From Minisyncoccota bacterium (lineage in GTDB: Bacteria; Patescibacteriota; Minisyncoccia; Moranbacterales; UBA2206), in assembly GCA_031291955.1 (NCBI GenBank), contig JARLIA010000014.1, forward strand, positions 666 through 64,665: a stretch of DNA of 64,000 nt. The letters run 5' to 3'. Under the pieces are notes generated by a model. The model saw only the letters and a program-made list of their open reading frames with translations. It searched no databases and had not been told where the DNA came from. Below are positions 1 through 64,000 of this stretch, piece after piece. The position numbers were made by a program, and so were the translations under genes. How positions within the stretch are numbered: position 1 is the stretch's first letter; the number at the start of each line of letters is the position of its first letter.

Positions 1-577
1 CAACCACAAAGATCACTTTTTTCGAATCGGTAAAATGAAACATCTCTCGAGCGCGGACTGCGTCACCCGCGGCAATATCGCTCCGAAGCGGACTGCCCGT
101 CAAGACAACCTGGGAGGCCGGAAAGTATATCTCAGCTTGCGAATATGACACCGCCACCCTTTCTGAGAATTTGGCCAAGACCGAATTGGCTAAACCCGGA
201 TTGGCGTCCGACTCATGGATCATGATCGGGATACGGTAGAGCCAGCCGACAAAAACGACCGGAAACGAAGCGTAGCCGCCTTTGGAAAAGATAGCATCTG
301 GCATCAACCAAAGCAAGTGCCAAAGCGCCTGAATAATCCCAATGGGAATCTTAAAAATATCCACGAAATGCCAAAAGGAAAAATAGCGGCGCATCTTCCC
401 TGCCATAACGCCCTTGGTCGGAATCCCTTGAGCATCCATCAGCTTTTTTTCCAAATCGCCTTTCGGCCCAACAAAAATAAACTCGCAATCCGGCGCTTTT
501 TCTTTGATTTTTTCCGCCACGGCGACCAGTGGAACAATATGCCCGCCAGTACCGCCACCTGTCAATACAATACGCAT
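1..577 (-). CDS. murG: UDP-N-acetylglucosamine--N-acetylmuramyl-(pentapeptide)-PP-undecaprenol GlcNAc transferase MurG, N-terminal part; C-terminus runs off the window
   Basis: The reverse-strand translation starts MRIVLTGGGTGGHIVP, which is the glycine-rich MurG N-terminus. It lies next to ftsW as in the dcw cluster. Confidence 0.8.
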   Translation of the reverse strand, partial: MRIVLTGGGTGGHIVPLVAVAEKIKEKAPDCEFIFVGPKGDLEKKLMDAQGIPTKGVMAGKMRRYFSFWHFVDIFKIPIGIIQALWHLLWLMPDAIFSKGGYASFPVVFVGWLYRIPIMIHESDANPGLANSVLAKFSERVAVSYSQAEIYFPASQVVLTGSPLRSDIAAGDAVRAREMFHFTDSKKVIFVV

Positions 578-584
578 AGACAAT

Positions 585-718
585 TTACAATTATCAATTT
601 TCAATTTTCAATCAATTTTTAAATTTTCAATTTTTAAATTTTCAAACCAGCATTGGAAATTGAAAATTAAATCATTGAAAATTCATTGTAAATTGAAAAT
701 TGTAAATTGAAAATTTTT
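585..718. repeat. AT-rich imperfect inverted-repeat element; left arm carries (AATTTTCAAT)n, right arm carries (ATTGAAAATT)n
   Basis: Tandem ttttcaat units occur on one side and attgaaaat units on the other, centred near position 655. The element sits in the ftsW-murG intergenic region. Confidence 0.6.
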
Positions 719-756
719 TATCTTATCAGATTAATAAAACACTCTTATAAATAAAC

Positions 757-1875
757 CTACTTTACTTCAGCGTATTTGGATATATTCAACAATATTCCCA
801 CTCCCGCCATCAAAAATATGATCGACGTTCCGCCGTAGCTGATGAAGGGCAAGGGAATGCCGGTGAGCGGGATAAGTCCGGAAATGGCGGCAATGTTGAC
901 AAAGGCCTGGAAAACAATCCAACCAGTTATTCCGACTGCCGCCAATCGCGAAAATCGGTCCGGCGCATTTTTGGCAACATGGAAGCCCCGCACCGCCACC
1001 AAAACAAAAAGGCCAATCAGAAATATTCCGCCAACAAGACCCAGCTCTTCTCCTATTATAGCAAAAATAGAATCGCCGATCGGTTCCGGCAGATAATTGA
1101 ACTTCTGAAGACTATGTCCAAGACCCACCCCCAGGATGCCGCCTGAGCCGATTGCCAGAAGAGCCTGGTTGATTTGATAGCCGATGCCGCGCGGATCAAG
1201 TTCAGGATGAAGAAAGACCAAAAAACGACTCATCCGATAGGACTCGAATTTGACCAAGGCCACCAAGGCTGCCGCGCCGGCCGCGCCCAAAAGAGCCAAG
1301 TGAGAAAGACGGGCGCCGGAAACAAAAAATATCGACAAGGCGATCAAAATTACCACACCCAATGTCCCGATATCCGGCTGCTTGATCAGCAAAAAACTGA
1401 CCATAGCTACAATGGCCAGAAACGGCGCCAGCCCCTCGAAAAAGTCTTTTACTCGCTCGGTCCTGTTTTCCAGCCAAGCTGCCAGATAGAGAATCATAGC
1501 TAATTTTAACATTTCGGACGGCTGAAAGGAGAACGGCCCCAGGCGCAGCCAGCGGCTGGCGCCGTAAATTTTTGTCTCAAACCCAGGCACAAAAACCAGA
1601 ATCAAAAACAGGATACTGGCCACGAAAAAAGGAAAAGAAATCTTTTTCCAGAAATTATAATCGACCGTCTGAACGGCGAGCATCGCGACCAATCCCGGCA
1701 AAACACCGAAAAAAAGCTGGTGTTTGAAATAATAATACGAGTCGCCGAAACGCGACTCAGAATAAGCGACTCCGGCCGAAGCGACCATCATGAGACCGAA
1801 GATGATCAGTAATAGAATGGCGTACAGCAATGGTTTGTCGGATTGATTAGCTTTAAGCATAATTGTCTGAACCAC
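757..1875 (-). CDS. ftsW: SEDS-family peptidoglycan glycosyltransferase FtsW/RodA
   Basis: The protein is multi-TM with a GGTSIIFLMAGVGILLN C-terminal motif. It lies upstream of murG. Confidence 0.8.
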   Translation of the reverse strand: MVQTIMLKANQSDKPLLYAILLLIIFGLMMVASAGVAYSESRFGDSYYYFKHQLFFGVLPGLVAMLAVQTVDYNFWKKISFPFFVASILFLILVFVPGFETKIYGASRWLRLGPFSFQPSEMLKLAMILYLAAWLENRTERVKDFFEGLAPFLAIVAMVSFLLIKQPDIGTLGVVILIALSIFFVSGARLSHLALLGAAGAAALVALVKFESYRMSRFLVFLHPELDPRGIGYQINQALLAIGSGGILGVGLGHSLQKFNYLPEPIGDSIFAIIGEELGLVGGIFLIGLFVLVAVRGFHVAKNAPDRFSRLAAVGITGWIVFQAFVNIAAISGLIPLTGIPLPFISYGGTSIIFLMAGVGILLNISKYAEVK

Positions 1876-1934
1876 TGATTAACACTGAACGCACGTGATT
1901 TCACGTGAAATAAAATTTCAGTGTAATCAAAAAA

Positions 1935-2606
1935 TCATGTGTTAATCAGTGGTTCTGATTTTGTTTTTTCCTTTCGCCATTTATTTATCTCCTTATGGTT
2001 TCCCGAGAGCAACACTTCCGGCACTTTCCAACCCTGAAAATCTTCCGGTTTAGTATATTGGGGATATTCCAATTGACCTTCCTGATTGTGCGACTCCTCC
2101 TCGATGCTTTCGGCGTTTCCCAGAGCTCCCGGCAATAACCTGGATATCGAATCAACAACAACCATAGCCGGGATCTCACCGCCGGTGAGAACATAATCGC
2201 CGATGGAAATTTCCTCGTCAGCAATATGCTCCGCCACCCGCTCATCCACACCTTCATACCGCCCACAGATCAAAATAAGATTGTCATATTCCGCCAACCG
2301 CTTGGCATCATCTTGAGTATATCGCTTTCCCTTAGCAGAGAATAAAATAGTCCGTGAGCGTAGCGAACTCCTCGACTTTGAACTTAAAGATTGAACACAT
2401 CGCCAGATGGGTTCAATCTTTAACACCATTCCCGCTCCGCCGCCGTACGGCGTATCGTCGACCGTTTTATGTTTGTCAGTCGTCCAATCGCGCAGGTTAT
2501 GGATTTTTATCTCAATCAATTTTTCCTTTTGCGCGCGCTTCAAAATCGACTCATTGAAATATGAATCGAAAATTTCGGGAAAAATTGTAACAATTTTAAA
2601 TTTCAT
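1935..2606 (-). CDS. trmD: tRNA (guanine37-N1)-methyltransferase TrmD
   Basis: The translation carries [13 protein letters not shown] and the SPOUT motifs YGGGAGMV and [13 protein letters not shown]. Confidence 0.85.
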
Positions 2607-2695
2607 GATCTTTGCCTGCTTTCATCATACCACACCCCCCTCCAACTAAAAAGACCCTCGAAAGGGTCTCTTCAGGTATATAAGATACAAATTGA

Positions 2696-3016
2696 CTAGA
2701 CACTGAGATCACCGACTACTTCATCGATACTCTTTCTTTCTTCCCGGGGTTTTCTTTCACTGCCTTCCGGTTCGTTAATCTTGAGATTGACGCGGGCGTT
2801 GTTCCGGGCACCGATTACGCGAAGAAGGGTGCGGAGAGCTTTCGCTGTCGCGCCTTCGCGTCCAATGATGATTCCCATATCTTCTGGATTAACATCCAAA
2901 GTGATGAGAACGCCCATCTCGTCGATTTTCCGATCCACTCTCACATCATCCGGACGATTTACGATTTGTTTAACGACATATTCCACGAATTCTTTGTCGC
3001 TTGCTTGTTCTGCCAT
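2696..3016 (-). CDS. KH-domain RNA-binding protein (YlqC/KhpA-like)
   Basis: A GIIIGREGATAKALRTL KH motif is present. The typical position next to trmD supports the call. Confidence 0.7.
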   Translation of the reverse strand: MAEQASDKEFVEYVVKQIVNRPDDVRVDRKIDEMGVLITLDVNPEDMGIIIGREGATAKALRTLLRVIGARNNARVNLKINEPEGSERKPREERKSIDEVVGDLSV

Positions 3017-3261
3017 ACGTTTGTTCAGAGTTAAGGATTATTACCCCGCCGAGACGGGATGATTTTTTGCTGAAAAGACGAGAATGCCGGAAGATCGACC
3101 GCTTCTTTGTCTCGCTTTTCTGTCTAACCATATTATGGGTTATAACCCGCCGTTTGTCAAACCAGAAAAAGACCCTTGCCAAAACGCGAAAGAGCGGATA
3201 AAATGGGACGGAACCGAGTTTTTGAAATTTCCTATTTTCTTTCCGATTTATACGTGGAATC

Positions 3262-3288
3262 GGCGTCCCGGACGGCGTTTTTTTATTT
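3262..3288 (+). terminator. Plus-strand intrinsic-terminator-like hairpin plus T7 run, about 45 nt upstream of the PBP start
   Basis: The sequence is cggcgtcc-cg-gacggcg followed by ttttttt. It is not a terminator when read on the minus strand. Confidence 0.35.
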
Positions 3289-3330
3289 TCCAACAAAAGG
3301 AAATAAAAAAAATCCTGCGTTGTTTTATTT

Positions 3331-5634
3331 ATGATAAATAAACCGCAAAGCGCAAACAAAAATATGAACGGTTCAACCTACATCAAGCTTCTACCGACGC
3401 CTATGGAAAAACCAACAACCAAGCGCTCAAAATTCCCAGCCATCCTAAAACCCGTCCTGAAAAATTTTTTTCTCATTATTTTGGACGTGGCAGTAATGAT
3501 CGGCACTTTAAGCTTGATTGCCGGCTACTACGTTTACGCCAACACGCCACTTCCGGCGGGAATGCCCACCGCGAAAATGGACCAAACCACCCTCATTTAC
3601 GACCGAACTGGCCAGTACATCCTTTACAAGATATACGGCGACCAAAACCGCCAAAGTTTGAAGCACAATCAAATTCCTGATGATATCCGCATCGCCACCA
3701 TCGCTTCCGAGGACAGCAATTTCTATTCTCATGGCGGCATTGACGTAAAGTCCATCGCCCGGGCGGCGCTCACCGATTGGCAATCAGGCAGTTTCCAGGA
3801 GGGAGGCTCCACCATCACTCAACAATTGGTCAGAAGCCTCTACCTTTCCCCGGAAAAAACCTTCCGCCGGAAAGCTATCGAAGCCATCCTGGCCATAAAG
3901 TTTGAGAAACAATACAGCAAGGACCAGATTTTGGATATGTATCTCAATGATGTTCCATATGGACACAATGCCTACGGCATCGAAACGGCGGCTGAAACTT
4001 ATTTCGGCATCCACGCCGATAAATTAACGCTGGACGAAGCCGCTTTTTTGGCAGCGCTTCCGAACGCGCCGACTTATTATTCCCCTTATGGCGGCAATAC
4101 GCAGGCGCTTGTTGCCCGTCAGCAGAATATCTTGAATCGGATTGCCGAGTTGAAATTGGCCGACCCACAGATGATCACCGCCGCCAAAAAAGTGGACACG
4201 CTGGCTAAAATAATTCCACTCAAGGATTCGATCCAAGATCCGCATTTCGTCTTTTACGTTAAACAGCAATTGGAACAGATGTACGGAAAAGATAAAGTCA
4301 AGAATGGCGGACTAAAAGTCTACACCTCTTTGGATTATAACTTGCAAAACATCGCGCAAAAGGACGTTACGCAAGGTGCCGCCTATAACAGTAAAGCCTA
4401 TAATGCCAATAACGCGGCGCTCGTAGCTATTGATCCTAAAACTGGACAAATCCTGGCCATGGTTGGTGGTCCAAATTTCTGGAACACGGCATCCGACGGA
4501 CAGGTCAACGCCGCCCTCGCCCTCCGCTCGCCCGGCTCTTCCTTTAAGCCTTTTGTCTATTCGGAAGCTTTTTTGAAAGGCTATCAGCCGGATACGCTCC
4601 TTCTGGACGCCTCGACTAATTTCGGCCCGGACGGTTCCGGCCGAAACTATATTCCCCGAAATTATGATGGTCGGTCGCATGGCGTAGTCACGATGCGCCA
4701 GGCCCTGGGCATGTCACTCAACATTCCAGCCGTCAAAACTCTGTATCTAGCCGGCATTAACGACACGATAAATCTCGCCGAAAAAATGGGCATCACTACC
4801 CTTGATCCGCAAAAGATTCATTACGGCTTAGCATTGGCTATTGGCGGTGGCGATGTGACGCTTCTCGACGAAACTTCCGGCTATTCGGTTTTTGCCAATG
4901 ACGGCCAGCGAAATCCCGCCACGCCCTTCGTGAAAATTGAAGACAGCAGTGGAAAAATCATCTATCAACCGCAGCCGGAAAACGAACAGGTGTTGGATCC
5001 GCAAGTGGCGCGAAAAATCAGTTCCATTTTGTCCGACAACGCCGCCCGAACGCCGATGTTCGGACCAAACAGCAAATTGGTCGTGCCGGGATATGCTGTA
5101 GCTGCCAAAACGGGAACGTCTCAAGACTTTCGGGACGGCTGGACGGTCGGCTACACGCCGGATCTCGCCGTCGGTGTCTGGACCGGGAACAACAACAACT
5201 CGCCATTCCGAAGCGGTGCGGACGGGGTTTTTGTGGCCGCGCCGATCTGGAATAATTTCATGACCGCTGCTCTCAAAGATTATCCCAAAGAAACTTTCCT
5301 GGCTTACAACAATGAAAATTCCACCTCGGCCAACACTCAGAGCGGCAATTTCAAGATTGTTTATTTCGATAAAAAAACCGGCAAAGTTTTATCTGGCAAG
5401 AAATTGAAAAAGGCCGATCCGGCCAATATTGGAACACGTGTTGAATACGCCGGCAGTTCCGGCAATCTTTCTTCCAGCAACGCTACTGCGAGCGCGGGAT
5501 TAGTCGAAACTCAAAATACCACTGACCCGATGATCCAGGGTTGGCAAGCCAGCCTCAATCAAGCAATTGTCAATTCAGGAAATAGCAGTAATAATTCCGG
5601 CAACGGCGGCAACTCCAAACATCATCACCATTGA
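3331..5634 (+). CDS. Class A penicillin-binding protein (bifunctional GT51 transglycosylase plus transpeptidase) with an Asn/Ser-rich C-terminal tail ending in HHHH
   Basis: An N-terminal TM is followed by the GT51 motifs RIATIASEDSNFYSHGG and RKAIEA. The transpeptidase motifs SSFKP (SxxK) and KTGT are also present. Confidence 0.85.
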   Translation: MINKPQSANKNMNGSTYIKLLPTPMEKPTTKRSKFPAILKPVLKNFFLIILDVAVMIGTLSLIAGYYVYANTPLPAGMPTAKMDQTTLIYDRTGQYILYKIYGDQNRQSLKHNQIPDDIRIATIASEDSNFYSHGGIDVKSIARAALTDWQSGSFQEGGSTITQQLVRSLYLSPEKTFRRKAIEAILAIKFEKQYSKDQILDMYLNDVPYGHNAYGIETAAETYFGIHADKLTLDEAAFLAALPNAPTYYSPYGGNTQALVARQQNILNRIAELKLADPQMITAAKKVDTLAKIIPLKDSIQDPHFVFYVKQQLEQMYGKDKVKNGGLKVYTSLDYNLQNIAQKDVTQGAAYNSKAYNANNAALVAIDPKTGQILAMVGGPNFWNTASDGQVNAALALRSPGSSFKPFVYSEAFLKGYQPDTLLLDASTNFGPDGSGRNYIPRNYDGRSHGVVTMRQALGMSLNIPAVKTLYLAGINDTINLAEKMGITTLDPQKIHYGLALAIGGGDVTLLDETSGYSVFANDGQRNPATPFVKIEDSSGKIIYQPQPENEQVLDPQVARKISSILSDNAARTPMFGPNSKLVVPGYAVAAKTGTSQDFRDGWTVGYTPDLAVGVWTGNNNNSPFRSGADGVFVAAPIWNNFMTAALKDYPKETFLAYNNENSTSANTQSGNFKIVYFDKKTGKVLSGKKLKKADPANIGTRVEYAGSSGNLSSSNATASAGLVETQNTTDPMIQGWQASLNQAIVNSGNSSNNSGNGGNSKHHHH

Positions 5635-5678
5635 TTCTGGATTTACGATCCTGGATGCAATCGACATTTTTAAAAAGT

Positions 5679-6461
5679 TTATTTTGACGTTTGTGTATAA
5701 TTCTTTCTCAGTTTCAATGTAGCCCAAACCACTCCCCCGATCAACACTAAAATAATAATCCCCGCAATCCATTTCCACCAGCCGGAAGAGTAACCAACTG
5801 GATTAGTGTTGATTTTGGGATTGTTTTGCGAATTAATTTTGGATTGTTTCAGTACAGAAGCGAACTGTCCGTTTCCCCCGCTTTCCGGATTAGCGCCAAC
5901 ACCGGTCGTCTCATTGGAAACCACTGTTTCCCCGACTTTCGGCAAAGTCAGAGAATATATTTTGGTGTGTTCACTCTGGCTGTTGTTGTCATGGGAGTAA
6001 ATACGAAAATAGTATTCAGTTCCGGGCGTGAGATTGCCAAGACGCATGGTGTGGTTGTTGCTTTTGATATGGTCGGTTTTTCTGTCAGCCAGGTTTTGGT
6101 CGGTGCCGTAGCGGATTTCTGCGTCGGAGCTGTTGTTGGTCTGCCAAGTGATGTCGATTTCCGTGGGTGAAACGGCCTGGTATTTGACGGCGGAGATGTT
6201 GAGAGAAATAGTGTCGTTGTCGGAATCGATGGACGAAGAACTGCTGCTCGAACTCTGCGTGGCGGAAGAACCGTTCAATGATTCAACGCTGTAATTTTGG
6301 GATCCGGCCGAAGACGACGAAATGGCGCCGGTGCCTATAGTCCCGGCCTCGATGCTCCAGTTCTGACTGCTCATCGTGTCCGCCCGGCTTATAAGCGGGA
6401 AAAGAAGCAAAGCGCTCGCAAGGAAGAAATAGAGCTTTTTTTTGGCTTTGACATGGCTCAT
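5679..6461 (-). CDS. Secreted/anchored protein with Ser-rich linker, FN3-like beta-sandwich and C-terminal TM anchor
   Basis: It has a signal peptide and a poly-Ser run. The segment TPGTEYYFRIYS is FN3-like, and WWKWIAGIIILVLIGGVVW is a C-terminal TM. Confidence 0.4.
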   Translation of the reverse strand: MSHVKAKKKLYFFLASALLLFPLISRADTMSSQNWSIEAGTIGTGAISSSSAGSQNYSVESLNGSSATQSSSSSSSSIDSDNDTISLNISAVKYQAVSPTEIDITWQTNNSSDAEIRYGTDQNLADRKTDHIKSNNHTMRLGNLTPGTEYYFRIYSHDNNSQSEHTKIYSLTLPKVGETVVSNETTGVGANPESGGNGQFASVLKQSKINSQNNPKINTNPVGYSSGWWKWIAGIIILVLIGGVVWATLKLRKNYTQTSK

Positions 6462-7421
6462 TTATTTATTGCTGTTGTTAGGAGTGGTAGTTTCCGCAGC
6501 CAAGTTACTGCCGACAATGATTAAAACATCGGCGTTGGCCGGCTGGACTTCACCAGCCGGGAGATTTTGAACTTGTCCACCGACCGCTTGAGCAATTCGG
6601 CTCACAAGAGCGGAATCTTTCTGGGTCAGATCAACGACGAGAGTGTTAGTGTAATTGCCTTTGGCGTCGCCCGTGCCAATGACGGCTACGCCGGTGAGAC
6701 TGTTGAGGTTAGCCCGGGTATTACTCGTTCCCGCCACATTAGAGCCTTTTTCAATTATCACCTTTAAAGGGTTTATTGTGGCATTGCTGCTATCGGCAGC
6801 AGGAGTGGAATCGGTTTGTATTTGCATTGGGGATGATGGTGCCGGGTTTGCGGCTGAATTGGCTTGAATCGCCAGATTGCTTCCTGGTGAGTTTTGAGCA
6901 GCAGACTGATCAGCTGAGACAGTTTGACCGCTACTACTATTTTGATCGGCAAAAAGCGGGGCCACGTTCACGATCTTGTTGATGCTTGAACGATAGAGGA
7001 TGGCGACTTTGGCGTTGGCGTAAATCAGGATCTTGTCGCCATTCTCCGCGTTTTTGAAAAAAACCTGATTGCCGAGTTTGCTCTTGTCAGAGACAGTAGC
7101 AAGGGTAGGATTTTCTCCTTGCGGGAGAATCATGAGCTTCCCTACTTGAATCACCACCGACTGGGATTTTGCCTGGGTTAAGGCAACAGAACTGGGAATT
7201 TTTTTAAGAACTTTGTATTGCCGGTAATAATACGCGGCGGTGGCAATGAGACCGAGAAAAACCAGCCAGAATAATATTTTCGAAATTCTCCACCGCGAAA
7301 ATATTCTTGAAATTTTTCTTTTTTCTTTTCTGGTGAAAGCAGGCGCGTAATGCAACGCCTCTGAAGCCTGTCTTGCTTCTCTCGCCATGAAACGCTCAAT
7401 TTTTTCCGGATTTCTTTGCAT
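6462..7421 (-). CDS. Membrane-anchored hypothetical protein (paralog A) with low-complexity C-terminal region
   Basis: A basic N-terminus is followed by one TM. The conserved block GKLMILPQGENPTLATV...FFKNAENGDKILIYANAKVAILYRSSINKI is shared with 7439-7948. Confidence 0.5.
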   Translation of the reverse strand: MQRNPEKIERFMAREARQASEALHYAPAFTRKEKRKISRIFSRWRISKILFWLVFLGLIATAAYYYRQYKVLKKIPSSVALTQAKSQSVVIQVGKLMILPQGENPTLATVSDKSKLGNQVFFKNAENGDKILIYANAKVAILYRSSINKIVNVAPLFADQNSSSGQTVSADQSAAQNSPGSNLAIQANSAANPAPSSPMQIQTDSTPAADSSNATINPLKVIIEKGSNVAGTSNTRANLNSLTGVAVIGTGDAKGNYTNTLVVDLTQKDSALVSRIAQAVGGQVQNLPAGEVQPANADVLIIVGSNLAAETTTPNNSNK

Positions 7422-7438
7422 ATGGTTTTGTGGATTAT

Positions 7439-7948
7439 TTATTTGTTCCCTGCTTTGGAAGCAGTTGGAGTTGCGGGCGAGTTTTGAGAAGATGATGGAT
7501 TATTCTGGTCCATGATAAACGGAGCTTCTTTGATTATTTTGTTGATATTGGGCCGATAAAGAATCGCCACTTGAGCTTTGACGTAAATCAAAATTTTATC
7601 GCCATTGGCAGCATTTTGAAAAAAATCTTGGCCCTTCAGCTTGGTGATGTCGTTCACGGTGGCAATAGTTGGAGTTTCCCCTTGTGGAAGCTCAATCAGT
7701 TTTCCCGCTTGAGCAACAGGATCGGCTTTCGCTTTTTGGTATTGGTGATAGAAATATATAGCAACGCCGAGGATGATTACTATCACGAGTCCCCGCAAAA
7801 TTCTGGGAATTCTCTTTCCTCGAGTAATTTTGGTAAATTTTTGTCTTTCTGGTTGCTTCGACGGACGCGCCACAGAAACTTCTTCTGTAATCACCTCGGC
7901 CATATTTCTGTTTTTCTTGACCATGGACATTTCGATGTTGTCTGGCAT
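7439..7948 (-). CDS. Membrane-anchored hypothetical protein (paralog B)
   Basis: It has the same architecture and the same block, GKLIELPQGETPTIATV...FFQNAANGDKILIYVKAQVAILYRPNINKI. Confidence 0.5.
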   Translation of the reverse strand: MPDNIEMSMVKKNRNMAEVITEEVSVARPSKQPERQKFTKITRGKRIPRILRGLVIVIILGVAIYFYHQYQKAKADPVAQAGKLIELPQGETPTIATVNDITKLKGQDFFQNAANGDKILIYVKAQVAILYRPNINKIIKEAPFIMDQNNPSSSQNSPATPTASKAGNK

Positions 7949-8047
7949 AACGATGTCTATAAAAAGTTATTTTTCTCGCTAAACTTATTAATTCTCCAAT
8001 CCGGAAGCCGAAAAAGTTAAGGCGGCCAGACTACAAAATCCCTAATT

Positions 8048-11000
8048 TTACGGAATTTGCTGAAACATCCCTGTCAAATTGTGAAAAACAAATCCAGCCA
8101 ATGAGCCGCCTGCGTAACCATTTGGAATCTCTACCCAACCCAATAAATAATCGTTATAAGGTATCTGTGGGAGTGTTGCCACAGCTTGCGTTGCTTCAAT
8201 GCTCCCTTTGATAATTTGCGGTGAGTGAGTTGGGCTTAGCACTATAGCGACTTTCCGATAACATGTACCAGTGCCTGATCCCGTACACCACGCAAACGGC
8301 ACACCGGCGGCTGTGCAACTAGCGCTACAATCGGTTGTTGTATTTACACCAGTCAGATCCCACCAGTTGTCATGTGCCGTCCAATTATAAAATGTGCCAT
8401 TAAGAACCAGGGTGGCGTTGTTCGAGCTTTTCACGTAACCAGCATTTGTGGCGTTGGTAAGTCCTGCCCCATTGGCATTATCCAGTATGCCGTAGCCTTG
8501 GCTAGCGCCTTCTATCATATTATTCACCATCATACCTGTTTTCCAAGTGCTTGATGGGGGTGTTCCTGGAAAAAAGAGATCAGTTGTAAAACCTGAAACA
8601 TTATTACCTGATATATTAGTTTGTCCTGTAGTGACATCTATCCCATAATCCGCAGTTATACCATTTATTGTTTGACCGATGACTGTATTGCCAGTTATAT
8701 TCACGCCGTATGAAGCACACGTTCCGGTTCCGTTCCCTGTGCAACATGCAAACGGTACACCAGGAGCCGTACACTGTCCGTTACTTGTACTTGTTGCTAT
8801 TCCGCGAGTTCCACTTACATAATTATTTGAAATTTGTGTCCTTGCGTTTGTATTGATTGCATAATTCGTTCCAAGGCACCAATCTAGTAGTGCTATTCCG
8901 TAACCAGAACCGTTTGTAGTCCAGTTTCCGGTAACTACATTATTAACGATTTGTGTCCCAATTCCTGAAAGTACAATTCCTTCTTGTATATTTTCTACGT
9001 GATTTCCGTCCACTATCATATTCACAGAGTTGCGGTGGGAGTTTATAGCTTGCCCGCCATTAAGCGGAGGTAAGGCACCGCTAAACGAACACCCCTTAAT
9101 TGTAGGGTTCCAATCTAATTCATAACCTGCTGATGTAATGCCATTTCTAACGTTTATTCCTTTACTGTTTTCAATAGTTGCCCAATTATTTCCATTACTC
9201 AAGCTATAAGGATAGCCGGCTGGATAAGTTGTATCAGCACAGTTATACACTTCGTTATTTGTCATTAAGCCATGATCAGTCCAGTTAAAATCAAAACCGC
9301 CAACGTCACAATTAGTACTCTTGCTGTCCATAATAATTGGACTGTTAGCATATCGTATTCCAACAGCACTTTGTCTTTGTCCTGATCCTGCGCCTGTGAT
9401 TTTTACATTATCTAGTACAGGATTCTCTATAGGAATAATCCTAGTGAGAGTCATTACATATCCACTTCCCGCACTAATTGTATAATCAGTTCGAAGTCCT
9501 GTTTTTAATGTTATCGTGTTATTTCCAACAGATGCAATTGAGGACAGTTCGCTTGTTACATAATTTCCAGTTCCACAACCACCCCATGGCTGAGTGGATA
9601 TAATTTCCAGCATGTCACCAGGGGCAAATCCGGTTGAATTTGCAACATTAAGCGTTAGCGTTGTTGTAGGCACAAACGTATTAGTTACATCCAAAGGGCC
9701 GGTGACTGTGGTTGTCGTGGTTGTAACTGTGCCTGATATCATTAAAGCTGTATAAGGTGGGCCGCATGTACCAGCATGATAACCCGTGCAGCATCCATAA
9801 GGAGCGGCGGCGGCTGTACATGCGTTATTGCCTGTAGAAATCAAATTTACACAGTCAAGAGCCAGGTCTTTAATAGTTAAATTATTGATATTTGTATAAA
9901 CTATATACTCATTATCTTTGTAAGTTTTTGATACATCGCCTAAAAGTGTGCCTCCAACATTTACTAATGAATTACCGGCTGCTTGAAGAGCTGCAAAATC
10001 ATCAGTAGAATCATCTCCCTTCGCTCCAAACCACTCTGGATAGACCGTCCCGCCATTGCTGAACGTCACGGTTCCCGTCCCTGCAAATATCTGGTAACGT
10101 CCAGCGGTTGGTATGGACATGCTTAGCGTGTGTCCCGTAGTAGTGATCGTCGCTCCCTGCATTGGCCTTAAATCGCAGGTGAGAGCCAGATCACCCGTAA
10201 GCGTCACGGGCGCGGTCAGATAGACCGTTCCGGCAAAGTTCGCATCGGCTGTAAGTTGGGCCAGGGTGTTGGCGGTTATATACGTACCTCCTATTTTTAC
10301 CGAGCCATCAAATTGCGCATTCCCGTTCACCTCCAATGCCGCTTGGGGATTGGTCGTACCGATTCCCAAGTTTCCTTGGATCGCCACATTGCCGTCGGCC
10401 ATCAGCTGGCTAGCATAGAGCGAACCGAAAGTGGCGCCACCAACCACCGACAATTGAGAACCGGGAGACGTCGTTCCGATTCCTACTTGACCGGAACTGT
10501 TAACCGTCAGTCCTTCCATTCCTCCGCCCGCGCTGATATGGAGCGGATTGAGAAGCGATCCAGTGTTGGTGGTGATGTTCATGAGATATCCTGTTCCGGA
10601 ATTTCCAGTGGTATCTGAGAGACTAAAAAGATCATTCGAGCCAGTACTCGCGCCGAAAGTCAAACCAGCCTTATTGCTTCCCATCGAAAGGGTGGTGTTT
10701 TGAGTGGGATTCCCCAGTTGGCTAAAAGGCAGCGTTCCGGAGAGACTGCCGGCGGTGGTAGCTGTCGTTGCATTGGTTGCATTGGTTGCGGAAGTCGCGC
10801 TGGTGGCTGTCGCGGCGTTGCCGGAAATACTGATGCCGTAAGTGCCGGAGATGAGAGCATTAGCAGTCAGCGTGCCGGAACCGGCCGAAAGAGTTTGTCC
10901 ACTCCCAAGACTAAGAGCCTGATCCAATTTGGACGCGGTGATGGCGCCATTGTTGAGACTTATGGTAACACCGCCGCCGAGGATTGAGTTGCTACCGCCG

Positions 11001-11758
11001 GCAACAGTCAGGCCGGAAGAGCCGGTGATATCGCCCGTCGACTCATTGGCCCATTTATTGGAACTGTTCATAACCAAAACATCGCCCGCGGCCGGGTTGG
11101 AGATATCAGTGTCAGTAAGAGCCGAGAGAGTGGTCACGCCGCCGGAGCCGACTATTTCCGACCAGCCGGTGTTGGTAGCGGTGCCGGAAGTTTTAATGTA
11201 AAGCTTGTCATTGGTCGAATCGATAGCCATATCTCCCACCGACCCGGTCTGGACGCCATTGGGATCGCCAGTGCCCTGATAGACACTGGTGCCATTGACA
11301 GCATCGGCGTTAAAAGCGTAGGCGGCCGCACCGATCCGTTGTCTCGGAGACATCTCAACATCGGTGCCAACAGTGATGCCGGCGTAGTAAGTGTCCTGGG
11401 AAAAATCCACCGTCATCGTGTTGCCGGATCCCGAACCGAGGAGCACCGTAAAATTACCATCTTTGACAGCGACCGCATTGCTGTTAGCAGTAGTGTAATT
11501 GCCTGTCCAGACCGGCGTGCCGCCGGTGGCAGTGGTGTAAATTTTAAACACCATGTCATAATTGCCGTCAGTCGCGATAGCTCCACTGAAAGATTTTAGA
11601 ACACCGAAGTAGGTCAGTTCCTTGTTAATACCGGAAGCGGCTTTCACGTTATGGAAAACAAAAAGACCTCCCAAGAGAATCAGGGAAATCAAAAGATATC
11701 TGAAAAGTTTCGAATTCCGCGGTTTAATTAAGAGAGAGGGTAGGCTTGGGAATTTCAT
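8048..11758 (-). CDS. Giant secreted protein with tail-fibre-like repeats and a pectate-lyase-fold (right-handed beta-helix) depolymerase-like domain
   Basis: It has an N-terminal signal/TM. Tail-fibre-type repeats (VGIGTTSPGSQLSV, LGIGTTNPQAALEV) and the beta-helix signature YPEWFGAKGDDSTDDFAALQAA are present. Three Cys-rich repeats of the form CTA(A/P)GVPFA(C/W)CTG(N/S)GTGTC also occur. Confidence 0.6.
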   Translation of the reverse strand: MKFPSLPSLLIKPRNSKLFRYLLISLILLGGLFVFHNVKAASGINKELTYFGVLKSFSGAIATDGNYDMVFKIYTTATGGTPVWTGNYTTANSNAVAVKDGNFTVLLGSGSGNTMTVDFSQDTYYAGITVGTDVEMSPRQRIGAAAYAFNADAVNGTSVYQGTGDPNGVQTGSVGDMAIDSTNDKLYIKTSGTATNTGWSEIVGSGGVTTLSALTDTDISNPAAGDVLVMNSSNKWANESTGDITGSSGLTVAGGSNSILGGGVTISLNNGAITASKLDQALSLGSGQTLSAGSGTLTANALISGTYGISISGNAATATSATSATNATNATTATTAGSLSGTLPFSQLGNPTQNTTLSMGSNKAGLTFGASTGSNDLFSLSDTTGNSGTGYLMNITTNTGSLLNPLHISAGGGMEGLTVNSSGQVGIGTTSPGSQLSVVGGATFGSLYASQLMADGNVAIQGNLGIGTTNPQAALEVNGNAQFDGSVKIGGTYITANTLAQLTADANFAGTVYLTAPVTLTGDLALTCDLRPMQGATITTTGHTLSMSIPTAGRYQIFAGTGTVTFSNGGTVYPEWFGAKGDDSTDDFAALQAAGNSLVNVGGTLLGDVSKTYKDNEYIVYTNINNLTIKDLALDCVNLISTGNNACTAAAAPYGCCTGYHAGTCGPPYTALMISGTVTTTTTTVTGPLDVTNTFVPTTTLTLNVANSTGFAPGDMLEIISTQPWGGCGTGNYVTSELSSIASVGNNTITLKTGLRTDYTISAGSGYVMTLTRIIPIENPVLDNVKITGAGSGQRQSAVGIRYANSPIIMDSKSTNCDVGGFDFNWTDHGLMTNNEVYNCADTTYPAGYPYSLSNGNNWATIENSKGINVRNGITSAGYELDWNPTIKGCSFSGALPPLNGGQAINSHRNSVNMIVDGNHVENIQEGIVLSGIGTQIVNNVVTGNWTTNGSGYGIALLDWCLGTNYAINTNARTQISNNYVSGTRGIATSTSNGQCTAPGVPFACCTGNGTGTCASYGVNITGNTVIGQTINGITADYGIDVTTGQTNISGNNVSGFTTDLFFPGTPPSSTWKTGMMVNNMIEGASQGYGILDNANGAGLTNATNAGYVKSSNNATLVLNGTFYNWTAHDNWWDLTGVNTTTDCSASCTAAGVPFAWCTGSGTGTCYRKVAIVLSPTHSPQIIKGSIEATQAVATLPQIPYNDYLLGWVEIPNGYAGGSLAGFVFHNLTGMFQQIP

Positions 11759-12060
11759 TTTATTTTATTTTATTTTAATAATTTTTTTAGCTCGCGCCGG
11801 TCAATCTGATTGAGTTTGTGCTCCACGACGTTTTTCAATCTCTCGTCCATCTTCTCATCTATCTTATTGATTTTTCCATCCACAATATTCATCTTTTCGT
11901 CCATTCCGACAAAACCTTTTTATACCATCCTTGCTAGCTCATCAATCATCATTTCTTTGTTTTTCTCCATATTTTTTAAAATGATTTTACACTTTTAATT
12001 TTAACACCCCCAAAAACTGTGTCAACAAAAAAAACCACTGTGGATAATCCAATCCAAAAC

Positions 12061-12106
12061 CAAAACTCCGCCTCTTCTAATTTCACAGGCGGAGTTTAGT
12101 TTTTGT
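12061..12106. terminator. Bidirectional intrinsic terminator hairpin
   Basis: The hairpin is aaactccgcc...ggcggagttt, flanked by T-runs on both strands. Confidence 0.5.
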
Positions 12107-12134
12107 CGCGGATTATCTCTCTCATAGATTGTAC

Positions 12135-12485
12135 TTAAGCTTGGTACTGCGTAGTCGCCGCGGAAGAGCTCCATGCTGCCAGAGCCGCCACGATGATACC
12201 CAGGATTATGTCATTCCAAAGCGAAGAGACATTAACATAGCCCAAGAAAAACGGAGAGATGATCAACCAGAGACCCAGGATCACATTGATCCAACTTAGC
12301 CAACCGGAGGTGGTCGGCGTGAAGAGCCGGATAAGCGCCAAGATTCCAACGATGATTCCGATAGTGATGTCATTAGAAGCGGCGGAGGTATGAGAGTAAT
12401 TCAAAACATACGGCGCGACAATTAGCCAGATCGCGGCCAAAACGTTGAGTCCGCTGGCGGTCATAGCTTGTTCCCTGTTTGCCAT
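12135..12485 (-). CDS. Small 4-TM membrane protein, SPW-repeat-like
   Basis: It is hydrophobic with two repeats containing the motifs VAPYVLNY and IISPFFLGY. A perfect SD (AAGGAGGTG) lies upstream. Confidence 0.4.
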   Translation of the reverse strand: MANREQAMTASGLNVLAAIWLIVAPYVLNYSHTSAASNDITIGIIVGILALIRLFTPTTSGWLSWINVILGLWLIISPFFLGYVNVSSLWNDIILGIIVAALAAWSSSAATTQYQA

Positions 12486-12607
12486 ATTACTTCACCTCCT
12501 TTCTTAATTTTGGCTGTCCTCTCCGCAAATTTTCCATCATCTCCTTATCGTTATGGATTGCGAAAGACTTGATCCAAATGTGATTTTAATACATTTTTAT
12601 TTTTTGG

Positions 12608-15600
12608 TTATTTCAATCCGGCCATGACCACCACCGTAGCTTTCCTTTCGAACTTCCCCCACTTGACCAGACGGCCTTTCAAGGCCGTGACAACCGCCTT
12701 GATAGCCACGTAATACATAAGCTGGCGATAATAGAAACGCTGGAGCGGCAACCAAAACAGCAGTCGCCAATCTTCTTTGTGTTCAAGGAAAAACGGGATG
12801 GCCGCCGTAACCAGATCGACCAGCAGGAAGAATATATAGAAAATAAGAAATTTCTTGAAAGCGTAAAGCGGAGAAATGTCGCCGGCCGGATGAAAATAGG
12901 TCTGCCAAGCTCCCCAGAAAAGCGTAATGACCATCATTAGATCCATGAGAGGCGAGACGAGAGGAAAGAAAATCTGGAAGATAAAGATATTTGGAATGCC
13001 AAGAAAGCCCAGCGCATTGTATTCCTTTTTCACAGCCAGGTCCTTGTGTTTCCAGGCAGTTTGGAACATCCCATACATCCAACGGAAACGCTGCTTGATA
13101 AAATTTTTAGTGGAATCAGGCGCTTCGGTATAAGCAATGGCTTCGTCGTCATAGGCAACCTGATGCCCCTGACGGATAATGCTAAACGTCAGATCTGCAT
13201 CTTCCGCCAAAGTGTCCTCGGAAAATCCTCCAGCCTCCAAGATAGCGCTTCGCCGCCAAGCACCGACCGCTCCGGGCACCACCGTAATGCAATTAAGCGC
13301 TTCAAAAGCCCGCCGATCCAGGTTTTGACTGGTGATATATTCCAGCGCCTGCCAACGCGTGAGAATATTTATCCGGTTCCCCACCTTGGCGTTGCCAGCC
13401 ACCGCCGCCACTCTCCGGTCCAGAAAGCAGCGCACCAGCTTTTCGATCGTATCCGATCGGAAAACCGTATCCGCGTCGAGAGTCACAATTATTTCCGCTT
13501 TGGTCATCGCGATGCCGAAATTGAGCGCTGATGATTTCCCGCCATTTTCTTTCCTGAAGATTTTGACCCAGCCGTTTTTCCCGAAATTATTTTCTAACAC
13601 CGCCCAAGTGCCGTCCGTTGATCCATCGTCAACCACGATAATATTGAAATTCGGATAAGTCGATCGCAAAATGGAATCAACCGTCTTGACAACAACTTTT
13701 TCTTCATTGTAAGCGGGAATGATGACGCTAACCGAGGGTTTGTAGTGGACGGTTCGGGAAAGTTTCCGCCAAGCACCCCTCCGGGAATGAGTCCACTGGG
13801 CAATCGCCAGAAGTCCGATAAAAATGAACCGAGCCGTTCCCAGAATGATTCCAACCTTAAACATCAGCAGCATAAATTGATTGAATCCGGAAGCGACCTG
13901 GACCGTTATGTCGTTGGCATAAGCGATAGCTCTTTCCTCGAACGTAATTTTCGGCATCACACTGTCTCTCGAAATCCCGAGCAAATCGGAAACCGGGACA
14001 ATCTGAAATCCCGCCGCCCGCAATCCCTCGATTATTTTCGGCAAAGCTTGGACTGTTTCTTCACGGTTGCCGCCGCCGTCATGGAGCAAAACGATGTTTC
14101 CCTGTCCGTTCTTGGCGGCCGTAAGAACCCGATTGACAATCTGAGAAACGCCGGGACGTGTCCAATCAGATGGATCAATATGCATCGAAACGGTGTAATA
14201 TCCAAAATTACTGGAAGACAATGGCTTCACCTGATCGGGCGTGGTCGGTTCAATATCTTCGGCGTAAGGCGGGCGAAAAAGCAAGGTTTTGTGTCCGGTG
14301 ATCGCTTCGATGACCCGCTGGGTGGCGCCTACTTCAAAAACAAACTGGGCGCCGGTTATCTTGGAAATATCTGGATGAGTGTAAGTATGATTGCCAATTT
14401 CATTGCCGTTGACATATTCCTCTCGGACTATATCCGGACTGAAATTGGCGTTGACGCCTATTACGAAAAAGGTGGCCGAAGCATTCTCTTTCTTTAGAAC
14501 GTCCAAGATTTGAGGGGTATATTTATTGTCCGGGCCGTCATCAAAAGTCAAGGCGATTTTTTTACTGCCCGTCCCCCAGCGATTGATTACGTAGGGAGAT
14601 GGGTAGCTCATGATCTGAGTTTTTTTTATGAGTCCCGAAGCGGAATCATAGTTTATTTGGCGCCAACCGCCCTGGGGCGTTTCAGTCACCCGCAAAATCT
14701 CACCCTGACCCTGATAACTGATGTCATAACCATATTGCATATTGGATAACGCTTGGGCGGCGGAAGCGTCCAGATTTTTGTCATTTATAAAATCATTCCA
14801 GACGGTCGGATCTTCCGCTCCGAGCCGCCAAAGAGCGAACCCCGCCGGAGCGCCCGACCGTTCGGCGGCTACCATCTGGTCGTAAACAGAAACACCATCT
14901 AAAAACCAGACATGATGAAGAATATTGTTGGCGTCGGTATAATCAAAAGTCGGATTAAGCGACTGACTGTCGAGATTCACCGCAGCGTTCGCTTTTTTAG
15001 CTTCCTGGATCGCCTGCTCGAAAGTGAGATCAATTCCCGAACCCGAGGGAGCGGGGTTGTCTCCAGACCAGTCATAGCCATAGTTCCCCAGAGAAATAAT
15101 GAATTTTTTGGCTGAAACCTCGGAAAATCTGTTCGCAATTTCCGCCTCAAACCAAGGCTGGGAAGCGATCGGCCCGGGTCCGGTATCATAAACATCATGT
15201 TCGTCATATGCCATCAGGATCAAATAATCGGCGTTCTGACTAAGCGCCTTGTAATTGAATGACGAGTCATCCAGGGGCACATTCATGGTCACCTCCAGTC
15301 CCAGCGGATGGAATTTTTGATAAAGTTCCTGCATGAACAACACCAAATCGGGCTGATCCTGATTTGACACATTCTCAAAATCAATTGAAATTCCGGCAAA
15401 TTTATTCTGCTGGACGTAAGTTAAAAGACTGTCCGCTGTTTTGGTTCGCAAGGCCGGGTTTTCCAACATCGCGGATAGGCGCCCGCCGTCAAAGGCCTGA
15501 GTCTGATTGTTGAAATTATCGATAAGAGGCGTAATGCGCAAGCTGGGACGATTGGCTTGGATATAACCCCAGACATCCGATTGGTAAGACTGGTTGTAAG

Positions 15601-16057
15601 GCGTCACCGTACCCTGGTTGTCGGAAAGATTGAGCCACTCGGGCACCAACTGATCAATACTGCCCAGATTCTGCTTAAGCGACACCAAGCTGTTGTCGTC
15701 CCAGTTGACAAAATAGGCCAATGTTTTGGGTTTTGTTGTGGTCGGATCAACCGGATCCATCGCCTGTCCGACCAGAAGAGCGTTCTGCATAAATGGGATT
15801 TGAAGACCAGGCGCGCCCAAACTGGCCGGGGCGCTCGCGGCCGCAATGCCAGAAGCTGACTGCGGCGCGCTCCGATAAACTCCGGCCGGATCCTGGATAT
15901 CCAGTTTTGGAAGTTTGGGCGGAATAATGACACTAGCCAAAGTGACGCTAAAAACTGTCGCTAAAAAAAGGACGAGTGGAACAAGCGTCCTTTTGGAATA
16001 GCGCCAGCGTCGGTGTTTCTTATCATAAAAAATTGGAGGTTTTTTTTGCGCAGTCAT
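12608..16057 (-). CDS. Multidomain exopolysaccharide enzyme: N-terminal TM, GH18-like domain, NodB/CE4 polysaccharide deacetylase, TM segment, processive GT2 synthase (PgaC/IcaA/NodC-like), and C-terminal TMs
   Basis: The GH18 domain shows FAGISIDFE. The CE4 domain shows TFDDGPD and GNHTYTHP. The GT2 domain shows VIIPAYNEE, VVDDGSTDGT and QRFRWMYG (the QxxRW motif). Confidence 0.7.
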   Translation of the reverse strand: MTAQKKPPIFYDKKHRRWRYSKRTLVPLVLFLATVFSVTLASVIIPPKLPKLDIQDPAGVYRSAPQSASGIAAASAPASLGAPGLQIPFMQNALLVGQAMDPVDPTTTKPKTLAYFVNWDDNSLVSLKQNLGSIDQLVPEWLNLSDNQGTVTPYNQSYQSDVWGYIQANRPSLRITPLIDNFNNQTQAFDGGRLSAMLENPALRTKTADSLLTYVQQNKFAGISIDFENVSNQDQPDLVLFMQELYQKFHPLGLEVTMNVPLDDSSFNYKALSQNADYLILMAYDEHDVYDTGPGPIASQPWFEAEIANRFSEVSAKKFIISLGNYGYDWSGDNPAPSGSGIDLTFEQAIQEAKKANAAVNLDSQSLNPTFDYTDANNILHHVWFLDGVSVYDQMVAAERSGAPAGFALWRLGAEDPTVWNDFINDKNLDASAAQALSNMQYGYDISYQGQGEILRVTETPQGGWRQINYDSASGLIKKTQIMSYPSPYVINRWGTGSKKIALTFDDGPDNKYTPQILDVLKKENASATFFVIGVNANFSPDIVREEYVNGNEIGNHTYTHPDISKITGAQFVFEVGATQRVIEAITGHKTLLFRPPYAEDIEPTTPDQVKPLSSSNFGYYTVSMHIDPSDWTRPGVSQIVNRVLTAAKNGQGNIVLLHDGGGNREETVQALPKIIEGLRAAGFQIVPVSDLLGISRDSVMPKITFEERAIAYANDITVQVASGFNQFMLLMFKVGIILGTARFIFIGLLAIAQWTHSRRGAWRKLSRTVHYKPSVSVIIPAYNEEKVVVKTVDSILRSTYPNFNIIVVDDGSTDGTWAVLENNFGKNGWVKIFRKENGGKSSALNFGIAMTKAEIIVTLDADTVFRSDTIEKLVRCFLDRRVAAVAGNAKVGNRINILTRWQALEYITSQNLDRRAFEALNCITVVPGAVGAWRRSAILEAGGFSEDTLAEDADLTFSIIRQGHQVAYDDEAIAYTEAPDSTKNFIKQRFRWMYGMFQTAWKHKDLAVKKEYNALGFLGIPNIFIFQIFFPLVSPLMDLMMVITLFWGAWQTYFHPAGDISPLYAFKKFLIFYIFFLLVDLVTAAIPFFLEHKEDWRLLFWLPLQRFYYRQLMYYVAIKAVVTALKGRLVKWGKFERKATVVVMAGLK

Positions 16058-16222
16058 TTTTGTTTTTCGGTATAATAGTTATAAAAAATCCTTTTCCAGA
16101 ATATTACAACAATAATACAGCCAGTCTTGCAAAAAATATCCCCCCAATCAGATCAAAGAAAAGAAGCGCTCAAAAGAGCGCTTCTTACGATTACATTCAT
16201 CCTATGATTTTTAATATTTAAT

Positions 16223-17137
16223 TTAATTCCAATAAACCTGATCAGCAGTGATGATCTGTTTCCATGGACCGCTGGGCACTTGAGAGGCCGGGATGAATTG
16301 CCAGTCAGTCCTGTCCTCGTCCGACAGTCCAAGGTAATCGTGAACAGCTGGCGAAACGTCAAGTCCGGCGTGACTGTTAGTTTTGCTGCTTGGAGTAGCA
16401 CTGCCAAAAACATAACTAGAGTCGTTTTCACCGAACGGCCCAACGTCTTCCCACTGGGCGTAAGCGATCTTGCCGCCTTTGGTGATTTTTATCCACTGGT
16501 TCTTGCAAACACTGTCTTGGGAGCCGTATTTTTCCCCGGCCGCCCAAGGCACCACGGACGCTAAGTTTTTCCTATGATTGCCATTGCCGTCGAAATCATT
16601 GTATGGCAGGGCGAAGTAGAAAGGATTTTCTTTGGGTGTAAATCCGGCCGGCAGATAGCCGTTTCTTTTGCCGGGATTATCCACGCCGCCGAAATGAGCT
16701 TGCCAATCATCATCCCAAGCACTGGAAGTATTGGAAATGTCCTTATTATCCGAATCACCCGGCTCTCCCACCCAGAAGTAGGTAGTTGAAATATTCGCGT
16801 GCAGCGGATATGAATTGGCAACGATGGCCGTTTCGGCTGAAGTTGTCTGATCGTTCTGAGACGCCGCACTGGCACCAGGAGCATTGTTCGTTTCTGCCGT
16901 CCCGTTGCTACTAGCCGGCTGGCTATCAGTTTGGCTCGTGTTCGATTTCTTCTTTTTATTTTTTGCTGCTTGCGGTTTTGTTTTTTGCGCCTCCGCTCTT
17001 TGGACATTCCATTTGCCACTGGCGGCCAAAGTGATCGAAGTCGCCCCGGCCAGCACGATCAGCAGGATCGATGCTTTGTAAATAAATTGTTTTTTGTTTT
17101 TTATTTTTATTTTGTCGATCATTTTTTTGATTGACAT
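16223..17137 (-). CDS. Secreted protein with putative DPBB (RlpA/expansin-like) domain, paralog 1
   Basis: It has a signal/TM, a low-complexity linker and a Trp-rich domain: TTYFWVGE...CKNQWIKITKGGKIAYAQWEDVGPF...AGLDVSPAV.DYLGL. Confidence 0.4.
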   Translation of the reverse strand: MSIKKMIDKIKIKNKKQFIYKASILLIVLAGATSITLAASGKWNVQRAEAQKTKPQAAKNKKKKSNTSQTDSQPASSNGTAETNNAPGASAASQNDQTTSAETAIVANSYPLHANISTTYFWVGEPGDSDNKDISNTSSAWDDDWQAHFGGVDNPGKRNGYLPAGFTPKENPFYFALPYNDFDGNGNHRKNLASVVPWAAGEKYGSQDSVCKNQWIKITKGGKIAYAQWEDVGPFGENDSSYVFGSATPSSKTNSHAGLDVSPAVHDYLGLSDEDRTDWQFIPASQVPSGPWKQIITADQVYWN

Positions 17138-17337
17138 CTGTTTTTTTTATTAATGATTAACCCAATTATATTTTGGTGCCGAATATTTTACTATGGAACG
17201 ATAAATCGGTCAACAATCTTCTGATAAAAAGTTATCCACAGGCGATAGACCCTCCAATAAGCCCTACTTTTTCTTTTTGGCATTTTTGGATATTTTTAGA
17301 TGTAGTAAAATTAAAGAAACAGAAAACATTTTTCAAG

Positions 17338-18060
17338 ATGAAATATCTTAACCACAAAAACTTTTTTTCAGTTGTGATTTTCGTAGCGGTCATGACTGCG
17401 TCCGGTGTTTTGGTTTTTTATTCACAAAAACGCGGCCGGTCTCCTCTCCCGCTTCCGGGGATTGTCGGAATCTACTATCCGGTCCACAAAAACATCACCG
17501 TCACCACTTTCTGGGTCGGCGAAAAGGCCGATCGGTCCAACAAGTATATTGCCAACGACCAAAGCGCCTGGGACAATCATTGGCAAGATCATTATGGCGG
17601 TGCGGACAACCCGAACGACCGGAACGGTTATTTTCCGGCCGGATTTACACCCAAGGAAAATCCCTTCTACTTCGCTCTGCCATACAATGATTTAAACGAC
17701 AACGGAACAAGAAGGAGCGACGCGGCCAGTGTCGTCTATTGGTCAGGAAATCAAAACTGGAGCCCCAACCAATCCATGTGCAAGAATCAATGGATTAAAA
17801 TCACTAAAGGCGGCAAGATAGTTTATGCCCAGTGGGAGGACGTCGGGCCTTTTTCTGAAAATGATGCGGCTTATGTTTTCGGCAACGCGATACCAGAGAG
17901 TAAGACTAATAACCATGCCGGGTTGGATGTTTCCCCGGCCGTCGAATCTTATTTAGGCCTCAAGGGAGAAGATAAGATCGATTGGCAGTTTGTAACAGAT
18001 TCTCAGGTGCCCAGCGGTCCCTGGAAACAGATTGTCACCGCTTCGCAAATAAGTTTTTGA
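17338..18060 (+). CDS. Secreted protein with putative DPBB domain, paralog 2 (divergent from 16223-17137)
   Basis: Its domain is highly similar to that of 16223-17137. The probable start is MKYLNHK; the ORF track extends upstream to 17173. Confidence 0.4.
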   Translation: MKYLNHKNFFSVVIFVAVMTASGVLVFYSQKRGRSPLPLPGIVGIYYPVHKNITVTTFWVGEKADRSNKYIANDQSAWDNHWQDHYGGADNPNDRNGYFPAGFTPKENPFYFALPYNDLNDNGTRRSDAASVVYWSGNQNWSPNQSMCKNQWIKITKGGKIVYAQWEDVGPFSENDAAYVFGNAIPESKTNNHAGLDVSPAVESYLGLKGEDKIDWQFVTDSQVPSGPWKQIVTASQISF

Positions 18061-18105
18061 TTTTATAAAATCGAACAAACACCTGAACCTAAAACACCAG
18101 CTTGG

Positions 18106-18140
18106 TCAAAAAAAGAGCCTTCCAAAGAGGCTCTTTTGAC
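18106..18140. terminator. Bidirectional terminator between convergent genes
   Basis: The sequence is aaaaaa-agagcct-tccaaag-aggctct-tttt. Confidence 0.5.
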
Positions 18141-18156
18141 AACTTAATTTTCCTAA

Positions 18157-18603
18157 TTACAAAAGTTTGATCGCATCAGCCACCGTCATGATACCGACCA
18201 ACTCGCCCGAATTGTCCACCACCGGATAAGAGTTGAAGCTTTTTTCTTTGATTAATTTGATGAAATCGGTCAACTCCATGTCGGGAGAAATGTTCTCGCA
18301 TTTGATGCTCATAATATCTTTCGCGGTCGCGTTAACAACCGCCTCCAGTGCCTCCTTATCATCGTCCTCATAATTCAACTTGCCTTTTTTCATAAAATCG
18401 ATAAGAGAGGGCATATACACCATATTAGCACTGTCCTTGGTAAAAAAATCCGTTTCCGTGATAATGCCGACTACCTTCTTATTTTCATCCAAGACCGGTA
18501 CGGCATGAATCTTGTTTTTGGAAATGATTTCAGCCACTTCAGCCACCGGCATATCTTCTCCTACCGACAGAACATCCGCAGTCATAATTTCTTTTATTTT
18601 CAT
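18157..18603 (-). CDS. CBS-domain pair protein
   Basis: It contains two CBS motifs, including IMTADVLSV...HAVPVLD...VVGIITETD. Confidence 0.7.
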   Translation of the reverse strand: MKIKEIMTADVLSVGEDMPVAEVAEIISKNKIHAVPVLDENKKVVGIITETDFFTKDSANMVYMPSLIDFMKKGKLNYEDDDKEALEAVVNATAKDIMSIKCENISPDMELTDFIKLIKEKSFNSYPVVDNSGELVGIMTVADAIKLL

Positions 18604-18680
18604 AATCTAAATTTGTTTACTGTTTACACTCCTAGTTTAACACAGTCGGATTATTTTTCAAGAGCCTGTTTTTTCATACA

Positions 18681-18713
18681 AAAACAGTCCTGCTTAGACA
18701 GGACCGTTTTTGC
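18681..18713. terminator. Bidirectional terminator hairpin
   Basis: The sequence is aaaacagtcctg-cttaga-caggaccg-ttttt. Confidence 0.5.
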
Positions 18714-18797
18714 TATTAATAATAACCCCGATCAGACTTTGGAAAAAAGGTATGATTTCCCCAGGCTATCTTTTCTTCCTTAGACATCTTCTCTTCC

Positions 18798-19430
18798 TTA
18801 GGATTGATCGAAATCGCGAAGCGTCTTGGCATTGATGGTGTCCGAATTGTGTTTCTGCGAACCCCGGACAGACACATAATCTCCTTTGCCGATGTCGCTG
18901 GCGCGCATACTGTCGCCATTCTTATTGGAAGCATCGACCGAAGAAGTATCCACTGTGTAAGTATGGCCATTGTCAGCTTTTATAGTTATCTGATTGTTAT
19001 CCGTCGATTCGACTTTCCCATAAATGCTCACGTCAGAACCATTATTGTGGTCATTCCAGTTGTGATCCTTTTGATCATTGCGATTGGAATTATCCTTGCC
19101 GTTCCAGTTTTTGTCCTGGTTGCGCTTGTTCTGATTATCGTTGCTATTATTGTTTTGGTTATTCTGCCAATCAGCCGGTTCTTGGCCAGATTTATTGTTA
19201 TTCTGGCTGTTCTGATTCTTATTATTCTGTCCGCCCTGATTCTGGCCGTTTTGCGAACCGGAATTTTGGTTATGATTCTGATTCTGGACAGATTGCGGGT
19301 TAAAAGGCGCTTGATTGCCATCTTGCGGACCACTGGCGCTGGCCAGCCCCGCGCCGGTAAGTGCCAGTGTAGCCGCTAAACTTCCGGCAAGAAAAGCTTT
19401 CGGAGCTATTTTTTTCAACTTGTTTTTCAT
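18798..19430 (-). CDS. Secreted Asn/Gln-rich low-complexity protein with C-terminal beta domain
   Basis: A signal peptide is followed by long NQNN... low complexity. Confidence 0.4.
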   Translation of the reverse strand: MKNKLKKIAPKAFLAGSLAATLALTGAGLASASGPQDGNQAPFNPQSVQNQNHNQNSGSQNGQNQGGQNNKNQNSQNNNKSGQEPADWQNNQNNNSNDNQNKRNQDKNWNGKDNSNRNDQKDHNWNDHNNGSDVSIYGKVESTDNNQITIKADNGHTYTVDTSSVDASNKNGDSMRASDIGKGDYVSVRGSQKHNSDTINAKTLRDFDQS

Positions 19431-19579
19431 CGGATTGTCTTAATTGGTTAGGCTGGACATTTACAATGGGATCCCGTTTGCAGCTATTCATACGTCGGTT
19501 AATTTTTTTTATTGCAAGTTAATAAAAATCCCTCGCGGGATATAATAATGTTTTTCTGTTAAAACACTATTCAAAAAAA

Positions 19580-20797
19580 TTATTGCGCCTTATTTTCCAG
19601 TTTTTCATAAAAGCCATCCGGCAAATCACCGTCCAGCTTGAAAAAACTAACACCGCCCAAATGGAAATTTTTCGCGAGAGTGATTTTGTCGCCAATAGCC
19701 TCGGCATCTTCGAAAGTGACCAGATGCTCGCCATCCGCCGTTTGGAAAGTGAACCTCAATTCCCCGCCGTTCGTCCGGCTTGGAGTCGCTTTGGCCGCCT
19801 TAGCTTCGGCCAGAGCCTGTGAATAGTCCAAACTTTTTAGTTCGGCGTAGTGCCAGCCAGCGGACGTTTTTACAATTTTAAATTCCCAACCATAAGTCGG
19901 GATGCCAAGCGTTAGTTTTTGGGGAGAAATATACCGCAGGGAATATTCAACGACGCTTTTTACCCAAGATGCGTCAGCGTTCGGCGCCGCCGGCAAATCT
20001 TCGGCAATTTCAAAAGTCGCTGCCCGTTCGGTTTGGAGCGTCTGGTCGTAGGCCATGATCTGAACGACGTCGCAATATTTGTTCATAGCCGAAAAATCAT
20101 TAGCCCAACTCATAGCCCGTATTCCGGCAAAACCCGGCGGCGGAGCATCCTGAGTCCGGGCTTCCACGGCGCATTCCAACGTTTTTCCCATCGGCGCGAT
20201 TTTTTGATGAAGCACTTCCAGAAACACGCTGAAATTGTCCCGGTCGGCGATATTTTTTCCTTCATAATCGATATCCACGCCGGCAAAATTATTTTTTGTC
20301 AGCATACTCGCGATAGCGTCGATGTTTTTTTCCGCGAGATTGCTATTTACGAATGTCTGATGCATCGCCGCCGCGTCCGTCCAAAGAATAGTTGGAACGA
20401 TTTTTATATTTTTCCGGCGGATTTGGGAAAAAAGTTCCGGCCAGGGCGCGACGTTTATTTGCGCTTTATCGATCAAGCTTCCATCCGAAGCTACGCCGTA
20501 CGCGAAAGGATAAATCTCGCTGAAATGATTCAAATTGTTTTCAACGGAAGAAACGCCGACCGCCTTGGCCCAATACGTCACCCAGCCGGAAACGACAAAA
20601 GGATTGCTATTATTTTCAGAAGAAACGGCTTTGGTTGGCAACTTCTTGTTCCGACTGGCCGGCACCGGCTTATCTTTTGATAAAGTCAGAGTTGATATTT
20701 TTGAATTAAAAAAGAAAAAAGAAACAACCTCGACCATACCGGACGCCAAAATCATAACCAAAACGACAAGAACAAGATATTTATATTTTCTTTTCAT
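19580..20797 (-). CDS. Secreted glycoside hydrolase family 18-like protein
   Basis: An N-terminal TM/signal is followed by the GH18 catalytic motif FAGVDIDYE. It is similar to the N-terminal domain of 12608-16057. Confidence 0.6.
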   Translation of the reverse strand: MKRKYKYLVLVVLVMILASGMVEVVSFFFFNSKISTLTLSKDKPVPASRNKKLPTKAVSSENNSNPFVVSGWVTYWAKAVGVSSVENNLNHFSEIYPFAYGVASDGSLIDKAQINVAPWPELFSQIRRKNIKIVPTILWTDAAAMHQTFVNSNLAEKNIDAIASMLTKNNFAGVDIDYEGKNIADRDNFSVFLEVLHQKIAPMGKTLECAVEARTQDAPPPGFAGIRAMSWANDFSAMNKYCDVVQIMAYDQTLQTERAATFEIAEDLPAAPNADASWVKSVVEYSLRYISPQKLTLGIPTYGWEFKIVKTSAGWHYAELKSLDYSQALAEAKAAKATPSRTNGGELRFTFQTADGEHLVTFEDAEAIGDKITLAKNFHLGGVSFFKLDGDLPDGFYEKLENKAQ

Positions 20798-20903
20798 ACG
20801 TTTACCGACATTGTCTCATTCGCCAAGTTGTCAGTCAAGGCAAAAAATTCTCTTGGTCAAAGAAGATATAAATGTTATGATATGAGCAAGATTAAAAGAC
20901 TAT

Positions 20904-21200
20904 TTATCTCAAAGAATAACCCCGGATGGCTGCCACCAATTCAAGCAACAAATAGCCGGCGAAAAGATAAATCACCAAAGCCACCAACGTGCTAAACTCG
21001 ACGACGTATCCGCGAGCCAGATGCGGCGCCGGAAAAATATTGGCAAAAGGATTGAGCAGCGGTCGGGTGGTTTCATAGAGCCAACCAACGAATGGCGCCG
21101 CCGGATTGGCATCCAAAAGCCGGAAAATGAAACGCAGACCCAAAAAGATTTCAATAACTCCCATAACCAGACTGATAAGCCCCTCCAAAATTCGAAACAT
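20904..21200 (-). CDS. YggT-family membrane protein
   Basis: The segment LRFIFRLLDANPAAPFVGWLYETTRPLLNPF is typical of YggT/Ycf19. Confidence 0.6.
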   Translation of the reverse strand: MFRILEGLISLVMGVIEIFLGLRFIFRLLDANPAAPFVGWLYETTRPLLNPFANIFPAPHLARGYVVEFSTLVALVIYLFAGYLLLELVAAIRGYSLR

Positions 21201-21250
21201 ATTTTTGATTAGTTTATTTATAATAGTATTACGAACTTAACCGATACATT

Positions 21251-21808
21251 ATGACGAACCGCTCTGAAAAAACCATCATCCTATCGTTCATCCTGGCCGT
21301 CCTGGCCTGGAGCGTTTTGCTCTATTTCATAAAACCGGCCGAGATCGTCAACTTCATCGGCATCAGCAACAGCTATCTGGCTATTTTCCTGATTGCTCTT
21401 CTGGGCGGCGCCTCCACCTTCACCACCACAACCACCTACGCGGCCGTCATCACCTTGGCGCTCGGCGGCCTAAACATTTTTAGCTTGAGCCTGGTGGCCG
21501 GCGTCGGGGCGACCCTTGGCGATGGCATCTTTTTCTATTTCGGATTAGTTGGACGTCAATATGTTTATGGCCACCTGGAAGCAATCATAAAAAGAATTGC
21601 TCTTTGGCTCCGCCAGCGTTCCGAATGGTTCTTGCCCTTGGCCGTTTATATTTATTCCGGCTTTGCTCCGACACCCAACGGCATCATGATTTTGACATTA
21701 GCCCTTTCCGGTTACCGGTACAAAAAAATATTCCTGCCCAACCTTCTTGGCAACGTCACTTTCATGCTGCTTCTGAGTCTTTTTGCCAAAGGCGTTATCC
21801 GATTTTAA
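21251..21808 (+). CDS. Polytopic membrane protein, possibly of the DedA/YqaA (VTT) family
   Basis: It has 5-6 TMs. The family assignment is weak. Confidence 0.35.
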   Translation: MTNRSEKTIILSFILAVLAWSVLLYFIKPAEIVNFIGISNSYLAIFLIALLGGASTFTTTTTYAAVITLALGGLNIFSLSLVAGVGATLGDGIFFYFGLVGRQYVYGHLEAIIKRIALWLRQRSEWFLPLAVYIYSGFAPTPNGIMILTLALSGYRYKKIFLPNLLGNVTFMLLLSLFAKGVIRF

Positions 21809-21842
21809 TTATACCCCATTATTCAACTTTTTGGCTAGGACT

Positions 21843-21875
21843 AAAAAACATCCGAATCAGACCGGATGTTTTTAT
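21843..21875. terminator. Bidirectional terminator between convergent genes
   Basis: The sequence is aaaaaacatccg-aatcagac-cggatgttttt. Confidence 0.55.
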
Positions 21876-21881
21876 AAGTAA

Positions 21882-23669
21882 TTATTTTTTCAATTTGATA
21901 TGCACTTCGTCAAGTTGCTTGGTCTCGACGGGACTCGGACTGTTCATCATAAGATCTCTACCCTGGCCGTCTTTGGGAAACGCATAGATGTCACGGATAG
22001 AGTCGAGATCTTGAAGAACCATGAATATGCGGTCGATGCCCGGCGCGTTGCCGCCATGGGGCGGGGCACCGAATTGAAAGGCTTGAATCATGGCGCCGAA
22101 GCGCGCGTCCACCTGCTGCCTGGAATAGCCAGCGATCGCAAAAGCTTTATACATTATTTCCGGGTCGTGATTCCGAATAGCGCCACTGGACGCTTCGTAG
22201 CCGTTTATCACCAAGTCATATTGATAAGCCAGGATGTCGAGCGGATTTTTGTTTTCGAGCACTGCTAGCCCCCCTTGAGGCATAGAAAAAGGATTGTGAC
22301 CGAAATCAATGCGATTGTGTTCTATTTCGGAATAATCATACATCGGAAAATCGACGATCCAGCACCAGGCCGCTTTGGTGTTGTCTTTGAGACCCAAACG
22401 CAAAGCGCAATCATTCCGCACCGCTCCGAGCGCGGCGCAGACTGTCCGCCATTTGTCCGCTCCGAAGAAAATGATATCGCCGGCTTTGGCGCCAACTTCT
22501 TCTATGATTTTATTGGATAATTCTTCGCCCAAAAATTTTACGATCGGTGATTGCAGCTCGTTGTTTTCTTTTACGACGATATAGGCCAAGCCCTTAGCAT
22601 CTTTACTTTGAGCTAGTTTAGTCAATTCATCAATCTGGCTTCTTGTCAAAACCGCGCCGCCAGGAACGTTCATGGCGTGCACTGCGCCGTCACGCGCCAC
22701 CGCTTGGGCAAAAACGGCAAAGCCGCAATCGCGAACCATTTCCGTGATCGGTTTGATTTCCAGCTCGAATCGCAAGTCGGGTTTGTCAGAACCATAGCGG
22801 GTCATAGCCTCACGCCACGGCAAGCGGATGAATCTTTTATTCTCATCCAATTTGATTATTTCCTTGGAAGAAAATTTCTCCGTCAGTTCGATCATGAGCG
22901 GTTCCATGATTCCAAAAATATCTTCCTGGGTCACAAAACTCATTTCCATATCCAACTGATAGAATTCGCCGTAATGGCGATCCGCCCTAGGATCTTCGTC
23001 ACGAAAACACGGCGCGATCTGGAAATATTTATCCACTCCACCCACCATCAGCAACTGCTTGAACTGTTGCGGCGCCTGCGGCAGCGCGTAGAATTTTCCC
23101 GGGTAAAGCCGCGAAGGAACCAAAAAATCCCGCGCTCCTTCCGGCGACGAGTTGGCGAGAATCGGCGTCTGCACTTCCACAAATTCCCGCTCGTTAAAAT
23201 AATTTCGGATATGTTGGATATATTTCGCTTTTTTGGAAAGCAACGATTGCAACTCCGGTCGGCGCAAATCAATGAAACGATATTTCAAACGCAAAGTTTC
23301 ATTGGCTTCTTCGGCTTTTTCTTCGTCAATTTCAAAAGGCGGCGTCTTGGATTTGTTCAGCACTTCCAGCGCGTGGACGCCAATTTCAACTTCTCCGGTT
23401 TCCATTTTTTGGTTGACCATATCGTCTGGCCGAGCCAGCACAACGCCCGTAATTTTCAAGACCCACTCGCTTCGGAGCCGATCGGCTTCCTGCCAGGCTT
23501 TTTCGTCAATGGCCGGATCGAACTTTATCTGCGTCAAACCATAGCGGTCACGCAGATCAATAAAAATCACCCCGCCGTGATCCCGGCGGCGGTGCACCCA
23601 GCCAGCCAAAGCCACCGTCTGGCCGACGTTTTTCTTCTTGAGTTCCCCGCAAGTATGCGTCCGCATCAT
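21882..23669 (-). CDS. aspS: Aspartyl-tRNA synthetase
   Basis: It has an N-terminal OB fold (GWVHRRRDHGGVIFIDLRD) and class II aaRS motifs (FRDED, GGAPPHGG). Confidence 0.9.
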   Translation of the reverse strand: MMRTHTCGELKKKNVGQTVALAGWVHRRRDHGGVIFIDLRDRYGLTQIKFDPAIDEKAWQEADRLRSEWVLKITGVVLARPDDMVNQKMETGEVEIGVHALEVLNKSKTPPFEIDEEKAEEANETLRLKYRFIDLRRPELQSLLSKKAKYIQHIRNYFNEREFVEVQTPILANSSPEGARDFLVPSRLYPGKFYALPQAPQQFKQLLMVGGVDKYFQIAPCFRDEDPRADRHYGEFYQLDMEMSFVTQEDIFGIMEPLMIELTEKFSSKEIIKLDENKRFIRLPWREAMTRYGSDKPDLRFELEIKPITEMVRDCGFAVFAQAVARDGAVHAMNVPGGAVLTRSQIDELTKLAQSKDAKGLAYIVVKENNELQSPIVKFLGEELSNKIIEEVGAKAGDIIFFGADKWRTVCAALGAVRNDCALRLGLKDNTKAAWCWIVDFPMYDYSEIEHNRIDFGHNPFSMPQGGLAVLENKNPLDILAYQYDLVINGYEASSGAIRNHDPEIMYKAFAIAGYSRQQVDARFGAMIQAFQFGAPPHGGNAPGIDRIFMVLQDLDSIRDIYAFPKDGQGRDLMMNSPSPVETKQLDEVHIKLKK

Positions 23670-23757
23670 AAAACTTCATTCTTAGCTTTTAGTAAAATTC
23701 GTTCAGTTGCTTTCCTATAATAGCGAACAAAAGCCGGATTTGCAAGGCTGAGTCTTG

Positions 23758-24810
23758 TCACAATTTCTTATACCTCGCTCCCCTCGTCACTCCTATTCTC
23801 TCCACCAATTTCAAAGCAACCAGGCGGGACAAGGACTGTTTTATAGTAGCCATCGCAATTGTGCCTTGGAGAAGTTTGCTAATTTCCGAAACGCTCAACG
23901 TGTCAGCTTGGAATAGCTGATAAATCATTAGTTGCTTTTCTGAAAGCAATTTTTCTGGCTGGTCTTCCTCCATTATTTTTTTGGCTCTTTTGATTTGTTC
24001 CAAAAGGGCATCCAGGAAGAAGTTCAGCCAGGGAGTGATGTCTTCTTTTTTCGTCTTATGCTTGGACTGGGTTTTTCGGAGAGCCAGGTAATAATCGATT
24101 TTTCTTTCCTCGATAATTTCGTCTAGCGAAACGTAAGGAACATAAGTGTAACCAGTTCTTAGAAGCATCAGAACGGTCAAGGCTCTCGACAGCCTGCCGT
24201 TGCCATCCCGAAAAGGATGGACAGCCAGAAACTCGAAGATGAAATTGGCGATAAGGATAAGGCTGTGGATTTCTTTCTTTTCCGCTTGCTCGCCATACCA
24301 ATACAAAACATCGTCCATTTCTTTTTTGACCAGATAGGAAGGAGATGGTTCAAAGATAACGACTTCCGTGCCGTCATCTTTTTTCATAACCACCTTGTTG
24401 TCAGAGGTTTTGTATTTGCCCCTGTGCTCTTTGTCTTTTTCGGAGAAGTTAAGCAGAATTTTATGGAAATGCAAAATCTGCCCCTCGGTAATCTTGAGAG
24501 TTTTCCAATTATCAAAGACTCTGCCCAGTAAATCGGCGTATCCCGCTACTTCTTGAGCGTCTCTGCCTTTGGGCGGCGTTGATTTAAGTCCTGCGATAAG
24601 TCTGGCCACCTCGTCATCGGACATCCTCGAACCCTCAATACGAGTGGAGGCTCCTGTGCTGGTGATAAGGACGCTTCTTTTCAGCCTGCCCAATGTTTGG
24701 GGGCTAAGCCTTAGACTGCCCTTCCAAAGACCCCTGAATTCGTCGATTTGAGCAATCTTCTGCAGTATTTCATCGGTCAGAATAACCCTTTTTTTAAACC
24801 TGTTTTCCAT
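23758..24810 (-). CDS. Fic-family protein (class II, N-terminal inhibitory motif) with C-terminal winged helix
   Basis: The Fic motif is HPFRDGNGRLSRAL. STRIEGS matches the (S/T)xxxE(G/N) inhibitory motif. Confidence 0.85.
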   Translation of the reverse strand: MENRFKKRVILTDEILQKIAQIDEFRGLWKGSLRLSPQTLGRLKRSVLITSTGASTRIEGSRMSDDEVARLIAGLKSTPPKGRDAQEVAGYADLLGRVFDNWKTLKITEGQILHFHKILLNFSEKDKEHRGKYKTSDNKVVMKKDDGTEVVIFEPSPSYLVKKEMDDVLYWYGEQAEKKEIHSLILIANFIFEFLAVHPFRDGNGRLSRALTVLMLLRTGYTYVPYVSLDEIIEERKIDYYLALRKTQSKHKTKKEDITPWLNFFLDALLEQIKRAKKIMEEDQPEKLLSEKQLMIYQLFQADTLSVSEISKLLQGTIAMATIKQSLSRLVALKLVERIGVTRGARYKKL

Positions 24811-24829
24811 ACGTTTATTAGATACAACT

Positions 24830-24917
24830 TAACTATGTCTAATTATATCTAATTGTATCCAATAGTCAAGGGCTTTGATATATACCTAACTATATATGAT
24901 TATATCTGATTATATTC
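24830..24917. promoter_or_regulatory. Two copies of a ~31-nt imperfect direct repeat upstream of fic
   Basis: The two copies are taactatgtctaattatatctaattgtatcc and taactatatatgattatatctgattatattc. Confidence 0.3.
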
Positions 24918-25106
24918 ATTCGTGGGAGAAACTGGGAAACTACGAATTCGCTATACCTCTCTTCTTCATCTTAACATTCATACTACCCTCCAATTTCTCA
25001 TTAAAATTCCTGTCGTGGCTAATGGATGTGGCGGAATAGGCAAAGTCCAGATATTTTTTTAGCTCTTCGGATTTAATCATATTTTTTACTTATGTCGAAG
25101 TTGCAG

Positions 25107-25652
25107 TCACTCCATTTGCCTGAATCTTTCCATCAAATCATCGAATAATTTCTCCAGAACAGCATCCCATTGAAAATACTCCCTTTTTTTTGCGATAATT
25201 TTATCAGTATTGAAATTATGATATTTAAATCTTTCCAGCGTAACTTTAGGCATCACCACTTCGTGCAGCAGAGGAGCGATTGAATCAACCGCCTTAGCAA
25301 ATTTAGCATCTGGCGTTTTTGCCTCGTCATACTCCTTGAAACAGTCATATAAATAATCGGGTAAAATTTTTCTGGCCGACTCGTCTTCCAATTTCTCGTG
25401 TGATTCTGGTTTTGAGTATGTCAGAATGTCCCCCACCTTTGTTTCGCCGATATCGTGAACCGACAAAATGGTCAAAGCTCTGCCAAGATTAACTTCGTTT
25501 CTATTTTCAATGAATTGATGAAGATAAGACGCAATTATCGGCAAATGCCCGATGTGTTCAATCAGCGGCTCCCTTATTTCTTCGGAGTCATAATTATAGT
25601 CTTTCAATAACCCTGATTCGACAATGTTTTCCCATCTCTCTTTCGTCACCAT
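25107..25652 (-). CDS. HD-domain phosphohydrolase (YfbR-like)
   Basis: The HD motif appears in ILSVHDIGETKVGD. Confidence 0.6.
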   Translation of the reverse strand: MVTKERWENIVESGLLKDYNYDSEEIREPLIEHIGHLPIIASYLHQFIENRNEVNLGRALTILSVHDIGETKVGDILTYSKPESHEKLEDESARKILPDYLYDCFKEYDEAKTPDAKFAKAVDSIAPLLHEVVMPKVTLERFKYHNFNTDKIIAKKREYFQWDAVLEKLFDDLMERFRQME

Positions 25653-25920
25653 GGACCGTCGCGTGCGAGCATAGTCTTCTTGGAGCGTTATGAGACCATC
25701 AAGTATTGTGGGGATGTCTTTTTTTTGTGATTTTTCAGATTCCCTATTTTATTCGTTATTTTTTTACCTCAAATTGTATCACTCAAAACCCACACTCACG
25801 TGAATACCCTGTGAGTCCTACCGGACATCACAGGGCGTCCTGGTTAATTTACAATTCGAATAGCCTCAGCTGTTTTAAACTATAAACCAACCCGCCGAAA
25901 AAATCCATTTGCGGCTGACA

Positions 25921-26886
25921 TCATTTCAAAATCCAATTGAACAAATACCCGGTAAACAAAATCCCGATCCCTACCACTGCGGCGAAAATCAGAATCAGTC
26001 TCGTCTTCATCACTTTTTTCAAAATCATAAACTCTGGGAGCGATAGCGCAGTCACGGCCATCATAAATGCCAGGGCGGTTCCCATAGCTACGCCCTTTTC
26101 CGTGAGGGCCCCCACCAGCGGGATGACGCCGGCCGCGTTGGAATAGAGCGGGATGCCAATCAAAACTGCCAGCGGCACAGCATACCACTTGTCCGCCGAA
26201 GCGTAGTGTGCCAAAAAATCGGTAGGCACGTAGCCATGGATCCAAGCGCCCAGTCCCACCCCGATAACAACATAGAGCCAGACTTTTTTCACGATATCCA
26301 GCGTATAATTTTTGGCGTAATCCGTTCTTTGCTTCCAGCTCATTTCCGGCAGCTCGATATTTTCTCCGGCGCCATTGAGAGCGAATTCTTCCACTAAATT
26401 TCGCACATCCATTTTTTCAATAACCATACCAGAGAATATCGCAATCATTAGTCCGCTAATAATATAAATCAGGGCGATCTTCCAGCCGAACATTCCAAAC
26501 AAAAGAACCAGCGCCACTTCGTTGATCATCGGCGAGGCGACCAGAAAAGAAAAGGTAGTGCCCAGCGGCACTCCAGCTTGCACAAAACCTAAAAATAATG
26601 GCACAGCCGAACAGGAACAAAATGGCGTAATTATTCCCAGGAGCGACGCCAGGATGTTGCCGACATATTTTTTCTCGTGCGACAAAATATTCCTGATTTT
26701 TTCCGGCGGCAGGTAGGAGCGAATGAGCGACACCGCAAAAATAATCACGAACAGAAGTATGAGGATTTTAATCGTGTCAAAGATAAAAAAATTTACCGCG
26801 CTGGCCAGCAAAGTTTTTGGTATGATATTGAAAACCGAATAAGTCAGCCAGTCGGCAAATATTTGGATGGGATAAAAAATATTCAT
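25921..26886 (-). CDS. Permease of the UPF0718/ArsP-like family
   Basis: It is polytopic with a TPFCSCSAVP motif, in an operon with arsR and a thioredoxin-like protein. Confidence 0.7.
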   Translation of the reverse strand: MNIFYPIQIFADWLTYSVFNIIPKTLLASAVNFFIFDTIKILILLFVIIFAVSLIRSYLPPEKIRNILSHEKKYVGNILASLLGIITPFCSCSAVPLFLGFVQAGVPLGTTFSFLVASPMINEVALVLLFGMFGWKIALIYIISGLMIAIFSGMVIEKMDVRNLVEEFALNGAGENIELPEMSWKQRTDYAKNYTLDIVKKVWLYVVIGVGLGAWIHGYVPTDFLAHYASADKWYAVPLAVLIGIPLYSNAAGVIPLVGALTEKGVAMGTALAFMMAVTALSLPEFMILKKVMKTRLILIFAAVVGIGILFTGYLFNWILK

Positions 26887-26889
26887 CGA

Positions 26890-27135
26890 TTATTTACTCA
26901 ATAATTCTTTGATCTCTTTGACATCCGCCACCCGGCCAGAAATTTTGACTGCGCCATCCACCACCAAGGCTGGCATGCTCATCACGCCATAGCTCATGAT
27001 ATCAGCAATCTCAGTCACTTTTTCTATTTTCCCCTCCAGTTTCAGCTCCTCTAATACTTTCTTCGTGTTGGCCTCCAGCCGCTGGCAATTGGGGCAGCCG
27101 GTGCCCAAAATTTTGATCTGCATATTTTTTTTCAC
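26890..27135 (-). CDS. Thioredoxin-fold redox-active disulfide protein
   Basis: It is 81 aa with a GCPNC CxxC motif. Confidence 0.7.
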   Translation of the reverse strand: MKKNMQIKILGTGCPNCQRLEANTKKVLEELKLEGKIEKVTEIADIMSYGVMSMPALVVDGAVKISGRVADVKEIKELLSK

Positions 27136-27169
27136 CGCGCATTTTGCGTTTCACGCTCCACGCTTCGCG

Positions 27170-27484
27170 TTATTTAATTATTTGATTAAAAATTTTCTTG
27201 TACTCGCGGATCAATTTCCTGTTGAGGTTGTAACGAATGAAATTGCCATCTCTTTTTTCTTCCAGAAGACCGATTTTTTTGAGCTGGTTCAGATGATGGG
27301 AAGCCAACTTCTGGGAAATACCGGCAGCGGGAAAGATTTCGCAAACGCATTTCGGCCCCTCTTTCAGAATACAAAGGATTTTCAAGCGATTCTTGTCGGC
27401 AATTGTTTTGAGAAAAGCGTACGTCCTCCCAACATCTTTTTGCTTCGAACTGTTTTTGGCGCAACATTGGAATTCAATTTTCAT
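27170..27484 (-). CDS. ArsR/SmtB-family transcriptional regulator
   Basis: The HTH segment LKILCILKEGPKCVCEI carries the metal-binding Cys motif. Confidence 0.8.
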   Translation of the reverse strand: MKIEFQCCAKNSSKQKDVGRTYAFLKTIADKNRLKILCILKEGPKCVCEIFPAAGISQKLASHHLNQLKKIGLLEEKRDGNFIRYNLNRKLIREYKKIFNQIIK

Positions 27485-27493
27485 AATAAAAAA

Positions 27494-27520
27494 CTATACT
27501 AATTTATATTAGTATAGTAT
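27494..27520. promoter_or_regulatory. 12-3-12 perfect inverted repeat; candidate ArsR operator
   Basis: The sequence is aactatactaat-tta-tattagtatagt, immediately upstream of arsR. Confidence 0.5.
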
Positions 27521-27589
27521 ACCCAAAGAAAAATCCTGTCAACGCCTAAAAAATCCAGCCAAAAACATGCCCAATCAACTTCAGCCTAT

Positions 27590-27991
27590 TTAGTTCCGTT
27601 TTCCAAAAGTCCATCTGGCCAGACCCAGGATTGCCATAATGAGAAGCGCCCAGACCAAAATAATCGTAATTCCGATAATCAAGGAACTGTTTGGCGAAAA
27701 AAATCCTCCGCCGCGCATTTGTTGGCCGCGCATCGGCAAGTAAGTTTGATAACCTTGGTTCGGCGCCATTGGATAACTCTGGCTTTGATAATTCTGACCG
27801 CCCGAATAGCCCTGTCCTTGATAGTTTGGCATTTGGTAACCCGGAGTATAACCCTGATTTCCGGAATAGTCATAACCCGGTCCCATCATCTGCGCCAAGC
27901 TGTTGGATTTTTTGACCTGAGCCATATTCGCCGGCATTTGGAGAACCCCGAAATTTATCGGTAACGCCGCCAAAACATTGGAGCCATTCAT
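27590..27991 (-). CDS. Gly/Gln/Tyr-rich low-complexity protein with C-terminal TM anchor
   Basis: GYQ repeats are followed by a terminal hydrophobic helix. Confidence 0.4.
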   Translation of the reverse strand: MNGSNVLAALPINFGVLQMPANMAQVKKSNSLAQMMGPGYDYSGNQGYTPGYQMPNYQGQGYSGGQNYQSQSYPMAPNQGYQTYLPMRGQQMRGGGFFSPNSSLIIGITIILVWALLIMAILGLARWTFGKRN

Positions 27992-28190
27992 AAATTTATT
28001 GCTTTAAAGATTAGCTTCTCGTTAGTATAACAACCGCCCCCTCTTTTTATTTCTTCCGAGCCATTTTTAAAAAATAAAAAACACCCCTTGGAAAATTTTC
28101 CGGGATGATTTATTAAACCCAAAAGCCTTCAGAAAGGAGGAGTGAAAAATTGGGATTCACGCGCTCCACCGGCATTGAGGGCTTTTTGCT

Positions 28191-29171
28191 TTAATTTTTG
28201 AGATATTTAGCGACATTGTCTTGTTGCTCCTGATAAGTCTTAGCGCAATGGATCTGGCGCTTGGAGTCGTGGAGATAATAAAGGCAGTCGGTCTTCTCTG
28301 GGTAAAGAACCGCCTCGATGGCAGCAACACCGGGATTACAGATCGGCGCCGGGGGAAGTCCGGCGTGTTCATAAGTGTTATAGGGCGAATCGATCTTGAT
28401 TATGTCGGCCGCGCTGATCGGTGCCCACCAGCCCGCTCCTGTGTTTCCGCGCGCATACTGCACCGTCGCGTCCACCTGAAGCGGCATCTCCTGCGCCAAG
28501 CGGTTCCACAAAATTCCGGCGATGAGCGGCATGTCATTTGCCCCGGCCGCTTCTCTTTGGATGATTGACGCCAGTTTCAGTCCAGTCGTCCATTTAATAT
28601 TTTGCGCCGCAAATTGTGGCAGGTATGGCACGAACTCAGCATTGAATTGATTTGTCATCCGTTTGGCGATCGCCTGGCCCGATTCGCCGACCGGGATGAG
28701 ATAGGTGTCGGGAAAATAAACGCCTTCGGTGTAATCAGGATCGGTGTCGGTATAAACCGTATCCCATTTCTTGAGTTCGTCCGAATTCCAGCCGAAAGTT
28801 TTTTGGAGGAGTTCTCCGATCTGTTCTTTTCGATATCCTTCCGGGATGACCACCCATTTCATGTCCGGCTGGGAAAGTTTTCCCGCCAACTGCCAAGCCG
28901 TCATATTTTTGGCAATTTTATACCCGCCCGGCTGGATTATTTCACGTTTCAAAAATAATATAAATTTAAAAGCCGTCTCGTTTTTAATAAAACCTTGCGC
29001 TTTCAATTTGACGACCATTTCCGCTTGCGTCGCATTCCGGCTGACGATGAAAGTTTCCAGCTGGCTTCCCGTTCCGGACGCGCCAAAAAACACCCGTCCA
29101 ATTCCGATAACAGCCAGAACGACAACTAAAATAATTCCCGCAATGATTCCAATTTTTGTTCGGCGTTTCAT
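28191..29171 (-). CDS. mltG: Endolytic murein transglycosylase MltG (YceG-like)
   Basis: An N-terminal TM is followed by the YceG signature HAGLPPAPICNPG. Confidence 0.8.
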   Translation of the reverse strand: MKRRTKIGIIAGIILVVVLAVIGIGRVFFGASGTGSQLETFIVSRNATQAEMVVKLKAQGFIKNETAFKFILFLKREIIQPGGYKIAKNMTAWQLAGKLSQPDMKWVVIPEGYRKEQIGELLQKTFGWNSDELKKWDTVYTDTDPDYTEGVYFPDTYLIPVGESGQAIAKRMTNQFNAEFVPYLPQFAAQNIKWTTGLKLASIIQREAAGANDMPLIAGILWNRLAQEMPLQVDATVQYARGNTGAGWWAPISAADIIKIDSPYNTYEHAGLPPAPICNPGVAAIEAVLYPEKTDCLYYLHDSKRQIHCAKTYQEQQDNVAKYLKN

Positions 29172-29214
29172 TTTTTATATTTCAAAAATCCACTGGAACA
29201 ATTATAACAATTGC

Positions 29215-30354
29215 CTAGCCAAGTTTAAAAACCGCGATTTCCGTCCGGCCGCTGGTTTTGACCGGCGGACCCCAGGTGCCGGTTCCCGAGCTGACGTAGA
29301 CCCGCATTTTACCGACCCGCGACAGTCCGCGATCGTGACCATGGAAAATCGCCCAGGTAAGAAGACCCAAAGGAAAGATCTGACCCTGATGAGTGTGGCC
29401 GCAAAAAAGCACATCGATTCCGAGCCGGGAAAATTCTTCAAGATGGATCGGCGAATGGAAAAGCAATATTTGCGGCTGGCGGTTGTCCAAAAGCTTCTCA
29501 AGAATGTTTGTCATGTCTTCCGCCTGGCTCAATTCCGGATATCCCAGTCCGATGATCCGCAATCCGGAAAGCTCAACGGCCCGATCGTCAAGAATCTGGA
29601 TTTTGGTTTTTCCCAAAATGGCAAAAACTTCTTCGAGTCCCAGATAGGTTTCGTGATTGCCGGTGATGAAGTAGACGCCCTGGTCGGCTTTCAAGCTATC
29701 AAGCAGCGGCACAAATGTTTCAAGATTGCCGTCGCCGCCGTCGAAAAGATCGCCAGTGATGAAAATGAGATCCGGCTTTTGCCGATTGGTCATTTTTACG
29801 ACATGTTTCAAAAAAGCGGCGCCATTGCTGAGTCCCAGATGAAGATCGGACAATTGGACGATTTTTTTGTCGCGCCAATCGGGCGGCAATTTTGGAATTT
29901 TCAAATGGTGCCGACGGATCCGCGGATGATAAGCGTTAAACATACCCCAAAGTGTCACCGCCGCCGATAGCAAAACCAAAAAAGTCGTCACTAGCCGCCA
30001 AGAAATCTCCATCCCGACCAGAAAATTCACAACGTATAAAATCCACAAAGCGACAAAAGAAAAAAATAGAGTCGCAAAAAATCCAAGCCATAGACCGGAT
30101 AAGAAATAGCAGACTCGGAGCAAGCGGCCGGCCTGATAAGTGGCCAGCGCATTAACGGGGAAAAAACTGATAGCCAGAATAAAAAAGACCAACCCCAGAA
30201 TTATCCGCGCGGGAACAGTCAAAGCGAAAATTTTTACCAGCGTGAACCAGACCAGAAAATGGGCGGCCAGGATGATGATCAGTCCCGCCACCAGAAAAAG
30301 GACAAACGCAATGGGAAACTTAGTCTGGTCAGTATTTTGCGATTTATCTTCCAA
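29215..30354 (-). CDS. Membrane-anchored calcineurin-like metallophosphoesterase
   Basis: N-terminal TMs are followed by the motifs LSDLHLG, ITGDLFD and GNHE. Confidence 0.7.
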   Translation of the reverse strand: MEDKSQNTDQTKFPIAFVLFLVAGLIIILAAHFLVWFTLVKIFALTVPARIILGLVFFILAISFFPVNALATYQAGRLLRVCYFLSGLWLGFFATLFFSFVALWILYVVNFLVGMEISWRLVTTFLVLLSAAVTLWGMFNAYHPRIRRHHLKIPKLPPDWRDKKIVQLSDLHLGLSNGAAFLKHVVKMTNRQKPDLIFITGDLFDGGDGNLETFVPLLDSLKADQGVYFITGNHETYLGLEEVFAILGKTKIQILDDRAVELSGLRIIGLGYPELSQAEDMTNILEKLLDNRQPQILLFHSPIHLEEFSRLGIDVLFCGHTHQGQIFPLGLLTWAIFHGHDRGLSRVGKMRVYVSSGTGTWGPPVKTSGRTEIAVFKLG

Positions 30355-30526
30355 TTCGTTGGTTTAATCTTATTAATCTATCCGTATTTAAAGTATACCA
30401 GGCCGGCCCGACAAAAACCAGCCACGCGATTTTCTCCCCTTCCAACTTGCCCCATTCCTACCGCCGTTTGGAGCAAAGTATGTTATACTTGAAAGGCAAA
30501 GCATTAATCAAACTAAAATAAAAAAG

Positions 30527-31198
30527 ATGAGTGAAAAAATTTCACCTACCCGAGCGATAGAAGTCGGCTGGGAGGCGATGAAGAAAAAATTCTGGTTCTT
30601 TGTTGGAGTTTTGGTGCTGGTTTTTTTGATTCAAGTCATTCCCACTGCCATTGCCGGTATTTTCAAGCATGTGATAACCCTCTATTTCATGATATTGCTG
30701 GCCTCCCTTATCCTTCAAATCATCGTCCGGATAGGACTCGTGAAAATTTCTTTGGATATTTTTGACAAAGGCGACGGACATATCAACGATTTGTTTTCCC
30801 AAGCACATCTTTTGGGGAAGTTCATCCTTGGCATGATTCTCTATGCGCTCATTGTTATCGGCGGCTTCATTCTGCTCATCGTACCCGGCATCATTTGGTC
30901 GATCAAATATCAATTCTTCGCCTATCTCATCATCGACAAAAATATGGGACCGCTTGAAGCCATCAAAAAAAGCGGCGAGATCACCATGGGAAACAAAGGA
31001 AATTTGTTCGTTCTGGGCATTCTTATTTCTCTCATAAACCTGGTCGGTGTTCTTTGCGCTTTCGTCGGCCTCTTTGCCACCATCCCACTAAGTTTGCTCG
31101 CCATGGTCTATGTCTATCGGAAATTGATGGGCGAAATCCCGACCGCCGCCGAAACACCCGGCTTCGCCATTTCTGCCGCGCCGGAACAAGCGGCCTAA
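30527..31198 (+). CDS. Hypothetical polytopic membrane protein
   Basis: It has 4-5 TMs and no recognisable motif. Confidence 0.45.
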   Translation: MSEKISPTRAIEVGWEAMKKKFWFFVGVLVLVFLIQVIPTAIAGIFKHVITLYFMILLASLILQIIVRIGLVKISLDIFDKGDGHINDLFSQAHLLGKFILGMILYALIVIGGFILLIVPGIIWSIKYQFFAYLIIDKNMGPLEAIKKSGEITMGNKGNLFVLGILISLINLVGVLCAFVGLFATIPLSLLAMVYVYRKLMGEIPTAAETPGFAISAAPEQAA

Positions 31199-31281
31199 AA
31201 AATCTTTTTTTGTATTTTAAAGCAGGATCTCAAGCATCCTGCTTTTCTTTTCTCACTCAGCGTTAATTTCAATCCCTATAA

Positions 31282-31527
31282 TTAATTCCGCCAATGCCGG
31301 TGTTCGACATAGACGATCCGCCACCAGATTCGGCCGACAAAAAACCCGAAAGCGGTTCCGAGTATCATAATCGCGGCCAGAAAACTCGACAAAGACCAAA
31401 AGTCCGCCCTGCTCGTCCGCACCAGTTCCAAATCGATCAGGGCCCAAAGAAGGATAAAAAGGAACAAGCCGAAGATGGCTGAGCAAAAAAGATAGAGCGG
31501 GCGTTTGATTTTGTTTTTCATTTTCAT
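31282..31527 (-). CDS. Small 2-TM hypothetical protein
   Basis: It is hydrophobic and 81 aa long. Confidence 0.3.
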   Translation of the reverse strand: MKMKNKIKRPLYLFCSAIFGLFLFILLWALIDLELVRTSRADFWSLSSFLAAIMILGTAFGFFVGRIWWRIVYVEHRHWRN

Positions 31528-31543
31528 ATTGTTATTTAATTAT

Positions 31544-31867
31544 TTATTCCACGATCACTGCCGTCCCATAACACAACACTTCCGTCACACCATTCATAAC
31601 ATCGTTGGCGTCATAGCGAACGCAGATGATGGCGTTGGCGCCCGACTCTTCGGCGTGCTTAATCATAAGGTCATAGGCTTCTTCCCGAGCTTTCTCGCAT
31701 AATTCCGTAAAAAGAGAGATGTTTCCGCCAAGGATGGTCTGGAGACTGCCGCCCAAAGAACCGATGATGCTCCTCGACCGGACCGTTATCCCCCGGGCAA
31801 GTCCGAGATTTTGCATTATCCTTTTCCCCGGCACTTCGAGAGCCGTCGTCACGTTTTTATGATCCAT
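31544..31867 (-). CDS. YbjQ/UPF0145-family protein
   Basis: It is 107 aa, and the whole sequence matches the UPF0145 pattern. Confidence 0.7.
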   Translation of the reverse strand: MDHKNVTTALEVPGKRIMQNLGLARGITVRSRSIIGSLGGSLQTILGGNISLFTELCEKAREEAYDLMIKHAEESGANAIICVRYDANDVMNGVTEVLCYGTAVIVE

Positions 31868-31872
31868 AGTTT

Positions 31873-31900
31873 TATGTAAGTAATTAATTGCGTAATTATG
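31873..31900 (-). promoter_or_regulatory. TTACGCAATTAATTACTTACATAAAAC palindromic promoter/operator directly abutting the ybjQ ATG (leaderless)
   Basis: It is a variant of the TTACGTAA-TTAA-TTACGTAA element, and no SD precedes the start. Confidence 0.4.
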
Positions 31901-31915
31901 GTTAGCTTTATTTTT

Positions 31916-32659
31916 TTATAGCACCAGCTGGATCTCCCAATAATCGCCAGAGAGTTTGCTAGTGAAATATTTATAGGGCAGATAAAAATAGCCTTGGTCG
32001 CCCCAGCGCGCGCCCCAAGAGTTTCGGCAAATAACGAGTTGTCTGCTGTCGTCATATCCGACCGCGACCACCGCATGTCCGCCCAAGACTCGCTCACTGG
32101 ATTCCGGCAGGGGCACGATGCCGGTTTTGGCCACCGCGTCAGATTCGAAACTTTCATAAACGCTAAAACCAAAAACCACCGGCCTGCCCGCCAAAGCTTT
32201 TTTCAAAGCCGCGATTTGGGTGTTCACGCGCACATATTTCACCACTTCATATTTCAGCGCATCGGCATAACACTTGGCCGCCGGTTTGATTTTGAATTTC
32301 GAAATGACATACAGCCATTCTTTTTCCGGACAGTCACCCTGATTTTTAACGCTTTTGATCCCGTCCCGGATCGACGCGCCGGCGTCGCTTTGAACCGTGT
32401 TTTCCATCGCCCTTTCATTATAATAGATGAACAGCCGGCTCGGACTGATGAACCGCTCGCCTTGTTTTTTTCTTTCATAGTCCACGGCCGCCGCGATAGC
32501 GTTGGCGGTACAGCTGCCCAAATCGCCTTGATTATAGACCGATGGCATCCCGTCGCGCCAGTCGACCGATTTGGGAATTTTTATTTTTCTCGCGATGAAC
32601 TTGAAGTCCCGTTGGTCCGGCGTATCCGGCTTCCAGCCGTAGCGGTTTTTGTTTTTCAT
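31916..32659 (-). CDS. Papain-like cysteine peptidase (C1 family)
   Basis: The catalytic Cys lies in QGDLGSCTANA, the His in GGHAVVAVGYDD, and the Asn/Trp in NSWGARWG. Confidence 0.7.
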   Translation of the reverse strand: MKNKNRYGWKPDTPDQRDFKFIARKIKIPKSVDWRDGMPSVYNQGDLGSCTANAIAAAVDYERKKQGERFISPSRLFIYYNERAMENTVQSDAGASIRDGIKSVKNQGDCPEKEWLYVISKFKIKPAAKCYADALKYEVVKYVRVNTQIAALKKALAGRPVVFGFSVYESFESDAVAKTGIVPLPESSERVLGGHAVVAVGYDDSRQLVICRNSWGARWGDQGYFYLPYKYFTSKLSGDYWEIQLVL

Positions 32660-32660
32660 A

Positions 32661-32954
32661 TTATTTAATCAAATATAAATAGACCAGATATAGGCAAGCG
32701 CTGTTTTGAATGATGAGTAGAGGAATGCCAAGGAGGAAATACCACTTTTGGGTTTTATGTCGAAAGGCAAACATTCCGGCGAATACGCCTAAGCCTCCGA
32801 AAGCCGTTGCCAGAAAAAATAGCATCCCTTCTGAAATCCTCTCCGCGCCATTTTTTCGTGAACGATTCTTATCCAAAAGTATAACACTAAACGCCAACAA
32901 ATTCATTGCCAGAAAAAAAGTCCCCGCCATCATCACATAATTGCCTAGTTCCAT
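32661..32954 (-). CDS. DUF1294-family small membrane protein
   Basis: The segment RISEGMLFFLATAFGGLGVFAGMFAFRHKTQKWYF is present. Confidence 0.55.
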   Translation of the reverse strand: MELGNYVMMAGTFFLAMNLLAFSVILLDKNRSRKNGAERISEGMLFFLATAFGGLGVFAGMFAFRHKTQKWYFLLGIPLLIIQNSACLYLVYLYLIK

Positions 32955-32956
32955 TT

Positions 32957-32982
32957 TTTATGTACGTAATTAATTACATAAA
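32957..32982 (-). promoter_or_regulatory. TTATGTAATTAATTACGTACATAAAAA element abutting the DUF1294 ATG
   Basis: A palindromic octamer pair precedes a leaderless start. Confidence 0.4.
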
Positions 32983-33058
32983 CAATTATCTTGGAATAAT
33001 CCGGTATTTAAAGATGGGTTCATAACTGTATTTTTTTATAACGGGGTTCAGGGCTGGG

Positions 33059-33084
33059 TACGTAATTAATTACGTAATTCCATT
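33059..33084 (-). promoter_or_regulatory. Third copy, GGAATTACGTAATTAATTACGTACCC, with an adjacent TATAAT
   Basis: It is a perfect TTACGTAA-TTAA-TTACGTA palindrome. Confidence 0.35.
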
Positions 33085-33091
33085 ATACCAT

Positions 33092-33155
33092 CAAAACAAA
33101 AATACCCGAAAAACGGGTATTTTTGTGGAAGGTTGCGCCTTTCGGGCGTCATTTT
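33092..33155. terminator. Tandem terminator hairpins downstream of the RM operon
   Basis: The hairpins are atacccg-aaaaa-cgggtat-tttt and gcgcc-tttc-gggcg. Confidence 0.5.
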
Positions 33156-33246
33156 GGCAAGGCCGTGCAATCCAAATTATTGATTTACAATATTCCCTCA
33201 TGTCAATTAAACTCTACTTACTCGGTCGCATTTTCCAAGGAGACCT

Positions 33247-33429
33247 TTATTTATATTTACGCACCCCTTTGAATTTTTCACCATTGGATTTTTGATCCAT
33301 AAATAAATGAGTGTCTGTATCTATTTTGACCCATCTTTTAATTTTAGGATTAAAAACCTGCTCTCTATTTTTAACTTCCCCTCTTCGCGCGTTATCTCCG
33401 AATGGTTTATTTTTCGCCATATCCATCAC
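33247..33429 (-). CDS. Small basic hypothetical protein (60 aa) overlapping the hsdS 3' end
   Basis: The ORF is present but has no assignable family. Confidence 0.3.
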   Translation of the reverse strand: MMDMAKNKPFGDNARRGEVKNREQVFNPKIKRWVKIDTDTHLFMDQKSNGEKFKGVRKYK

Positions 33430-34831
33430 CCCCTTTCTCTATAAATTCTTCAACCTTTCTTTTTGCTTCCTCTAATAATTCTTTTGATTTTTTCCGCGCT
33501 TCGTATGACTGAATCACAAGTTCAGTGATTTTTTTCTGGATTTCTTTTGGTAGAATTGGAATCAAAACATTTTTGATCTGCTGCGGTTTCCAGTGCGCAA
33601 TAACTGATCCGCCAGCATCACGCTCAGCTTGCATTTGACCAATTTGAGAATTCAAACACAGTGCCAAATATTCTGCCTCAACTTCTTTGCTTTTCAACTT
33701 CAGGCGCAACGTTCCGCCCGACACAATTCCTTGAATATCTTTTTTCAAAACAAAAGCAATTCCCGGGGTTGCATCTTTTGTTAGCAATATTTCACCTTTT
33801 TTTGGTTCAAAATCATCTTTCAATTTTTCATAAAGCTTATCACTTAGATATTTTTGATTGCTTTCCGTGATTCCGAATTTTGTCATGCTACTAACCCGGA
33901 TAAAAATCTTACCTTCTTCTTGATATTCTTCCGCCCCAACTTCAATTCCCTTTTTCATCGAAACTAAATCGCCCAACTTGTGCACATTATGTTTTGCAAC
34001 CCTATCTTCTATTATCTTATATTTCGGCTGAAAATATTCCGCATCGATTCGATGTGCAATTTCGATATCGGAAAGATTTATGATTGATGATAACTTTTCT
34101 ACATTATCAAAACCGTCCAATTCCAATTCTCCCAAAAGTAAGTTTTCGGCTTGTTGATATTGCGTTTTAGCTTTCTCAAATTCATCCAAGCCAGCCAACA
34201 CTATCATTTTTATTTTTTGTTGAGCTTCAAGATTAACTTCGGGAAGAATTATTTTTTCAAGGCTATACAAATTCATGTGTCCTTGAACGCCTCCACTTGA
34301 TCCTCTATCGATCTGAAATTTTCCATATTTTGAATTCAGAAAAGCGGCTAAATATTCTGGCAATAGATTCTCTTTTGGTTTTATCAAAATAATATCCGCG
34401 GAATTTGCAACGGGATGATTCTCTGTAACGACACTAGCATTGCCAATTGACCCACTTCTGGCAAGCAAGACAAACCCCGGATAAACCTGGCTCTTTTTCA
34501 GTTTTTTATGAAATTCTTCGTCAATATAAACAATACCATTTTCAAAATCTGTAACAAATTCATCAACGTTTTGTGTTCTCAAAAGTGGAACTCCATCATC
34601 GCAAAAATGGCTCGCCATAGAAGACACAAAACCAACATCAATCTTTGGCGCCATCTCCTCCAATGTTAGTAACTCAAATTTTTTAAGATTTTTTTCCAAA
34701 TCCAAATATTCCGGCTGATAATATTCAGCATCCATCCGCATCGCGCCTTCGAGTTGAGATTTTTGAATTATGGAAAAATTAGTCATAAAATTTTTGAAAT
34801 ATTCCCCACAAATGAACGTATTAATAGGCAT
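33407..34831 (-). CDS. hsdS: Restriction-modification specificity (S) subunit, HsdS-like with two target-recognition domains
   Basis: The conserved N-terminal block RMDAEYYQPEY and the central repeat RIDAEYFQPKY are present. The true start may be the internal Met (MTNFS...). Confidence 0.8.
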   Translation of the reverse strand: MPINTFICGEYFKNFMTNFSIIQKSQLEGAMRMDAEYYQPEYLDLEKNLKKFELLTLEEMAPKIDVGFVSSMASHFCDDGVPLLRTQNVDEFVTDFENGIVYIDEEFHKKLKKSQVYPGFVLLARSGSIGNASVVTENHPVANSADIILIKPKENLLPEYLAAFLNSKYGKFQIDRGSSGGVQGHMNLYSLEKIILPEVNLEAQQKIKMIVLAGLDEFEKAKTQYQQAENLLLGELELDGFDNVEKLSSIINLSDIEIAHRIDAEYFQPKYKIIEDRVAKHNVHKLGDLVSMKKGIEVGAEEYQEEGKIFIRVSSMTKFGITESNQKYLSDKLYEKLKDDFEPKKGEILLTKDATPGIAFVLKKDIQGIVSGGTLRLKLKSKEVEAEYLALCLNSQIGQMQAERDAGGSVIAHWKPQQIKNVLIPILPKEIQKKITELVIQSYEARKKSKELLEEAKRKVEEFIEKGGDGYGEK

Positions 34832-34950
34832 AATATCAAGCTGTGGATAACTCCTTGCATAATCATACAGCTATGGTATTATGAGCTTGGTACTTGTAAG
34901 GGCTTTGGCCCTCTCACGGTTAAAACGTATAAACCGTAGCAAGTGCCAAA

Positions 34951-35442
34951 TCAATCATCCTCCATATTTCCTGCATGCAGGATTTTTTTATTGTTAAATT
35001 TGTTACCTGAATTTTTTTGATTGTTTTTCCAAAAAGGAATTAGGCTCCAAAAAAATTTATTTCCACCTTCAATTTCTTTAACTATTATTTTTATTCTCGC
35101 ACCATTTATTATAGCAACAAACCCATAATAACTAACTTCAACCATTTTATATTCCCATCTAGAATTAATTTTTTGTTGTTCAAACTTCCTTGTTTCATAA
35201 AATTCTTGTAAGGTATTTGACTTTTCCAATATATGAGGAGCGAGTTTTAACAACTTCAATCTTATATATTGATCACTTTTTATTCGAGCCTTGTTTTTAT
35301 TTTTGAATTTCAAATGTTCCAATCCCTTCGTATTAAAAGAAATCTTTCCACCCAAATAAGGACAATGAATTTGGCCTATTGTTTTGTAATAATTTTCGGC
35401 CTCTTCTTTTACCTTTAAAAATTTTATTTGATCAATCTCCAT
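34951..35442 (-). CDS. Hypothetical 163-aa protein between the RM methyltransferase and the S subunit
   Basis: Its start overlaps the stop of the upstream gene. No motif was recognised. Confidence 0.45.
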   Translation of the reverse strand: MEIDQIKFLKVKEEAENYYKTIGQIHCPYLGGKISFNTKGLEHLKFKNKNKARIKSDQYIRLKLLKLAPHILEKSNTLQEFYETRKFEQQKINSRWEYKMVEVSYYGFVAIINGARIKIIVKEIEGGNKFFWSLIPFWKNNQKNSGNKFNNKKILHAGNMEDD

Positions 35443-37355
35443 TATTTTTTCATAAACTTCAAAAACTCCTCCGCAATTTCGTCTAGATCGTGATCAATAA
35501 TTTTCTTTCCGCCGGCATCATACATAACATTCCCCTCGCTGTCTTTTTTATAGATATAATCCCCTGAATTGTCTTTGCCGCCTTTCTTGGAAACTGCCAT
35601 AAAAATCGGATAATCTTCGGGGATTTTTTCATCCTCATTCCATTTTTGCAAAAACAGAACTGATGTTTTTGTGCCGGTGTGCGGTTTGAAGGTGTTGTCA
35701 TGCAGTCCCACCACTGCCAACAGACGCGCCTTGCTCAAAACAAACCGCCGCACATATTCCATCTGCGTATTGTTCAAAACTCCTTGCGGCAAAACGATTG
35801 CCATCCTTCCGCCGGGCTTGAGAAAATTAAGATCGCGTTCAATGAACAAAACGTCGCGTGAAACTTTGTTTTGATGCTTGGATGTTTTTTCAAAATTTTT
35901 GTCATGTTTAAATCCAAGATCATAACGATTCAAAATCACACCTTTGATCTCTCCAGCAAATGGCGGATTGGTCAGCACGATGTCAAAATTAAAGTCAGTC
36001 ATTTTTTCCTGGTTTCTTCGGTTCTCATCAGAATCCTTGAATGTTCGCAAAAACGGTCGGAATTTCGCATGCGCTTGTTCATTCCAAACTTCACTGTCCA
36101 GCGAGTTAGCATTGGTCACATTTGTTTTACCATCGCCTGCAATGAGCATCATAGCTTTTCCAATTTTCACTGAGCGCGGATCAAAATCAATTCCGTACAA
36201 ATGTTTTTCCGCATAATCTTTTTGCTTTGCTTTGTAATCATCTTCGAAATTTTTCTTGTTTATTTCTTTGTCCCACACATATTGCATAGCATGCAACAAA
36301 AATCCGCAACTGCCCGCAGCAGTATCAATGATGAAATCTTTTGAAGTCGGCGCCAGCATTTTCACCGCCATGTCAATCACATGACGCGGCGTGAAATATT
36401 GGCCTTTTTCGCCTTTAGCATCCAAGTTAATCAGATATTCAAAGGCATCATCGATCACCTGCAGATTAGAACCAAAAAGGCGATATTTTTGCAAAAGAGA
36501 AATTGCCGGCACGATGGCATTTTCCGGAATTTCTATTTCGTCATTCGACTTGAAAACATCACGCCACTGATTTTTGGAATCCTCAAAAAGCCGCTGAATA
36601 TTGTTTAGATTTTCCTTGTTAGAAGCGCCGGCAATCACCCGAAATCTGCGATTTTCATTTCTAGGCGTTTCGATTTCATCATACAGCTTGGCATAAATAA
36701 GTTTGAAAATTTCATCAAACGAATCCACGCCGCTGTTGGCCAAAACAACTTCTTGCAAATCATAAATGAGTTGTTGCAAATTAGGAATTTCATCAAGATC
36801 ACTATATACGATTTTCTTTGAACGTACATCATCAACCGTTTCGTTAAATTTGGGAATTTCCGGCAAGTCCTCAAAAAGATTTGGGTCGGTTCGTAAAATA
36901 TTATTTTGAAGTTTTCCGTCTGTCAAAACGAGAATTGGCGCACCGGTCGCATTGGCGTAGCTTTTCAATTGCCCCAGACCATCTTTCACGTCGGGTTTTT
37001 TCACTTCAACCACAAGATAGGGAGTTTTGCCGTCTTCACGATAAATCACAATGTCCGCACGTTTTTTCCCAATCTCTCGCCCAAATTGCACATCTACTTC
37101 CACATCCATCCGGTCAAGTGGATATTTATAAAAATTTAATAATTTATAAATCATGAGTTGACGAACTATCTCCTCCGGCTTAGCTACTAACTTTTTATTT
37201 CTTTTTAAACATGGCAAATAAAACTTTCCTTCTTTTTCAAAAAGATCCAAGACTTCTTCAATTTTAATTCCCTCAAAAACAGAAAGTCCATATTGCATAT
37301 CCGGATTGCGAAAAATTTTCCCCAAAATTTCACTTGTCTTTTTTTGATCCGCCAT
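35442..37355 (-). CDS. Fused restriction-modification enzyme: N-terminal HsdR-N-like PD-(D/E)xK nuclease domain plus gamma-class N6-adenine DNA methyltransferase (BcgI-A-like / Type IIB-IIG)
   Basis: The N-terminus shows RADIVIY...PYLVVEVKKP...APILVLTDG, matching the HsdR N-terminal fold. The MTase motif DIVLTNPPFAG is present. At 637 aa there is no helicase and no separate hsdR. Confidence 0.7.
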   Translation of the reverse strand: MADQKKTSEILGKIFRNPDMQYGLSVFEGIKIEEVLDLFEKEGKFYLPCLKRNKKLVAKPEEIVRQLMIYKLLNFYKYPLDRMDVEVDVQFGREIGKKRADIVIYREDGKTPYLVVEVKKPDVKDGLGQLKSYANATGAPILVLTDGKLQNNILRTDPNLFEDLPEIPKFNETVDDVRSKKIVYSDLDEIPNLQQLIYDLQEVVLANSGVDSFDEIFKLIYAKLYDEIETPRNENRRFRVIAGASNKENLNNIQRLFEDSKNQWRDVFKSNDEIEIPENAIVPAISLLQKYRLFGSNLQVIDDAFEYLINLDAKGEKGQYFTPRHVIDMAVKMLAPTSKDFIIDTAAGSCGFLLHAMQYVWDKEINKKNFEDDYKAKQKDYAEKHLYGIDFDPRSVKIGKAMMLIAGDGKTNVTNANSLDSEVWNEQAHAKFRPFLRTFKDSDENRRNQEKMTDFNFDIVLTNPPFAGEIKGVILNRYDLGFKHDKNFEKTSKHQNKVSRDVLFIERDLNFLKPGGRMAIVLPQGVLNNTQMEYVRRFVLSKARLLAVVGLHDNTFKPHTGTKTSVLFLQKWNEDEKIPEDYPIFMAVSKKGGKDNSGDYIYKKDSEGNVMYDAGGKKIIDHDLDEIAEEFLKFMKK

Positions 37356-37356
37356 A

Positions 37357-37998
37357 TTATTTGTTTATTTTAGAAAGATTTAGAATTACCTTGCCTTGAA
37401 ATTGAACTTCGCCGGGAATAATTATCATTTTTTCATAAGCCGGATTTTCCGGTTGCAAATATCTTTTTCCGCCATCAGCGACAAAGCGCTTTACAGTCGT
37501 GCCCGCATCCGTTCGCGCAATCACAATATCACCGCTTTTATATTCTTTTGATTCTTTGATAAGCAGACTATCACCATCATCGATTCCGGCATTAATCATA
37601 GAATCTCCAGAAATTTGAATAACAAAAACTCTATCTTTTGATTCATTTATTTTTTCATTTTTTAAAACTTTTTCAGATATTGGGAAAAAGGTGAATGCAT
37701 TAGCAAAAGAATCGAGATATGATCCGCCGGCGCTAACGCCAGCCATTTTAATCAAAGGATCTCTTCCAATTTCCTTATAACCCAAAGGCAAAATTCTTAT
37801 CCCTCTCGCCTGACCATCTTCTCTTTTTATATATTCCTTTCTTTCAAGCGTATCTAAAAAGTTTATAACCGACTGGTTCGAAGATACGCCCAGCTCTTCC
37901 TTAAAATCAGAAATAGACGGCGGAAAGCCGGAACTTTCCAAAAATGTGTAAATAAATTCTAAAACTTTTTTTTGTTTTGGGGTAAGTTTAAAACTCAT
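37357..37998 (-). CDS. lexA: LexA-type repressor (winged-helix plus S24 peptidase)
   Basis: A LexA-like N-terminal HTH is followed by a C-terminal S24 domain with ISGDSM (Ser) and TTVKRF (Lys). Its stop is 1 nt from the RM start codon. Confidence 0.8.
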   Translation of the reverse strand: MSFKLTPKQKKVLEFIYTFLESSGFPPSISDFKEELGVSSNQSVINFLDTLERKEYIKREDGQARGIRILPLGYKEIGRDPLIKMAGVSAGGSYLDSFANAFTFFPISEKVLKNEKINESKDRVFVIQISGDSMINAGIDDGDSLLIKESKEYKSGDIVIARTDAGTTVKRFVADGGKRYLQPENPAYEKMIIIPGEVQFQGKVILNLSKINK

Positions 37999-38073
37999 AT
38001 ACCCATTATATATGACTGTTTGTACACGTCAAGTTCTTTACATAAGGCTATTTATTCAAAACTGTTGATAACT

Positions 38074-38345
38074 TTACTTCTCCTCCCCCATCCCATACTT
38101 AAACTTCATCCCCAGATATGTACCGGCGGCGACACCGGCGGCATAGATGATGATCGCGACAAAGCTCCTTTCTTTGTCTAGCTGATCGATGATATTGTAG
38201 ATGACCAGCATTGTCGTGATCGTCACCAGAAATGACATTGAGACGGCCGGAGCGATTTTGTGTTTGGCGATATACCGCCAGTTGAGCGTCAGCAAAAAAT
38301 CCTGGAATATCCCGACAAAAAAATAGATTATAAGATAGTATGCCA
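38074..38345 (-). CDS. Small 3-TM membrane protein
   Basis: It is hydrophobic, and its ATG lies 2 nt after the upstream small ORF. Confidence 0.4.
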
Positions 38346-38347
38346 TA

Positions 38348-38524
38348 TTATTTTTTCCAATCCTCAATAACCAACTTGCTCCCCGATTTCTTCACCACCA
38401 CCTTCTGCTTCTCCCGCCATTTTAGTTCGCGGACGAGTTCGATCGGAATCGTGACGGCGATGGAACGCTGGCCGACTTTGGTCAGTTTCCGGATGTTTTT
38501 GTCTTCCAATTTTCTTGTGGGCAT
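38348..38524 (-). CDS. AbrB/MazE/SpoVT-type small DNA-binding protein (58 aa)
   Basis: The translation is MPTRKLEDKNIRKLTKVGQRSIAVTIPIELVRELKW..., which has the swapped-hairpin AbrB fold signature. It falls below the ORF-track cutoff. Confidence 0.4.
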   Translation of the reverse strand: MPTRKLEDKNIRKLTKVGQRSIAVTIPIELVRELKWREKQKVVVKKSGSKLVIEDWKK

Positions 38525-38540
38525 TTTTTTGTTTTAAAAA

Positions 38541-38575
38541 TTATGTACGTAATGTATTACGTAATCTATTACTTA
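38541..38575 (-). promoter_or_regulatory. TTACGTAAT-ACA-TTACGTACATAA element upstream of the AbrB-like gene
   Basis: This is the fourth copy of the palindromic octamer pair. Confidence 0.4.
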
Positions 38576-38727
38576 CATCCTCAGTCTACGCCCAAAATGT
38601 CCCCCTGGCAATAAAAAATGGACTGGCAGATGGAGATCGATTTCAAATAATAAACATAAAAAAAGCTACCGGACCCGTCCGGTAGCTGTCAAAATCAAGG
38701 AAAGCGTTCCTGATCAAAACAAAAAAA

Positions 38728-39864
38728 TTACTCGCGGTCGTCCGTTTCGAGCGCGTCCCTGAGCGTTATCATGAGCTCGCCCGCTATCGGCGTGGCCACG
38801 GAAACATCGTGCATTTTCCCGCCCGTCCGCTTTTCTTCGCCGCGCGGAACGGTGTCGCAAACGATCACTTGCGTGAAAGGATTGTCGGCGCCGAAAAGCT
38901 TGCGCCGCCAGGGATCCGTGCAGACAGCGTGGGAAAAAACCATAAAAATCTTCTCAGCTCCGTACTTTTTCAGTTGCGTCGCCTGAATATAGGCCGTCCC
39001 GCCGCTGTCAATTTCGTCCTCGACGATTATAATCGTCGAATCGCGCACCTGATCAGAAGTGGCATATTCCAGATCGGCAAAGGAATCAAACTGCTTCTTT
39101 ATTTCTGCGATCTTTTCCTGATTCGCCTCGATCGCCTTAGTTTCATTGTTGAAGCCGCGATTCTTGAGACTGAAAAACACTCCAATCTCAAGCCGCTTCG
39201 CCAGTTCAATGGCTCGGCTGATCGATCCCTGGTCAGGAGCGTATACTTTAACCTTCTTCCCCTTGTCCGGTTCGGGCAGAAGCGGACGGAGCCGGTTGGA
39301 AAATAAGTCCCCCAGATTGGCGCATCGACACGCGATGCCAGCTTTTTGGAAATTGATGATGGTTTGCTCGGAATGCGGCGTAACCATAATGACGTGGCTG
39401 ATGCCGCTCGCCTTCATCTGTTCCACCAGCCATTTGTTCCGCCAGATTTCATCCAGACAATCCTCATGATCCTGGCGGCGGTAATGCATGAAAAACAAAA
39501 CCACGACAATCTGCCGGGCGCCATATTGATGCTTGGCCGCCCAACACAGCTGGAGGAAACGCAACATCACGCTTTCTTCTTTCAAACATTCGAAGAAGAC
39601 GAGGGTCTTCCCCTCGATTTCCTTGTAATTAGGAAAGCGGTCTTCAAGTTCACCGTCCCCCCAGCGGCCGTAATGAAGGTGGCTGAAGTCCGGCCGGTGA
39701 CCAAGATACTCCTGCAGTTCGTTCATGATGCTTTTAGACAATCCAGGGTTTCCCAACCCCTTGAAAAAAAGCACCTGCTCCCACAATTTTCTGGTTTCCA
39801 TGTGCATTTCCCCTTTCCTTGTCTGATGGATGCCTATGCAGATGTCAATATTATTGACTAACAA
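38728..39864 (-). CDS. prs: Ribose-phosphate pyrophosphokinase (PRPP synthetase) family, divergent
   Basis: The PRPP loop IIVEDEIDSGGT is present. N-terminal domain blocks VVVLFFMHYRRQDHED and HVIMVTPHSEQ are also present. The real start is probably METRK at about 39795, preceded by AAGGAAAGGGG. Confidence 0.65.
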   Translation of the reverse strand: MLVNNIDICIGIHQTRKGEMHMETRKLWEQVLFFKGLGNPGLSKSIMNELQEYLGHRPDFSHLHYGRWGDGELEDRFPNYKEIEGKTLVFFECLKEESVMLRFLQLCWAAKHQYGARQIVVVLFFMHYRRQDHEDCLDEIWRNKWLVEQMKASGISHVIMVTPHSEQTIINFQKAGIACRCANLGDLFSNRLRPLLPEPDKGKKVKVYAPDQGSISRAIELAKRLEIGVFFSLKNRGFNNETKAIEANQEKIAEIKKQFDSFADLEYATSDQVRDSTIIIVEDEIDSGGTAYIQATQLKKYGAEKIFMVFSHAVCTDPWRRKLFGADNPFTQVIVCDTVPRGEEKRTGGKMHDVSVATPIAGELMITLRDALETDDRE

Positions 39865-40187
39865 AGGACTGTTGTCTTCCTATCTATCGTTTCATTTCTC
39901 AAACAGTCTGTCAATCATCCTTAGCACGCTTCCGACCGACGCCAAAAATGCCTCCTTTGCAAAAAAATTGCTAGCCCGATTGTGGACTGGCGGTTTTGAC
40001 AATCATCTGAAACTCCTCCGGATTCTGATGACACGGGTCCATCGGAAACCGAATCGATAAATCCGCTCCCAACAAAAAAGGCGATTCCTCCCAGCGCACC
40101 GCTTTCCAGGGCTCAGCCACAACATAAGAACCTCCTTCTCTTTGTCTTGCAATTCAATGCCACCCCCTCCTGTTATTTTAAACCAGT

Positions 40188-40772
40188 CTACTTCGGCGAT
40201 TCTTTGAAGGCTTCCTGCTCGTTGAATTTCTGCTTCCATTCTTCCGGACTGCCATAATCGGCGAAATCCTTGTACCAATCATGATAGACTTTCGGTTTGT
40301 TGGCGGCTTTGATGGGACACCAATATCTTTCCGTCCGAGCGGCGATTTCCATGGCATAGGCGAAAAAGCCGTTGGCGTAACTGCAATAGAGACAATTCAC
40401 TTTTTGGACTATGTTGAGATAATCCAAAAAACGCCGGTCATAAACGACGTAGTCGCTCCGTTTCACTTTCGGGATGCCATAGAGCGGAAAAGCCACCGCG
40501 TGATAGAGCGTGATAAAAATATCCAAAATGAAAATCGGGAAAATCATGACATAGATAAATGGCAGGGAAATGAGATGGCGGATATTTTTTGAGCAAACAT
40601 ATTTCCAAGCCGGCACGCGGAATTTCTGGTTTCGCGCCTTGATTTTTTCCAAAAAAACAATCCCCTTCTCTCGCACCGAAAAACCATATTTTTCAGCCAG
40701 GCGCTGATGTTCCTTTTTCAGCTTTTCGTTCAGTTGGTCGATCTTCTCGATAATTTCTTTTATTTTATCCAT
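40188..40772 (-). CDS. Hypothetical membrane protein with C-terminal Cys cluster
   Basis: A coiled-coil N-terminus is followed by 2 TMs and the cluster CLYCSY...CPIK. Confidence 0.4.
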   Translation of the reverse strand: MDKIKEIIEKIDQLNEKLKKEHQRLAEKYGFSVREKGIVFLEKIKARNQKFRVPAWKYVCSKNIRHLISLPFIYVMIFPIFILDIFITLYHAVAFPLYGIPKVKRSDYVVYDRRFLDYLNIVQKVNCLYCSYANGFFAYAMEIAARTERYWCPIKAANKPKVYHDWYKDFADYGSPEEWKQKFNEQEAFKESPK

Positions 40773-40922
40773 ATTGGTTTTTTCGTTTATTCCAGCTATT
40801 TGTTCAGACGCATTCTTTTATTATACCGGGTTTTGGGAAATAAAAAAACAGTGTTTTATCACTGCCTTAATTTTTTCTCCCAATTTTTTGCGGCTATCTC
40901 CCGGAGTCCACGCATACGGAAG

Positions 40923-42593
40923 TCAGTTTTTCAAGATGTAGATCGTTTGATTGAAAAATTTCCGATCGGACAAAATCCGGCGGTTGCCGATAGCGCCGGG
41001 AATCGAATGAGAGCCGCTGTCGGCCACGTAATAAAGCGGCGTGCCTGGCGTGAGCCGGGAGCTGTCGGCATTTTCCACCATGGACATATCCAGCCCTTTC
41101 CGACGGACGAGATAGGCCGCGGGATCAAAATAGCGCACGAGCAGATTGCTTTGCCCGGCGAAATAACCCCGGGCAGTGTTTTTCGGTACGGTTTCCAAAA
41201 TATAGTTACTCATCGCCTCATCCTGGGAGAGCGTGCTGTTCGAATAATTATTCTGAAAACCTCGGACATAGCTGACCGCCGTTACCCCGTCGACCGTCAA
41301 AGAACAAATCGCAATCGCACCGATCACCGCCCCGGCCGCCAACATTCCCCTTCGGTCAAATCTTTTCTCGACCGCTTCCATGAGCAGGCCCAAAAACACC
41401 AAAGGCACAAAAAACATGACGGAATAGTATGACACGTGGATCATACCGGAGACACTCATGAGAATTATGATGGTCGCCAGATTGAAAAGCATGACCAGCG
41501 CCAAAAAATTTTTCCTTCGAACTTCCATTCCCCCGACAAGATTGCGGATCAAAAAATAATAACCGGAAAGCGTTAATAGCGCGTAGGCAATCAGGATTAG
41601 AAAATAAGACTTGTCAGTGTTCCAACCGTACTCGGCAGCTCTCAAAACATCGCCGCATTGATAATCGCCGCCGATGGAAGTTAGGAAATAACCATCGGCT
41701 TCGATCTGGCAGGCGGAGATAAGCGCCAAACTTTCTCCATAATTATTCTTCGCGTTGCTGTGATCATGGAGTCCTTGAAAAAAATAGCGGGTGTTTTGAA
41801 AATTGGTGTGAAGTTCCGACACGATCTGCGCTGTATTAAGGAGAGCAGCCAAAACCATGACAATAGCCAGGCTTTTCCAAATTCCCCGGCCGCCGACTCG
41901 CCAAAAATAGGCCAACACCGAAAGACCGACAATGGGCATGACCACCAAGGAAATAGTGTGCATCTGAACGCCCAGGCCAAGAGAAAAACCCAGAAGAGCG
42001 CTCCAGCCGGGATGGAATTTTTTTGGGTCGTTCAAAATTTTGAGCAGTCCCCACAGGAATAGAATGACAAAAAGCGGCACCAGGTTGGGGTTGGAAGAAA
42101 AACGGGAAGCGTTGATCATGAAATAGGAAACGCTCATGACTCCGGTGAGCGCCAAAGAAATTTTTTCAGAGAAGTTTTCGCGCAGAAAAAAGAAAGTGAA
42201 GGGAATGGCCAAAATGCCCGCCAGAAGACTGGGATAGGCCATTCTGTCGGGATAATTTCCAAAAATCTTGACACTGGCAAATGAAAGATAGTAATAAGCC
42301 GGACCGAGATGGAAATTCGTTTCATTGGCCGCCGGCCCCAAAAGCGACAGCGGGGCCTTGCCCTCCAGCGCGTCGCTGATAATGGTAGCATCTCGCGGCT
42401 GATCCTCGGAAAAACGCATCCAATCGCGGAAATTATAGGTGCGGAGAAAAATGCCCGCCAGAAAAATCACGGCCAGGATCATCAGCGTCCTTTTGTTTTC
42501 TTTTAAATATGCGCTTGCGTGGAATTTCATAAAATTTATTATATCATTTATGACGAGGCACGCCCACCTTGGCTCTTGGGACAAGGAAGTCAA
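40923..42593 (-). CDS. GT39/ArnT-like polytopic glycosyltransferase (dolichyl-phosphate-mannose protein mannosyltransferase family)
   Basis: It has about 12 TMs and an N-terminal DE-containing loop. It is 556 aa long. Confidence 0.6.
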   Translation of the reverse strand: MTSLSQEPRWACLVINDIINFMKFHASAYLKENKRTLMILAVIFLAGIFLRTYNFRDWMRFSEDQPRDATIISDALEGKAPLSLLGPAANETNFHLGPAYYYLSFASVKIFGNYPDRMAYPSLLAGILAIPFTFFFLRENFSEKISLALTGVMSVSYFMINASRFSSNPNLVPLFVILFLWGLLKILNDPKKFHPGWSALLGFSLGLGVQMHTISLVVMPIVGLSVLAYFWRVGGRGIWKSLAIVMVLAALLNTAQIVSELHTNFQNTRYFFQGLHDHSNAKNNYGESLALISACQIEADGYFLTSIGGDYQCGDVLRAAEYGWNTDKSYFLILIAYALLTLSGYYFLIRNLVGGMEVRRKNFLALVMLFNLATIIILMSVSGMIHVSYYSVMFFVPLVFLGLLMEAVEKRFDRRGMLAAGAVIGAIAICSLTVDGVTAVSYVRGFQNNYSNSTLSQDEAMSNYILETVPKNTARGYFAGQSNLLVRYFDPAAYLVRRKGLDMSMVENADSSRLTPGTPLYYVADSGSHSIPGAIGNRRILSDRKFFNQTIYILKN

Positions 42594-42743
42594 TGAAAGT
42601 TATTCGCTGTTTTAAAAACAAAAAAACCGCCATTTCTATTATTGAGGAAATTTAAACATCACTTATCCATGCGTCCACTTTAAAAGGAGTCTGTCAATTT
42701 TGACAAACCCCTTTTTTCGCGTCAAAGCGCGTTGTGCTTTTTC

Positions 42744-42950
42744 AGAAAAACCAGCGAGACAATTCCAAGCATTAGGAATATCGCGCCAGAAAAAAGAAGC
42801 GCGAAGCGTAAAGAACAGACATCGGCTGTCCACCCGACCAGCGGCCCAACAATAGAAAAAATGATTCTAACCGCCAAGTTTTTCACCGAAAGGACTGTCG
42901 CCCGATTTTCCGACGGGATGAGTCCGTTGATGTAGTCCAGCGTTATCGGA
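42744..42950 (-). pseudogene. Orphan 3' fragment resembling the C-terminus of an MFS transporter, with no start codon
   Basis: The frame opens right after a TGA. It encodes ...NGLIPSENRATVLSVKNLAVRIIFSIVGPLVGW...FLMLGIVSLVFL, which is a typical MFS TM12 region. Confidence 0.35.
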
Positions 42951-42954
42951 TTGT

Positions 42955-43182
42955 TTATCCCGCGCGCCGCTCAATCAGGTTAAGCTCCAGCATCTTCTCC
43001 AAATCTCTGGAAATGGTGATTCTGGTAACTTCTCCGATGCTCTTTTGGATATGCTCAAATATCTGCCCAATTGAGGCAGTTTTATTGGTTTCGATAAAGA
43101 CCAAAATAGCGTCTTGCCTTTTGTTCAGTTTATTATTGATTGCCATATTTTTTATACCATTTATATGCTCTAATTGTATCAT
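42955..43182 (-). CDS. Small winged-helix (DeoR-N-type HTH) DNA-binding protein
   Basis: The segment RQDAILVFIETNKTASIGQIFEHI...ITISRDLEKM is present. Confidence 0.5.
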   Translation of the reverse strand: MIQLEHINGIKNMAINNKLNKRQDAILVFIETNKTASIGQIFEHIQKSIGEVTRITISRDLEKMLELNLIERRAG

Positions 43183-43198
43183 TTATGATATGCAAAGT

Positions 43199-43212
43199 CA
43201 ACATAAATGTTG
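43199..43212. promoter_or_regulatory. CAACAT-AA-ATGTTG palindrome overlapping a TTGACT-17-TACAAT promoter for the HTH gene
   Basis: It is a perfect 6-2-6 inverted repeat. Confidence 0.3.
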
Positions 43213-43312
43213 TTTTATATGTAAAAATGGCTGAAATAGGCGCATTTATCCATTTTGTTCCGGGAAAGCGGAAGTATTTGGATTATTTTGATCGCTACCC
43301 CGAGAATGCAAA

Positions 43313-43345
43313 CAAAAATACCCATCAATCGGGTATCTGTATTTT
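43313..43345. terminator. Terminator hairpin
   Basis: The sequence is aaaaataccc-atcaatc-gggtat-ctgtatttttt. Confidence 0.4.
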
Positions 43346-43554
43346 TTGCTTTATATCTAAGATTAATTTTGACTTATTTTCGCTGTAAAAGAAAGAAATT
43401 GATGGCAAGAAGAGCCATCAGACTAATATAGGAAGCCTTCTGAACAAGATTGCCTCTGAATCCCTCATCAATTCCGTTATATGTAATCCAAAGAATAAAA
43501 ATGACGTTTCCCAAGAGTGCTAAAAGGCGAAGTATTTTCAGCATAGTTTATTTT

Positions 43555-43839
43555 TTATAATCCAAAACAAAAATGGCCCAAACAAGCCCAGGGCAAATCT
43601 CCATCCAGATACCATTTGTTTTGATACTTCACGATTTTGATAGTTTCTCCTGTTGCGGTCTTGCAGGTGCCGTAATTTTCAGTTTTTTCAAGAAGTTGGA
43701 CACAGCCTCTGAAAGCATAATAATTTTCAAATGTGCTGTGGGCTTTTTTCAAAGTATACAACTGATAAATTCCGAAAATAGTAACCGATACCATTATCAG
43801 AATTATAAATATTGTAATTTTTTTGTTAATTATAGCCAT
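43555..43839 (-). CDS. Small N-terminally anchored hypothetical protein
   Basis: One TM is followed by a Cys-containing domain. Confidence 0.3.
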   Translation of the reverse strand: MAIINKKITIFIILIMVSVTIFGIYQLYTLKKAHSTFENYYAFRGCVQLLEKTENYGTCKTATGETIKIVKYQNKWYLDGDLPWACLGHFCFGL

Positions 43840-43984
43840 AATAAGTTCTTGATTATTTGTGCCCCAAATATATCACAAACTACCGCTAAACAACAGTGGA
43901 GTAACGACAACCAAAAAATGCAGAAAAACTCACCCTTGAAACGAAACGTTTCCAGGGAGATATTGATTTTAGAGCACACAAAAG

Positions 43985-44036
43985 CACCCGAAAGGGTGCC
44001 CTGTTATAAAGTATCACAGTCTTTTGCGATTAGTCC
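43985..44036. repeat. Hairpin plus a 30-nt direct repeat (copy 1)
   Basis: The sequence is gcaccc-gaaa-gggtgc followed by ataaagtatcacagtcttttgcgattagtcc. Confidence 0.5.
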
Positions 44037-44044
44037 GAAAATTT

Positions 44045-44557
44045 CTAAGTCTCATTTCTATAGTGTATCGTTTCAATACTCGGACTTTCCTGATTATGCA
44101 TTCCATATACTAAAAAGTATAAATTTGATATTCCAGGTAGTATAATAGCAAGTATAATTAGACCTTTAGGAAGCTTGTAGTGGTATATCAGATAACCTCC
44201 CAAAACAAGCTGAATTAGCCAGAATAAATAACGCACACCTAAATCTTGATGAAATAGCATACCCAAACTGATTGCTGGAATAAAAGTAATCCAAAGCCAT
44301 ATCAACGTACCCTCAGAAAGAGATTTGAGAAATATTCTGTTATTCTTGAACCCTAAAAAACCTAAAAATGTAAATAAACCCAAGAAAATCAGATTCAAAA
44401 TAATCACAACTGAGAAAAGCACTATCCAATACAAAGATGTTCCAATATCATTCCGACCTTTAGAAATTGATATGGCATTAACCCCTATTACTTCAATAAC
44501 CACTAAAAATAATAAGGCAAGAGTATATGCGATTAAAATTCTTCTAAATTTATTCAT
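44045..44557 (-). CDS. Hypothetical polytopic membrane protein
   Basis: It has 5 TMs and is flanked by the direct repeats. Confidence 0.4.
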   Translation of the reverse strand: MNKFRRILIAYTLALLFLVVIEVIGVNAISISKGRNDIGTSLYWIVLFSVVIILNLIFLGLFTFLGFLGFKNNRIFLKSLSEGTLIWLWITFIPAISLGMLFHQDLGVRYLFWLIQLVLGGYLIYHYKLPKGLIILAIILPGISNLYFLVYGMHNQESPSIETIHYRNET

Positions 44558-44635
44558 TTTTTTATTTTATTTTTACCCATTTCAAATATACCACAAATTG
44601 CTGCTTTCTGAAAGCCGAGTATCCCAAAAACGCAA

Positions 44636-44692
44636 AAAACACCATTCAAGGTGTTTTCATTTTATAAGTATCACAGTCTTTTGCGATTAGTC
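44636..44692. repeat. Hairpin plus the 30-nt direct repeat (copy 2)
   Basis: The sequence is aacacc-attcaa-ggtgtt followed by ataagtatcacagtcttttgcgattagtcc. Confidence 0.5.
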
Positions 44693-45002
44693 CAAGAGTC
44701 TACCAGTGTGTGTACAAACACACCTACCGATTTTTTGGCTCGGCTAAGCCTAGCTGTTTGCTACCGAAGTAGCATCGACCAGCGAGATAACATTCACACT
44801 CCTCAACATCTAACTTGCATTAGTATGTCTTAACGAGTAGTGCTCTCGAATGTTACCAAAATCTCCCTAGAAAGGAGGTGATCCATCCACAGCTTCCGCT
44901 ACGGATGCCTTGTTACGACTTCACCCTTATCATCGATCCCACCCTGGTCCCTGCTTTGAGACAGGGCCTTCCGGTGTTACCGACTCTCTTGGTGTGACGG
45001 GC

Positions 45003-45865
45003 GATTATCTTCGTGAAACTACAAATTGATGTTCCCATCGTGCCTGCGGATTTCCCGCACACGACGAGCTCTAATGCATTTTTTGCTTAAGGATGTAGAT
45101 TTTCCTTAAACCTGATTCTTTCAAATGATCTTTTTTCATGACCATTTCAAGAATCCGGCAAAAAATTTCAAAGTCACCGTTCTTTGAGCGTAATCTCAAA
45201 GAATTACTTTTGAAAAATGGAATGATAATTTTTTCCAGATCGTTTCGATTAGCTACTTCAAAGCGATAACAATCTTGATGATTGGCCCGTTTATCTTTTT
45301 GAAAATAAACGTTGCCGCAACCGAAGAATTTCTTGAGTTCATAGAGGATTTCTTTATCTTTCTCTATGAGCTTCAAGAAAAATCTTGGCTCAACCTTTGT
45401 TCGCCGCTGAACTTTTTTCTTTGAATCAGGATCTTTCACGTAAGCCGTAAAGCTTCCCTCTCCATCGACTAAGCCAACGATATAATCTGGATTCAATTCC
45501 ATATGCATTGAGTGAATCCTTCCTCGCCGATGAGGCGAGTACTACGATTCAGCTGACTTCTTACGCTGCGTAAGTTTCATTATATGATCATATTATAACA
45601 CATAATCATAACAACGTAAGATCTCCCGGGGTCATTTAAGTTTCCGTTCCTGGCATTCCGATTGGCGTTTTTGCTTGCATTTTCCCCACGCTCACCACCT
45701 GTCCATGGGTCAATGCCGCCTTTTTCGTATCGGACTGCCATTTGCCTCCAGATCCTTCGCCGTGTTTCTCGCGAAACACGACTATCTTTCGGCTACGCTC
45801 TGATTGGGTTTCAGAGGAGAAGATTCTAACTTCTTGGAAATTTAAACTGCCCGGCGCTTTTATTG
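45003..45865 (-). mobile_element. Group-I-type intron in 16S, inserted near E. coli position 1400
   Basis: Exon sequence breaks between CTTGTACTCAC and CGCCCGTCACACC. The intron contains an in-frame LAGLIDADG ORF. Confidence 0.7.
45071..45508 (-). CDS. LAGLIDADG homing endonuclease (intron-encoded)
   Basis: The LVDGEGSF LAGLIDADG motif is present. The protein is 145 aa and runs in the sense orientation of the rRNA. Confidence 0.8.
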   Translation of the reverse strand: MHMELNPDYIVGLVDGEGSFTAYVKDPDSKKKVQRRTKVEPRFFLKLIEKDKEILYELKKFFGCGNVYFQKDKRANHQDCYRFEVANRNDLEKIIIPFFKSNSLRLRSKNGDFEIFCRILEMVMKKDHLKESGLRKIYILKQKMH

Positions 45866-46008
45866 TGAGTACAAGATCCGAGAACGTATTCACCGCGCCA
45901 TGGCTGATGCGCGATTACTAGTGATTCCAGCTTCATGAGGTCGAGTTGCAGACCTCAATCCGAACTGAGACCGGTTTTTTGGGATTAGCTCCGTCTTGCG
46001 ACTTGGCA

Positions 46009-46040
<32 letters not shown>

Positions 46041-46099
46041 AGCCCAGGGCGTCAAAGGGCCACGCTGATCTGACGTCATCCCCGCCTTCCTCCCAGAAC

Positions 46100-46261
46100 G
46101 AAACGCGCTTTGCTAAGCGCTCAATTTCTAATTTTCAATTTCTAATTTCTAAACAATGTCTAATTTCTCAATGATTAAATTTCTAAATTGAAAATTAATT
46201 CATTGAAAATTGTTTGAAAATTGAGAATTGAAAATTGAGAATTGAGCACGAAGTGCGTTTT
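46100..46261 (-). repeat. Intervening sequence / expansion in the 16S helix-40 loop, composed of AT-rich inverted repeats
   Basis: It is flanked by the h40 stem cccagaac/gttctggg and the inner stem gctcaatttct/agaattgagc. Its arms are (aatttctaat)n and (attgaaaatt)n. Confidence 0.6.
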
Positions 46262-47309
46262 GTTCTGGGCAGTCTCGTGTGACACTGTAACACACGATAG
46301 GGGTTGCGCTCGTTTCCTGACTTAACAGAACACCTTACGGCACGAGCTGACGACGACCGTGCAACGCCTGCTATGCACCCTCGAAGGCTTGTACATTTCT
46401 GTACAATGCAGCATAGTTTCAAGCCCTGGTGAGGTTCCTCGCTTGTCGTCGAATTAAACCACATGCTCCACCACTTGTGCGGATCCCCGTCTATTCCTTT
46501 GAGTTTTAAGCTTGCGCTCGTACTTCCCAGGCGGCAGACTTAACGCGTTAGCTACGACACCGAGAGGGTCGATTCTCCCGATACCTAGTCTGCATCGTTT
46601 AGGGTGTGGACTACTGGGGTATCTAATCCCATTCGCTACCCACACTTTCGCGTCTCAGCGTCAGGCGAGCCCCAACCAGATGCCTTCGCCTTTGGTATTC
46701 CGTATGATATCAACGCATTTCACTGCTACACCATACGTTCTACTGGTCTCTTGCTCCCTCTAGCTTTGCCGTTTCAAACGCAGTTTCCGAGTTAAGCTCG
46801 GAGATTTGACGTCTGACTAACAAAGCCGCCTACACGCGCTTTACGCCCAATAAATCCGGATAACGCTTGAGGTCTCTGTATTACCGCTGCTGCTGGCACA
46901 GAGTTAGCAACCTCTTATTCCTATGGTACCATCATTACATTTTTCCCATAGAAAAGAAGTTTACGACCCAAGGGCCTTCATCCTTCACGCGGCGTCGCTC
47001 CATCAGGCTTTCGCCCATTGTGGAATATTCTCGACTGCAGCCACCCGTAGGTGTTTGGGCAGTGTCTCAGTCCCAATGTTGGGGGTCACGCTCTCACGCC
47101 CCCTACCCGTCATAGCCTTGGTAGTCCTTTACACTACCAACAAGCTGATAGGACACAGGCCGCTCCTGAAGCGATAAATCTTTACTCCGTAGAGATTATC
47201 GTGTATTATCTTGGATTTCTCCAAGTTATTCACGACTTCAGGGTACGTTCCTATGCATTACTAACCCGTTTGCCGTGGGCCTAAACCCACTCGACTTGCA
47301 TGCCTTATC

Positions 47310-47349
<40 letters not shown>

Positions 47350-47669
47350 AAAAAAGTTATAAAGAATATAAATTCCTTGATTTTGAATAGACTCTAATTT
47401 GTCTCGAAATAAATCGAGACGAGGACTAATCGCAAAAAATTGTGATTATTTCGTCTCTCTAAATCAAAAGGTAGAGATTTAGAGAAACTATTCACTTGTC
47501 AAAGTTCTTTCCGAGTCTTTCGTTCTGACGAACAAAAAACACATCTTTGTGAGCAACAGTAATTACACACAAAGATGCATCTTTGTTCCACAGTGTTTTT
47601 AAGGGTTGTTTGAGTTATTATTTAACGCCGTTTTTTGACTTAAATAATTATACGCAACTCGTACTGTCT

Positions 47670-47697
47670 ATATTAGCAGACCTGCAAAAACTGTCAA
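47670..47697 (-). promoter_or_regulatory. Sigma-70-type promoter for the 16S operon (TTGACA-16-TAATAT)
   Basis: On the minus strand the sequence reads TTGACAgtttttgcaggtctgcTAATAT, about 330 nt upstream of the mature 5' end. A leader inverted repeat, catctttgtg...cacaaagatg, follows. Confidence 0.5.
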
Positions 47698-47758
47698 TAG
47701 CCCGGCCTAGCCTTGACCAAAACCGCGCTTTCCAGCTTGGTTAACCGGGTTTCCATAA

Positions 47759-47938
47759 TCATTTACTACTTTCTTTCTTGTTTTCTTCAATTAATTTCTT
47801 ATCTTTAAGAAATTTCAATATCGGTTTGGCACAGTTGTGGCAAATATCAAAACTCGAATAAAACCCGACCGAAACATTGACTTTGTCTTCGGTTTTACCC
47901 AGAACTTTTTTGCAAATATCGCATTTGGTGATTCTCAT
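47759..47938 (-). CDS. Small zinc-ribbon protein (59 aa)
   Basis: The translation is MRITKCDICKK...FDICHNCAKP, with two CxxC pairs. It falls below the ORF-track cutoff. Confidence 0.35.
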   Translation of the reverse strand: MRITKCDICKKVLGKTEDKVNVSVGFYSSFDICHNCAKPILKFLKDKKLIEENKKESSK

Positions 47939-47963
47939 AAATCCATTATACCATCCACTGACA

Positions 47964-49247
47964 TCAGGTCAAATCGAGATTTTCAGCTTCGATCTTTAAC
48001 ATATTTTCTTGGCATATTTTGGCGTATTCCCGCGCGCTCGGGCGGATTTTGCGTTCGAGGGTTTTATAATCGATTTCCACCAGTCCGAAACGCGGCCAAA
48101 AACCTTTGTCCCATTCAAAATTGTCCAGCAGCGACCAATGGAAATATCCGCGCACGTCAACACCTTCGGAAATGGCTTTGTGCGTCCACTTCAAATGATC
48201 CTTGATGAACTTATCGCGTTTAGTATCATCGACGTCAGCCAGGCCGTTTTCCGTGATATAGATCGGCAGATTATATTTTTGCAAATTTTTTATGAGATGA
48301 TAAATCCCTTCCGGATAAATTTCCCAGCCCATATCGGTCCGGGTTTTATTTTCATTTGTCTGCTTGAACGGAAATTTTATTTTCTTATGGAAATAATATT
48401 GAACAGCCAAAAAATCCTGATTGCTTCCGACAAGATTCAGAAATTTTTGATTGGAAAAATAGTTTGTAACCTTGACTGATAATTTATCTAATAAATTATG
48501 CTCGTCATTCGGCTCGATATACTGCAATATATTTGAAAAACCCACTTTCCAATCCGAATTTATTTTTTTCATTTCCCGGTAAGCTTGGTTGTGCGCTTTT
48601 GCCAAAATTTTATACACCTTCAAGGCGACAATCGGATTCTTTTTCTGCGGCGGCCAATATCCTGTCGAATAAGCAGCGGCGATGACCGAAGTCGGCTCAT
48701 TGAGAGTGATCCAAAATTTCACGTCCTCTCCGAGTTTTTCCACGACGAATTTCGCGTATCGGGCAAAATAAAAAGCGAATTTGCGATTCTCCGGTCCCCC
48801 TTTTTCCGCCAGCCACAAAGGATTTGTCCAGTGCCAGATGGTCACGAACGGCTCCATCCCACGCGCCAGAACGGCTTTGATCACTTTCCGATAATGTTCA
48901 ATTTCCTGCTCGTCGAATTTTCCCTCCTCCGGTTCAATGCGCGACCATTCAATGGAAAACCGATGGGCGTTGTGGCTAAGTGACTTAGCGATATCAAAGT
49001 CTTCTTCAAAACGATTATAGTAATCGCAAGCGGCGCCGGAAATATAGTTTTCCGGCGTCAGCATTTCCGGAAATTTTTTCACCTGCCAATCGGCGTGTTT
49101 TTTCGGCGCTTCTTCGGCCAACCGTTTAGCATTGGCTTTCTCCCATTCGCTCCAATCATTTTTGTTCCCACCCTCAACCTGATGGGCGGAAGTCGCCGCG
49201 CCCCACAAAAACCCGTCGGGAAATTTTAGCTTTTGTTTTTCCATCAA
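47964..49247 (-). CDS. GH1 beta-glucosidase
   Basis: The motifs FLWGAATSAHQVEG, TLNEP and YITENG are present. Confidence 0.85.
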   Translation of the reverse strand: MMEKQKLKFPDGFLWGAATSAHQVEGGNKNDWSEWEKANAKRLAEEAPKKHADWQVKKFPEMLTPENYISGAACDYYNRFEEDFDIAKSLSHNAHRFSIEWSRIEPEEGKFDEQEIEHYRKVIKAVLARGMEPFVTIWHWTNPLWLAEKGGPENRKFAFYFARYAKFVVEKLGEDVKFWITLNEPTSVIAAAYSTGYWPPQKKNPIVALKVYKILAKAHNQAYREMKKINSDWKVGFSNILQYIEPNDEHNLLDKLSVKVTNYFSNQKFLNLVGSNQDFLAVQYYFHKKIKFPFKQTNENKTRTDMGWEIYPEGIYHLIKNLQKYNLPIYITENGLADVDDTKRDKFIKDHLKWTHKAISEGVDVRGYFHWSLLDNFEWDKGFWPRFGLVEIDYKTLERKIRPSAREYAKICQENMLKIEAENLDLT

Positions 49248-49936
49248 CTCTTATTTTTTATATATTTTTCCAGTAAGGCTTCCCTGGAAATATGCGCCTT
49301 CCATATTGGTCTGGTTTCATCATCAAAGTCACCAGCAAAGTGCTCTCGTCTAAAATTATCATCAACTTCTCCGTCAATCACAAAACCAAATCGTTCCATC
49401 AATTTCGGATGCTCCGCCACAATCCATGATGTGGCCGTAACTTCTTTAATATTTTCATTATTTCTTACAATTTCCGTTAATTTTCTCATTCCATCTTTTA
49501 ATGCACTTATAAAATTTTCCACTTTTTTGTCAGGAACCATATGAATATGTATATGGCTATCTCCTAAACCATAAGAAAGCAATTCGTTTATCGCAATAAA
49601 TTCTTCGTCCCGCGGTTGCCTAACTCCAAAAGCCTCAGGATTTTCAATTCTATAATCAAGTAGCGGCTTCAATACAAGAAAAACCGAATTTACAAATTGA
49701 TCTTTGTCAGAAATATTTACACAATCAGCCAATTCTCGAAGCATAGCTTCACCATTTTCCAGTAATTTTGCGAGTGGTTGAATATGAGCCTTTATATAAT
49801 TTATTCTATCCAATCCATTCTCGTTATCATTGAATATTTCTTCCAATTTTAACTTGGCTTCTGTATAAACTTCAGGCTCCTTTTCTTCTTTTTCCCCAAT
49901 ATTATCCGCTGGGTTAAATTCAAAATTATTAACCAT
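49244..49936 (-). CDS. Hypothetical protein with a histidine-triad-like motif
   Basis: HIHIHMV matches the H-phi-H-phi-H-phi-phi pattern. Nothing else identifies a family. Confidence 0.3.
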   Translation of the reverse strand: MVNNFEFNPADNIGEKEEKEPEVYTEAKLKLEEIFNDNENGLDRINYIKAHIQPLAKLLENGEAMLRELADCVNISDKDQFVNSVFLVLKPLLDYRIENPEAFGVRQPRDEEFIAINELLSYGLGDSHIHIHMVPDKKVENFISALKDGMRKLTEIVRNNENIKEVTATSWIVAEHPKLMERFGFVIDGEVDDNFRREHFAGDFDDETRPIWKAHISREALLEKYIKNKS

Positions 49937-49945
49937 GAATTCAAT

Positions 49946-51274
49946 TTAATTTCTTTTAGCTATTTTATCCATCCCGCCCGGCATCCATTTTCGTAACACT
50001 TCCGGAATAACGACCGAACCGTCGGCTTGTTGGTAGTTTTCGAGGATTGCAATCAGCGGCCGCACGGTCGGGAGAGCAGTGTTGTTCAAGAGATAGGCGA
50101 ATTTCTTTTCGCCATCGGCAGTTTTATATTTCACGTTCAGTCGCCGCGCTTGCCAATCCAAAAAGTTGGAAGCCGAGCCGGTTTCGCCCCAGCGGTTGAG
50201 GCCGGGCATCCAGGCTTCCAGATCAAACGCCCGGTATTTACCGGCCGGCATATCGCCGGTGCAAATCTGGAGTTTTCGATAGGGTAAGCCCAATTCTTGG
50301 TGCATTTCTTCCGAGATACCGATCATTTCTTCCTGCAGTGCCGTAGAAGCTTCTATGGAAGCTTCTGATACGACCACCTGTTCCACTTTCATAAATTCAT
50401 GGACGCGATAGAGTCCCTTGTTGTCTTTGCCGTAATCACCAATTTCACTGCGATAGCACGGAGAAAAACCGCAAACCTTGATCGGCAATTTTGCTTCGTC
50501 CAAAACTTCATCGGAAAAATACGCCAAGAGCGACGGCTCGGCCGTGCCGACCAGAAATTTTTTCTCTTTCGATTCCGCGCCGTCCATCTCTTTGTCACGC
50601 GTCGCGATCTGATAAATATTGTCCGTGGCGCTGTCATAGTCTGTCCCTTTGAAATAGCCGCTGCCGAAAAGCGCGAACCCCTTGATGAGCGTCGGCGGAA
50701 TGATCGGCGTGTAGCCTTTTTCCACCATTTTATTGATAGCATACATCATCATCGCCATCACCAAAAGCGTGCCTTCGTTTTTGAGATAATAGCCGCGATA
50801 CCCGGAAACTTTCGAGCCTTTTTCAAAATCAATGATATCCAAGTTTTCCGCCAGTTCGATGTGCGTTTTGGGCGTGAAGTCGAACTTGCGAATTTCGCCC
50901 CGCTTGTAAACTTCCACATTCTCGCTGTCGTCTTTGCCGACCGGCGTGTCGTCTGAGGGAATGACCGGCACGCTCACCATCAGTCCGTCGTATTCTTTTT
51001 TTATCTCTTCATACGCCGGCTCGGCCGCGGCCAATTTTTCTTTCACTTTCGTCCCCTGCGTGATCAGTTCTTTCCTTTCGGCGTCGTCTCTCACGGATTT
51101 CATATGCTCATTGAGCTTGTTTTTTTCCGCTTTCAATTCCTCAATCTCTTTCAACGCTTTGACTCTTTTTTCATCCACTTCCAAAAGATTGTCCAGATCC
51201 AAATCAATGTTCTTGTTCTTGATCGCTTCCTTGATCCCTTCCGCGTTCTCGCGAATGTATTTGATGTCCAACAT
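49946..51274 (-). CDS. serS: Seryl-tRNA synthetase
   Basis: An N-terminal coiled-coil arm is followed by class II motifs. Confidence 0.9.
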   Translation of the reverse strand: MLDIKYIRENAEGIKEAIKNKNIDLDLDNLLEVDEKRVKALKEIEELKAEKNKLNEHMKSVRDDAERKELITQGTKVKEKLAAAEPAYEEIKKEYDGLMVSVPVIPSDDTPVGKDDSENVEVYKRGEIRKFDFTPKTHIELAENLDIIDFEKGSKVSGYRGYYLKNEGTLLVMAMMMYAINKMVEKGYTPIIPPTLIKGFALFGSGYFKGTDYDSATDNIYQIATRDKEMDGAESKEKKFLVGTAEPSLLAYFSDEVLDEAKLPIKVCGFSPCYRSEIGDYGKDNKGLYRVHEFMKVEQVVVSEASIEASTALQEEMIGISEEMHQELGLPYRKLQICTGDMPAGKYRAFDLEAWMPGLNRWGETGSASNFLDWQARRLNVKYKTADGEKKFAYLLNNTALPTVRPLIAILENYQQADGSVVIPEVLRKWMPGGMDKIAKRN

Positions 51275-51280
51275 ATTATT

Positions 51281-51335
51281 TTTTAAATTGAAAATTGATT
51301 AAATGAAAATTTATTGATCATTGAAAAATTATTCC
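51281..51335. repeat. AT-rich attgaaaat repeat cluster upstream of serS
   Basis: The sequence is aaattgaaaattgattaaatgaaaatttattgatcattgaaaaatt. Confidence 0.45.
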
Positions 51336-51455
51336 CCCAAGGGGAAGCTGACAAACCCCAAATTATGGCTAAATATTCCTTATTCATGGCAAATCCAATA
51401 TACCATAACAGGAAAAATAAAAAAAGGCCGGCGTCATTCCGCCGGCAGCGACCAT

Positions 51456-51662
51456 TTATGATTCCCTCCGCTTTTTCAGTTTATAAATAAGTTCTTCGCC
51501 AACCCCTTGGGCCATTCCGGCGCTGGATGACATATCATAATGATACTCACCAGGTCTCATCTCGACACAAACAGTGCCGTCAGCTTTCCAGTAAATCCCA
51601 AATTCTTCCGAACTGGAATTCATCCTATGCCATCCTTCTTTCGTCTCTTTGCTCCGTTCCAT
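51456..51662 (-). CDS. Small hypothetical protein (68 aa)
   Basis: Support comes only from the ORF itself. Confidence 0.25.
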   Translation of the reverse strand: MERSKETKEGWHRMNSSSEEFGIYWKADGTVCVEMRPGEYHYDMSSSAGMAQGVGEELIYKLKKRRES

Positions 51663-51759
51663 TTTTCACCCTCCTTCGCAAAAATAAAAATTCAGAAAGG
51701 TTTTGAAAAAAGATCAAAAAGGAACTATTATAAAACAAGAAATCGGCTACTTTATTATG

Positions 51760-52782
51760 TTATGACGCCTTCGACAATACCACCACATTCTCCCCGCCGG
51801 TCGTGCCCGAGGTCACTTCCACCATTGCGTCGTCACCAGTCAGACCGGTTTGAATATTGACACGGCGGGTGCTTTTTCCGTCGGCGGAAAGAACTTCAAC
51901 GTATTGCTGATGGCTATTGTTGTCCGTTTTGATAGCGCGTTGGGGCACCATCACCACATTATCTTTCTCGGCCGTATTAATGTCAACATTGGTGCTCATA
52001 CCGACTTTGAGGCGCGGATCGGGTTTGGGAAATTTCAATTTCACGTCATAATAAACCACATCTTGGACAACCGTCGAGGCTGGGTCGACCTCATCCACCA
52101 CGCCGTCCAAGATATCAGTGGCCGGAAAAGCATCCAATGTGACTTGGGCTTTTTGCCCAAGCGCCACATTGATAATATCCGACTCGGGCACTTCCACTTG
52201 AGTTTCCAATTGTCCGTCCGAGGCGATCGTAAAAATGGAAGTGTCACTCGTCATTGCATCAGCCATTGCCATCTCGCCCACCTCAACATTCTTTTTGATG
52301 ATCATGCCGGAAATGGGAGCATAGAGCGTAGCGTATCCGAGCTGGGTCTGAATCTGAGAAACGGACGCTTGACCTTGCTTGATCACGGCTTCTTGCGACT
52401 GCTTGTCGAAATAGCTATAACTCGCGCCTTTTCTTTGCATAGAAGCGAGCGTTTTTTTCTGGGCGGCCAGTTCCTGCTCGGCCTGAACCAATTGACTCGA
52501 CAATATCCCGGTGTCGATGGTCGCCAGCGTCTGTCCTTTGATCACATGGTCGCCAACATCCGCCCGAAGCGAAACAACCCGTCCGCTCATCTTGAAAGCC
52601 ACGTCGGACTGGACCGGCGGAATGATTGTCCCAGTAACGCTAACCGTGCGCGTCAAATTTCCGCGCGTCGCCTGTTCGGTCGTATAAAGCGTCGCCGGCT
52701 TTTTCGACTTGGCGTAATAAACCCCACCGACGATAAGCAGGATTATGCTTATGATAACGTAGGTTTTCTTTTTTCGAAACAT
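51760..52782 (-). CDS. Efflux periplasmic adaptor (HlyD/MacA membrane-fusion protein)
   Basis: A TM is followed by biotinyl-lipoyl-like and beta-barrel segments. The start is probably MFRKKK. Confidence 0.65.
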   Translation of the reverse strand: MFRKKKTYVIISIILLIVGGVYYAKSKKPATLYTTEQATRGNLTRTVSVTGTIIPPVQSDVAFKMSGRVVSLRADVGDHVIKGQTLATIDTGILSSQLVQAEQELAAQKKTLASMQRKGASYSYFDKQSQEAVIKQGQASVSQIQTQLGYATLYAPISGMIIKKNVEVGEMAMADAMTSDTSIFTIASDGQLETQVEVPESDIINVALGQKAQVTLDAFPATDILDGVVDEVDPASTVVQDVVYYDVKLKFPKPDPRLKVGMSTNVDINTAEKDNVVMVPQRAIKTDNNSHQQYVEVLSADGKSTRRVNIQTGLTGDDAMVEVTSGTTGGENVVVLSKAS

Positions 52783-52786
52783 AATT

Positions 52787-53218
52787 TTAAAGTAAATTTC
52801 CCTGCTTCTCCCTCGCGTCCAGCGCCTCATTCACCATGGCGTCAGCAACTTTATTCTTTTCTCGCAGTATATGTATCATTCTAACATTTTTAAAGTCCAA
52901 CATCAAATTCCAGATTTCGATGAAATTTTTCTGGATGTATTCCTCCTTGAGTTTGTACTCGTGATTGATCTGCTTTACCACCAATTCAGAGTCAAGATAA
53001 CACTCGACTTCATATTGCTTCGTTTTATCTTTCCCCAAAAGTTGTTTCAGCTTTTTTAGTCCGAAAATCAGAGCCGCGTACTCGGCCACATTATTAGTCG
53101 CCTCGCCGATATATTCGCCGTATTTCTTGTCTAACGTTTCGATATACACTCCGATTCCAGCCGGCCCCGGATTGCCCCGCGAACCGCCGTCACTGAACAT
53201 GATGATTTTTTCCGTCAT
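52787..53218 (-). CDS. rnhA: Ribonuclease HI
   Basis: The segment FSDGGSRGNPGPAGIG is present. Confidence 0.8.
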   Translation of the reverse strand: MTEKIIMFSDGGSRGNPGPAGIGVYIETLDKKYGEYIGEATNNVAEYAALIFGLKKLKQLLGKDKTKQYEVECYLDSELVVKQINHEYKLKEEYIQKNFIEIWNLMLDFKNVRMIHILREKNKVADAMVNEALDAREKQGNLL

Positions 53219-53222
53219 AAAT

Positions 53223-53873
53223 TTAGAATATTTTCAACAGCTCCTGAGGCTGTTCCGCCAGATAATCCGGCGTAAATTTTTCCAAAACTTCCTTGGAATT
53301 GAAACCCCAGGAAACAGCCACTGACATCAATCCGTTTTTCTTGGCCGCTTCGATATCGCGCGTTTCATCCCCGACATAGGCCGTCTTGTCTGGAAGAAAA
53401 CCGTGTCGCCGCATAATTTTTTTGAGCGCCCTGGCTTTCCCGAATAAATTATTTTCCGAATAAACAAAGTCAAAAACGTCTATGCCATGAGCCGCTAGAA
53501 AATCCCGAACATTTTTTTCAGCGTTGGAAGTCAGGATTCCTAAGGCATATTTCCGTTCCCTTAACATAACAAGTGTTTCTCTCATTCCCTCAACCGGAGA
53601 AACCTGGGGCAATTTGGCACGAAATAGTTTTTTTCCTTTTCTCACGATAAAAAACAGCTTCCATTTTGGAACACCAAACCTCTGCATAACTTGCCGCGAT
53701 GAAAGGTTTTGAAATAACGGCACGTCTTTCCCAACAACTTTCTCATACTTATAAATATCGGCCATTTCGTTAAAAATTTCCAGCAAAACTAAAAACGAAT
53801 CGGCAATCGTTCCGTCAAAATCAAATATGATTACTTTCCGCCCATCGCCAGCCATAGTCATAACAATTAGCAA
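53223..53873 (-). CDS. HAD-superfamily hydrolase (phosphoglycolate-phosphatase-like)
   Basis: The motif IIFDFDGTIADS is present. Confidence 0.7.
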   Translation of the reverse strand: MLIVMTMAGDGRKVIIFDFDGTIADSFLVLLEIFNEMADIYKYEKVVGKDVPLFQNLSSRQVMQRFGVPKWKLFFIVRKGKKLFRAKLPQVSPVEGMRETLVMLRERKYALGILTSNAEKNVRDFLAAHGIDVFDFVYSENNLFGKARALKKIMRRHGFLPDKTAYVGDETRDIEAAKKNGLMSVAVSWGFNSKEVLEKFTPDYLAEQPQELLKIF

Positions 53874-53916
53874 TATAACAATTTCTCCCTGCTTTGAAGT
53901 TAAAATTTGTCCAGCA

Positions 53917-55671
53917 TCAATCGGCTAATTTCAGATCAATGAGCTTCAACTGCAGCTTTTTATTCCCATTCCACTCATCTTCTTCCAAATTAAAAACTAC
54001 CTCCAGTCTATCATCTTTCTTAAGATCTGGGAATTTTTCCACCAAAGAAAAACCGATGGCGTCGAAAACTTTGGGCGAATTGCCGCCGCCGCGGAGCGAG
54101 ATTTTCCAATGTTTTTGTCCATTGCCGACAATTTTGGCGTCAACAACGACCATATTCCTGACTAGAAAAACCGGCTGAGTGTTTCCGATGCCGAATGGTT
54201 CCATTTTTTTCAAATCGCCGGCCAGTTCCCAGCCGATGTCTTCGGCCGCAATCTCAGCATCAATCTCGATGGCCGACACTGATTCATGCCCGACCAGTTG
54301 TCCCGCCACCAATGCGTCCATTTTTTCGTAAAATTTCTCAGCCTTTTCAAATGTCACGCTGACACCGGCCGCTTGGGAATGCCCGCCGAATTTTATCAGC
54401 AATTCGCGGCACCGTTCCAGGTTCTCAATAATGTTCACTGCCGGAACGCTGCGCAGCGACCCGACCAGCACATTCTCCTGCCGCTGCAAAATAACGGTCG
54501 GTTTTTGGAAAGCCTCCGTGATTTTCCCGGCCACCAATCCTAAAACGCCTACCGGCCAGTGCGCGTTTTCGGCAAAAATGAATTTCTTGTCGCGGAAAGA
54601 ATTGTTGGCCAAAATCTCCACTTCCCGAAAAATTTCGGCGGTAACTTTTTGCCGATCCTGATTATTTCTCTCGAGATCCAAGGCCAGATCCCGGGCTACG
54701 GACGGTTTTTTTTCTATCAGCAATTTGTAGGCCGTATTGGCGTGATCCATCCGGCCGGCCGCATTGATCCGGGGCGCGATTTGAAAAGCCACCTTGTGCG
54801 CGTCGGGAACCTTATTTTCCGAAATATTGATTCGCCCGACCTGAAACAGCTCAACCAGTCCTGCCCGTCGGGTTTTAGCCATAACAACTAGACCGTATTT
54901 GACCAAAAGTCGATTCTCGCCGAGAAGCGGCACGCAATCAGCAATCGTCCCAATCGCCACCAAATCCAGAAGCCATTTCAATTGTTCGATTTTTTCCGGC
55001 GCTTTCATTCTGTAGAGCGCAGTAGCCAGTTTGAAAGCCACTCCGACGCCAGCCAGCTCCTTGAATTCAAATCCGCTGTCCGACACATTGGGATTGATGA
55101 TTGCATAGGCCGCCGGTAAATCTTGCGGCGCGTGATGGTGATCGGTAATAATGATATCCATTCCAAGATTTTTGGCTTTTCCAACTTCCGCGATATTAGT
55201 TATCCCGCAATCAACCGTAACGATTAATTTCACTCCTTGGGCATAAAGATACTTAATGGCTTTTTCGTTCAGACCATAGCCTTCCGTCTGGCGATCGGGG
55301 ATGTAGCACATGGCCTCGCCCAACCCGAGAGAAACCAGCGTCTCAAAAAGGACTGCCGAGGCCGTCACACCGTCCGCGTCGTAGTCGCCAAAAATAGCAA
55401 CCTTCTCTTTTTTCTCGCCGGCCCGGATTATCCTCGCCGCTGCTTTTTCCATGCCGGAAATTGCCAGCGGATCAGCCAGATCATTTTCATAATCAAACCG
55501 GAAGTGTTTTTCAATTTCTTCTTCCCGCGCGATTCCGCGATTGAATAATAATTTCAAAATGACCGGATGATATTTTCCCGCTTCGACTCGACAAGACATC
55601 TCGTCGAATCGAGGCGAGCCGACTGAAATATTTTCAGGATTATTATTTTCGTTTTTTATTTTCCAGTTCAT
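53917..55671 (-). CDS. recJ: Single-stranded-DNA-specific exonuclease RecJ
   Basis: The DHH motifs IFGDYDADGVT and IITDHHH are present, as is a DHHA1 domain. Confidence 0.85.
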   Translation of the reverse strand: MNWKIKNENNNPENISVGSPRFDEMSCRVEAGKYHPVILKLLFNRGIAREEEIEKHFRFDYENDLADPLAISGMEKAAARIIRAGEKKEKVAIFGDYDADGVTASAVLFETLVSLGLGEAMCYIPDRQTEGYGLNEKAIKYLYAQGVKLIVTVDCGITNIAEVGKAKNLGMDIIITDHHHAPQDLPAAYAIINPNVSDSGFEFKELAGVGVAFKLATALYRMKAPEKIEQLKWLLDLVAIGTIADCVPLLGENRLLVKYGLVVMAKTRRAGLVELFQVGRINISENKVPDAHKVAFQIAPRINAAGRMDHANTAYKLLIEKKPSVARDLALDLERNNQDRQKVTAEIFREVEILANNSFRDKKFIFAENAHWPVGVLGLVAGKITEAFQKPTVILQRQENVLVGSLRSVPAVNIIENLERCRELLIKFGGHSQAAGVSVTFEKAEKFYEKMDALVAGQLVGHESVSAIEIDAEIAAEDIGWELAGDLKKMEPFGIGNTQPVFLVRNMVVVDAKIVGNGQKHWKISLRGGGNSPKVFDAIGFSLVEKFPDLKKDDRLEVVFNLEEDEWNGNKKLQLKLIDLKLAD

Positions 55672-55756
55672 TTTCCAAATTAAATTAGGGGTCCAAAACC
55701 CCTAATATAATATTAAAGTTTTATTCGCACCATTCACAATTTGCAGATTCGCATCG

Positions 55757-56320
55757 CTATTGGCATTTAGGGCAAACGAATTTCGCTTTGAATTCGTGCT
55801 TTTCAATGTCAGACACTGTTAAAAACAGGTTCATCTCCGTCTTACATTCCGGACATTGGAAATTGCTCAACTGCAAATCTTCATCCAACTCCGGAGCGTC
55901 AAGTTCGGTCAAACTGAATTTTATCCGATAACCCTTGGCGCTGTTTCCGAGCATCACCCTGACCCGTTCCACCACTTCTCTGGGCGACACCATCCCGCTG
56001 ATGATAAAATCCTTAACCCCCATCTCAATGGCCCGCTTCCGGTCTTCTTCCCGTCCCATGTGGGATGACATCAGAACCGGAACATTGGCCGTAGCCACGT
56101 TTTTAGCCAGCGCTTCTTTCAAAGCAAACCCATCCATCCGCGGCATAATGATCCCGGTGAATATGACATCCGGCACATCCTGCGTCGCCTTATCTAGTCC
56201 GCCTAAACCATCCATCGCTTCAGTAACAACGTATCCTTCCCGCCGAAAAACTTCCGCGTAAGTGGTCCGAATCGCTTCATCGTCGTCAACTAACAGGATT
56301 TTTATTTTTTTATTTTCCAT
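55757..56320 (-). CDS. Response-regulator receiver domain fused to a C-terminal zinc ribbon
   Basis: LVDDDE and the phospho-acceptor Asp region are present, plus CPECK...CPKCQ. Confidence 0.65.
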   Translation of the reverse strand: MENKKIKILLVDDDEAIRTTYAEVFRREGYVVTEAMDGLGGLDKATQDVPDVIFTGIIMPRMDGFALKEALAKNVATANVPVLMSSHMGREEDRKRAIEMGVKDFIISGMVSPREVVERVRVMLGNSAKGYRIKFSLTELDAPELDEDLQLSNFQCPECKTEMNLFLTVSDIEKHEFKAKFVCPKCQ

Positions 56321-56349
56321 ATTGACTAAATGTTAACATGTTAATATGC

Positions 56350-58467
56350 TCAAATGATTACTTTCACATCCACCGCTACACCCGACTTGCCATCATTATA
56401 TACAATTAACGGATTTATATCAAACTCTTTGATTTCCGGAAGCTCGACCGCCATAAGACAGATGCCAAGCAGTGTGCCGGCCAATTCTTCGAGATTATAA
56501 TTTTTCTGGCCGCGGGCATCCTGGAACAAAAATTTCAACTTGCCGGACAACAGCGATTCTTCGATCTCGCCGATACTCTCCGGCGGAACGAGATAATCCA
56601 CCATTTTGAGATATTCGGTGTAGATGCCGCCCAAACCATAAAGCACGACCGGCCCAAAAACAGAATCCAGTTTCACGCCGACAATAATTTCCAAACCGCC
56701 CGGCAGCATTGGCTGAACAACCAGGCGACTGCCAGGAAAATTGAAGCGCATATCATCAACCGCCTTTTCCAATTCTTTTTTATCCTGAATATTCAGAACC
56801 AAACCTTTTTTGTCAGTCTTGTGGAGAACTTGGTCGCTGTCCACTTTCAGAACGACTGGAAATTTAATCTTGGTCGGCAAGCTATTTTTCTCCGGCAAAA
56901 TATCCGTGCACTCGACAGTTTTGACGCCATATATTTCCATCAGCTCTCGAGCCTCGGAAAAATACAGAGCTTTCCGATTCTCAGCCTTAGCGCCGGCAAT
57001 AATTTTAGCCGCATATTCGCGCCGCTTGGGATTGATGACTTGCTCGGGTAATTTATTATTTTTTTCCCTGAGAAGAGTCCAGCGGTAGTAGCCATCAAGA
57101 GCGTTTATCAACTGCTCCGGAAATCCGAAGTTGGCAATTCCATTTTGACTCAGTTTTTTGATCGCTTCTTCCACCCTTTCCCCGCCCACAAAAACCGTGG
57201 CCAGGATTTTGTCCGTTTTGTGTTTGAAATCAATGATAACATCGGCAATTTTTCCAACCGGCGTCTGATCTTGCGGTGTCAAAGCGCAAATGATCGCGCC
57301 GACATCTTTGATTCCGGCCACTGTTTCCAAAGCTTTTTGGTAGCGGTCCTCGTGGGAATCGCCCAAAAGATCAATTGGATTTTCGACCGAAGATTCTTCC
57401 GGCAAAAACTCGCGCAGCATTTCCTTGACCTTTGGATCCAGATCGGCCAATTGCATCGATTTCCCGCTGAAAGCATCCGAAGTGAGCACTCCCACTCCAC
57501 CGGCATCGGTAATGACCACCGCTTGGGGGCCCGGCACCGTTTTAGAATTATGAATCAAATCGATAAGACTGAAAAATTCTTCGAGACTCCCGGCCCGAAG
57601 CACACCGGTTTTCTTGAAAACGGCCGAAGTGATCTCGTCTGAACCGGCCAGCGCCCCGGTGTGCGAGCTGATGGCTTTTTGGGCTTTTTCGTTCTTACCG
57701 GCTTTCAAAATCACGACCGGTTTCAGTTTGGAAACTTTCCGGGCGGCTTTTATAAAAGCTTGTCCATCTTTCACCGATTCCAAATACATCCCGATAACTT
57801 TGGTTTTTTCGTCGGTGGCCAAATATTCCAAAAGTTCCGTCTCGCTCAGTTGCATCTTATTGCCAATCGAAATGACGTGAGTAAACCCAAGATTCCTTTC
57901 TTTTGCGATATCCAAAAGCGCAACCGCCAAAGCCCCCGACTGCGAGACGAAAGAAATATTGCCCTTGGCCGGCATCCCGCCAGCAAATGAGGCGTTGAGT
58001 TTCACGCCCGGCATGATAATGCCAAGACAATTGGGACCAATGATGTGAAGGCTGTTAGCATTGGCCATTTCGGCCAGTTCCGCCTGGCGCGCCTTGCCGT
58101 CTTCCCCGATCTCGCCAAATCCGGCCGAAATGATGACATAATTTTTGACTTTAGCCGCGTTAGCTTTCACTTCGCCGTTCACAAACTTGGCCGGAATGGC
58201 CACCACCGCCAGATCCACCGGCTCGCTGATTTCCGCGAGACTATGGTAGCATTTTTGGCCAAAAATTTCCGTGTGTTTGGGATTGACCAAAAACACCTTG
58301 CCTTTATAGCCCAGCTCCAACGCGTTCTTGGCCAGAACGCTCCCGACCGTCCCTTCCTCCGGCGACGCCCCCACGATAGCGACGGATTGGGGACTAAAAA
58401 GTTTTTCGAGGTTCATAAATATTTTTGTTTTTAAATTAATTATAAATTTTTTACTACAGCATACCAT
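56350..58467 (-). CDS. ADP-forming acetyl-CoA synthetase (fused alpha/beta, NDP-forming acyl-CoA ligase)
   Basis: The CoA-binding N-terminus VAIVGAS and the ATP-grasp C-terminus are present. Confidence 0.75.
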   Translation of the reverse strand: MVCCSKKFIINLKTKIFMNLEKLFSPQSVAIVGASPEEGTVGSVLAKNALELGYKGKVFLVNPKHTEIFGQKCYHSLAEISEPVDLAVVAIPAKFVNGEVKANAAKVKNYVIISAGFGEIGEDGKARQAELAEMANANSLHIIGPNCLGIIMPGVKLNASFAGGMPAKGNISFVSQSGALAVALLDIAKERNLGFTHVISIGNKMQLSETELLEYLATDEKTKVIGMYLESVKDGQAFIKAARKVSKLKPVVILKAGKNEKAQKAISSHTGALAGSDEITSAVFKKTGVLRAGSLEEFFSLIDLIHNSKTVPGPQAVVITDAGGVGVLTSDAFSGKSMQLADLDPKVKEMLREFLPEESSVENPIDLLGDSHEDRYQKALETVAGIKDVGAIICALTPQDQTPVGKIADVIIDFKHKTDKILATVFVGGERVEEAIKKLSQNGIANFGFPEQLINALDGYYRWTLLREKNNKLPEQVINPKRREYAAKIIAGAKAENRKALYFSEARELMEIYGVKTVECTDILPEKNSLPTKIKFPVVLKVDSDQVLHKTDKKGLVLNIQDKKELEKAVDDMRFNFPGSRLVVQPMLPGGLEIIVGVKLDSVFGPVVLYGLGGIYTEYLKMVDYLVPPESIGEIEESLLSGKLKFLFQDARGQKNYNLEELAGTLLGICLMAVELPEIKEFDINPLIVYNDGKSGVAVDVKVII

Positions 58468-58522
58468 AATACTGCAGTGCTTTGGGAATGAGCTTGTTAA
58501 AATAAATTATTTAAAAACTATT

Positions 58523-59557
58523 TTATAACCTTTCTGTTTTTACGTCTCCAACCTTCTCCAAAATTTCTGTTTCCTTCAGCAAACCGTTGATCGCACCGTA
58601 GAATTGCACTTCATTGGCGGATTCGACGATGCCCCAGCGGAGACACTCTTGGATATCTTTGCCCTTAATGTAGGCCGCCAAGAACGCGCTGGCGAAAGCG
58701 TCGCCGGCTCCAGTAGTATCCAGCGCTTTAGTAACTAAGGCCGGCGCGTGGAAAGTATTTTGACCGTCCGTCGTCCAGGCGCCGCACATGCCGTCTGTCA
58801 GCGCTACGATTTTTACTTCTAAACTTTTTAATTTTTCCAAAAGATATTTTTCATCGTTCACATTTTCCGGATTCGCGTCAGTGTGCATATTGGAAACAAT
58901 CTCAATGGCTTCATCCTTGTTAACAAATAATATTTCGCAAAGACCAATGGCCTCGATGATTTCCGGCGCATCTTCGCGGATACCTGCTTCGCGCGGGTTG
59001 AAGGCCACTTTCTTATTTTCATTTTTCGCCAGTTCGAAAATAGTCTCCAACTCATCTTCCCATTTGCCATAAATGTCACTGACAAAAAACCAATCCGCTT
59101 CCCGCACTTTTTCCGCGTCCAAATCCAAACTGCCATCGGAATTTTTGTTGGTAAAAATCGTCCGCTCGCCGGAATTTTCATCGACAACGATGGCCGACAG
59201 GTCGCTTTTCCCACTCGCGGAAATTTTCATCAGATCGACACCGACACCCTCATTTTTCAACTCCTCCTTGGCCCAGTTGCCAATCATATCACTCCCCACA
59301 CTTGAAGCGCAGAAACTTTCCACACCCAGGCGCGTTAGCGCCACCGCCGCGTTGGCCGCGCAGCCGCCCAATGACTCATGTCTTTCGGCGACTTTCACTT
59401 TTGCTCCCAGTTCAAAGGCAATCTTTTTTTGACTCTCCAGATCTTCGGGCGTATCAATGATTTTCCCTTCAGCGGTCGGAAAAAAAATATCCTTGCCGGT
59501 CGAACCGAGGCACAAAACTTTAATCATGGTTGTAATTTTAACTTTTTTATTAAACAA
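58523..59557 (-). CDS. PfkB-family carbohydrate kinase
   Basis: The motif TTGAGDAFASAF is present. Confidence 0.75.
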   Translation of the reverse strand: MFNKKVKITTMIKVLCLGSTGKDIFFPTAEGKIIDTPEDLESQKKIAFELGAKVKVAERHESLGGCAANAAVALTRLGVESFCASSVGSDMIGNWAKEELKNEGVGVDLMKISASGKSDLSAIVVDENSGERTIFTNKNSDGSLDLDAEKVREADWFFVSDIYGKWEDELETIFELAKNENKKVAFNPREAGIREDAPEIIEAIGLCEILFVNKDEAIEIVSNMHTDANPENVNDEKYLLEKLKSLEVKIVALTDGMCGAWTTDGQNTFHAPALVTKALDTTGAGDAFASAFLAAYIKGKDIQECLRWGIVESANEVQFYGAINGLLKETEILEKVGDVKTERL

Positions 59558-61106
59558 TCAAAGAATTTCTATCCATCGCCCCCGGCTTTTCAATCTCCAA
59601 GATTTCTAAAATAGTCGGCGCGATATTTCCAAGGACTCCGCCGGGGAATAATTTTTTATTTTTAAATTTCTCGCCCGCTAACAGGAACGGCACCGGATTT
59701 TTAGTGTGGAATGTGTCCGACTGATTGGCCGTTTCGTCAAACATCACTTCCGCGTTGCCATGATCAGCTGTGATTATTATATCGCCGTTTCGTTTAAAAA
59801 CTTCTTTGGCCAAGACTTCGATTTGAGCATCCAAAACTTCGCAGGCTTTGACTGTTGCCGCCAAATCGCCGGTATGGCCGACCATATCGGCGTTAGCAAA
59901 GTTGACGGCGTAAAAATCATAGGCATTCTTTTGAATACTTTTGACCAAATGGGCGGTTATTTTGGTCGCCGCCATCTGGGGAATTTTGGCATAGGAATCG
60001 ATTTTCGGCGAGGTAATCATAACTCGGTCTTCGTCATTAACCGGGTCAGCATAACCGCCGTTCAAAAAATATGTAACGTGGGCAAATTTTTCCGTCTCGG
60101 CGATATAGAGCTGTTTCAGATTTCCTAAAGCCATCGGCAAAGTGCCCATCAAGGTGTGCTCCGGCCAAGCAGTGTGAACATCCAAGTCCGGTCCGAAATC
60201 GGTCAGAGCCGTAAAATACAGATTTTTAATATGATCAATAACCGGCATATCATCATTAATAACGCCGTTCTTATTGGAAGCCACAAACAGTTTGGTGATT
60301 TGCCTGGCCCGGTCGGATCGCAAATTAAAAAACACAATACTGTCATCTTCCTTGAGCTTGGCCACCGGTTGGCCATCCCCCACGATGACCGTCGGAAAGA
60401 GATATTCGTCCGTAAGCCCCTGAGTGTAAGCCTGGTCGATAGCCGCCTCGGGACTGGGTGCTGTCGCGCCGCGGGCAAATACCACAGCGTCATAAGCCTT
60501 GGTCAATCGGTCCCAGTTTTTGGACCGATCCATGCCATAGAAACGGCCAGAGAGAGTGGCAATCTTTCCAATGCCTTCTTCTTGTATAATTTTTTTAAAA
60601 TTCGCCAAGTGCGTCCGGGCGCTCCGCGGATAGGAATCGCGCCCGTCAGTAAACAGATGGCAATAGACTTCTTTTATGTCATGACGTTTGGCAAGTTTCA
60701 ATATCGCCCGGAAATGGTCCGGATCGCTATGCGGACTGTCACAATCCCCCATGAGACCCATAAGATGGAAATTTCCGCCACTGGCTTTAGCGTGGCTAAT
60801 CGCGCCCAAAAGAGCCGGGTTCATGAAAAAATTTCCATTGGCGATACTCTCGGTGATGTAATAGGAATCCTGCCGGGCGATCCGGCCGGCGCCGATATTC
60901 ATATGCCCCGCCTCCGACCCGCTCATTTTGTCGTCTTCCAATCCCACATCCTTTCCCGTCGCTCCCAATTCAGTGTGCGGATGCATCTCAAACAGCCGAT
61001 CCAAAACCGGCCGCCGCGACAAAGTCACGGCATTATATTTGCTTGGGGGTGCAATACCGTAACCGTCAAGGATAATTAGGAGAGTTGGTGTTTTTATTTT
61101 AGCCAT
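59550..61106 (-). CDS. gpmI: 2,3-bisphosphoglycerate-independent phosphoglycerate mutase
   Basis: The segments LLIILDGYG and ITADHGN are present. Confidence 0.9.
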   Translation of the reverse strand: MAKIKTPTLLIILDGYGIAPPSKYNAVTLSRRPVLDRLFEMHPHTELGATGKDVGLEDDKMSGSEAGHMNIGAGRIARQDSYYITESIANGNFFMNPALLGAISHAKASGGNFHLMGLMGDCDSPHSDPDHFRAILKLAKRHDIKEVYCHLFTDGRDSYPRSARTHLANFKKIIQEEGIGKIATLSGRFYGMDRSKNWDRLTKAYDAVVFARGATAPSPEAAIDQAYTQGLTDEYLFPTVIVGDGQPVAKLKEDDSIVFFNLRSDRARQITKLFVASNKNGVINDDMPVIDHIKNLYFTALTDFGPDLDVHTAWPEHTLMGTLPMALGNLKQLYIAETEKFAHVTYFLNGGYADPVNDEDRVMITSPKIDSYAKIPQMAATKITAHLVKSIQKNAYDFYAVNFANADMVGHTGDLAATVKACEVLDAQIEVLAKEVFKRNGDIIITADHGNAEVMFDETANQSDTFHTKNPVPFLLAGEKFKNKKLFPGGVLGNIAPTILEILEIEKPGAMDRNSLIV

Positions 61107-61232
61107 TCCAAGAAAATTTTAAAGGCTAAATTTAAAATTTTAAATCAAATCTGAATGATTAAATTTAAAATTAAAACATTTAGTAATTTAAAATTTATTT
61201 TAAATTTCAAATTTCAAATTGAAAATTATCCG
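61107..61232. repeat. AT-rich palindrome-rich spacer ending in ATTGAAAATTATCC
   Basis: It contains the 18-nt perfect palindrome aatttaaaattttaaatt and the near-palindrome aatttaaaatttattttaaatt. Confidence 0.5.
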
Positions 61233-62485
61233 AGTTCTTCCTCTATCCTCAACAATCGATTATACTTGCAAATTCTTTCTCCGCGGCTTAATGATCCTGA
61301 TTTCATATATTCCGCCCCGACACCGACCGCCAAATCGGAAATGAAATCGTCGGTCGTTTCGCCGCTCCGATGCGAAATCACGATTTTCATTTTGTTCTTC
61401 TGCGCGAGTTTTATGCAATCAATCGTTTCACTGAGCGAGCCGATCTGATTGACTTTGATGAGCACGGCGTTGCAAGCTTTTTCGGCAATGGCCGTTTTCA
61501 ATCTTTTGACATTGGTCACAATGAGATCGTCACCAATGGTCATCACCCGACCGCCGATTTTCTCGTTCATAGCCCGCCAGCCTTCCCAGTCTTCTTCATT
61601 CAATCCATCTTCCACCGAGATGACGTTATATTTATCGATCCATTCGTTATAAATATTCACTAGCATCTCGCGGGTCAGCGTCGAGTTTTCGGGTTTAAAA
61701 ACATAGCGATCTTCATCTTTCCTGAAAAAAGAATTGGCCGCCGCGTCCAACCCCACCGCCGCTTCGCTGCCGTTTTTATAACCCGCCTTTTCAATAGCCG
61801 CGTTAATAAGCTCCAGCGCCTGGGCATTGCTCTCCAGCTTCGGCGCAAATCCGCCTTCGTCACCCACTGAAGTGGAATAACCCGCGGACGCCAAAATACC
61901 AGAAAGGTTATGAAAAATTTCGCTGCCGGCCCGCAGTTGTTCTGCGAAAGTTTTGATGCCGCGCGGAACCAGTTTGTATTCCTGAATAGACAGTCCCGAG
62001 TCACTATGCTTACCGCCGTTTATGATGTTGAACATCGGCATCGGAAGGGTGAATTTTTTACCGGGAAACTTGAAAGTCTTTTTAAGGTAAGCGTAAAGCG
62101 GCATCCCGTTTTCAATGGACGCCGCTCTGGCTGCCGCCAGCGACACGCCCAAAATGGCGTTGGCGCCAAGAGTTGATTTATTTTCCGTCCCGTCAAGTCT
62201 AATCATCGTCTCGTCGATCTTTTTTTGCTCAGAAACTTCCATTCCAACAATAGCCTCGGTGATTTTCGTGTTAACGTTTTCCACGGCACTTCGCACGCCC
62301 AACCCTTCATAACGATGCGGATCGCCGTCACGGAGTTCCAAAGCTTCATACGTCCCAGTTGATGCCCCGGAAGGCACCGCCGCCATGGTTTTTATTCCTG
62401 ATTCCAATTCAATTTCCACCTCGACCGTCGGATTGCCCCGCGAGTCCAAGATTTCACGAGCATAGATCTTTTTGATTTTTGACAT
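61226..62485 (-). CDS. eno: Enolase
   Basis: The N-terminus ILDSRGNPTVEV is present. Confidence 0.95.
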   Translation of the reverse strand: MSKIKKIYAREILDSRGNPTVEVEIELESGIKTMAAVPSGASTGTYEALELRDGDPHRYEGLGVRSAVENVNTKITEAIVGMEVSEQKKIDETMIRLDGTENKSTLGANAILGVSLAAARAASIENGMPLYAYLKKTFKFPGKKFTLPMPMFNIINGGKHSDSGLSIQEYKLVPRGIKTFAEQLRAGSEIFHNLSGILASAGYSTSVGDEGGFAPKLESNAQALELINAAIEKAGYKNGSEAAVGLDAAANSFFRKDEDRYVFKPENSTLTREMLVNIYNEWIDKYNVISVEDGLNEEDWEGWRAMNEKIGGRVMTIGDDLIVTNVKRLKTAIAEKACNAVLIKVNQIGSLSETIDCIKLAQKNKMKIVISHRSGETTDDFISDLAVGVGAEYMKSGSLSRGERICKYNRLLRIEEELG

Positions 62486-62504
62486 AGAATTTATTCCTTA
62501 ACTT

Positions 62505-63548
62505 TTAACTTGAGCGAAGCGCCTCGATCCCCGGCATTTTTTCTCCTCCCAGATAGGAAAGCATCGCCCCGCCACCGGTGGAAACGAAGGAAATTTTATC
62601 CATCGCGTCATTTTTCTCCAGCACTTCCAGCGTTTCGCCGCCGCCGACCACTGTGTACGCGCCGGATTGGATGACCGCCTCCAAAACCGCATTGGTGCTG
62701 ACAGCGAATTTTTCTTCTTCGAATTTTCCAGTTGGCCCGTTCCAAACGATCGTTTTGGCTGATTTTATTATATCTGAAAATTTATTTATCGTTTCCGGCC
62801 CGACGTCAAAATGATCCTCGGCAAAGTCAGTCGGCAAAATAACTTTTTCGGAGAAAGTCATATTTTTTTCCAAGGCTTCATTGGCAATCTTCCCGCCAAC
62901 CAAAACATGATCATATTTCTCATCGAAGAATTTGATAACCGACAGCTTCGTCTCGATCTTAGCCCCGCCGATGATCGCCACCGCCGGCCGGGCGTAATCC
63001 CGCATCAATTTCTCCATTTCTTCGATTTCTTTTTGCAACTGGAACCCGGCAAAACTCGGCAAAAATTTTGTGATGCCGGTCACCGATGCTTGGTCGCGAT
63101 GACAAACGCTAAAAGCGTCGTTTATGAAAACGTCAAAACCGGCCGCCAATTTCTCCGCAAACTCTTCGTTATTAGATTCGTCACCGGAATAGAAGCGCAC
63201 ATTTTCCAAAAGTAAGACTTCTTTATCAGATGCCTTTTCCAATCCATCAGCTACTTTCTCGCCCAAACAATCAGAAATAAAATTGATTTTCACGCCCAAC
63301 GACTCCGCCACGTCCGGCACGAGCTGCTCCAAGGAAAAATCCGGATCAACTTTCCCTTCGGGCCGGCCAAAGTGGGAAAGTAATGCTATTTTACAGTTCT
63401 TGCTCAAGAGATAATTCACCGTTTCTTTGGCCGCCTCAATCTTGAATTTCTCTTTTACCCGACCATTCTCCACTGCCACGTTAAAGTCTACTCGTAAAAG
63501 AATTTTTTTATTCTCCATTTCCGCGTCTTGTATTTTTTTGATATCCAT
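62505..63548 (-). CDS. pgk: Phosphoglycerate kinase (short form)
   Basis: The segments LRVDFNV, NDAFSVCHR and GGGAML are present. Confidence 0.8.
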   Translation of the reverse strand: MDIKKIQDAEMENKKILLRVDFNVAVENGRVKEKFKIEAAKETVNYLLSKNCKIALLSHFGRPEGKVDPDFSLEQLVPDVAESLGVKINFISDCLGEKVADGLEKASDKEVLLLENVRFYSGDESNNEEFAEKLAAGFDVFINDAFSVCHRDQASVTGITKFLPSFAGFQLQKEIEEMEKLMRDYARPAVAIIGGAKIETKLSVIKFFDEKYDHVLVGGKIANEALEKNMTFSEKVILPTDFAEDHFDVGPETINKFSDIIKSAKTIVWNGPTGKFEEEKFAVSTNAVLEAVIQSGAYTVVGGGETLEVLEKNDAMDKISFVSTGGGAMLSYLGGEKMPGIEALRSS

Positions 63549-63579
63549 ATTTGTTTTAATTTAATAATTGAAAATTATC

Positions 63580-64000
63580 CTAGTGTATCCGCCCCATCCC
63601 CAAAATTTCAATGATCACGCCCATCATAGCCATAACCCAGGTAAATATCCAGGCGCGCATGGTCACCTTCGTCTCCGGCCAACCCTTGGCTTCAAAGTGG
63701 TGATGAAGCGGCGCGGCCAGAAAAACTTTCTTGCCGAAATAGCGTTTACTGATCAGCTGGATGACAACCGAACCGGACTCCAGGATATAAAGAAGAGTAA
63801 TTATAAAAAGCGGAATGACAGAATTAGTGAGCATCGCAATCACTCCAAGTGTCGCCCCCATCGAAACCGCTCCCGTGTCGCCCATAAAGAAACGAGCCGG
63901 ATAAATATTAAACCAAAGAAACGCCAAAAGCGCCCCGGAAAGCGCCGCGCAAAAAGCGGCCAGGTCCATTTTGTTCTGCAAGAACGAAATAACAGAGAAT
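63580..64000 (-). CDS. mraY: Phospho-N-acetylmuramoyl-pentapeptide transferase MraY, C-terminal part; N-terminus lies beyond the window
   Basis: The segment MGDTGAVSMGATLG...LAAPLHHHFE is present. Confidence 0.75.
   Translation of the reverse strand, partial: FSVISFLQNKMDLAAFCAALSGALLAFLWFNIYPARFFMGDTGAVSMGATLGVIAMLTNSVIPLFIITLLYILESGSVVIQLISKRYFGKKVFLAAPLHHHFEAKGWPETKVTMRAWIFTWVMAMMGVIIEILGMGRIH

Follow-up and report, generated by a model that had tools for sequence, protein, structure and literature searches.

RlpA (DPBB_1, PF03330), a lytic transglycosylase of Gram-negative bacteria, and the small RlpA-type protein PA4485 are related by fold to the protein domain that we describe here. 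The same holds for expansins (EXLX1/D1) and loosenins, as well as for the GH45 endoglucanases and the viral chitosanase V-Csn, which are double-psi beta-barrel (DPBB) glycoside hydrolases. Other described systems that bear on our findings make or trim amino-sugar exopolysaccharides. Among the accessory proteins of PNAG synthases, which include IcaD, PgaB/PgaD, and Streptomyces MatA, the last is encoded by a gene that is needed for PNAG production (PMC5972031; PMC4391728). The GH114/GH191 endo-alpha-1,4-galactosaminidases of the Ega3 type act on cationic GalN-containing (amino-sugar) exopolysaccharides (PMC12054363). In literature searches that combined DPBB or expansin with Patescibacteria, GH114, PNAG, or exopolysaccharide, the family reported below was not described.

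Here we analyze a 64-kb stretch of DNA from a Patescibacteria genome, hereafter the window, in which two divergent genes, A and B, lie beside the gene of an all-in-one polysaccharide synthase. The domain that A and B share belongs to a large, highly conserved family that has no name in Pfam or NCBIfam. Since this family accompanies, in bacteria and archaea alike, enzymes that make or trim amino-sugar polymers, it is likely to be a component of their machinery that has gone unnoticed.

Results

A divergent pair of paralogs

A sequence-only reading of the window had described two ORFs on opposite strands as a paralogous pair. Both are present where it placed them, with their start codons 200 bp apart (Table 1), and their similarity holds under BLASTP alignment: 133 of 198 residues are identical (67%), without gaps (E = 5e-103). 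All of the near-identical blocks that it quoted were found, B differing slightly (VTTFWVGE; GYFPAGF...). At the DNA level the two domains are only about two-thirds identical and their synonymous sites have diverged, so the pair is neither a recent duplication nor an assembly artifact. A tblastn search of the window returned no third copy of the domain. The protein of gene A is a 100% match to database entry P0001, a "hypothetical protein" from a Candidatus Pacebacteria MAG, and gene B corresponds to entry P0060. The B ORF can be extended upstream to a TTG at 17173; the N-termini of homologs and the length of P0060, likewise 240 aa, support the ATG at 17338 as its probable start.

In both proteins, as in all aligned homologs, a basic stretch is followed by a hydrophobic segment of ~18–20 residues, from which export or membrane anchoring may reasonably be expected. 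In A, this segment is a candidate signal peptide or signal anchor, and the linker behind it varies in length and sequence among homologs, columns ~45–160 of their alignment being unconserved. In B, the anchor ends only ~12 residues ahead of the domain. This difference is general, with 85–108 residues preceding the domain in A-type copies and 40–56 in B-type copies.

Table 1. Positions of the genes, protein segments, and other features of the locus within the window
Feature	Coordinates	Strand	Basis and remarks
All-in-one synthase, 1149 aa	12608..16057	minus	Pfam, NCBIfam, and PDB sequence matches
Intrinsic-terminator-like hairpin	16161..16186	minus	11-bp stem and T-run; terminator scan, RNAfold
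Gene A (A-type, long-linker paralog)	16223..17137	minus	304 aa; ORF list
A residues 104–304, conserved ~200-aa predicted DPBB domain	16226..16828	minus	
A residues 40–103, S/T/Q/N/A/K-rich low-complexity linker	16829..17020	minus	Alignment
A residues 22–39 (ASILLIVLAGATSITLAA)	17021..17074	minus	N-terminal hydrophobic segment after a Lys-rich start; translation
Divergent intergenic region, 200 bp, A/T-rich	17138..17337		
Sigma-70-like site TTGACC-17 nt-TAAAAT for gene A (putative)	17213..17185	minus	Consensus match
Gene B (B-type, short-tether paralog)	17338..18060	plus	240 aa; ORF list
B residues 9–28 (FFSVVIFVAVMTASGVLVFY), N-terminal hydrophobic anchor	17362..17421	plus	Translation
B residues 41–238, same predicted DPBB domain as A	17458..18051	plus	BLASTP and conserved-residue check
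Membrane-anchored GH18 protein, 405 aa	19580..20797	minus	Pfam GH18, E = 2e-27

A large, conserved family with a DPBB fold

The family comprises 1361 clusters at 50% identity, with 557 matching stretches in species-representative genomes; tblastn found no match to the domain in 72,556 plasmids and 50,697 phages. Identity remains at 53–70% from Patescibacteria to Campylobacterota, Aquificota, Thaumarchaeota, and Methanoperedens, and the archaeal relatives in Thaumarchaeota, Methanoperedens, and Iainarchaeum are 53–60% identical. In a set of 88 domains from bacteria and archaea, conservation reaches at least 95% at 60 of 201 positions, and B retains all 60 of these residues, including E62, D168, and D197. 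The domain is acidic and Trp-rich (median pI 4.8; 9 Trp; 9 near-invariant Asp/Glu). Invariant acidic residues of A include E125, D231 (in WEDVGP), and D260 (in GLDVSP); this Asp pair carries the domain numbers D128 and D157.

As modeled, the domain is a divergent DPBB of the barwin-like superfamily, with the six-stranded double-psi barrel and a ~90-residue family-specific insertion. The resemblance to the RlpA/expansin DPBB noted in the earlier reading stands at the level of fold and motif; it does not extend to sequence models. Neither A nor B matched the RlpA/DPBB_1 model at E ≤ 1 in Pfam or NCBIfam, where only noise was returned, and the same model was not matched in 20 multi-domain relatives scanned with Pfam at E ≤ 0.001. 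SPOR, LysM, and 3D matches were likewise absent from A, B, and the scanned relatives, and searches of PDB sequences with a single sequence and with the family profile gave no relative. An hhalign comparison of the family profile with Escherichia coli RlpA places WEDVGPF..ND on INDRGPY..ND, although this alignment is not significant (probability 0.14, 22 columns). By motif likeness and by this non-significant alignment, D231 and D260 may be equivalent to the polar or catalytic Asp residues of RlpA, expansins, and GH45.

Relative to RlpA, the family has its insertion after strand 1, its Asp motifs are 29 residues apart instead of ~12, it lacks a SPOR domain, and its partners are exopolysaccharide enzymes. 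Relative to expansins and loosenins, it lacks D2/CBM63 and any Pfam expansin match, consists of a single ~200-aa domain after a linker, is far more conserved in sequence, and is partnered with hexosamine-polymer enzymes rather than associated with plant cell walls. It also has no match to the sequence models of GH45 and V-Csn.

A conserved link to a probable exopolysaccharide synthase

The synthase of the window starts with an N-terminal transmembrane segment, followed by a GH18-like domain (residues 112–413), a CE4 deacetylase (496–700), and a PgaC/IcaA-like processive GT2 (764–1132) whose translation contains a QRFRW motif of the QxxRW type. Its best NCBIfam match is TIGR03937 PgaC_IcaA (E = 1.7e-50, profile positions 35–400 of 407), at a score below the curated equivalog cutoff. 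The CE4 part, in the same polypeptide as the GT2, matches Polysacc_deac_1 in Pfam (E = 1.3e-33) and CE4 sequences in the PDB (up to E = 4.6e-38). The locus combines the elements of a PNAG-type locus, namely a PgaC/IcaA-like GT2 with QxxRW, a CE4 de-N-acetylase, and a conserved linkage to the DPBB gene. Because PgaC-like GT2, CE4, and GH18-like domains are joined in one enzyme, the polymer that it makes is likely to be poly-GlcNAc, partly de-N-acetylated and of the PNAG or chitosan type; a beta-1,4 polymer (chitin or chitosan-like) is as possible as poly-beta-1,6-GlcNAc.

We examined the neighborhoods of 80 loci, which are those most similar to A and so do not form an unbiased sample of the family. 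In 19 of them, as in the window, a ~1130-aa GH18-like/CE4/PgaC-like GT2 fusion lies directly downstream of the A-type gene on the same strand, and in two more it adjoins that gene in another order, for a total of 21 with a full-length homolog. Adjacency of the pair to the synthase had been called unusual. It is instead the conserved state for this clade, and the head-to-head A/B pair itself recurs in five other genomes. In the six genomes, A-type and B-type copies fall into two distinct clades; this separation of long and short copies indicates that the duplication is old. No conserved neighbor besides the synthase was found in these loci, the flanks differing even among those that carry the pair. 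Recurrent ORF clusters that seemed to lie next to the family gene were antisense-frame artifacts inside the family or synthase gene.

The arrangement is mat-like in that a small membrane protein without a recognized domain is encoded immediately upstream of a synthase with CE4 and PgaC-like GT2 domains, and it is by this gene layout that A is likened to MatA. However, the synthase here has an extra GH18-like domain relative to MatB (CE4+GT2), and matA is translationally coupled to matB, whereas A and the synthase are usually parted by a terminator. In the window, a terminator-like hairpin lies between the two genes, and of 16 other loci in which this gap was folded with RNAfold, 9 have an equivalent hairpin. 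These strong terminators weaken the idea of a single operon, and A and the synthase are probably not one obligate transcription unit.

Separate GT2 genes, 29–39% identical to the GT2 part of the fusion, lie beside family genes in Thaumarchaeota, Campylobacterales, a gammaproteobacterium, and Iainarchaeum. Fusions of the domain with GH114 are found in 20 of the 80 loci, GH114 standing either before or after it, and 2 thaumarchaeal loci encode a fusion with CE4 beside a GT2 gene. Among 150 neighbors of the other loci, the Pfam families that recur most often are CE4 and GT2; the neighbors of the ~60 non-Patescibacteria loci are heterogeneous and consist mostly of housekeeping genes. Hundreds of bacterial proteins annotated as "endo alpha-1,4 polygalactosaminidase" carry the domain N-terminally. 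The GH114 part of these proteins is a TIM barrel, from which the unannotated DPBB domain is distinct; A and B lack GH114.

Discussion

We lean toward the view, by a modest degree of confidence, that A and B are extracellular modules that bind, and possibly cleave, a partly de-N-acetylated hexosamine exopolysaccharide, and that they are not peptidoglycan enzymes. The earlier reading had described the domain as cell-wall-loosening-like. That the family is present in murein-free archaea and is fused to GH114 and CE4 points to exopolysaccharide as the target instead. Both proteins would be extracytoplasmic and held to the membrane by their N-terminal hydrophobic segments, where their domains would engage the amino-sugar polymer made by the neighboring synthase. 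The acidic, Trp-rich surface would bind the cationic glycan, and the invariant Asp pair would either cleave the chain or loosen and position it for partner enzymes; we regard cleavage and pure binding as about equally probable. The A-type protein, on a flexible linker of 60–100 residues, is the conserved partner encoded just upstream of the synthase, and the B-type protein is an old paralog that would be kept close to the membrane. Both would be expressed from their shared 200-bp divergent control region. Several observations count against the exopolysaccharide reading. The polymers linked to GH114 are alpha-1,4-GalN polymers, and a GT2 would be expected to make beta-linked ones, so the substrates need not be one and the same. 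The terminators between A and the synthase and the mostly housekeeping surroundings outside Patescibacteria are further counterpoints.

A bolder version can be formulated, in which the domain is a new DPBB-fold family of glycan-cleaving enzymes, hydrolytic or lytic, for partly de-N-acetylated hexosamine exopolysaccharides. It would be a dedicated partner of the Patescibacteria GH18/CE4/GT2 synthases that was recruited by fusion to GH114 enzymes in vent bacteria and to CE4 enzymes in ammonia-oxidizing archaea. We put this claim forward tentatively and would sooner expect it to fail than to hold.

Alternatively, the domain could be a noncatalytic adhesin or expansin-like module by which cells or fused enzymes adhere to polysaccharide surfaces, perhaps the matrix of a host or neighbor instead of the cell's own polymer, without a dedicated role in the synthase pathway. 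This is unlikely, in our judgment, but it accounts for several observations. The domain is appended to GH114, CE4, or esterase at either end, and it also occurs with PKD, Ig, SLH, and RTX modules, much as carbohydrate-binding modules do; its closest structures include the nonhydrolytic expansins, loosenin, cerato-platanin, barwin, and kiwellin; and many loci have no polysaccharide genes nearby. However, 30% of positions are near-invariant between bacteria and archaea, including the nine acidic residues, which is unusual for a binding module. In addition, every conserved residue is kept in both paralogs, and the A-type gene strictly adjoins the synthase in 21 genomes.

We give considerably less credence to the idea that A and B are peptidoglycan lytic transglycosylases of the RlpA/MltA kind. 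They would remodel the wall of the cell itself or, as Patescibacteria live as episymbionts, that of a host, and the adjacency of the synthase would be incidental. The motif alignment to RlpA speaks for this idea, as do the best PDB sequence matches of the synthase, which are the spore-cortex hydrolases YdhD and YaaH for the GH18-like part and peptidoglycan deacetylases for the CE4 part. Against it stand the low hhalign probability, the missing Pfam matches, the close relatives in murein-free archaea, and recurrent partners (GH114, CE4, GT2) that are not murein enzymes. Finally, a protein-binding DPBB with no carbohydrate link, one that inhibits proteases as Streptomyces SPI does or binds enzymes as kiwellin does, is highly improbable: the faint matches of B to NCBIfam Papain_Inhib (E = 0.11) and of P0157 to Pfam kiwellin are far below threshold, the structural scores cannot be told apart from those for expansins and GH45, and the domain consistently keeps company, in fusions and in gene neighborhoods, with carbohydrate-active enzymes.

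The exopolysaccharide reading may be relevant in several ways. First, the company of a PgaC-like synthase, CE4, and GH114 yields a testable hypothesis for an uncharacterized part of amino-sugar exopolysaccharide systems. Little is known of the envelope and attachment of Patescibacteria, and the same company offers a first clue to the function of one of their conserved surface-polymer loci. Second, in cultured vent bacteria the domain is hidden as the unannotated N-terminal half of the polygalactosaminidase proteins, and experiments are within reach in carriers whose genomes are complete, among them Nitratifractor salsuginis and Hydrogenimonas urashimensis. Third, GH114-type enzymes already draw interest for the enzymatic dispersal of biofilms, and the domain could be important there should it prove catalytic or strongly potentiating. 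Under the bolder version above, it would supply a near-universal component that has so far been missing from the amino-sugar matrix biology of uncultured lineages.

The intergenic region had been suspected of being palindromic, which it is not; its inverted repeats are short, imperfect, and A/T-rich. The best of these is a perfect 9-nt pair, TAGTAAAAT, at 17185–17193 and 17303–17311, and a single such pair is within chance expectation for the base composition of the region. Its mirrored copy lies 27 nt upstream of the ATG of B. An Rfam scan of 15900–18300 gave nothing above noise. The sigma-70-like site of A, a candidate promoter by its consensus, has the same position in other loci. The stand-alone GH18 protein of the window is not a conserved neighbor, a similar gene being found in only one other locus; its DIDYE motif is intact, and in this genome it is possibly a further component of the polysaccharide system.

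The divergent paralogues

The head-to-head pair is real. Genes A (long-linker copy) and B (short-tether copy) lie at the coordinates first given in the sequence-only reading, every shared block quoted there was found, and the proteins are 67% identical over 198 ungapped residues (BLASTP, E 5e-103). The B ORF has an alternative upstream start, a TTG at 17173; the ATG at 17338 is favoured by homologue N-termini and by database entry P0060, which is 240 aa long, and gives a divergent intergenic region of 200 bp. A has the same sequence as database protein P0001, listed as a "hypothetical protein" in a Candidatus Pacebacteria MAG, and tblastn detected no third family copy in the 64-kb window.

The A and B domains are about two-thirds identical in DNA, with diverged synonymous positions, so the duplication is not recent. 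Long and short copies occur head to head in the window and at L001, L009, L010, L011 and L017. A neighbor-joining (NJ) tree groups all six short copies in a single clade and places the six long ones in a second clade, shared with single-copy A-type genes; the two branching orders are roughly congruent. Thus, the duplication is older than the pair-carrying species, which have retained the divergent layout. L037 carries an independent tandem pair. Unlinked paralogues are common as well: several genomes have two members on separate contigs, namely MAG fen_1326 (L020/L022), Solincola sediminis (L025/L026), MFD10541 (L021/L031) and L_MetaBat.182 (L061/L066).

Features and their coordinates (window positions unless a locus or residues are named)
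Feature	Location	Strand	Basis or detail
Gene A, 304 aa	16223..17137	minus	ORF list
Gene B, 240 aa	17338..18060	plus	ORF list
Hydrophobic segment	A residues 22-39; B residues 9-28		A1 alignment
Terminator-like hairpin	16161-16186	minus	folding
Inverted repeat TAGTAAAAT	17185-17193; 17303-17311		9 nt, perfect
1149-aa protein	12608..16057		GH18-like (E 7e-18); CE4 deacetylase (E 1e-33); processive GT2 with QRFRW motif (best NCBIfam match PgaC_IcaA, E 1.7e-50, full-length coverage, below equivalog cutoff)
Antisense ORFs	13046-14497	plus	mirror-frame artefacts
Leaders with TTGAAAAGCCnTTATnGGCAACATTTTTT hairpin	L009:9496-9728; L010:9526-9749; L011:9538-9758; L017:9383-9734		A4 alignment columns ~228-257
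DPBB-GH114 gene	L088:10001-11398		Nitratifractor salsuginis CP002452.1
DPBB-GH114 gene	L090:10001-11356		Hydrogenimonas urashimensis AP023212.1
Archaeal mini-cluster	L043:5432-10609; L082:5462-10600		Thaumarchaeota/Nitrosopumilales MAGs
1236-aa ORF	8048-11758	minus	no Pfam match
210-aa protein	18798-19430	minus	weak DUF5666 match
Low-G+C stretch	34001-38000		G+C 0.35-0.38

Protein architecture, fold and family range

An alignment of 33 family members (A1) shows a short, basic N-terminal stretch, a single hydrophobic segment, a linker of variable length and composition, and a conserved domain of ~200 aa. This domain is preceded by 103 residues in A, including a linker rich in S/T/Q/N/A/K, and by 40 in B. 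Across 88 bacterial and archaeal domains (median pI 4.8), conservation reaches 95% or more at 60 of 201 positions, including nine Asp/Glu and most of nine Trp. B keeps all 60, and only two positions discriminate B-type from A-type copies.

Neither protein matched a Pfam or NCBIfam model, and single-sequence and profile searches of PDB sequences returned nothing. Structural comparison scored Streptomyces papain inhibitor (7.3), kiwellin (7.2), Clavibacter expansin (7.1), PA4485 (7.0), fungal and plant expansins (6.2-7.0), GH45 Cel45A (6.5), cerato-platanin (6.1), a barwin-like protein (5.8), loosenin (5.6) and viral chitosanase V-Csn (5.3); the same families top the Foldseek ranking. The double-psi beta-barrel (DPBB) guess made from sequence is right, and the fold assignment is solid. 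Only 86-118 of the 201 residues align structurally, the remainder being a family-specific insertion of ~90 residues after strand 1, in which many invariant positions lie. The RlpA likeness first spotted pairs KGGKIAYAQWEDVGPFGENDSS with ANGRMIVVRINDRGPYGNDRVI of E. coli RlpA, to which hhalign gives a probability of only 0.14. Thus, the proposed RlpA/expansin resemblance holds for the fold, and membership of RlpA/DPBB_1, expansin or GH45 is unsupported. This is a new sequence family inside a known fold, with a new, consistent genomic association.

A search of a 5.8-billion-protein index gave 1678 proteins at E ≤ 1e-3, the best 120 being 61-72% identical and all unnamed. A profile search of 50%-identity representatives gave 1361 clusters at E ≤ 1e-3, 571 of them reaching E ≤ 1e-30. 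At least 557 matched stretches in a species-representative genome set encode a relative; the best 80, taken for neighbourhood work, are 53-70% identical to A throughout. They span Patescibacteria (Moraniibacteriota, Parcubacteria, Saccharimonadia, Gracilibacteria), other bacteria (Campylobacterales, Aquificota, Thermodesulfobacteriota, Planctomycetota, Bacteroidota/Ignavibacteria, Atribacterota, Spirochaetota, Verrucomicrobia) and archaea (Thaumarchaeota/Nitrosopumilales, Methanoperedens, Iainarchaeum). The NJ tree is at odds with taxonomy, and the high identity is probably owed in part to horizontal transfer. Plasmid and phage collections held no family copy.

Association with a PgaC-like synthase

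All ORFs within 7 kb of the family gene were clustered for these 80 loci. The sole widely recurrent neighbour is a homologue of the window's 1149-aa fusion synthase. A full-length homologue (43-59% identical) adjoins the family gene in 21 of the 80; in 19 of them it comes right after the A-type gene and in the same orientation, as in the window. What was earlier deemed unusual, a head-to-head duplication beside a polysaccharide synthase, is a conserved module belonging to a large family that has no name. Some other loci (two Thaumarchaeota, one Campylobacterales genome, one gammaproteobacterium and Iainarchaeum) have a separate adjoining GT2, 29-39% identical to the synthase GT2 part. Loci lacking the fusion synthase contributed 150 neighbours, in which CE4 (5) and GT2 (4) lead the Pfam families; the others are mixed housekeeping genes. 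Apart from B, A and the synthase, the flanks are not conserved. Long antisense ORFs recurring opposite the synthase at ~17 loci were rejected as genes, being mirror frames of its conserved coding sequence.

A strong, GC-rich terminator-like hairpin with a T-run follows gene A. Of 16 other loci with a foldable gap, 9 have an equivalent hairpin behind the A-type gene (L007, L009, L010, L011, L013, L014, L017, L022, L023), which makes 10 of 17 counting the window. Adjacency of A and synthase is conserved, yet there is probably no obligate single transcript; the hairpins suggest that A is transcribed separately, and probably more strongly.

The intergenic region was checked for the palindrome considered earlier, and none was found. 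On A's strand, TTGACC-17 nt-TAAAAT aligns with a conserved -35/-10-like element of other loci. The repeat TAGTAAAAT gives each divergent gene a -10-like TAAAAT in its own direction, the one for B lying 27 nt ahead of the ATG; the repeat lies within chance expectation for this A/T-rich stretch and could be chance. The A-type 5' leaders of four related genomes share a hairpin and T-run, TTGAAAAGCCnTTATnGGCAACATTTTTT, downstream of the conserved element. The hairpin may mark an attenuator or a regulatory leader, and is missing from the window's shorter intergenic region.

Fusions and proposed function

GH114 is fused to the DPBB domain in 20 of the 80 best loci: 18 closely related GH114 domains are C-terminal, and two divergent ones N-terminal. 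The substrates of GH114/GH191 enzymes are cationic exopolysaccharides that contain GalN (PMC12054363). Complete-genome carriers include N. salsuginis, H. urashimensis and Desulfurobacterium crinifex, whose fusions are annotated solely as "endo alpha-1,4 polygalactosaminidase" with PF03537 alone marked. In the first two (L088, L090), the fusion is a stand-alone gene amid housekeeping genes, and public annotation covers the GH114 half only. The next gene in Hydrogenimonas codes for a PAS-GGDEF-EAL (c-di-GMP) protein. Occasional fusion modules are esterase, PKD, Ig-like, SLH, DUF4214 and RTX.

In Thaumarchaeota, CE4 is the partner. At L043 and L082, a 652-688-aa CE4 protein and a 484-486-aa GT2 share one strand, the GT2 being nearer the divergent 512-aa CE4-DPBB fusion; the L043 CE4 protein, the only one scanned, has a Y_Y_Y domain. 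This mini-cluster resembles a locus for a hexosamine polymer, here in ammonia-oxidising archaea.

Together, these associations point to an extracytoplasmic module for amino-sugar exopolysaccharides rather than peptidoglycan, since the family occurs in archaea without murein, is fused to GH114 and CE4, has as its fixed neighbour in Patescibacteria a PgaC-like synthase with built-in deacetylase, and presents an acidic, Trp-rich surface as expected for a binder of partly de-N-acetylated cationic glycan. In RlpA, expansins and GH45, the key residue is the second-motif Asp. The domain may cleave the polymer or only bind and loosen it. In favour of cleavage, 30% of positions are nearly invariant, as is the Asp pair in WEDVGP/GLDVSP. 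In favour of binding, the domain is attached like a CBM to three kinds of catalytic domain, and many relatives sharing the fold are non-hydrolytic. Within the pair, labour may be divided by reach: B would sit close to the membrane, ~12 residues from its anchor, and A would extend on a flexible linker of 60 residues, with a single divergent control region driving both.

The nearest described layout is Streptomyces matA-matB, in which a small domain-less membrane protein, needed for PNAG production, lies upstream of a CE4+PgaC-like PNAG synthase (PMC5972031; PMC4391728).

Other features of the window

Two genes downstream of the synthase, the 1236-aa ORF may encode a large surface protein. The 210-aa protein, between a CBS-pair gene and a GH18 gene, has an N-terminus resembling a signal sequence, a long low-complexity region rich in N, Q and G, and a C-terminal DUF5666 match just under the Pfam cutoff. 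The low-G+C stretch (~0.45 in the remaining window) could represent an island or a group of genes with another base composition.

Follow-up and report, generated by a model that had tools for sequence, protein, structure and literature searches.

The sequence at hand for this organism comprised a stretch of 64,000 nt (the window) and three near-identical short contigs. The features considered here lie on the minus strand of the window (Table 1). Gene identities given in a first-pass annotation of this DNA (YbjQ_1, DUF1294, MazE/AbrB PF04014 and LexA) were confirmed. The ATG at 31867 is the likely ybjQ start because the Pfam match begins at residue 6. The gene for the small membrane protein DUF5698 is presumably co-transcribed with the abrB-like gene that precedes it. 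A bona fide lexA (TIGR00498, 141 bits versus a cut-off of 111) is found 0.5 kb downstream on the same strand, and a type I M/S operon also lies downstream in the window.

Table 1. Genes, putative operators and promoter-like sequences of the locus (positions in the window)
Feature	Position	Strand	Details
YbjQ_1 family protein gene, putative target	31544-31867	-	Pfam E = 1.2e-28
Two-unit putative operator	31876-31895	-	TTACGCAA-TTAA-TTACTTAC, then ATAAAACT, then YbjQ ATG
-10-like CATAAT, weak candidate	31895-31900	-	abuts YbjQ operator with 1 nt overlap; no good -35
Putative target operon	31916-32954	-	DUF1294 membrane protein (32661-32954) and papain-family C1 peptidase (31916-32659)
Two-unit putative operator	32962-32981	-	TTATGTAA-TTAA-TTACGTAC, then ATAAAAA, then DUF1294 ATG
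Promoter-like sequence, prediction	32985-33012	-	TTTAAA (33012-33007), 16 nt, GATAAT (32990-32985); 9/12 match
Two-unit putative operator	33058-33077	-	TTACGTAA-TTAA-TTACGTAC; perfect palindromic core
Extended -10, putative	33082-33090	-	TGGTATAAT, read from sequence; 4 nt upstream of the 33058-33077 operator
DUF5698 small membrane protein gene	38074-38346	-	start 2 nt past abrB-like stop
abrB-like gene, proposed autorepressor	38348-38524	-	58 aa; stand-alone swapped-hairpin (AbrB/MazE/SpoVT) domain
Three-unit putative operator array	38545-38576	-	GTAAGTAA-TAGA-TTACGTAA-TACA-TTACGTAC; 12-bp period; upstream of abrB-like gene
Promoter-like sequence, prediction	38583-38611	-	TTGCCA (38611-38606), 17 nt, TAGACT (38588-38583); 9/12 consensus

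Phased palindromic octamers in the window and in metagenomes

The 18-bp palindrome TACGTAATTAATTACGTA (TACGTAATTAATTACGTAA-type consensus) matched the window five times with no more than three mismatches (31877-94, 32963-80, 33059-76, 38546-63 and 38558-75). All five matches fall inside 31876-38576, a 6.7-kb segment that contains the abrB-like gene. Shuffled sequence gave an expectation of 0.02, none of 100 shuffles reached five matches, and the rest of the 64 kb held no additional match with up to five mismatches. The exact octamer TTACGTAA occurred only twice (0.8 expected), which alone is not significant. Palindromic elements thus stand at the four places where they had been annotated, but not with an exact TTACGTAA in each; the remaining octamers are degenerate (TTACGCAA, TTACTTAC, TTATGTAA, TTACGTAC and GTAAGTAA). 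The repeat unit is a degenerate near-palindromic octamer followed by a 4-bp AT-rich spacer (TTAA, TAGA or TACA), with a period of exactly 12 bp. An 'ACA' spacer reported earlier was a mis-parse, the spacer being 4 bp throughout, and a description of every site as two octamers is right for three sites but not for the fourth, which is a three-unit array. On the minus strand, one element is indeed followed by CATAAAACT-ATG (YbjQ, ATG 31867) and another by CATAAAAA-ATG (DUF1294, ATG 32954).

The 'small local regulon' of the first-pass annotation holds within the window; the exact 20-mer site also occurred more than 120 times in metagenomes, before highly varied genes. An abrB-like gene was present in 10 of 120 metagenomic loci carrying the exact 20-mer, with the site directly upstream in five to six of those, and neither YbjQ nor DUF1294 was found in any of the 120. 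A scan of viral contigs for TACGTAATNNATTACGTA returned 25 single matches, a background-like result. Among the 120 metagenomic copies, 22 were inside 36-bp palindromes with A-run and T-run flanks, and convergent gene contexts exceeded divergent ones (19 versus 8). Copies of this kind, between convergent genes, suggest a different role there. They also favor a reading in which the palindromes work as RNA or DNA structure (hairpin, terminator or attenuator) or are a dispersed repeat, rather than being protein operators. We consider that reading very improbable. The RNA of the window sites folds at 0, -3.2, -5.0 and -7.5 kcal/mol, only the last value being unusual, compared with -17.5 kcal/mol for a real terminator (33097-33125). 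Half-site mismatches at 31876-31895 are non-compensatory, and direct phasing of three units at exactly 12 bp is not a property of hairpins. With weak folds, no T-run (U-run) after the sites and no Rfam match at E up to 1, an intrinsic terminator or structured RNA was rejected for the window sites.

Promoter-like hexamers and predicted transcription starts

A -10-like hexamer lies -1 to 6 nt upstream of each of the four sites on the minus strand, by consensus prediction. The promoter hexamers are weak consensus matches (9/12), and their counts in the scanned regions are close to shuffle expectation. In 44 related loci of the same operator class, the 11 positions immediately before an array were enriched in -10-like hexamers approximately 2.8-fold per position. 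At the abrB-like gene, TAGACT ends 6 nt before the array and thus predicts a start at approximately 38576, the first operator base. GATAAT stops 3 nt short of the proximal DUF1294 operator. The third copy is no orphan, being preceded by the minus-strand extended -10 TGGTATAAT (33090-33082); this element points to DUF1294 and, with the operator at 33058-33077, would form a distal promoter-operator. With a -10-like hexamer ahead of an operator, transcription is predicted to begin within the operator and to give leaders of roughly 20-50 nt. Fusion of promoter and operator, as originally proposed, is a weak proposal; by consensus prediction a -10-like hexamer adjoins all four sites.

The earlier suggestion of leaderless transcripts was based on the lack of a Shine-Dalgarno sequence. 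That lack is real, but the inference from it is weak because genes of this genome normally do without one: among 56 crude gene calls in the window, only six have a Shine-Dalgarno sequence and about 90% do not. We took as leaderless geometry a -10 hexamer TAnnnT ending approximately 6-7 nt before the start codon. No TAnnnT was found at -12 to -7 in the abrB-like gene, DUF1294 or ybjQ, where CATAA(A/T) is 2, 3 or 16 nt from the ATG. In contrast, lexA displays TATAAT, 6 nt and ATG, and 8 of 13 abrB-like genes of other operator classes also have leaderless geometry.

The lexA promoter bears on which protein might bind the sites. If the motif were this lineage's LexA (SOS) box, LexA would repress these promoters together with an abrB-DUF5698-lexA unit; LexA boxes are palindromic and differ between phyla, and lexA is downstream on the same strand. 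Against this, lexA has a strong promoter of its own (TTGACG-16-TATAAT, 11/12) that lacks the site, and recA, uvr and polymerase genes were not found among the genes downstream of sites. Only three of 80 loci with orthologues had lexA at a distance of up to 10 kb from the abrB-like gene, while arrays persisted, and the 120 metagenomic loci with the exact 20-mer held no lexA homologue. Three phased units are also a poor fit to a LexA dimer. With the motif upstream of neither lexA nor SOS genes and hardly any co-occurrence with lexA, this candidate was rejected for the window; LexA, which the first-pass annotation had listed as a possible binder, is an exceedingly improbable one.

A stand-alone AbrB-type domain and its upstream arrays

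By profile threshold and topology, the 58-residue protein encoded by the abrB-like gene is an AbrB/MazE/SpoVT domain. It matched PF04014 at 26.4 bits (gathering score 24.7, E = 6.5e-6) and no NCBIfam model; its profile match to PDB AbrB was weak (E = 0.6), with approximately 30% identity over 46 residues. An AF2 monomer model of moderate confidence (pLDDT 77) has a b-b-a-b-b order, with strands at residues 14-17, 21-24, 42-47 and 50-55, a helix at 28-34, and residues 18-20 at the tip of the beta1-beta2 hairpin. The top 17 PDB matches in Foldseek were the DNA-binding domains of MazE, AbrB (AbrB-N), SpoVT or VapB, with TM up to 0.68. Homologues in Patescibacteria form 418 clusters at 57-86% identity.

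Since the best Pfam and structure matches include the MazE and VapB antitoxins, the protein could be the antitoxin of a type II toxin-antitoxin pair and the palindromes the operator of that operon. Some source databases label homologues as antitoxins, and Fic/DOC genes are next in 2 of 49 loci. Genes downstream are nevertheless heterogeneous, with no recurrent MazF, PIN or other toxin family, and the next gene in the window encodes the DUF5698 membrane protein. The protein ends with its domain and lacks a C-terminal toxin-binding tail, and sites also stand before separate genes. Having found neither a conserved adjacent toxin nor a toxin-binding extension, we rejected a type II operon for the window, the chance of which we put as very slight indeed.

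For the 58-residue AbrB-type protein as regulator of its own gene, upstream regions of orthologues were informative. Eighty Patescibacteria loci with unrelated genomic contexts were gathered by means of the protein alone and examined by autocorrelation, a strict array scan and a lag score. Autocorrelation of the 70 nt before the abrB-like ATG peaked at lag 12 (0.426 versus 0.31 in shuffled sequence), with a further peak at lag 24. A lag-12 score of at least 14/20 was seen in 42 of 76 testable abrB upstream regions as opposed to 23 of 1105 controls (2%). Raising the threshold to 16 left 21 regions at lag 12, and no region scored as high at lag 10, 11 or 13. When 1.14 Mb was searched for three near-palindromic octamers in phase, with no motif assumed, 28 arrays emerged, 21 of them directly before an abrB-like gene (19 within 130 nt of the ATG and 2 before second paralogues), in a space making up under 1% of the sequence searched. 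Locus L036 has abrB paralogues with their own site type. At another locus (L233), GTAAGTAA-TGTA-TTACGTAA-TACA-TTACTTAC, the counterpart of the window array, precedes an orthologue of 84% identity. About a quarter of the orthologous loci in the 80-locus set had no recognisable array.

As the first-pass annotation had suggested for a single regulator, the elements have the appearance of operators, here of a putative oligomeric protein. Targets other than the regulator are not conserved between genomes. YbjQ was near the abrB-like gene at a single locus (L100), which has no clear site; because YbjQ and DUF1294 do not recur as targets, regulon membership beyond the regulator is not conserved.

Octamer type, hairpin loop and a putative autorepressor

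Octamer sequence shifts by lineage together with the tip of the first beta-hairpin. The loop KVG-(K/Q/G)(Q/H/R)S accompanies TTACGTAA, (G/Q)TS accompanies ATACGTAT in two separate clades, SG-NSY accompanies ATACTGAT, MGR(A/E)GSS accompanies GTTAAGTAAC and MG-GGRS accompanies GCTACTGAATTAATTCAGTAGC. Mutual information with operator class was highest at residues 16-20 and the loop insertion, and other columns of equal variability had none. This covariation is correlative and confounded by phylogeny, in that any lineage-specific factor would track the protein tree as well; the signal is concentrated in the hairpin loop, however, and this speaks against such a factor. Given that the protein is very conserved (57-86% identity) and the sites very different, a few loop residues would need to carry specificity.

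A different transcription factor might bind the arrays, with the abrB-like gene merely its most conserved target. Site classes follow lineages, as they would with any co-evolving factor, and sites stand before many unrelated genes. We judge this unlikely. The arrays accompany the abrB-like gene into unrelated genomic contexts, and the 21 of 28 arrays found de novo before abrB-like genes include those of paralogues with a site type of their own. Covariation is concentrated in the hairpin with which this protein would read DNA, and autoregulation is the rule for the swapped-hairpin fold (AbrB, MazE and VapB). Collectively, these observations make the AbrB/MazE/SpoVT-type protein of 58 residues (gene at 38348-38524) the probable binder of the repeats. 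Conserved upstream sites, 12-bp phasing and hairpin-loop covariation strongly support the proposal in the first-pass annotation that this gene is a candidate autoregulator.

From these data we infer that the protein binds, in what stoichiometry, that it represses and where transcription starts. One swapped-hairpin dimer would occupy each octamer, with each of its beta1-beta2 hairpins reading one half-site through its tip, and adjacent dimers may fill the array cooperatively, two or three units in strict 12-bp register making up an operator. As each array begins -1 to 6 nt after a -10-like hexamer, bound protein would cover the transcription start and repress. Negative autoregulation would follow from repression of the protein's own operon (abrB-like and DUF5698 genes). 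The other predicted targets are ybjQ and, through two promoter-operators in tandem, the operon for DUF1294 and the C1 peptidase.

Several known systems resemble this arrangement. AbrB, Abh and SpoVT of Bacillus subtilis repress their own promoters and many unrelated genes, and their hairpin arginines and loops contact DNA. They have the N-terminal fold in common with the 58-residue protein, according to weak profile matches and Foldseek (2fy9, 2k1n, 1yfb and 2w1t). AbrB itself carries a tetramerisation domain at its C-terminus and lacks a crisp consensus site, whereas the protein described here is a bare domain with a beta1-beta2 hairpin four residues longer and predicted sites that are sharply defined phased octamers. 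MazE is the best structural match (1ub4_C, TM 0.68). MazE/VapB type II antitoxins autoregulate via palindromes or repeats overlapping the promoter; the abrB-like protein differs in having no toxin partner or toxin-binding tail and in sites that putatively control separate genes. MraZ, with a double AbrB-like domain, forms large rings and binds a row of evenly spaced short repeats immediately past its own mraZ/dcw promoter, which it represses. Those repeats are direct GTG-type boxes spaced by approximately 10 bp, unlike the palindromic octamers at 12 bp and the single-domain protein of the present system. Controller (C) proteins of restriction-modification (RM) systems are likewise small autoregulated repressors whose gene comes first, ahead of RM genes, as the putatively autoregulated abrB-like gene does: a DNA methylase or restriction component is the next gene in roughly a quarter of 49 loci. 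C proteins, however, are helix-turn-helix proteins with C-boxes, in contrast to the AbrB-like fold here; much of the cargo is of other types, and in the window the RM genes have a promoter of their own (that of lexA).

The putative regulator-operator arrangement, with lineage-specific sites, is conserved across many uncultured Patescibacteria (CPR bacteria), and the putative regulator is previously undescribed among autoregulated swapped-hairpin repressors. A search of literature full text found no paper on AbrB with Patescibacteria or the candidate phyla radiation. Cargo behind the module is often of RM, defence or mobile type, including RadC, Fic, MazG, T5orf172, GmrSD and a ThsB-TIR island (L230). 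More tentatively, the 58-residue protein could represent a Patescibacteria-wide family of minimal re-programmable repressors, in which hairpin-tip residues set the octamer, acting as a portable switch before variable cargo and as a counterpart in function to RM controller proteins, though built on another fold.

Patescibacteria do not grow alone and encode few regulators, and to our knowledge almost nothing is known of their transcriptional control. The putative regulator-operator pair is present in hundreds of species and is open to test in vitro or in E. coli reporters. How the swapped-hairpin fold recognises bases is still poorly understood, AbrB included, and the natural covariation of loop and octamer could help to explain it. 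That the module so often sits in front of restriction-modification or defence genes hints at control of accessory DNA. Were the protein indeed a portable switch, an octamer recognition code would be readable from a few hairpin-tip residues, and it could belong to the small set of dedicated transcription factors that these reduced genomes encode.

Palindromic elements and predicted promoters in the window

All four related palindromes proposed in the first-pass annotation are present in the window, and its gene identities (YbjQ_1; DUF1294 followed by a C1 peptidase; a MazE/AbrB-type protein of 58 aa; LexA) are correct. The observation is real but its anatomy required correction: the octamer is degenerate, the spacer is exactly 4 bp, and the reported 'ACA' spacer was a mis-parse. 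The exact octamer TTACGTAA is not unusual, with 2 occurrences in 64 kb versus 0.8 expected. The 18-bp palindrome TACGTAATTAATTACGTA at ≤3 mismatches had five matches in the 64-kb window versus 0.02 expected, a count reached by 0 of 100 shuffles; relaxation to ≤5 mismatches added no match elsewhere in the window. Because the last two of these matches overlap in a 12-bp register, the fourth element is a three-unit array. The remaining three have two units each, separated by TTAA. One repeat unit thus comprises a degenerate octamer and a 4-bp spacer of fixed length. Between the two DUF1294 operators is a mini-ORF of 17 codons, with its ATG at 33024.

Coordinates of putative operator, promoter and operon features in the window
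Feature	Position	Strand	Details
TACGTAATTAATTACGTA matches (≤3 mismatches)	31877-94, 32963-80, 33059-76, 38546-63, 38558-75		window scan
Three-unit array	38576-38545	minus	GTAAGTAA-TAGA-TTACGTAA-TACA-TTACGTAC
-10-like TAGACT	38588-38583	minus	abrB-like gene; TTGCCA -35; 6 nt to site
-10-like TGGTATAAT	33090-33082	minus	'orphan' site; extended -10; 4 nt to site
-10-like GATAAT	32990-32985	minus	DUF1294; TTTAAA -35; 3 nt to site
-10-like CATAAT	31900-31895	minus	ybjQ; no extra feature; abuts site
Strong bidirectional terminator hairpin	33097-33125		-17.5 kcal/mol, z = -6.7; between end of lexA-RM operon and distal DUF1294 promoter-operator
lexA	37357-37998	minus	heads apparent operon 33247-38032
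Type I methylase	35442-37355	minus	apparent lexA operon
LPD3-domain protein	34951-35442	minus	apparent lexA operon
Type I specificity subunit	33407-34831	minus	apparent lexA operon
60-aa protein	33247-33429	minus	apparent lexA operon; matches PADLOC candidate PDC-S38

A reading of the sites as RNA hairpins was rejected: they fold weakly (0 to -7.5 kcal/mol) versus the terminator hairpin of the table, and none has an Rfam match.

Leaderless transcripts had been proposed from the missing Shine-Dalgarno (SD) sequence. Of the 56 crude gene calls made for the window, only 6 have an SD-like motif within 18 nt of the start, and operon-internal genes also go without one, so its absence is uninformative on leaders. 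Upstream regions are A-rich in place of an SD, and this organism seems to start translation largely without one. Each of the four sites is preceded on the minus strand by a -10-like hexamer. In 44 related loci whose operators fall in the same classes, the density of these hexamers per position is ~2.8-fold higher over the 11 positions immediately before the array than it is farther upstream. With this placement, transcription is predicted to start within the first unit and to give leaders of ~20-50 nt consisting of operator DNA, a classic repressor position. The 'CATAA' previously noted before two ATGs combines the end of a last unit that recurs, TTAC(G/T)TAC, with the ATAA spacer, and is too near these ATGs for a -10 role there. 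A leaderless start is not indicated by sequence for the site-bearing genes of the window. The idea is not absurd, since leaderless geometry (TAnnnT, 5-8 nt, ATG) is found in 8 of 13 abrB-like genes of other operator classes and in lexA. At six relatives' loci (L039, L040, L062, L065, L085, L031), an array of GCTACTGAATT- or CTCNNGAG-type units is followed by a TATAAT and then, after 6 nt, by the abrB-like ATG; in these lineages the regulator family thus has a second architecture, one that does look leaderless.

The AbrB-like family and its upstream arrays

Homologues of the 58-aa protein form 418 clusters of 57-86% identity across Parcubacteria-type lineages. Proteins identical to those of the window are encoded by a Candidatus Pacebacteria MAG and by two Logan assemblies, which places the window in the Patescibacteria (CPR). 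We fetched 80 species-level loci by protein alone. Their neighborhoods are unrelated to the window (YbjQ near one), and most carry two or three tandem units directly before the abrB-like ATG. Autocorrelation of the 70 nt upstream peaked at lag 12 (0.426 versus 0.31 in shuffles) and again at lag 24. Lag-12 self-similarity of at least 14/20 was reached in 42 of 76 abrB upstream regions, compared with 23 of 1105 for the other genes of these loci; with the threshold at 16, lag 12 kept 21 cases and lags 10, 11 and 13 kept none. A sequence-free scan of 1.14 Mb for three near-palindromic octamers in 12-bp phase found 28 arrays, 19 within 130 nt upstream of an abrB-like ATG and 2 more before second abrB paralogues. 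A close relative with 84% identity retains the same three-unit array.

Some genomes encode two abrB-like paralogues. Those of L036 (3515-3546 and 4000-4047) differ in octamer type, a hint of orthogonal regulator-operator pairs, and those of L078 (4440-4471 and 5997-6028) are near-identical in both gene and array, suggesting recent duplication. Several MAGs with the Patescibacteria-type gene and operator (L033, L038, L049, L052, L083 and others) are titled 'uncultured Gammaproteobacteria', 'Bdellovibrionales' or 'Bacteroidaceae bacterium' and are probably mislabelled bins or contigs.

The octamer varies by lineage (TTACGTAA, ATACGTAT, ATACTGAT, GTTAAGTAAC, CTCNNGAG or GCTACTGAATTAATTCAGTAGC), and its classes track the loop between the first two strands of the protein. 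The loop KVG-(K/Q/G)(Q/H/R)S pairs with TTACGTAA, and (G/Q)TS pairs with ATACGTAT in two separate clades. When alignment columns were scored for mutual information with operator class, the signal was concentrated in the loop insertion and at window residues 16-20 (z up to 18); columns elsewhere with an equal or larger number of residue types gave none. In a structure model, the beta1-beta2 hairpin has residues 18-20 at its tip, and the closest matches among solved structures are the DNA-binding domains of MazE, AbrB, SpoVT and VapB. In AbrB, the hairpins and their arginines contact DNA. This covariation, which remains correlative, is as expected of a protein that recognizes the array in front of its own gene. 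A toxin-antitoxin reading fails because no partner gene is conserved and the 58-aa protein has no C-terminal tail.

LexA, metagenomic copies and candidate targets

The other regulator suggested initially, LexA, passes the LexA equivalog model and is a poor candidate binder, since its own promoter has no operator site, no SOS-type gene adjoins the sites, and no lexA homologue occurs among the 120 listed loci with the exact 20-mer TTACGTAATTAATTACGTAA. Among the 80 protein-fetched loci, lexA is nearby in 3. Its near-consensus promoter (TTGACG-16-TATAAT) ends 6 nt before the ATG, making lexA itself likely leaderless. An RM-like operon led by LexA is unusual; no restriction (R) subunit was seen in it.

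The 20-mer occurs in at least 120 metagenomic stretches. Over the 120 short loci listed, the abrB-like gene is present in 10, with the site directly upstream in 5-6, and gene contexts are convergent in 19 versus divergent in 8. In 22 (L119, L137, L141, L154, L169, L223 and others of the set L110-L229), the 20-mer is the core of a perfect palindrome of greater length that includes both an A-run and a T-run, AAAAAGAA-TTACGTAATTAATTACGTAA-TTCTTTTT. These embedded copies may be bidirectional terminator-like hairpins or a dispersed repeat reusing operator sequence.

Within the window, the regulator is predicted to act on its own operon, which includes DUF5698, on the operon of DUF1294 and the C1 peptidase via two promoter-operators, and on ybjQ. 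Genes behind sites elsewhere are heterogeneous (class I tRNA synthetases, ClpB, MsrB, SmpB, NifU, TspO, RhuM, GNAT, GmrSD, ArsR). Of 49 loci, roughly a quarter have a gene for a DNA methylase or restriction component next after the regulator, and RadC, Fic, MazG-like and T5orf172 proteins recur in that position. In L230 (10001-19000; regulator 84% identical), a defence island lies downstream of the regulator (MazG-like, SLFN-type helicase, ThsB-TIR, 8xMP, Mrr, HTH-SocA/Panacea, RhuM-Fic, KilA-N), and the sole TTACGTAA-type site is ~150 nt upstream of the regulator.

We found no literature description of this protein family or its 12-bp operator code, and no curated NCBIfam model matches the 58-aa protein. 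Comparative genomics lends good support to the AbrB-type candidate named at first pass, which would autoregulate through the arrays; binding, stoichiometry and sign of regulation are inferred. The proposed system is of a known kind, an autoregulated swapped-hairpin repressor with phased operators.

Follow-up and report, generated by a model that had tools for sequence, protein, structure and literature searches.

An operon within a 64,000-nt stretch of DNA (hereafter the window; contig JARLIA010000014.1) from an uncultured Patescibacteria (CPR) genome is probably a self-contained, horizontally mobile, LexA-controlled restriction-modification (RM) cassette of Type IIB-like character, typical of Patescibacteria. 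A lexA gene is followed directly by a gene for a fused nuclease-methyltransferase (R~M) and, further downstream, by a separate specificity gene (hsdS). The same gene order recurs in more than 100 independent loci and is therefore far beyond chance.

Organisation of the locus

The genes form a single minus-strand operon (38032-33092) in the order promoter, lexA, R~M, 163-aa gene, hsdS, 60-aa gene, terminator. An earlier reading made from the sequence alone (the sequence-only reading) had proposed five open reading frames, each of which lies on the minus strand where it was placed. The features are:

38063..38071, minus strand: DnaA-box-like motif TTATCAACA, one mismatch to TTATCCACA
38005..38032, minus strand: sigma-70-type promoter, TTGACG-16 nt-TATAAT (11/12; top promoter match in the region)
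38012..38027, minus strand: candidate operator (GTGTACAAACAGTCAT) in the -35/-10 spacer, right half-site AGTCAT intact, left half degenerate
37357..37998, minus strand: lexA, 213 aa, winged-HTH and S24 self-cleaving peptidase (PF01726, PF00717)
35442..37355, minus strand: R~M, 637 aa, PD-(D/E)xK nuclease and gamma-class N6-adenine methyltransferase (PF13588, PF02384)
34951..35442, minus strand: accessory ('cargo') gene for a 163-aa protein, its translation coupled to that of R~M
34842..34850, minus strand: second box, a perfect TTATCCACA, 10 nt before ATG 34831 and 55 nt before ATG 34786
33407..34831, minus strand: hsdS, 474 aa, PF01420 in two stretches, two target-recognition domains (TRDs)
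33247..33429, minus strand: 60-aa basic protein gene overlapping the end of hsdS, an optional accessory
33092..33124, minus strand: intrinsic-terminator-like hairpin, ATACCCG-TTTTT-CGGGTAT, then a T-tract

The junctions are tight: the lexA stop codon lies 1 nt from the start of the fusion gene, as had been claimed (TAA-t-ATG), R~M and the 163-aa gene overlap as TAATG, and the 60-aa frame overlaps the end of hsdS. Both the operon and the cassette homology end at the hairpin, the homology stopping at 33121-33122 in comparisons with two related loci (L004 and L113). The GC content of the whole block is ~36%, against ~45% in its flanks.

The R~M and HsdS proteins

The sequence-only reading had described R~M as an HsdR-N-type nuclease joined to an NPPF methyltransferase, and both domains were recovered. 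Among the profiles it had proposed, N6_Mtase (PF02384) and PF01420 matched, while the nuclease domain (residues 60-168) was matched by PF13588 (HSDR_N_2) and not by PF04313, a related model. Methyltransferase motif I lies around residues 344-352 and NPPF at 463-466, and the PADLOC model MTase_I (PDLC03034) matches the full length of the protein (1.5e-184). The best PDB match is the Type IIB enzyme RM.BsaXI (8w0p, E = 1.3e-25), which covers the nuclease and methyltransferase domains; this supports the Type IIB (BcgI-like) assignment first suggested, the similarity being distant at ~93 bits in total, with ~15 bits from the nuclease domain. Residues E73, D90, E105 and K107 of BsaXI are essential by mutagenesis (PMC11997821); these align with E86, D101, E117 and K119 of R~M, all invariant in the family alignment (A1). 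The D/E/K residues whose loss would have left an orphan methyltransferase-specificity pair are thus present. R~M is without the C-terminal 'paddle' of BsaXI, which also contributes residues needed for cleavage (PMC11997821). Judged by these sequence features, R~M and HsdS together would be expected to cut DNA. R~M is 85-96% identical between named CPR lineages, unusually conserved for an RM gene, and such strong conservation could point to a housekeeping role.

The proposed lack of an HsdR subunit was upheld. We found no helicase or HsdR among window ORFs of at least 450 aa (the source contig is 73 kb, with ~9 kb of it outside the window) and no HsdR in ~150 related loci; the large genes scanned beside LexA-linked loci have housekeeping functions, and annotated plasmid relatives carry M and S only.

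The two TRDs predicted for HsdS correspond to the two stretches of PF01420, and PADLOC Specificity_I also matches (7.9e-56). A start at 34786 (459 aa) is likelier than that at 34831, in agreement with the public gene call. Close relatives align with HsdS only over its conserved N-terminal part and its C-terminal half, indicating that TRD1 has been exchanged. The TTATCCACA box before hsdS is not general, occurring in 5/66 loci, about background.

A slot of locus-dependent content (p163, NYN, DUF3800, OLD-like, RnlA-like and others) separates R~M from hsdS. The 163-aa protein has a borderline LPD3 match and a weak RelE/CdiA-CT-like fold. The 60-aa protein matches the PADLOC candidate PDC-S38 (7.5e-26) and phrog_12550 (4.6e-16; annotated 'unknown function'), and its gene follows hsdS in few loci only (L004, L033, L062 and L118).

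LexA and its candidate operator

The window LexA scores 141 bits against TIGR00498 (NCBIfam equivalog cutoff 111) and aligns over its full length with the solved LexA structures 8s7g, 3k2z and 1jhf. The HTH and the Ser and Lys of the S24 peptidase were correctly anticipated: Ser133 (GDSM) and Lys170 (VKRF) are both present and invariant in the LexA alignment (A3). The cleavage loop reads S-A90-G91-G92, with Gly at P1, which characterises the subclade of the window LexA; elsewhere the site is Ala-Gly in 48/54 relatives and Cys-Gly, the cleavage site of UmuD, in two. Given the invariant dyad and the Ala-Gly kept in 48/54, the cleavage apparatus is under purifying selection.

The TTGAC...TATAAT arrangement is kept across loci. 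A gap of 6 nt separates the -10 hexamer from the lexA ATG, a spacing found in 35/75 promoters (4-11 nt in 69/75), and the lexA mRNA consequently looks leaderless or nearly so. In relatives the promoter contains a 16-bp palindrome, CCGACTAtTTAGTCGG or ATGACTAwwTAGTCAT, with the core GAC-N6-GTC. Under a weight matrix built from 31 loci most relatives score 15-24 bits, whereas the window operator scores 4.7. The palindrome conserved in relatives' promoters is a candidate for the LexA box that the sequence-only reading had proposed to seek upstream of 37998; the window's own copy is degenerate, and the nearest relative, L110, has the same degenerate half. Owing to the weak operator and the Gly at P1, regulation in the window's own genome may be leaky or slow. 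Sites of at least 14-15 bits fall at cassette lexA promoters in 34/42 cases in 1.23 Mb and 62/65 in 0.94 Mb, from ~2.1 Mb of CPR sequence with ~10 kb of flank per locus; a wider LexA regulon may lie beyond these flanks. The recurrence of an operator within the promoter across relatives lends comparative support to the suggestion that this is a new controller module.

The TTATCAACA motif directly follows the stop codon of the preceding gene, 31 nt upstream of the -35 hexamer; L110 has a perfect DnaA-type box at the equivalent position. Of 39 loci, 17 have a strict TTATNCACA ahead of lexA, and it recurs in 29 of 48 independent metagenome promoters, where 0.014 would be expected. DnaA may have some role here.

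Linkage and mobility across loci

Among reference-genome loci of the methyltransferase family, lexA abuts R~M in 38/80, and those 38 are the CPR loci; small HTH_17 genes fill the position of lexA in some non-CPR relatives. R~M lies downstream of lexA in 55/68 metagenome loci of the LexA clade, six of the remainder having other DNA methyltransferases there, and three of three independently picked LexA homologues have R~M abutting. The LexA-positive methyltransferases group together in one clade (3 state changes, compared with 21.6 for shuffled labels), and LexA identity correlates with R~M identity (rho 0.74). Cassette GC is lower than that of the flanks in 28/30 loci, as is that of lexA alone in 27/34, and follows host GC (rho 0.6-0.8). 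Homology between related loci begins 20-80 nt upstream of the promoter; even a related genome has different flanks. Synteny in related genomes, which the sequence-only reading had proposed to compare, thus shows a recurrent lexA-R~M order in different neighbourhoods. Nor does lexA keep a fixed place regardless of the RM genes, with which it travels and co-evolves and whose low GC it shares.

Comparison with known systems

The cassette agrees with the gene organisation described for Type IIB systems (PMC3874165) such as BcgI, BsaXI, BaeI and CspCI, with (R~M)2 + S, in having a nuclease-methyltransferase fusion, a separate two-TRD S and no translocase. It differs in its distant 637-aa R~M without the BsaXI paddle. 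In the literature searched, we found no LexA gene with a characterised Type IIB system. HsdMSc of Zymomonas mobilis ZM4 (ZMO1934, HsdR_N~HsdM; ZMO1933, HsdS), which methylates and restricts incoming plasmids 5-13-fold (PMC8432527), is likened to the cassette by architecture alone, having the same Pfam domains and no HsdR; a LexA or an accessory slot, both found here, is not described there. MAD2 and MAD5 of the methylation-associated defence system (MADS) are the nearest NCBIfam relatives of R~M and HsdS, with scores far under the equivalog cutoffs (315 vs 720 and 180 vs 400 respectively), and no other mad genes are present at the cassette.

Type II RM systems with C-proteins likewise have a DNA-binding repressor gene first, an operator in its own promoter and autoregulated RM expression. 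Their regulators are 80-100-aa HTH proteins, in contrast to the 213-aa LexA (wHTH and S24 autoprotease) of the cassette with its potential DNA-damage input, and their classical logic of delaying R relative to M is inapplicable here because R and M are one polypeptide. Canonical LexA, lambda CI and SetR of SXT are also Ser/Lys self-cleaving repressors with a palindromic operator over the promoter, and lambda cI transcribed from PRM offers a parallel for the apparently leaderless repressor mRNA; the cassette's cargo, however, is an RM enzyme in place of repair or lysogeny genes, and its operator is so far found only at the cassette. Restriction-linked ORFs of Type I loci (PrrC; the rlo genes of Campylobacter) are likewise variable accessories situated between hsd genes, and many are toxin- or Abi-like. 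The cassette has variable genes in a comparable place, but they belong to different families (p163, NYN, DUF3800, OLD-like and others), and their slot, flanked by R~M and hsdS, is part of a Type IIB-like system.

Alternative explanations

The lexA gene might instead encode a housekeeping SOS repressor that really serves to control repair genes at other genomic sites, with RM or methyltransferase modules repeatedly inserted downstream at a tolerated, moderately expressed site and co-transcription incidental. The protein does pass the LexA equivalog cutoff, the window shows no second LexA, and the varied methyltransferase families after the same LexA in some loci are what an insertion hotspot would produce; in L040, L084 and L166 lexA has AddA-like or PD-ExK repair genes as neighbours, the tracking of host GC indicates long residence, and an SOS network in Patescibacteria was the subject of a 2017 study. 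We nonetheless consider this unlikely, since lexA and the RM genes change their housekeeping neighbours together, even from one related genome to another, lexA shares the cassette's low GC, the LexA-positive methyltransferases form a single clade co-evolving with LexA, and the operator is essentially confined to lexA itself in the CPR sequence covered. A LexA carried on the cassette might at the same time be the sole LexA of its genome, in which case the two explanations are compatible.

Damage-regulated DNA methylation or processing, epigenetic or for repair, with host DNA as the substrate of the PD-(D/E)xK domain, seems an improbable alternative to defence. Close relatives have swapped TRDs and HsdS similarity varies widely, as is typical when an arms race drives diversification; the slot holds genes of defence or toxin type (OLD-like, NYN, RnlA-like, DUF3800), the cassette is mobile and of low GC, and the nuclease tetrad agrees with that of a bona fide restriction enzyme. 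These outweigh the very high R~M conservation across CPR lineages, the linkage to two reporters of DNA status, LexA and a DnaA-box-like site, the stand-alone N6_N4 methyltransferases that follow the same LexA head in some loci, and the mere 5-13-fold restriction by the Zymomonas enzyme of like architecture (PMC8432527). It is very improbable that LexA is a constitutive, C-protein-like autorepressor, its self-cleavage lost or irrelevant and with no DNA-damage input. Gly at P1 in the window subclade would fit, as would the HTH_17 proteins in the place of lexA in non-CPR relatives, and expression buffering requires an HTH alone; yet no member of the clade departs from the Ser/Lys dyad, Ala-Gly or Cys-Gly is retained in all but a few relatives, and an Ala-Gly pair survives within the SAGG of the window LexA itself.

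Proposed regulation and its significance

Under the LexA-controlled RM cassette that we favour, R~M and the two-TRD S would assemble as (R~M)2S, by analogy with BcgI/BsaXI-type enzymes, and would methylate DNA at a bipartite site and cleave close to that site when the methylation is missing, with double-sided cutting predicted and no ATP-driven HsdR motor. LexA would bind the spacer operator and repress the entire operon, giving negative autoregulation and low, buffered enzyme levels; C-proteins buffer enzyme levels by autoregulation in classical RM systems. Self-cleavage through Ser133/Lys170, stimulated by RecA-ssDNA, would lift repression upon DNA damage, phage DNA replication or self-restriction, and derepression would raise R~M, S and any accessory gene in the slot, here the 163-aa protein. 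Operator binding and RecA-dependent SOS induction are predicted from sequence. The recurrence of the cassette in more than 100 related loci suggests that bacteria with tiny genomes couple restriction and methylation to a DNA-damage-type switch.

Organization of the operon

The sequence-only reading had listed five open reading frames across 33247-37998, namely lexA, a nuclease-methyltransferase fusion (R~M), a 163-aa gene (p163), hsdS and a 60-aa gene (p60). All five were recovered on the minus strand at those coordinates, on a 73-kb contig of a Patescibacteria (CPR) metagenome-assembled genome. The genes are tightly packed: the lexA stop codon lies, as had been claimed, 1 base from the R~M start (TAA-t-ATG), a TAATG overlap joins R~M to p163, and p60 overlaps the end of hsdS. 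Within the operon we found no convincing internal terminator or promoter. The non-coding features to which we refer are as follows.

38032-38005, minus strand: promoter TTGACG-16-TATAAT directly 5' of lexA, the best promoter match in the region
34842-34850, minus strand: second perfect TTATCCACA (DnaA-like box), within the 119 nt that separate p163 from hsdS and 10 nt upstream of the ATG (34831) of the latter
33124-33092, minus strand: hairpin and T-tract at the end of the unit

Homology to related cassettes extends from ~38079 to ~33121, and the GC content of this block is ~36%, compared with ~45% in its flanks. Directly upstream are an AbrB/MazE-like 58-aa gene (38348-38524, minus strand) and a DUF5698 membrane-protein gene (38074-38367, minus strand), whose coding regions overlap. 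Elsewhere in the window, a 1,236-aa ORF (8048-11758, minus strand) has no Pfam match at E <= 1e-5, and a free-standing LAGLIDADG_1 ORF (~45071-45502; 143 aa according to the public gene calls on this contig) lies in a low-GC stretch at 43-45 kb (35-37% GC) and may be another mobile insertion.

A Type IIB-like restriction-modification enzyme

Profile searches place PF13588 (HSDR_N_2, residues 60-168) and PF02384 (residues 300-590, with NPPF at 463-466) in a single R~M chain, bearing out the proposed fusion of nuclease and methyltransferase. Of the solved structures, that of the BcgI-like Type IIB enzyme RM.BsaXI matches best (E = 1.3e-25), with an alignment that spans the nuclease motif as well as the methyltransferase. 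Alanine substitution of BsaXI E73, D90, E105 or K107 abolishes cleavage (PMC11997821). These residues align with E86, D101, E117 and K119 of R~M, all four of which are invariant in an alignment of diverse homologs, so that the catalytic residues of the nuclease, which the sequence-only reading had singled out for checking, are intact. BsaXI also possesses a C-terminal helical 'paddle' (D816/E823) that R~M lacks, the alignment ending at BsaXI residue 626 of 916 and the query itself at 637 aa. HsdS is a separate 474-aa S subunit in which PF01420 matches two stretches, which confirms the two target-recognition domains (TRDs) previously read from its sequence.

Type I systems depend on an HsdR helicase motor, and the operon has none. 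No helicase or HsdR was found among ORFs of >=450 aa in the 64-kb window of the 73-kb contig, in agreement with the earlier reading, nor was any HsdR or translocase found in the related loci checked. The window ORFs of this size and the large neighbours sampled at related loci are all housekeeping genes or match no family. On this basis we rejected the idea that the system is a degraded or split Type I one. Membership of the MADS system was likewise rejected, R~M scoring 315 against a MAD2 cutoff of 720 bits and HsdS 180 against a MAD5 cutoff of 400 bits, with the other mad genes absent from the operon.

Comparable systems are known. BcgI-like enzymes are composed of two R~M subunits and one S (Loenen et al., PMC3874165), and in Zymomonas mobilis an HsdR_N~HsdM + HsdS pair, without HsdR like the operon described here, methylates DNA and weakly restricts (PMC8432527). 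Together with the BsaXI match, the conserved catalytic residues, the two-TRD S subunit and the absence of HsdR, these precedents support the assignment of R~M and HsdS as a Type IIB-like enzyme (HsdR_N~HsdM + HsdS) from their sequences, and the Type IIB/IIG-like class suggested initially stands. The enzyme itself adds a member to an already known type. Plasmid relatives are annotated only as 'N-6 DNA methylase' and 'subunit S'. A 1,179-aa relative of the methyltransferase family on the Picosynechococcus plasmid pAQ6 (NC_010480.1, 5977-9516), which adjoins a RelE/ParE toxin gene, could by its length be a single-chain R-M-S version, comparable to Type IIB enzymes of the AloI or CjeI type.

Linkage of lexA to R~M

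The R~M family is very large: the search gave 7,680 hits, and it is present at no fewer than 577 reference-species loci. lexA abuts R~M in 38 of the 80 best reference-genome loci; these are the CPR loci, and they reach down to ~46% R~M identity. Outside the CPR (Treponema, Neisseria, Nitrosopumilus, Anaerolineae, DPANN archaea and others) the loci consist of R~M-hsdS only. Some non-CPR relatives carry a 51-60-aa HTH_17 gene 2-3 nt upstream of R~M, consistent with LexA occupying the place of a controller. The association holds in the reverse direction: three LexA homologs, picked as not obviously sharing contigs with methyltransferase hits, each had R~M-cargo-hsdS downstream, in three different neighbourhoods, and in a metagenome scan with the LexA alignment, 55 of the 68 loci that were informative had R~M directly downstream. 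Over all pairs, the identity of LexA correlates with that of R~M (Spearman 0.74). In a neighbour-joining tree all 39 LexA-linked methyltransferases fall within one 42-member clade, requiring 3 state changes compared to 21.6 with shuffled labels. GC content is below that of the flanks for the cassette in 28 of 30 loci and for lexA alone in 27 of 34. The nearest relative (L110), a related organism, has a LexA 95% identical and a cassette 88% identical to those described here; the housekeeping genes in its flanks are 64-79% identical to sequence found elsewhere in the window, but its cassette adjoins different genes. A phage origin was rejected, given that a viral-contig scan with LexA was empty and that the methyltransferase family occurs on 11 viral contigs at <50% identity and without LexA.

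In the metagenome loci where R~M does not follow lexA, the promoter and operator are retained and other genes take its place.

Genes found after lexA in place of R~M
L147: TaqI-like gamma-methyltransferase
L166: MmeI-like methyltransferase, HsdS and a UvrD/PD-ExK helicase-nuclease
L171, L184 and L189: beta-class N6_N4 methyltransferases
L125: another N6_Mtase
L114: a lone NYN gene
L155 and L156: decayed methyltransferase and HsdS fragments

At L184 lexA is present as a tandem pair, with a perfect operator at each copy. Several loci have AddA-like UvrD/PD-ExK or PDDEXK_1 genes divergent from, or just after, the cassette (L040, 5296-9246, minus strand; L084, 6732-7850, minus strand; L166, 9811-12621); these genes might share the LexA-controlled intergenic region, and the one at L040 carries an intein.

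The LexA protein and its promoter

The 213-aa LexA exceeds the TIGR00498 equivalog cutoff (141.1 against 110.95 bits), contains PF01726 and PF00717, and can be aligned over its full length to LexA repressors of solved structure. The claim of a helix-turn-helix joined to an S24 peptidase with Ser and Lys was correct: Ser133 (GDSM) and Lys170 (VKRF) align with solved LexA structures and are invariant across the LexA clade. The cleavage loop is S-A-G-G, which puts Gly at the residue aligned with P1 of the scissile bond; Ala-Gly is present in 48 of 54 relatives. A second, divergent S24-peptidase gene (~220 aa) occurs a few genes downstream of the cassette in some genomes (P0142, ~14671-15333; L004, 7298-7972), without a LexA_DNA_bind match and adjoining a RhuM-like gene.

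Alignment of the regions upstream of lexA revealed TTGACA, then a 16-bp palindrome in the spacer (CCGACTAtTTAGTCGG or ATGACTAwwTAGTCAT, with the core GAC-N6-GTC), then TATAAT. A weight-matrix scan of 1.23 Mb gave 42 sites of >=14 bits, 34 of them at cassette lexA promoters; in another 0.94 Mb, 62 of the 65 sites scoring >=15 bits were at such promoters. Its position in the promoter spacer, and its near-exclusive placement at these promoters, make the palindrome look like an autoregulatory operator. The same matrix found no excess of non-lexA sites, of the kind a wider LexA regulon would leave, in these ~2.1 Mb (1.23 Mb + 0.94 Mb) of flanking sequence. The search for a LexA box recommended by the sequence-only reading was thus answered clearly across the family and only partly in the window, where the operator (GTGTACAAACAGTCAT) is degenerate, scoring 4.7 bits with one half-site preserved, a degeneracy common to L110. 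Two other weak matches in the window (23413 and 25460) both lie within coding sequence.

Between the end of the -10 hexamer and the start codon there are 6 nt in 35 of 75 promoters, and 4-11 nt in 69 of the 75. Given so short a distance, the lexA mRNA is probably leaderless, both in the window (37996-38010, minus strand) and at the 75 related promoters, and may be likened to the lambda cI transcript from PRM, which is leaderless.

A further conserved part of the upstream region is a DnaA-box consensus, (G)TTATCCACA(G), situated 10-60 nt upstream of the -35. Of 39 reference-genome loci, the window among them, 17 have the strict box, as do 29 of 48 independent metagenome promoters, where chance would give ~0.014 per 124 nt; allowing at most one mismatch, it is found in 38 of the 48, compared to a 5.7% background. 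Both orientations are seen, and the boxes concentrate ~10-19 and 40-49 nt upstream of the operator. The window has TTATCAACA at 38071-38063 (minus strand) where L110 has a perfect box, and the position is also occupied in L014, L034, L037, L061, L166 and others. This conservation suggests an input from DnaA or replication status. A box upstream of hsdS was rejected as a general feature, being present in 5 of 66 loci, which is about background.

Accessory genes and specificity exchange

The interval between R~M and hsdS contains 0-3 genes that differ from locus to locus. Examples from L005, L012, L019, L048, L049, L071, L088, L091 and others include NYN RNases, DUF3800, OLD-like AAA_15+TOPRIM, RnlA-DBD-like, trypsin-like protease, DUF4760 and wHTH proteins, and many slot genes have no family match. 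This slot provides a ready list of candidate accessory, RM-associated defence genes. p163, its occupant here, has no sequence match in the PDB, no PHROG match and weak fold matches. Homologs of p163 stand between Type III mod and res genes at two loci (L109, 6001-6513; L106, 6001-6495), overlapping the mod stop codon, and others stand alone among housekeeping genes. The basic p60 protein (33247-33429, minus strand) matches PDC-S38, a candidate defence family of PADLOC, over 55 of 57 profile positions (7.5e-26), and also phrog_12550; it is found in only a few loci, and a literature search found nothing on PDC-S38. TRD1 of HsdS is unlike that of close relatives, a difference typical of specificity shuffling.

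Discussion

In the mechanism that we consider most likely, LexA would sit on the palindrome in the promoter spacer and repress the operon of which lexA is the first gene. The R~M/S enzyme, which may be toxic to the cell itself, would thereby be kept low and buffered, together with its accessory gene. Self-cleavage of LexA, stimulated by RecA on single-stranded DNA, would then de-repress the operon upon DNA damage or phage replication, and the DnaA-like box suggests a second, replication-linked input. By analogy, the R~M and S proteins would act like BcgI or BsaXI, and restrict.

We weighed three rival readings. lexA could be a housekeeping gene with an insertion hotspot downstream, an explanation that we consider unlikely: the correlated identities of LexA and R~M, the single clade of LexA-linked methyltransferases, the low GC content and the L110 cassette amid different genes assign lexA to the cassette, with which it travels, and not to a fixed chromosomal site independent of the RM genes, the alternative raised at the outset. 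The enzyme might serve methylation or repair outside defence, where the BcgI/BsaXI analogy predicts restriction; with nuclease residues that match those of a bona fide restriction enzyme, we regard such a role as quite improbable. LexA might, lastly, be a non-cleavable, C-protein-like regulator, which is very hard to credit in a protein whose Ser and Lys are invariant throughout its clade.

We favour autoregulation of the cassette by a cleavable LexA, and we did not find its head, that is, the operator, leaderless start, DnaA-like box and exchangeable methyltransferase payloads, in the literature searched. Reviews of RM regulation and of Type I relatives mention LexA in other contexts only. 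Sanchez-Osuna, Barbe and Erill published a study of the Patescibacteria SOS network in 2017 (pmid 28618189); to judge from a later paper by that laboratory, its results included a LexA motif for the group. The CPR/Patescibacteria account for a large part of the diversity of bacteria; for the most part they have no CRISPR, and they are believed to depend on RM systems. We tentatively raise a broader possibility, itself more doubtful than probable: that LexA in Patescibacteria is a co-opted, portable controller of methylation and restriction, its conserved head placed on at least four different methyltransferase or RM families and its operator essentially nowhere else. In these reduced genomes the LexA/RecA circuit would then act chiefly, or even solely, on RM systems and their accessory toxins, possibly with replication status fed in through DnaA. 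The compact promoter/operator/lexA head with its exchangeable payload may also serve the genetics of these hard-to-culture organisms. Damage-responsive regulators are known from CBASS and BREX (CapH/CapP and BrxR/CapW). If our interpretation is correct, a self-cleaving LexA within an RM cassette would be a new way of keeping in check an enzyme that may kill its own cell, and would tie defence to DNA damage or phage-induced single-stranded DNA, in parallel with those systems.

Follow-up and report, generated by a model that had tools for sequence, protein, structure and literature searches.

What is a 162-nt AT-rich palindrome doing at the tip of helix 40 (h40) of a bacterial 16S rRNA gene, where did it come from, and does it stay in the mature RNA? 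Interrupted rRNA genes are a known trait of CPR bacteria; work on them has focused on introns with homing endonucleases and, in the part of that work consulted here, the short ORF-less ones are left uncharacterised (PMC11270868). The locus lies in a 64-kb stretch of Moranbacteria DNA, which as a whole is called the window below. An earlier note on this DNA had described a second, ORF-less insertion in the 16S gene, built from the same AT-rich repeats as several intergenic sites, and had read it as a mobile or expandable palindromic element that had landed inside the gene. The analysis partly confirms that observation and partly supports that interpretation; its interest centres on the conserved docking base with its swappable heptad-repeat arm, and on copying between rRNA tips and a spacer, which can be demonstrated.

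Helix 40 carries a genuine insertion at its apex

The 16S gene is the sole rRNA gene in the window and is encoded on the minus strand (Table 1). In the Rfam SSU_rRNA_bacteria alignment, h40 corresponds to model positions 1149-1170, and the 2 loop positions of the model are represented here by 165 nt. The stem CCCAGAAC/GTTCTGGG, said to be intact, was confirmed both by this alignment and by direct reading; because it is read at 46269-46262 and 46099-46092, the insertion is bounded at 46100-46261. Its GC content is 25%. No ORF of at least 60 aa was found inside it, in agreement with its description as ORF-less, and no Rfam family scored above threshold. Intron families gave no cmscan match at E <= 10; the matches, all far below threshold, were to generic plant miRNA-precursor hairpin models only. 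As RNA, the insert folds into one long imperfect hairpin of -68.1 kcal/mol, compared with -32.2 +/- 3.8 kcal/mol for dinucleotide shuffles (z = -9.4), so that the proposed long hairpin is borne out. The inner stem that had been proposed, gctcaatt(t)ct/agaattgagc, is present and carries a one-base bulge. The repeats had been read as tandem 10-nt units; Tandem Repeats Finder (TRF) instead gives a period of 7, or of 14 as alternating heptad pairs, with plus-strand arrays of AATTTCT (x4.3) at 46123-46152 and TTGAGAA (x4.7) at 46214-46246. We conclude that this Moranbacteria 16S gene, which is single-copy, truly carries an insertion at its h40 apex, at 46100-46261.

It is also the second insertion in this gene, as had been stated. 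The first carries a LAGLIDADG ORF at 45071-45508 (LAGLIDADG_1, E = 2.7e-17) and a weak, near-threshold group-II D1D4 match (33.8 bits, 45516-45590), and its site corresponds to the 16IS9 type described for CPR bacteria in the consulted part of PMC11270868. The full-length Rfam match at 45813-47355 was rejected as the complete 16S gene: it squeezes the 104-nt h44 of the model onto 17 nt, and its 3′ end is a forced alignment. The true h44/h45 lies 860 nt further on, at 45005-44884; h44/h45 and the 3′ end GGAUCACCUCCUUUCU together are placed at 45003 to about 44869.

Table 1. Features of the window, with positions counted from its first letter
Feature	Position	Strand	Basis and remarks
16S rRNA gene, Candidatus Moranbacteria (CPR/Patescibacteria)	44869..47355	-	Rfam SSU_rRNA_bacteria, 1308 bits; spans both insertions
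Helix 40, 5′ strand, RNA CCCAGAAC	46262..46269	-	Rfam alignment and sequence; invariant across type-A relatives
Insertion at h40 apex, 162 nt, no ORF	46100..46261	-	Gap in SSU model; hairpin fold
Base module, 5′ half: P1 extension AAAC (46260-46257), then hairpin P2 GCAC-UUC-GUGC (46256-46246)	46246..46260	-	
P3 arm, AT-rich hairpin of about 125 nt	46121..46245	-	TRF period 7; collinear with arms of relatives
Base module, 3′ half: hairpin P4 GCGCUU-AGCA-AAGCGC (46120-46105), then P1 extension GUUU (46104-46101)	46101..46120	-	
Helix 40, 3′ strand, RNA GUUCUGGG	46092..46099	-	Rfam alignment, sequence and type-A comparison
First insertion, about 861 nt, group-II-intron-like, near E. coli position 1400	45004..45864	-	h44 misalignment; Rfam
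ftsW-murG intercistronic spacer, with paralogous hairpin at about 582-722	578..756	-	Inverted repeat; TRF; alignment score 104

Base module and heptad arm

The insert is two-layered, consisting of an rRNA-adjacent base module and the AT-rich hairpin P3. The base module, a short h40 extension (P1) and two small GC hairpins (P2 and P4), forms a four-way junction with the main arm. P3 itself opens with four 7-nt units, passes through a non-repetitive core to the apex and returns through the mirrored core to four further 7-nt units. In its 5′ half, the base module is conserved across the window, L122/L134, L136, L130 and L137 (L numbers denote our sequence loci), with a compensatory change from A-U to G-C in P2, and the 3′ half is likewise conserved, with a compensatory change from C-G to U-A. 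This arrangement, which we term type A, comprises in all of these sequences a 4-bp h40 extension, P2 (GCAC-UUC-GUGC or GCGC-UUC-GCGC), the long arm P3 and P4 (GCGCUU-AGCA-AAGCGC or GCGUUU-AGCR-AAACGC). Among only six type-A sequences, 93% of cells in the four-way junction pair and 4 pairs show compensatory change. Covariation in the same small sample is 0.155 versus 0.105, a value reached by 4 of 500 shuffles, and shifting the 3′ partners by 1-3 columns lowers pairing to 25-48%. In a second kind of base, type B, palindromes CTTTG...CAAAG flank both sides of an A/C-rich versus G/U-rich arm. A flipped orientation of the base module in L138 found modest support (46 vs 32) and is not relied on. 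As a terminator, P4 is not significant: the generic terminator-like pattern was found 1 time against 0.6 expected.

A paralogue of the arm between ftsW and murG

The earlier note had placed the same repeats at four intergenic sites. The 10-mer ATTGAAAATT occurs 14 times in the window against 1.16 expected, with 11 of the 14 confined to the insert and 585-718. Global sharing of 9-mers between insert and window (220 vs 151 for composition-matched shuffles, maximum 305) barely exceeds the shuffles and was discarded as an uninformative measure of homology; clustered collinear similarity is what informs. The insert was compared with each cited site by local alignment against a 2nd-order Markov null. 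The site at 578-756 is strongly similar (score 104; null 34 +/- 6.5, maximum 65), that at 51275-51759 is marginal (51; null 26.5, maximum 48), and neither 61107-61225 (60; null maximum 63) nor 63549-63579 (30; null maximum 34-38) reaches significance. Because of these alignments and the 9-mer counts, the claim of shared intergenic repeats stands for 578-756 and fails to convince for the other three sites.

This one site separates ftsW (757-1875) from murG, which ends at 577; the two genes are encoded on the minus strand. Its hairpin is an inverted repeat with 65-nt arms, each of about nine 7-nt units (TRF period 7). Read in RNA sense, it is collinear with the central arm of the insert over both arms, with a mean column identity of 77% in an alignment of five sequences that covers the h40 arms of the window, L122 and L136 plus ftsW-murG hairpins. 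The order of blocks is common to both: four heptads, TTTTCAATGAWTTAATTTTCAATTT, apex, mirrored core and four heptads, TTTTCAATGAWTTAATTTTCAATTT being a 25-nt non-repetitive block found in the h40 arm and the spacer hairpin alike. Against a null of 39.5 ± 6.2, the spacer reaches a z of about 10 (10.3 when corrected for the best of all 32 window spacers), and the orthologous spacer of the nearest relative, L146 (11138-11316; FtsW 92% identical), reaches z = 10.8. The earlier note had tied its reading to a statistical similarity of the intergenic copies, and at 578-756 such similarity is present. From their sequences, the likeness of the two hairpins is homology rather than AT-rich convergence, and the ftsW-murG hairpin is a paralogue of the h40 arm; the base module is absent from this intergenic copy. 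A palindromic family shared with intergenic DNA is accordingly upheld by the collinear alignment, TTTTCAATGAWTTAATTTTCAATTT included, at this locus, and remains unconvincing at the other three.

Within the 64-kb window, this is the one convincing extra copy of the hairpin. Scans for promoter and terminator consensus sequences over both hairpins gave nothing above shuffles. In L148/L149 (FtsW 77% identical) the ftsW-murG spacer holds a hairpin built from a different heptad, TGTCAAA, and in L150 it is only 24 nt long and has no hairpin. The inserts of other genomes found no match among the window spacers (z <= 3), those of L133 were weakly positive against L150 spacers in genome-specific motif sharing (z = 4), and no clear intergenic copy of the relatives' own inserts was seen in the few kb flanking their 16S genes. 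In related Moranbacteria, heptad hairpins fill some of the spacers that separate co-directional genes.

Orthology, slippage, loss and replacement at helix 40

Relatives were collected by a pattern scan of species-representative genomes followed by blastn, and a metagenome scan added 24 loci; the nearest by 16S and FtsW are Moranbacteria/Moraniibacteriota MAGs. The stretch of h39 and h40, measured between AACGAGCGCAACCC and GGGGAUGACG, is 52-55 nt long in most bacteria, 82-94 nt in many Moranbacteria, in which a 12-bp h40 bears a small tip, and 145-243 nt in the window and many relatives. Homologous inserts occupy the same site in independent assemblies (L122, L134, L136, L130, L137, L138, L102 and others), and the insert of L122/L134 aligns with that of the window at a score of 161 (z = 23), made up of the same blocks from end to end. 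On this evidence the h40 insert is orthologous in lineages whose 16S is 92-94% identical, and the orthologous inserts show that its arrival in this genome was not recent. Nor do close relatives all carry an equally long, conserved h40 of unrelated sequence, the pattern that the earlier note had held to speak for a lineage expansion.

The description of the element as expandable is well founded. L122 and L134, which come from different samples, differ solely by one AGAAATT unit, and the h17 inserts of L133 and L143 differ by 14 nt in length. Nested within the inserts of L122 and L134 is a 19-nt GC hairpin that is missing from the insert of the window. At h40, L140 and L143 have the base in common and unrelated arms, and the L143 arm resembles that of L143's own h6 insert. 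The long h40 arm is absent from L055/L126, L045/L127 and L128 and present in L122, L130, L137, L102 and others (91-94% 16S identity). Statements on gain and loss are based on an approximate NJ tree built from 1113 columns of the 16S core, without support values. On this tree, the short-h40 genomes (L055/L126, L045) branch from within the long-h40 genomes, and type A is interspersed with type B; the distribution of the long h40 therefore looks patchy. Orthologous inserts combine a conserved base, with its two small GC hairpins, and a fast-changing AT-rich arm. Heptad hairpins are passed on vertically over short distances, and they gain and lose 7-nt units.

Related inserts at other helix tips

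In relatives with 89-94% core identity, ORF-less inserts measuring 70-220 nt sit at four core positions: 71 (h6), 176 (h10), 417 (h17) and 1094 (h40). The same helices of E. coli 16S rRNA, namely h6, h10, h17 and h39/h40, tolerate engineered insertions (PMC2441807 Table 1); the h40 insert of the window and the other sites of the family are alike in occupying insertion-tolerant helices. Two helices of a single gene can hold nearly identical inserts: the h6 and h17 inserts of L045 match at 97% over 113 nt (z = 38), the h10 and h40 inserts of L124 at 90% over 79 nt (z = 20), and the h17 and h40 inserts of L138 reach z = 23. For pairs from different genomes and different helices, 3% of 230 exceed z > 5; here the h17 insert of L138 and the h40 insert of L065 (z = 34) represent the same element type across genomes and helices. 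Because inserts in different helices of one gene are up to 97% identical, we infer duplicative spread. We take this within-gene near-identity as direct evidence that hairpins have been copied between helix tips, and the examples in L045, L124 and L138 lend support to the word mobile in the earlier description. A conserved motif, TTCACT..GTTC / GAAC..AGTGAG, marks the base of the elements in h6 and h17; a bulge-helix-bulge or a kink-turn is a conceivable reading of it.

In 22 of 30 non-redundant inserts the sense strand folds better than the antisense strand (mean -6.4 kcal/mol, Wilcoxon p = 0.002), and G-U pairs are commoner on the sense strand across the 30. This bias points to selection for an RNA hairpin across the family. 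The window's own insert has no sense bias, folding at -67.1 kcal/mol in sense and -74.9 kcal/mol in antisense, with 3 and 8 G-U pairs, respectively.

Taken together, the insert of the window and those of its relatives form a coherent family of ORF-less palindromic elements, here called heptad hairpins. Members acquire nested hairpins, can be lost or replaced and are sometimes copied to other tips. Its presence both at several helix tips and between genes makes the family look like palindromic DNA of a copy-and-paste kind and not a one-off.

Fate of the insert and mode of copying

Long near-perfect AU-rich duplexes, here of about 60 bp, are classic RNase III substrates, and bacterial intervening sequences (IVSs) of such shape are excised without religation. 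Transcribed inside pre-16S RNA, the h40 insert would form long perfect dsRNA and would most likely be cut out without religation in the manner of a bacterial rRNA IVS; the 16S rRNA would then be broken within the head domain, with the extended h40 stem keeping the pieces together. In the part of PMC11270868 that we drew on, CPR rRNA insertions are described as removed from transcripts and the short ORF-less ones are suggested to be RNase III intervening sequences. No RNase III gene (rnc) was found within the 64-kb window. On balance, we favour the interpretation that the insert belongs to an IVS-like palindromic element family and is predicted to be excised from pre-16S RNA by RNase III without religation.

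The main competitor, a strong one to which we attach a lower but still substantial probability, assigns the insert to the same element family and has the hairpin retained in mature 16S rRNA as an expansion segment that protrudes from the head of the small subunit. E. coli ribosomes are functional with insertions at h39/h40, h6, h10 and h17 (PMC2441807 Table 1). Also in its favour are the conservation of the base module and the compensatory changes in it, and the family-wide folding bias of the sense strand fits a retained structured RNA as well as it fits a processing substrate. Retention is harder to reconcile with a near-perfect AU-rich duplex of 60 bp, which, from what is established about the enzyme, is a substrate of RNase III, and with an arm that is hypervariable, replaceable and even absent in close relatives (L055/L126, L045/L127), which argues against a ribosomal function. 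The removal of CPR rRNA insertions from transcripts, as reported in the consulted part of PMC11270868, also counts against it. Local growth of h40 by replication slippage under AT pressure, with the intergenic likeness a product of low-complexity convergence, seems to us quite improbable. Heptad number does alter by slippage, the shared 9-mers (220 vs 151, maximum 305) barely exceed shuffles and three of the four cited intergenic sites fall short of significance or are marginal. Yet the h40 arm matches the ftsW-murG hairpin collinearly on both arms, with sub-blocks ordered alike and the 25-nt block in common; the z of about 10 was obtained against 2nd-order Markov nulls and corrected for all spacers; 113-nt stretches are 97% identical in different helices of relatives; and arms have been swapped on an unchanged base (L140 vs L143).

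We give very little credence to a small self-splicing or catalytic intron of the sort that accounts for other CPR rRNA insertions. A group-II-intron-like insertion with a LAGLIDADG ORF does lie 240 nt downstream in the same 16S gene, but the search of intron families came up empty even at E <= 10, and a single unbranched hairpin of 162 nt and 25% GC leaves no room for a catalytic core. Least probable of all is an artefact of assembly or a chimera: AT-rich palindromes are hard to assemble, and the near-identical contigs L001 and L002 of this organism end inside the 16S gene, upstream of h40, but many independent assemblies, made from different samples, have homologous inserts with the same base and core at this position.

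Excision by RNase III, the fate we favour, concerns the RNA; copying of the hairpins would take place at the DNA level and would be aimed at the apexes of hairpins or cruciforms. Template switching between extruded hairpins is one candidate route, and a hairpin-specific HUH/Y1 enzyme is another, the two being equally open. Among the 40 window ORFs scanned against Pfam, no transposase was found. Between murC and murB, a syntenic Y1_Tnp-like gene occurs as a single copy in L148 and in L150 (27.5 and 32.9 bits, respectively; gathering score 23); the best NCBIfam match of its protein is REP_Tyr_transpos (REP-associated tyrosine transposase), below the model cutoff. The gene is absent from the murC-murB locus of the nearest relative, L146, and in the relatives that have it no hairpins flank it. 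It is conceivable, if unlikely in our estimate, that heptad hairpins make up a hitherto undescribed class of CPR mobile DNA that copies itself specifically into existing hairpin apexes (rRNA tips and intercistronic stem-loops) through a domesticated Y1/HUH enzyme or template switching. If so, the sites of rRNA expansion and fragmentation in these organisms would originate from this process, with the swappable arm acting as a cassette that sits on a conserved docking base.

In at least one clade, then, the short insertions constitute a coherent family, defined by a conserved junction and a heptad-repeat arm. The family turns over rapidly by slippage, and the evidence is clear that copies have passed from helix to helix and between rRNA and intergenic DNA. 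The family offers a testable model for how bacterial rRNA gains expansion or fragmentation sites. It is also a source of 16S length heterogeneity and of assembly breaks in CPR genomes; contigs L001 and L002 do break off within this 16S gene, though before h40 is reached. The heptad copy number provides strain-level markers.

Comparison with known systems

Known bacterial IVSs lie in helices 25 and 45 of 23S rRNA (Salmonella, Leptospira, Coxiella and others) and in the 16S rRNA of Campylobacter and Helicobacter. Like them, the h40 insert replaces the apical loop of a conserved, dispensable helix and consists of an extended AU-rich stem-loop of about 100-200 nt that has neither an ORF nor a catalytic core. 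As with IVSs, it is sporadic among close relatives, here in the single-copy rRNA gene of a reduced genome (background in the consulted part of PMC11270868). It departs from them in its position, h40 of 16S rRNA, in arms made of tandem 7-nt units, in the conserved four-way-junction base and in having paralogues in other helices and an intercistronic spacer. Bacterial rRNA IVSs are its closest functional class: three of the four defining features are seen, and excision by RNase III is predicted. The insert also resembles the short 'uncharacterised' CPR rRNA insertions of Tsurumaki et al. (2024, PMC11270868), which are <200 bp long, lack an intron signature and an ORF and come from the same organism group; the consulted part of that report gives no description of their repeat structure, within-gene paralogy or intergenic copies.

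Several features recall REPIN/REP-RAYT, Correia and RPE elements, namely a non-coding hairpin, vertical inheritance, intercistronic sites and no target-site duplication. REPIN-type elements begin and end in a small palindrome, one copy being inverted relative to the other. The ends of the h40 element, P2 and P4, are each a small palindrome, and one is roughly the inverted copy of the other; the central arm far exceeds a REPIN spacer. Unlike REPINs, heptad hairpins lie within rRNA helices, and their copy number appears low, with one clear extragenic copy in 64 kb; no RAYT was found in the window or in the equivalent region of L146. The Y1_Tnp-like gene of L148 and L150 is a further likeness to these systems, and REPIN/RAYT is kept as a lead and no more. 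A MITE derived from a DDE element was considered and rejected. Terminal inverted repeats are indeed present, the whole element being an inverted repeat, and they are clear in relatives (TGGTCGTTTCTC...GAGAAGCGACCA in L045; TGTGTGCTTCACT...AGTGAGGCACACA in L142). Direct reading of two L045 copies, the window h40 arm and the spacer copy, however, gave no direct repeat that would mark a target-site duplication, and the 40 window ORFs, which lack a transposase (Pfam), include no cognate autonomous IS with matching ends.

The nearest architectural precedent is P6b of the Nostoc tRNA-Leu(UAA) group I intron, likewise a peripheral hairpin of a structured RNA with heptad arms (PMC4476775). Both of its arms are built on 7-nt motifs and its length shifts by gain or loss of heptads, side stem-loops have been inserted, and one repeat class repeatedly replaces another (PMC4476775). 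It differs from the h40 element in host RNA and phylum, its sequences are unrelated and no intragenomic paralogues at other RNA helices are described for it (PMC4476775). In green-algal organelle DNA (Volvox mtDNA), the same selfish palindromic repeats occur in intergenic DNA and in an rRNA-coding module, where it is likewise undecided whether they are excised or retained (PMC2670323). Unlike the h40 element, they belong to an organelle, have a massive copy number and show neither heptad arms nor a conserved base (PMC2670323). We regard the Volvox palindromic repeats as an ecological analogue of the heptad hairpins.

Setting of the interrupted 16S gene

In addition to the ORF-less hairpin at the tip of helix 40 (the h40 insert), the 16S gene of the window carries a larger insertion, which contains a LAGLIDADG_1 ORF and gives a near-threshold match to group-II D1-D4 (33.8 bits; gathering score 35). 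Because of this insertion, the Rfam full-length match wrongly places the 3′ end of the gene at 45813; the true end lies at approximately 44869. No 23S, 5S or tRNA gene was found in the whole 64-kb window (1-64000), and the 16S gene is therefore unlinked. Downstream of the gene, the next 2.3 kb (42594-44868) hold only two ORFs, both on the opposite strand to the 16S gene and neither with a Pfam match. Elsewhere in the window, type I restriction-modification genes (33407-37355), encoding a specificity subunit and an N6 methylase that carries an HsdR N-terminal domain, are adjoined by lexA (37357-37998); these genes have no relation to the h40 insert.

Two public contigs of the same organism, from SRR23300977 and GCA_031291895.1 (JARLIB010000101.1), match the window without a difference across serS and the adjacent genes, and both stop within the 5′ portion of the 16S gene. 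The organism's interrupted 16S gene causes its short-read assemblies to break.

Architecture of the hairpin elements

Nearly all long hairpins of the window, its nearest relative (L146) and two further Moranbacteria relatives (L148 and L150) have arms with a 7-nt period, and their unit sequences differ, the heptads including CAATTTT, TGTCAAA, CAATGAA, AATTTTT and TACGAAT.

Insertions, 7-nt-period hairpins and Y1_Tnp genes in the window and in Moranbacteria relatives
Feature	Locus	Coordinates	Strand	Remarks
First 16S insertion	window	45004-45864	minus	~861 nt, near E. coli position 1400
LAGLIDADG_1 ORF inside first 16S insertion	window	45071-45508	minus	Pfam domain match
7-nt-period hairpins	window	581-715; 46123-46246
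7-nt-period hairpin	L146	9964-10035
7-nt-period hairpin	L148	11105-11249
7-nt-period hairpins	L150	12229-12327; 16584-16703
Y1_Tnp (IS200-like/HUH) gene	L148	13762-14424		between murC and murB; above Pfam gathering score
Y1_Tnp (IS200-like/HUH) gene	L150	13724-14395		between murC and murB; above Pfam gathering score

The h40 inserts of relatives also vary. The orthologous insert of L122 and L134 has a nested 19-nt GC-rich hairpin, CCTGCCTGTCGGCAGGCAG, in its 3′ arm (alignment columns 114-133), which is missing from the aligned window insert and is an insertion inside an insertion. The base module of L138 and L139 appears to be flipped relative to that of the window, suggesting either inversion or insertion in either orientation. 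The L138 insert ends on its 3′ side in AGCACGAAGTGCGTTAT, which reverse-complements the 5′ end of the window type; the flipped comparison scores 46, the same orientation 32.

The bases of the helix 6 and helix 17 inserts of four relatives (L045, L142, L143 and L122) have a motif pair in common, with YTCAC-N3-4-GTTCR as its 5′ member and CGARC-GAA-GYGAG as its 3′ member. These two members are mutually complementary, and each alone can also form its own hairpin. The pair could serve as a signal for recognition or processing.

A possible mobiliser in relatives

The Y1_Tnp genes of L148 and L150 are syntenic and single-copy; no such gene is present at the murC-murB place in L146. Within the L150 ORF, immediately N-terminal of the Pfam-matching part, lies a palindrome (13892-13975) with 42-nt arms, 81% complementary, and zero spacer; here a palindromic element may have inserted in frame into a protein-coding gene. 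The relatives' Y1_Tnp protein is a candidate mobiliser of the hairpin elements; its top NCBIfam match, below the cutoff, is the REP-associated tyrosine transposase.
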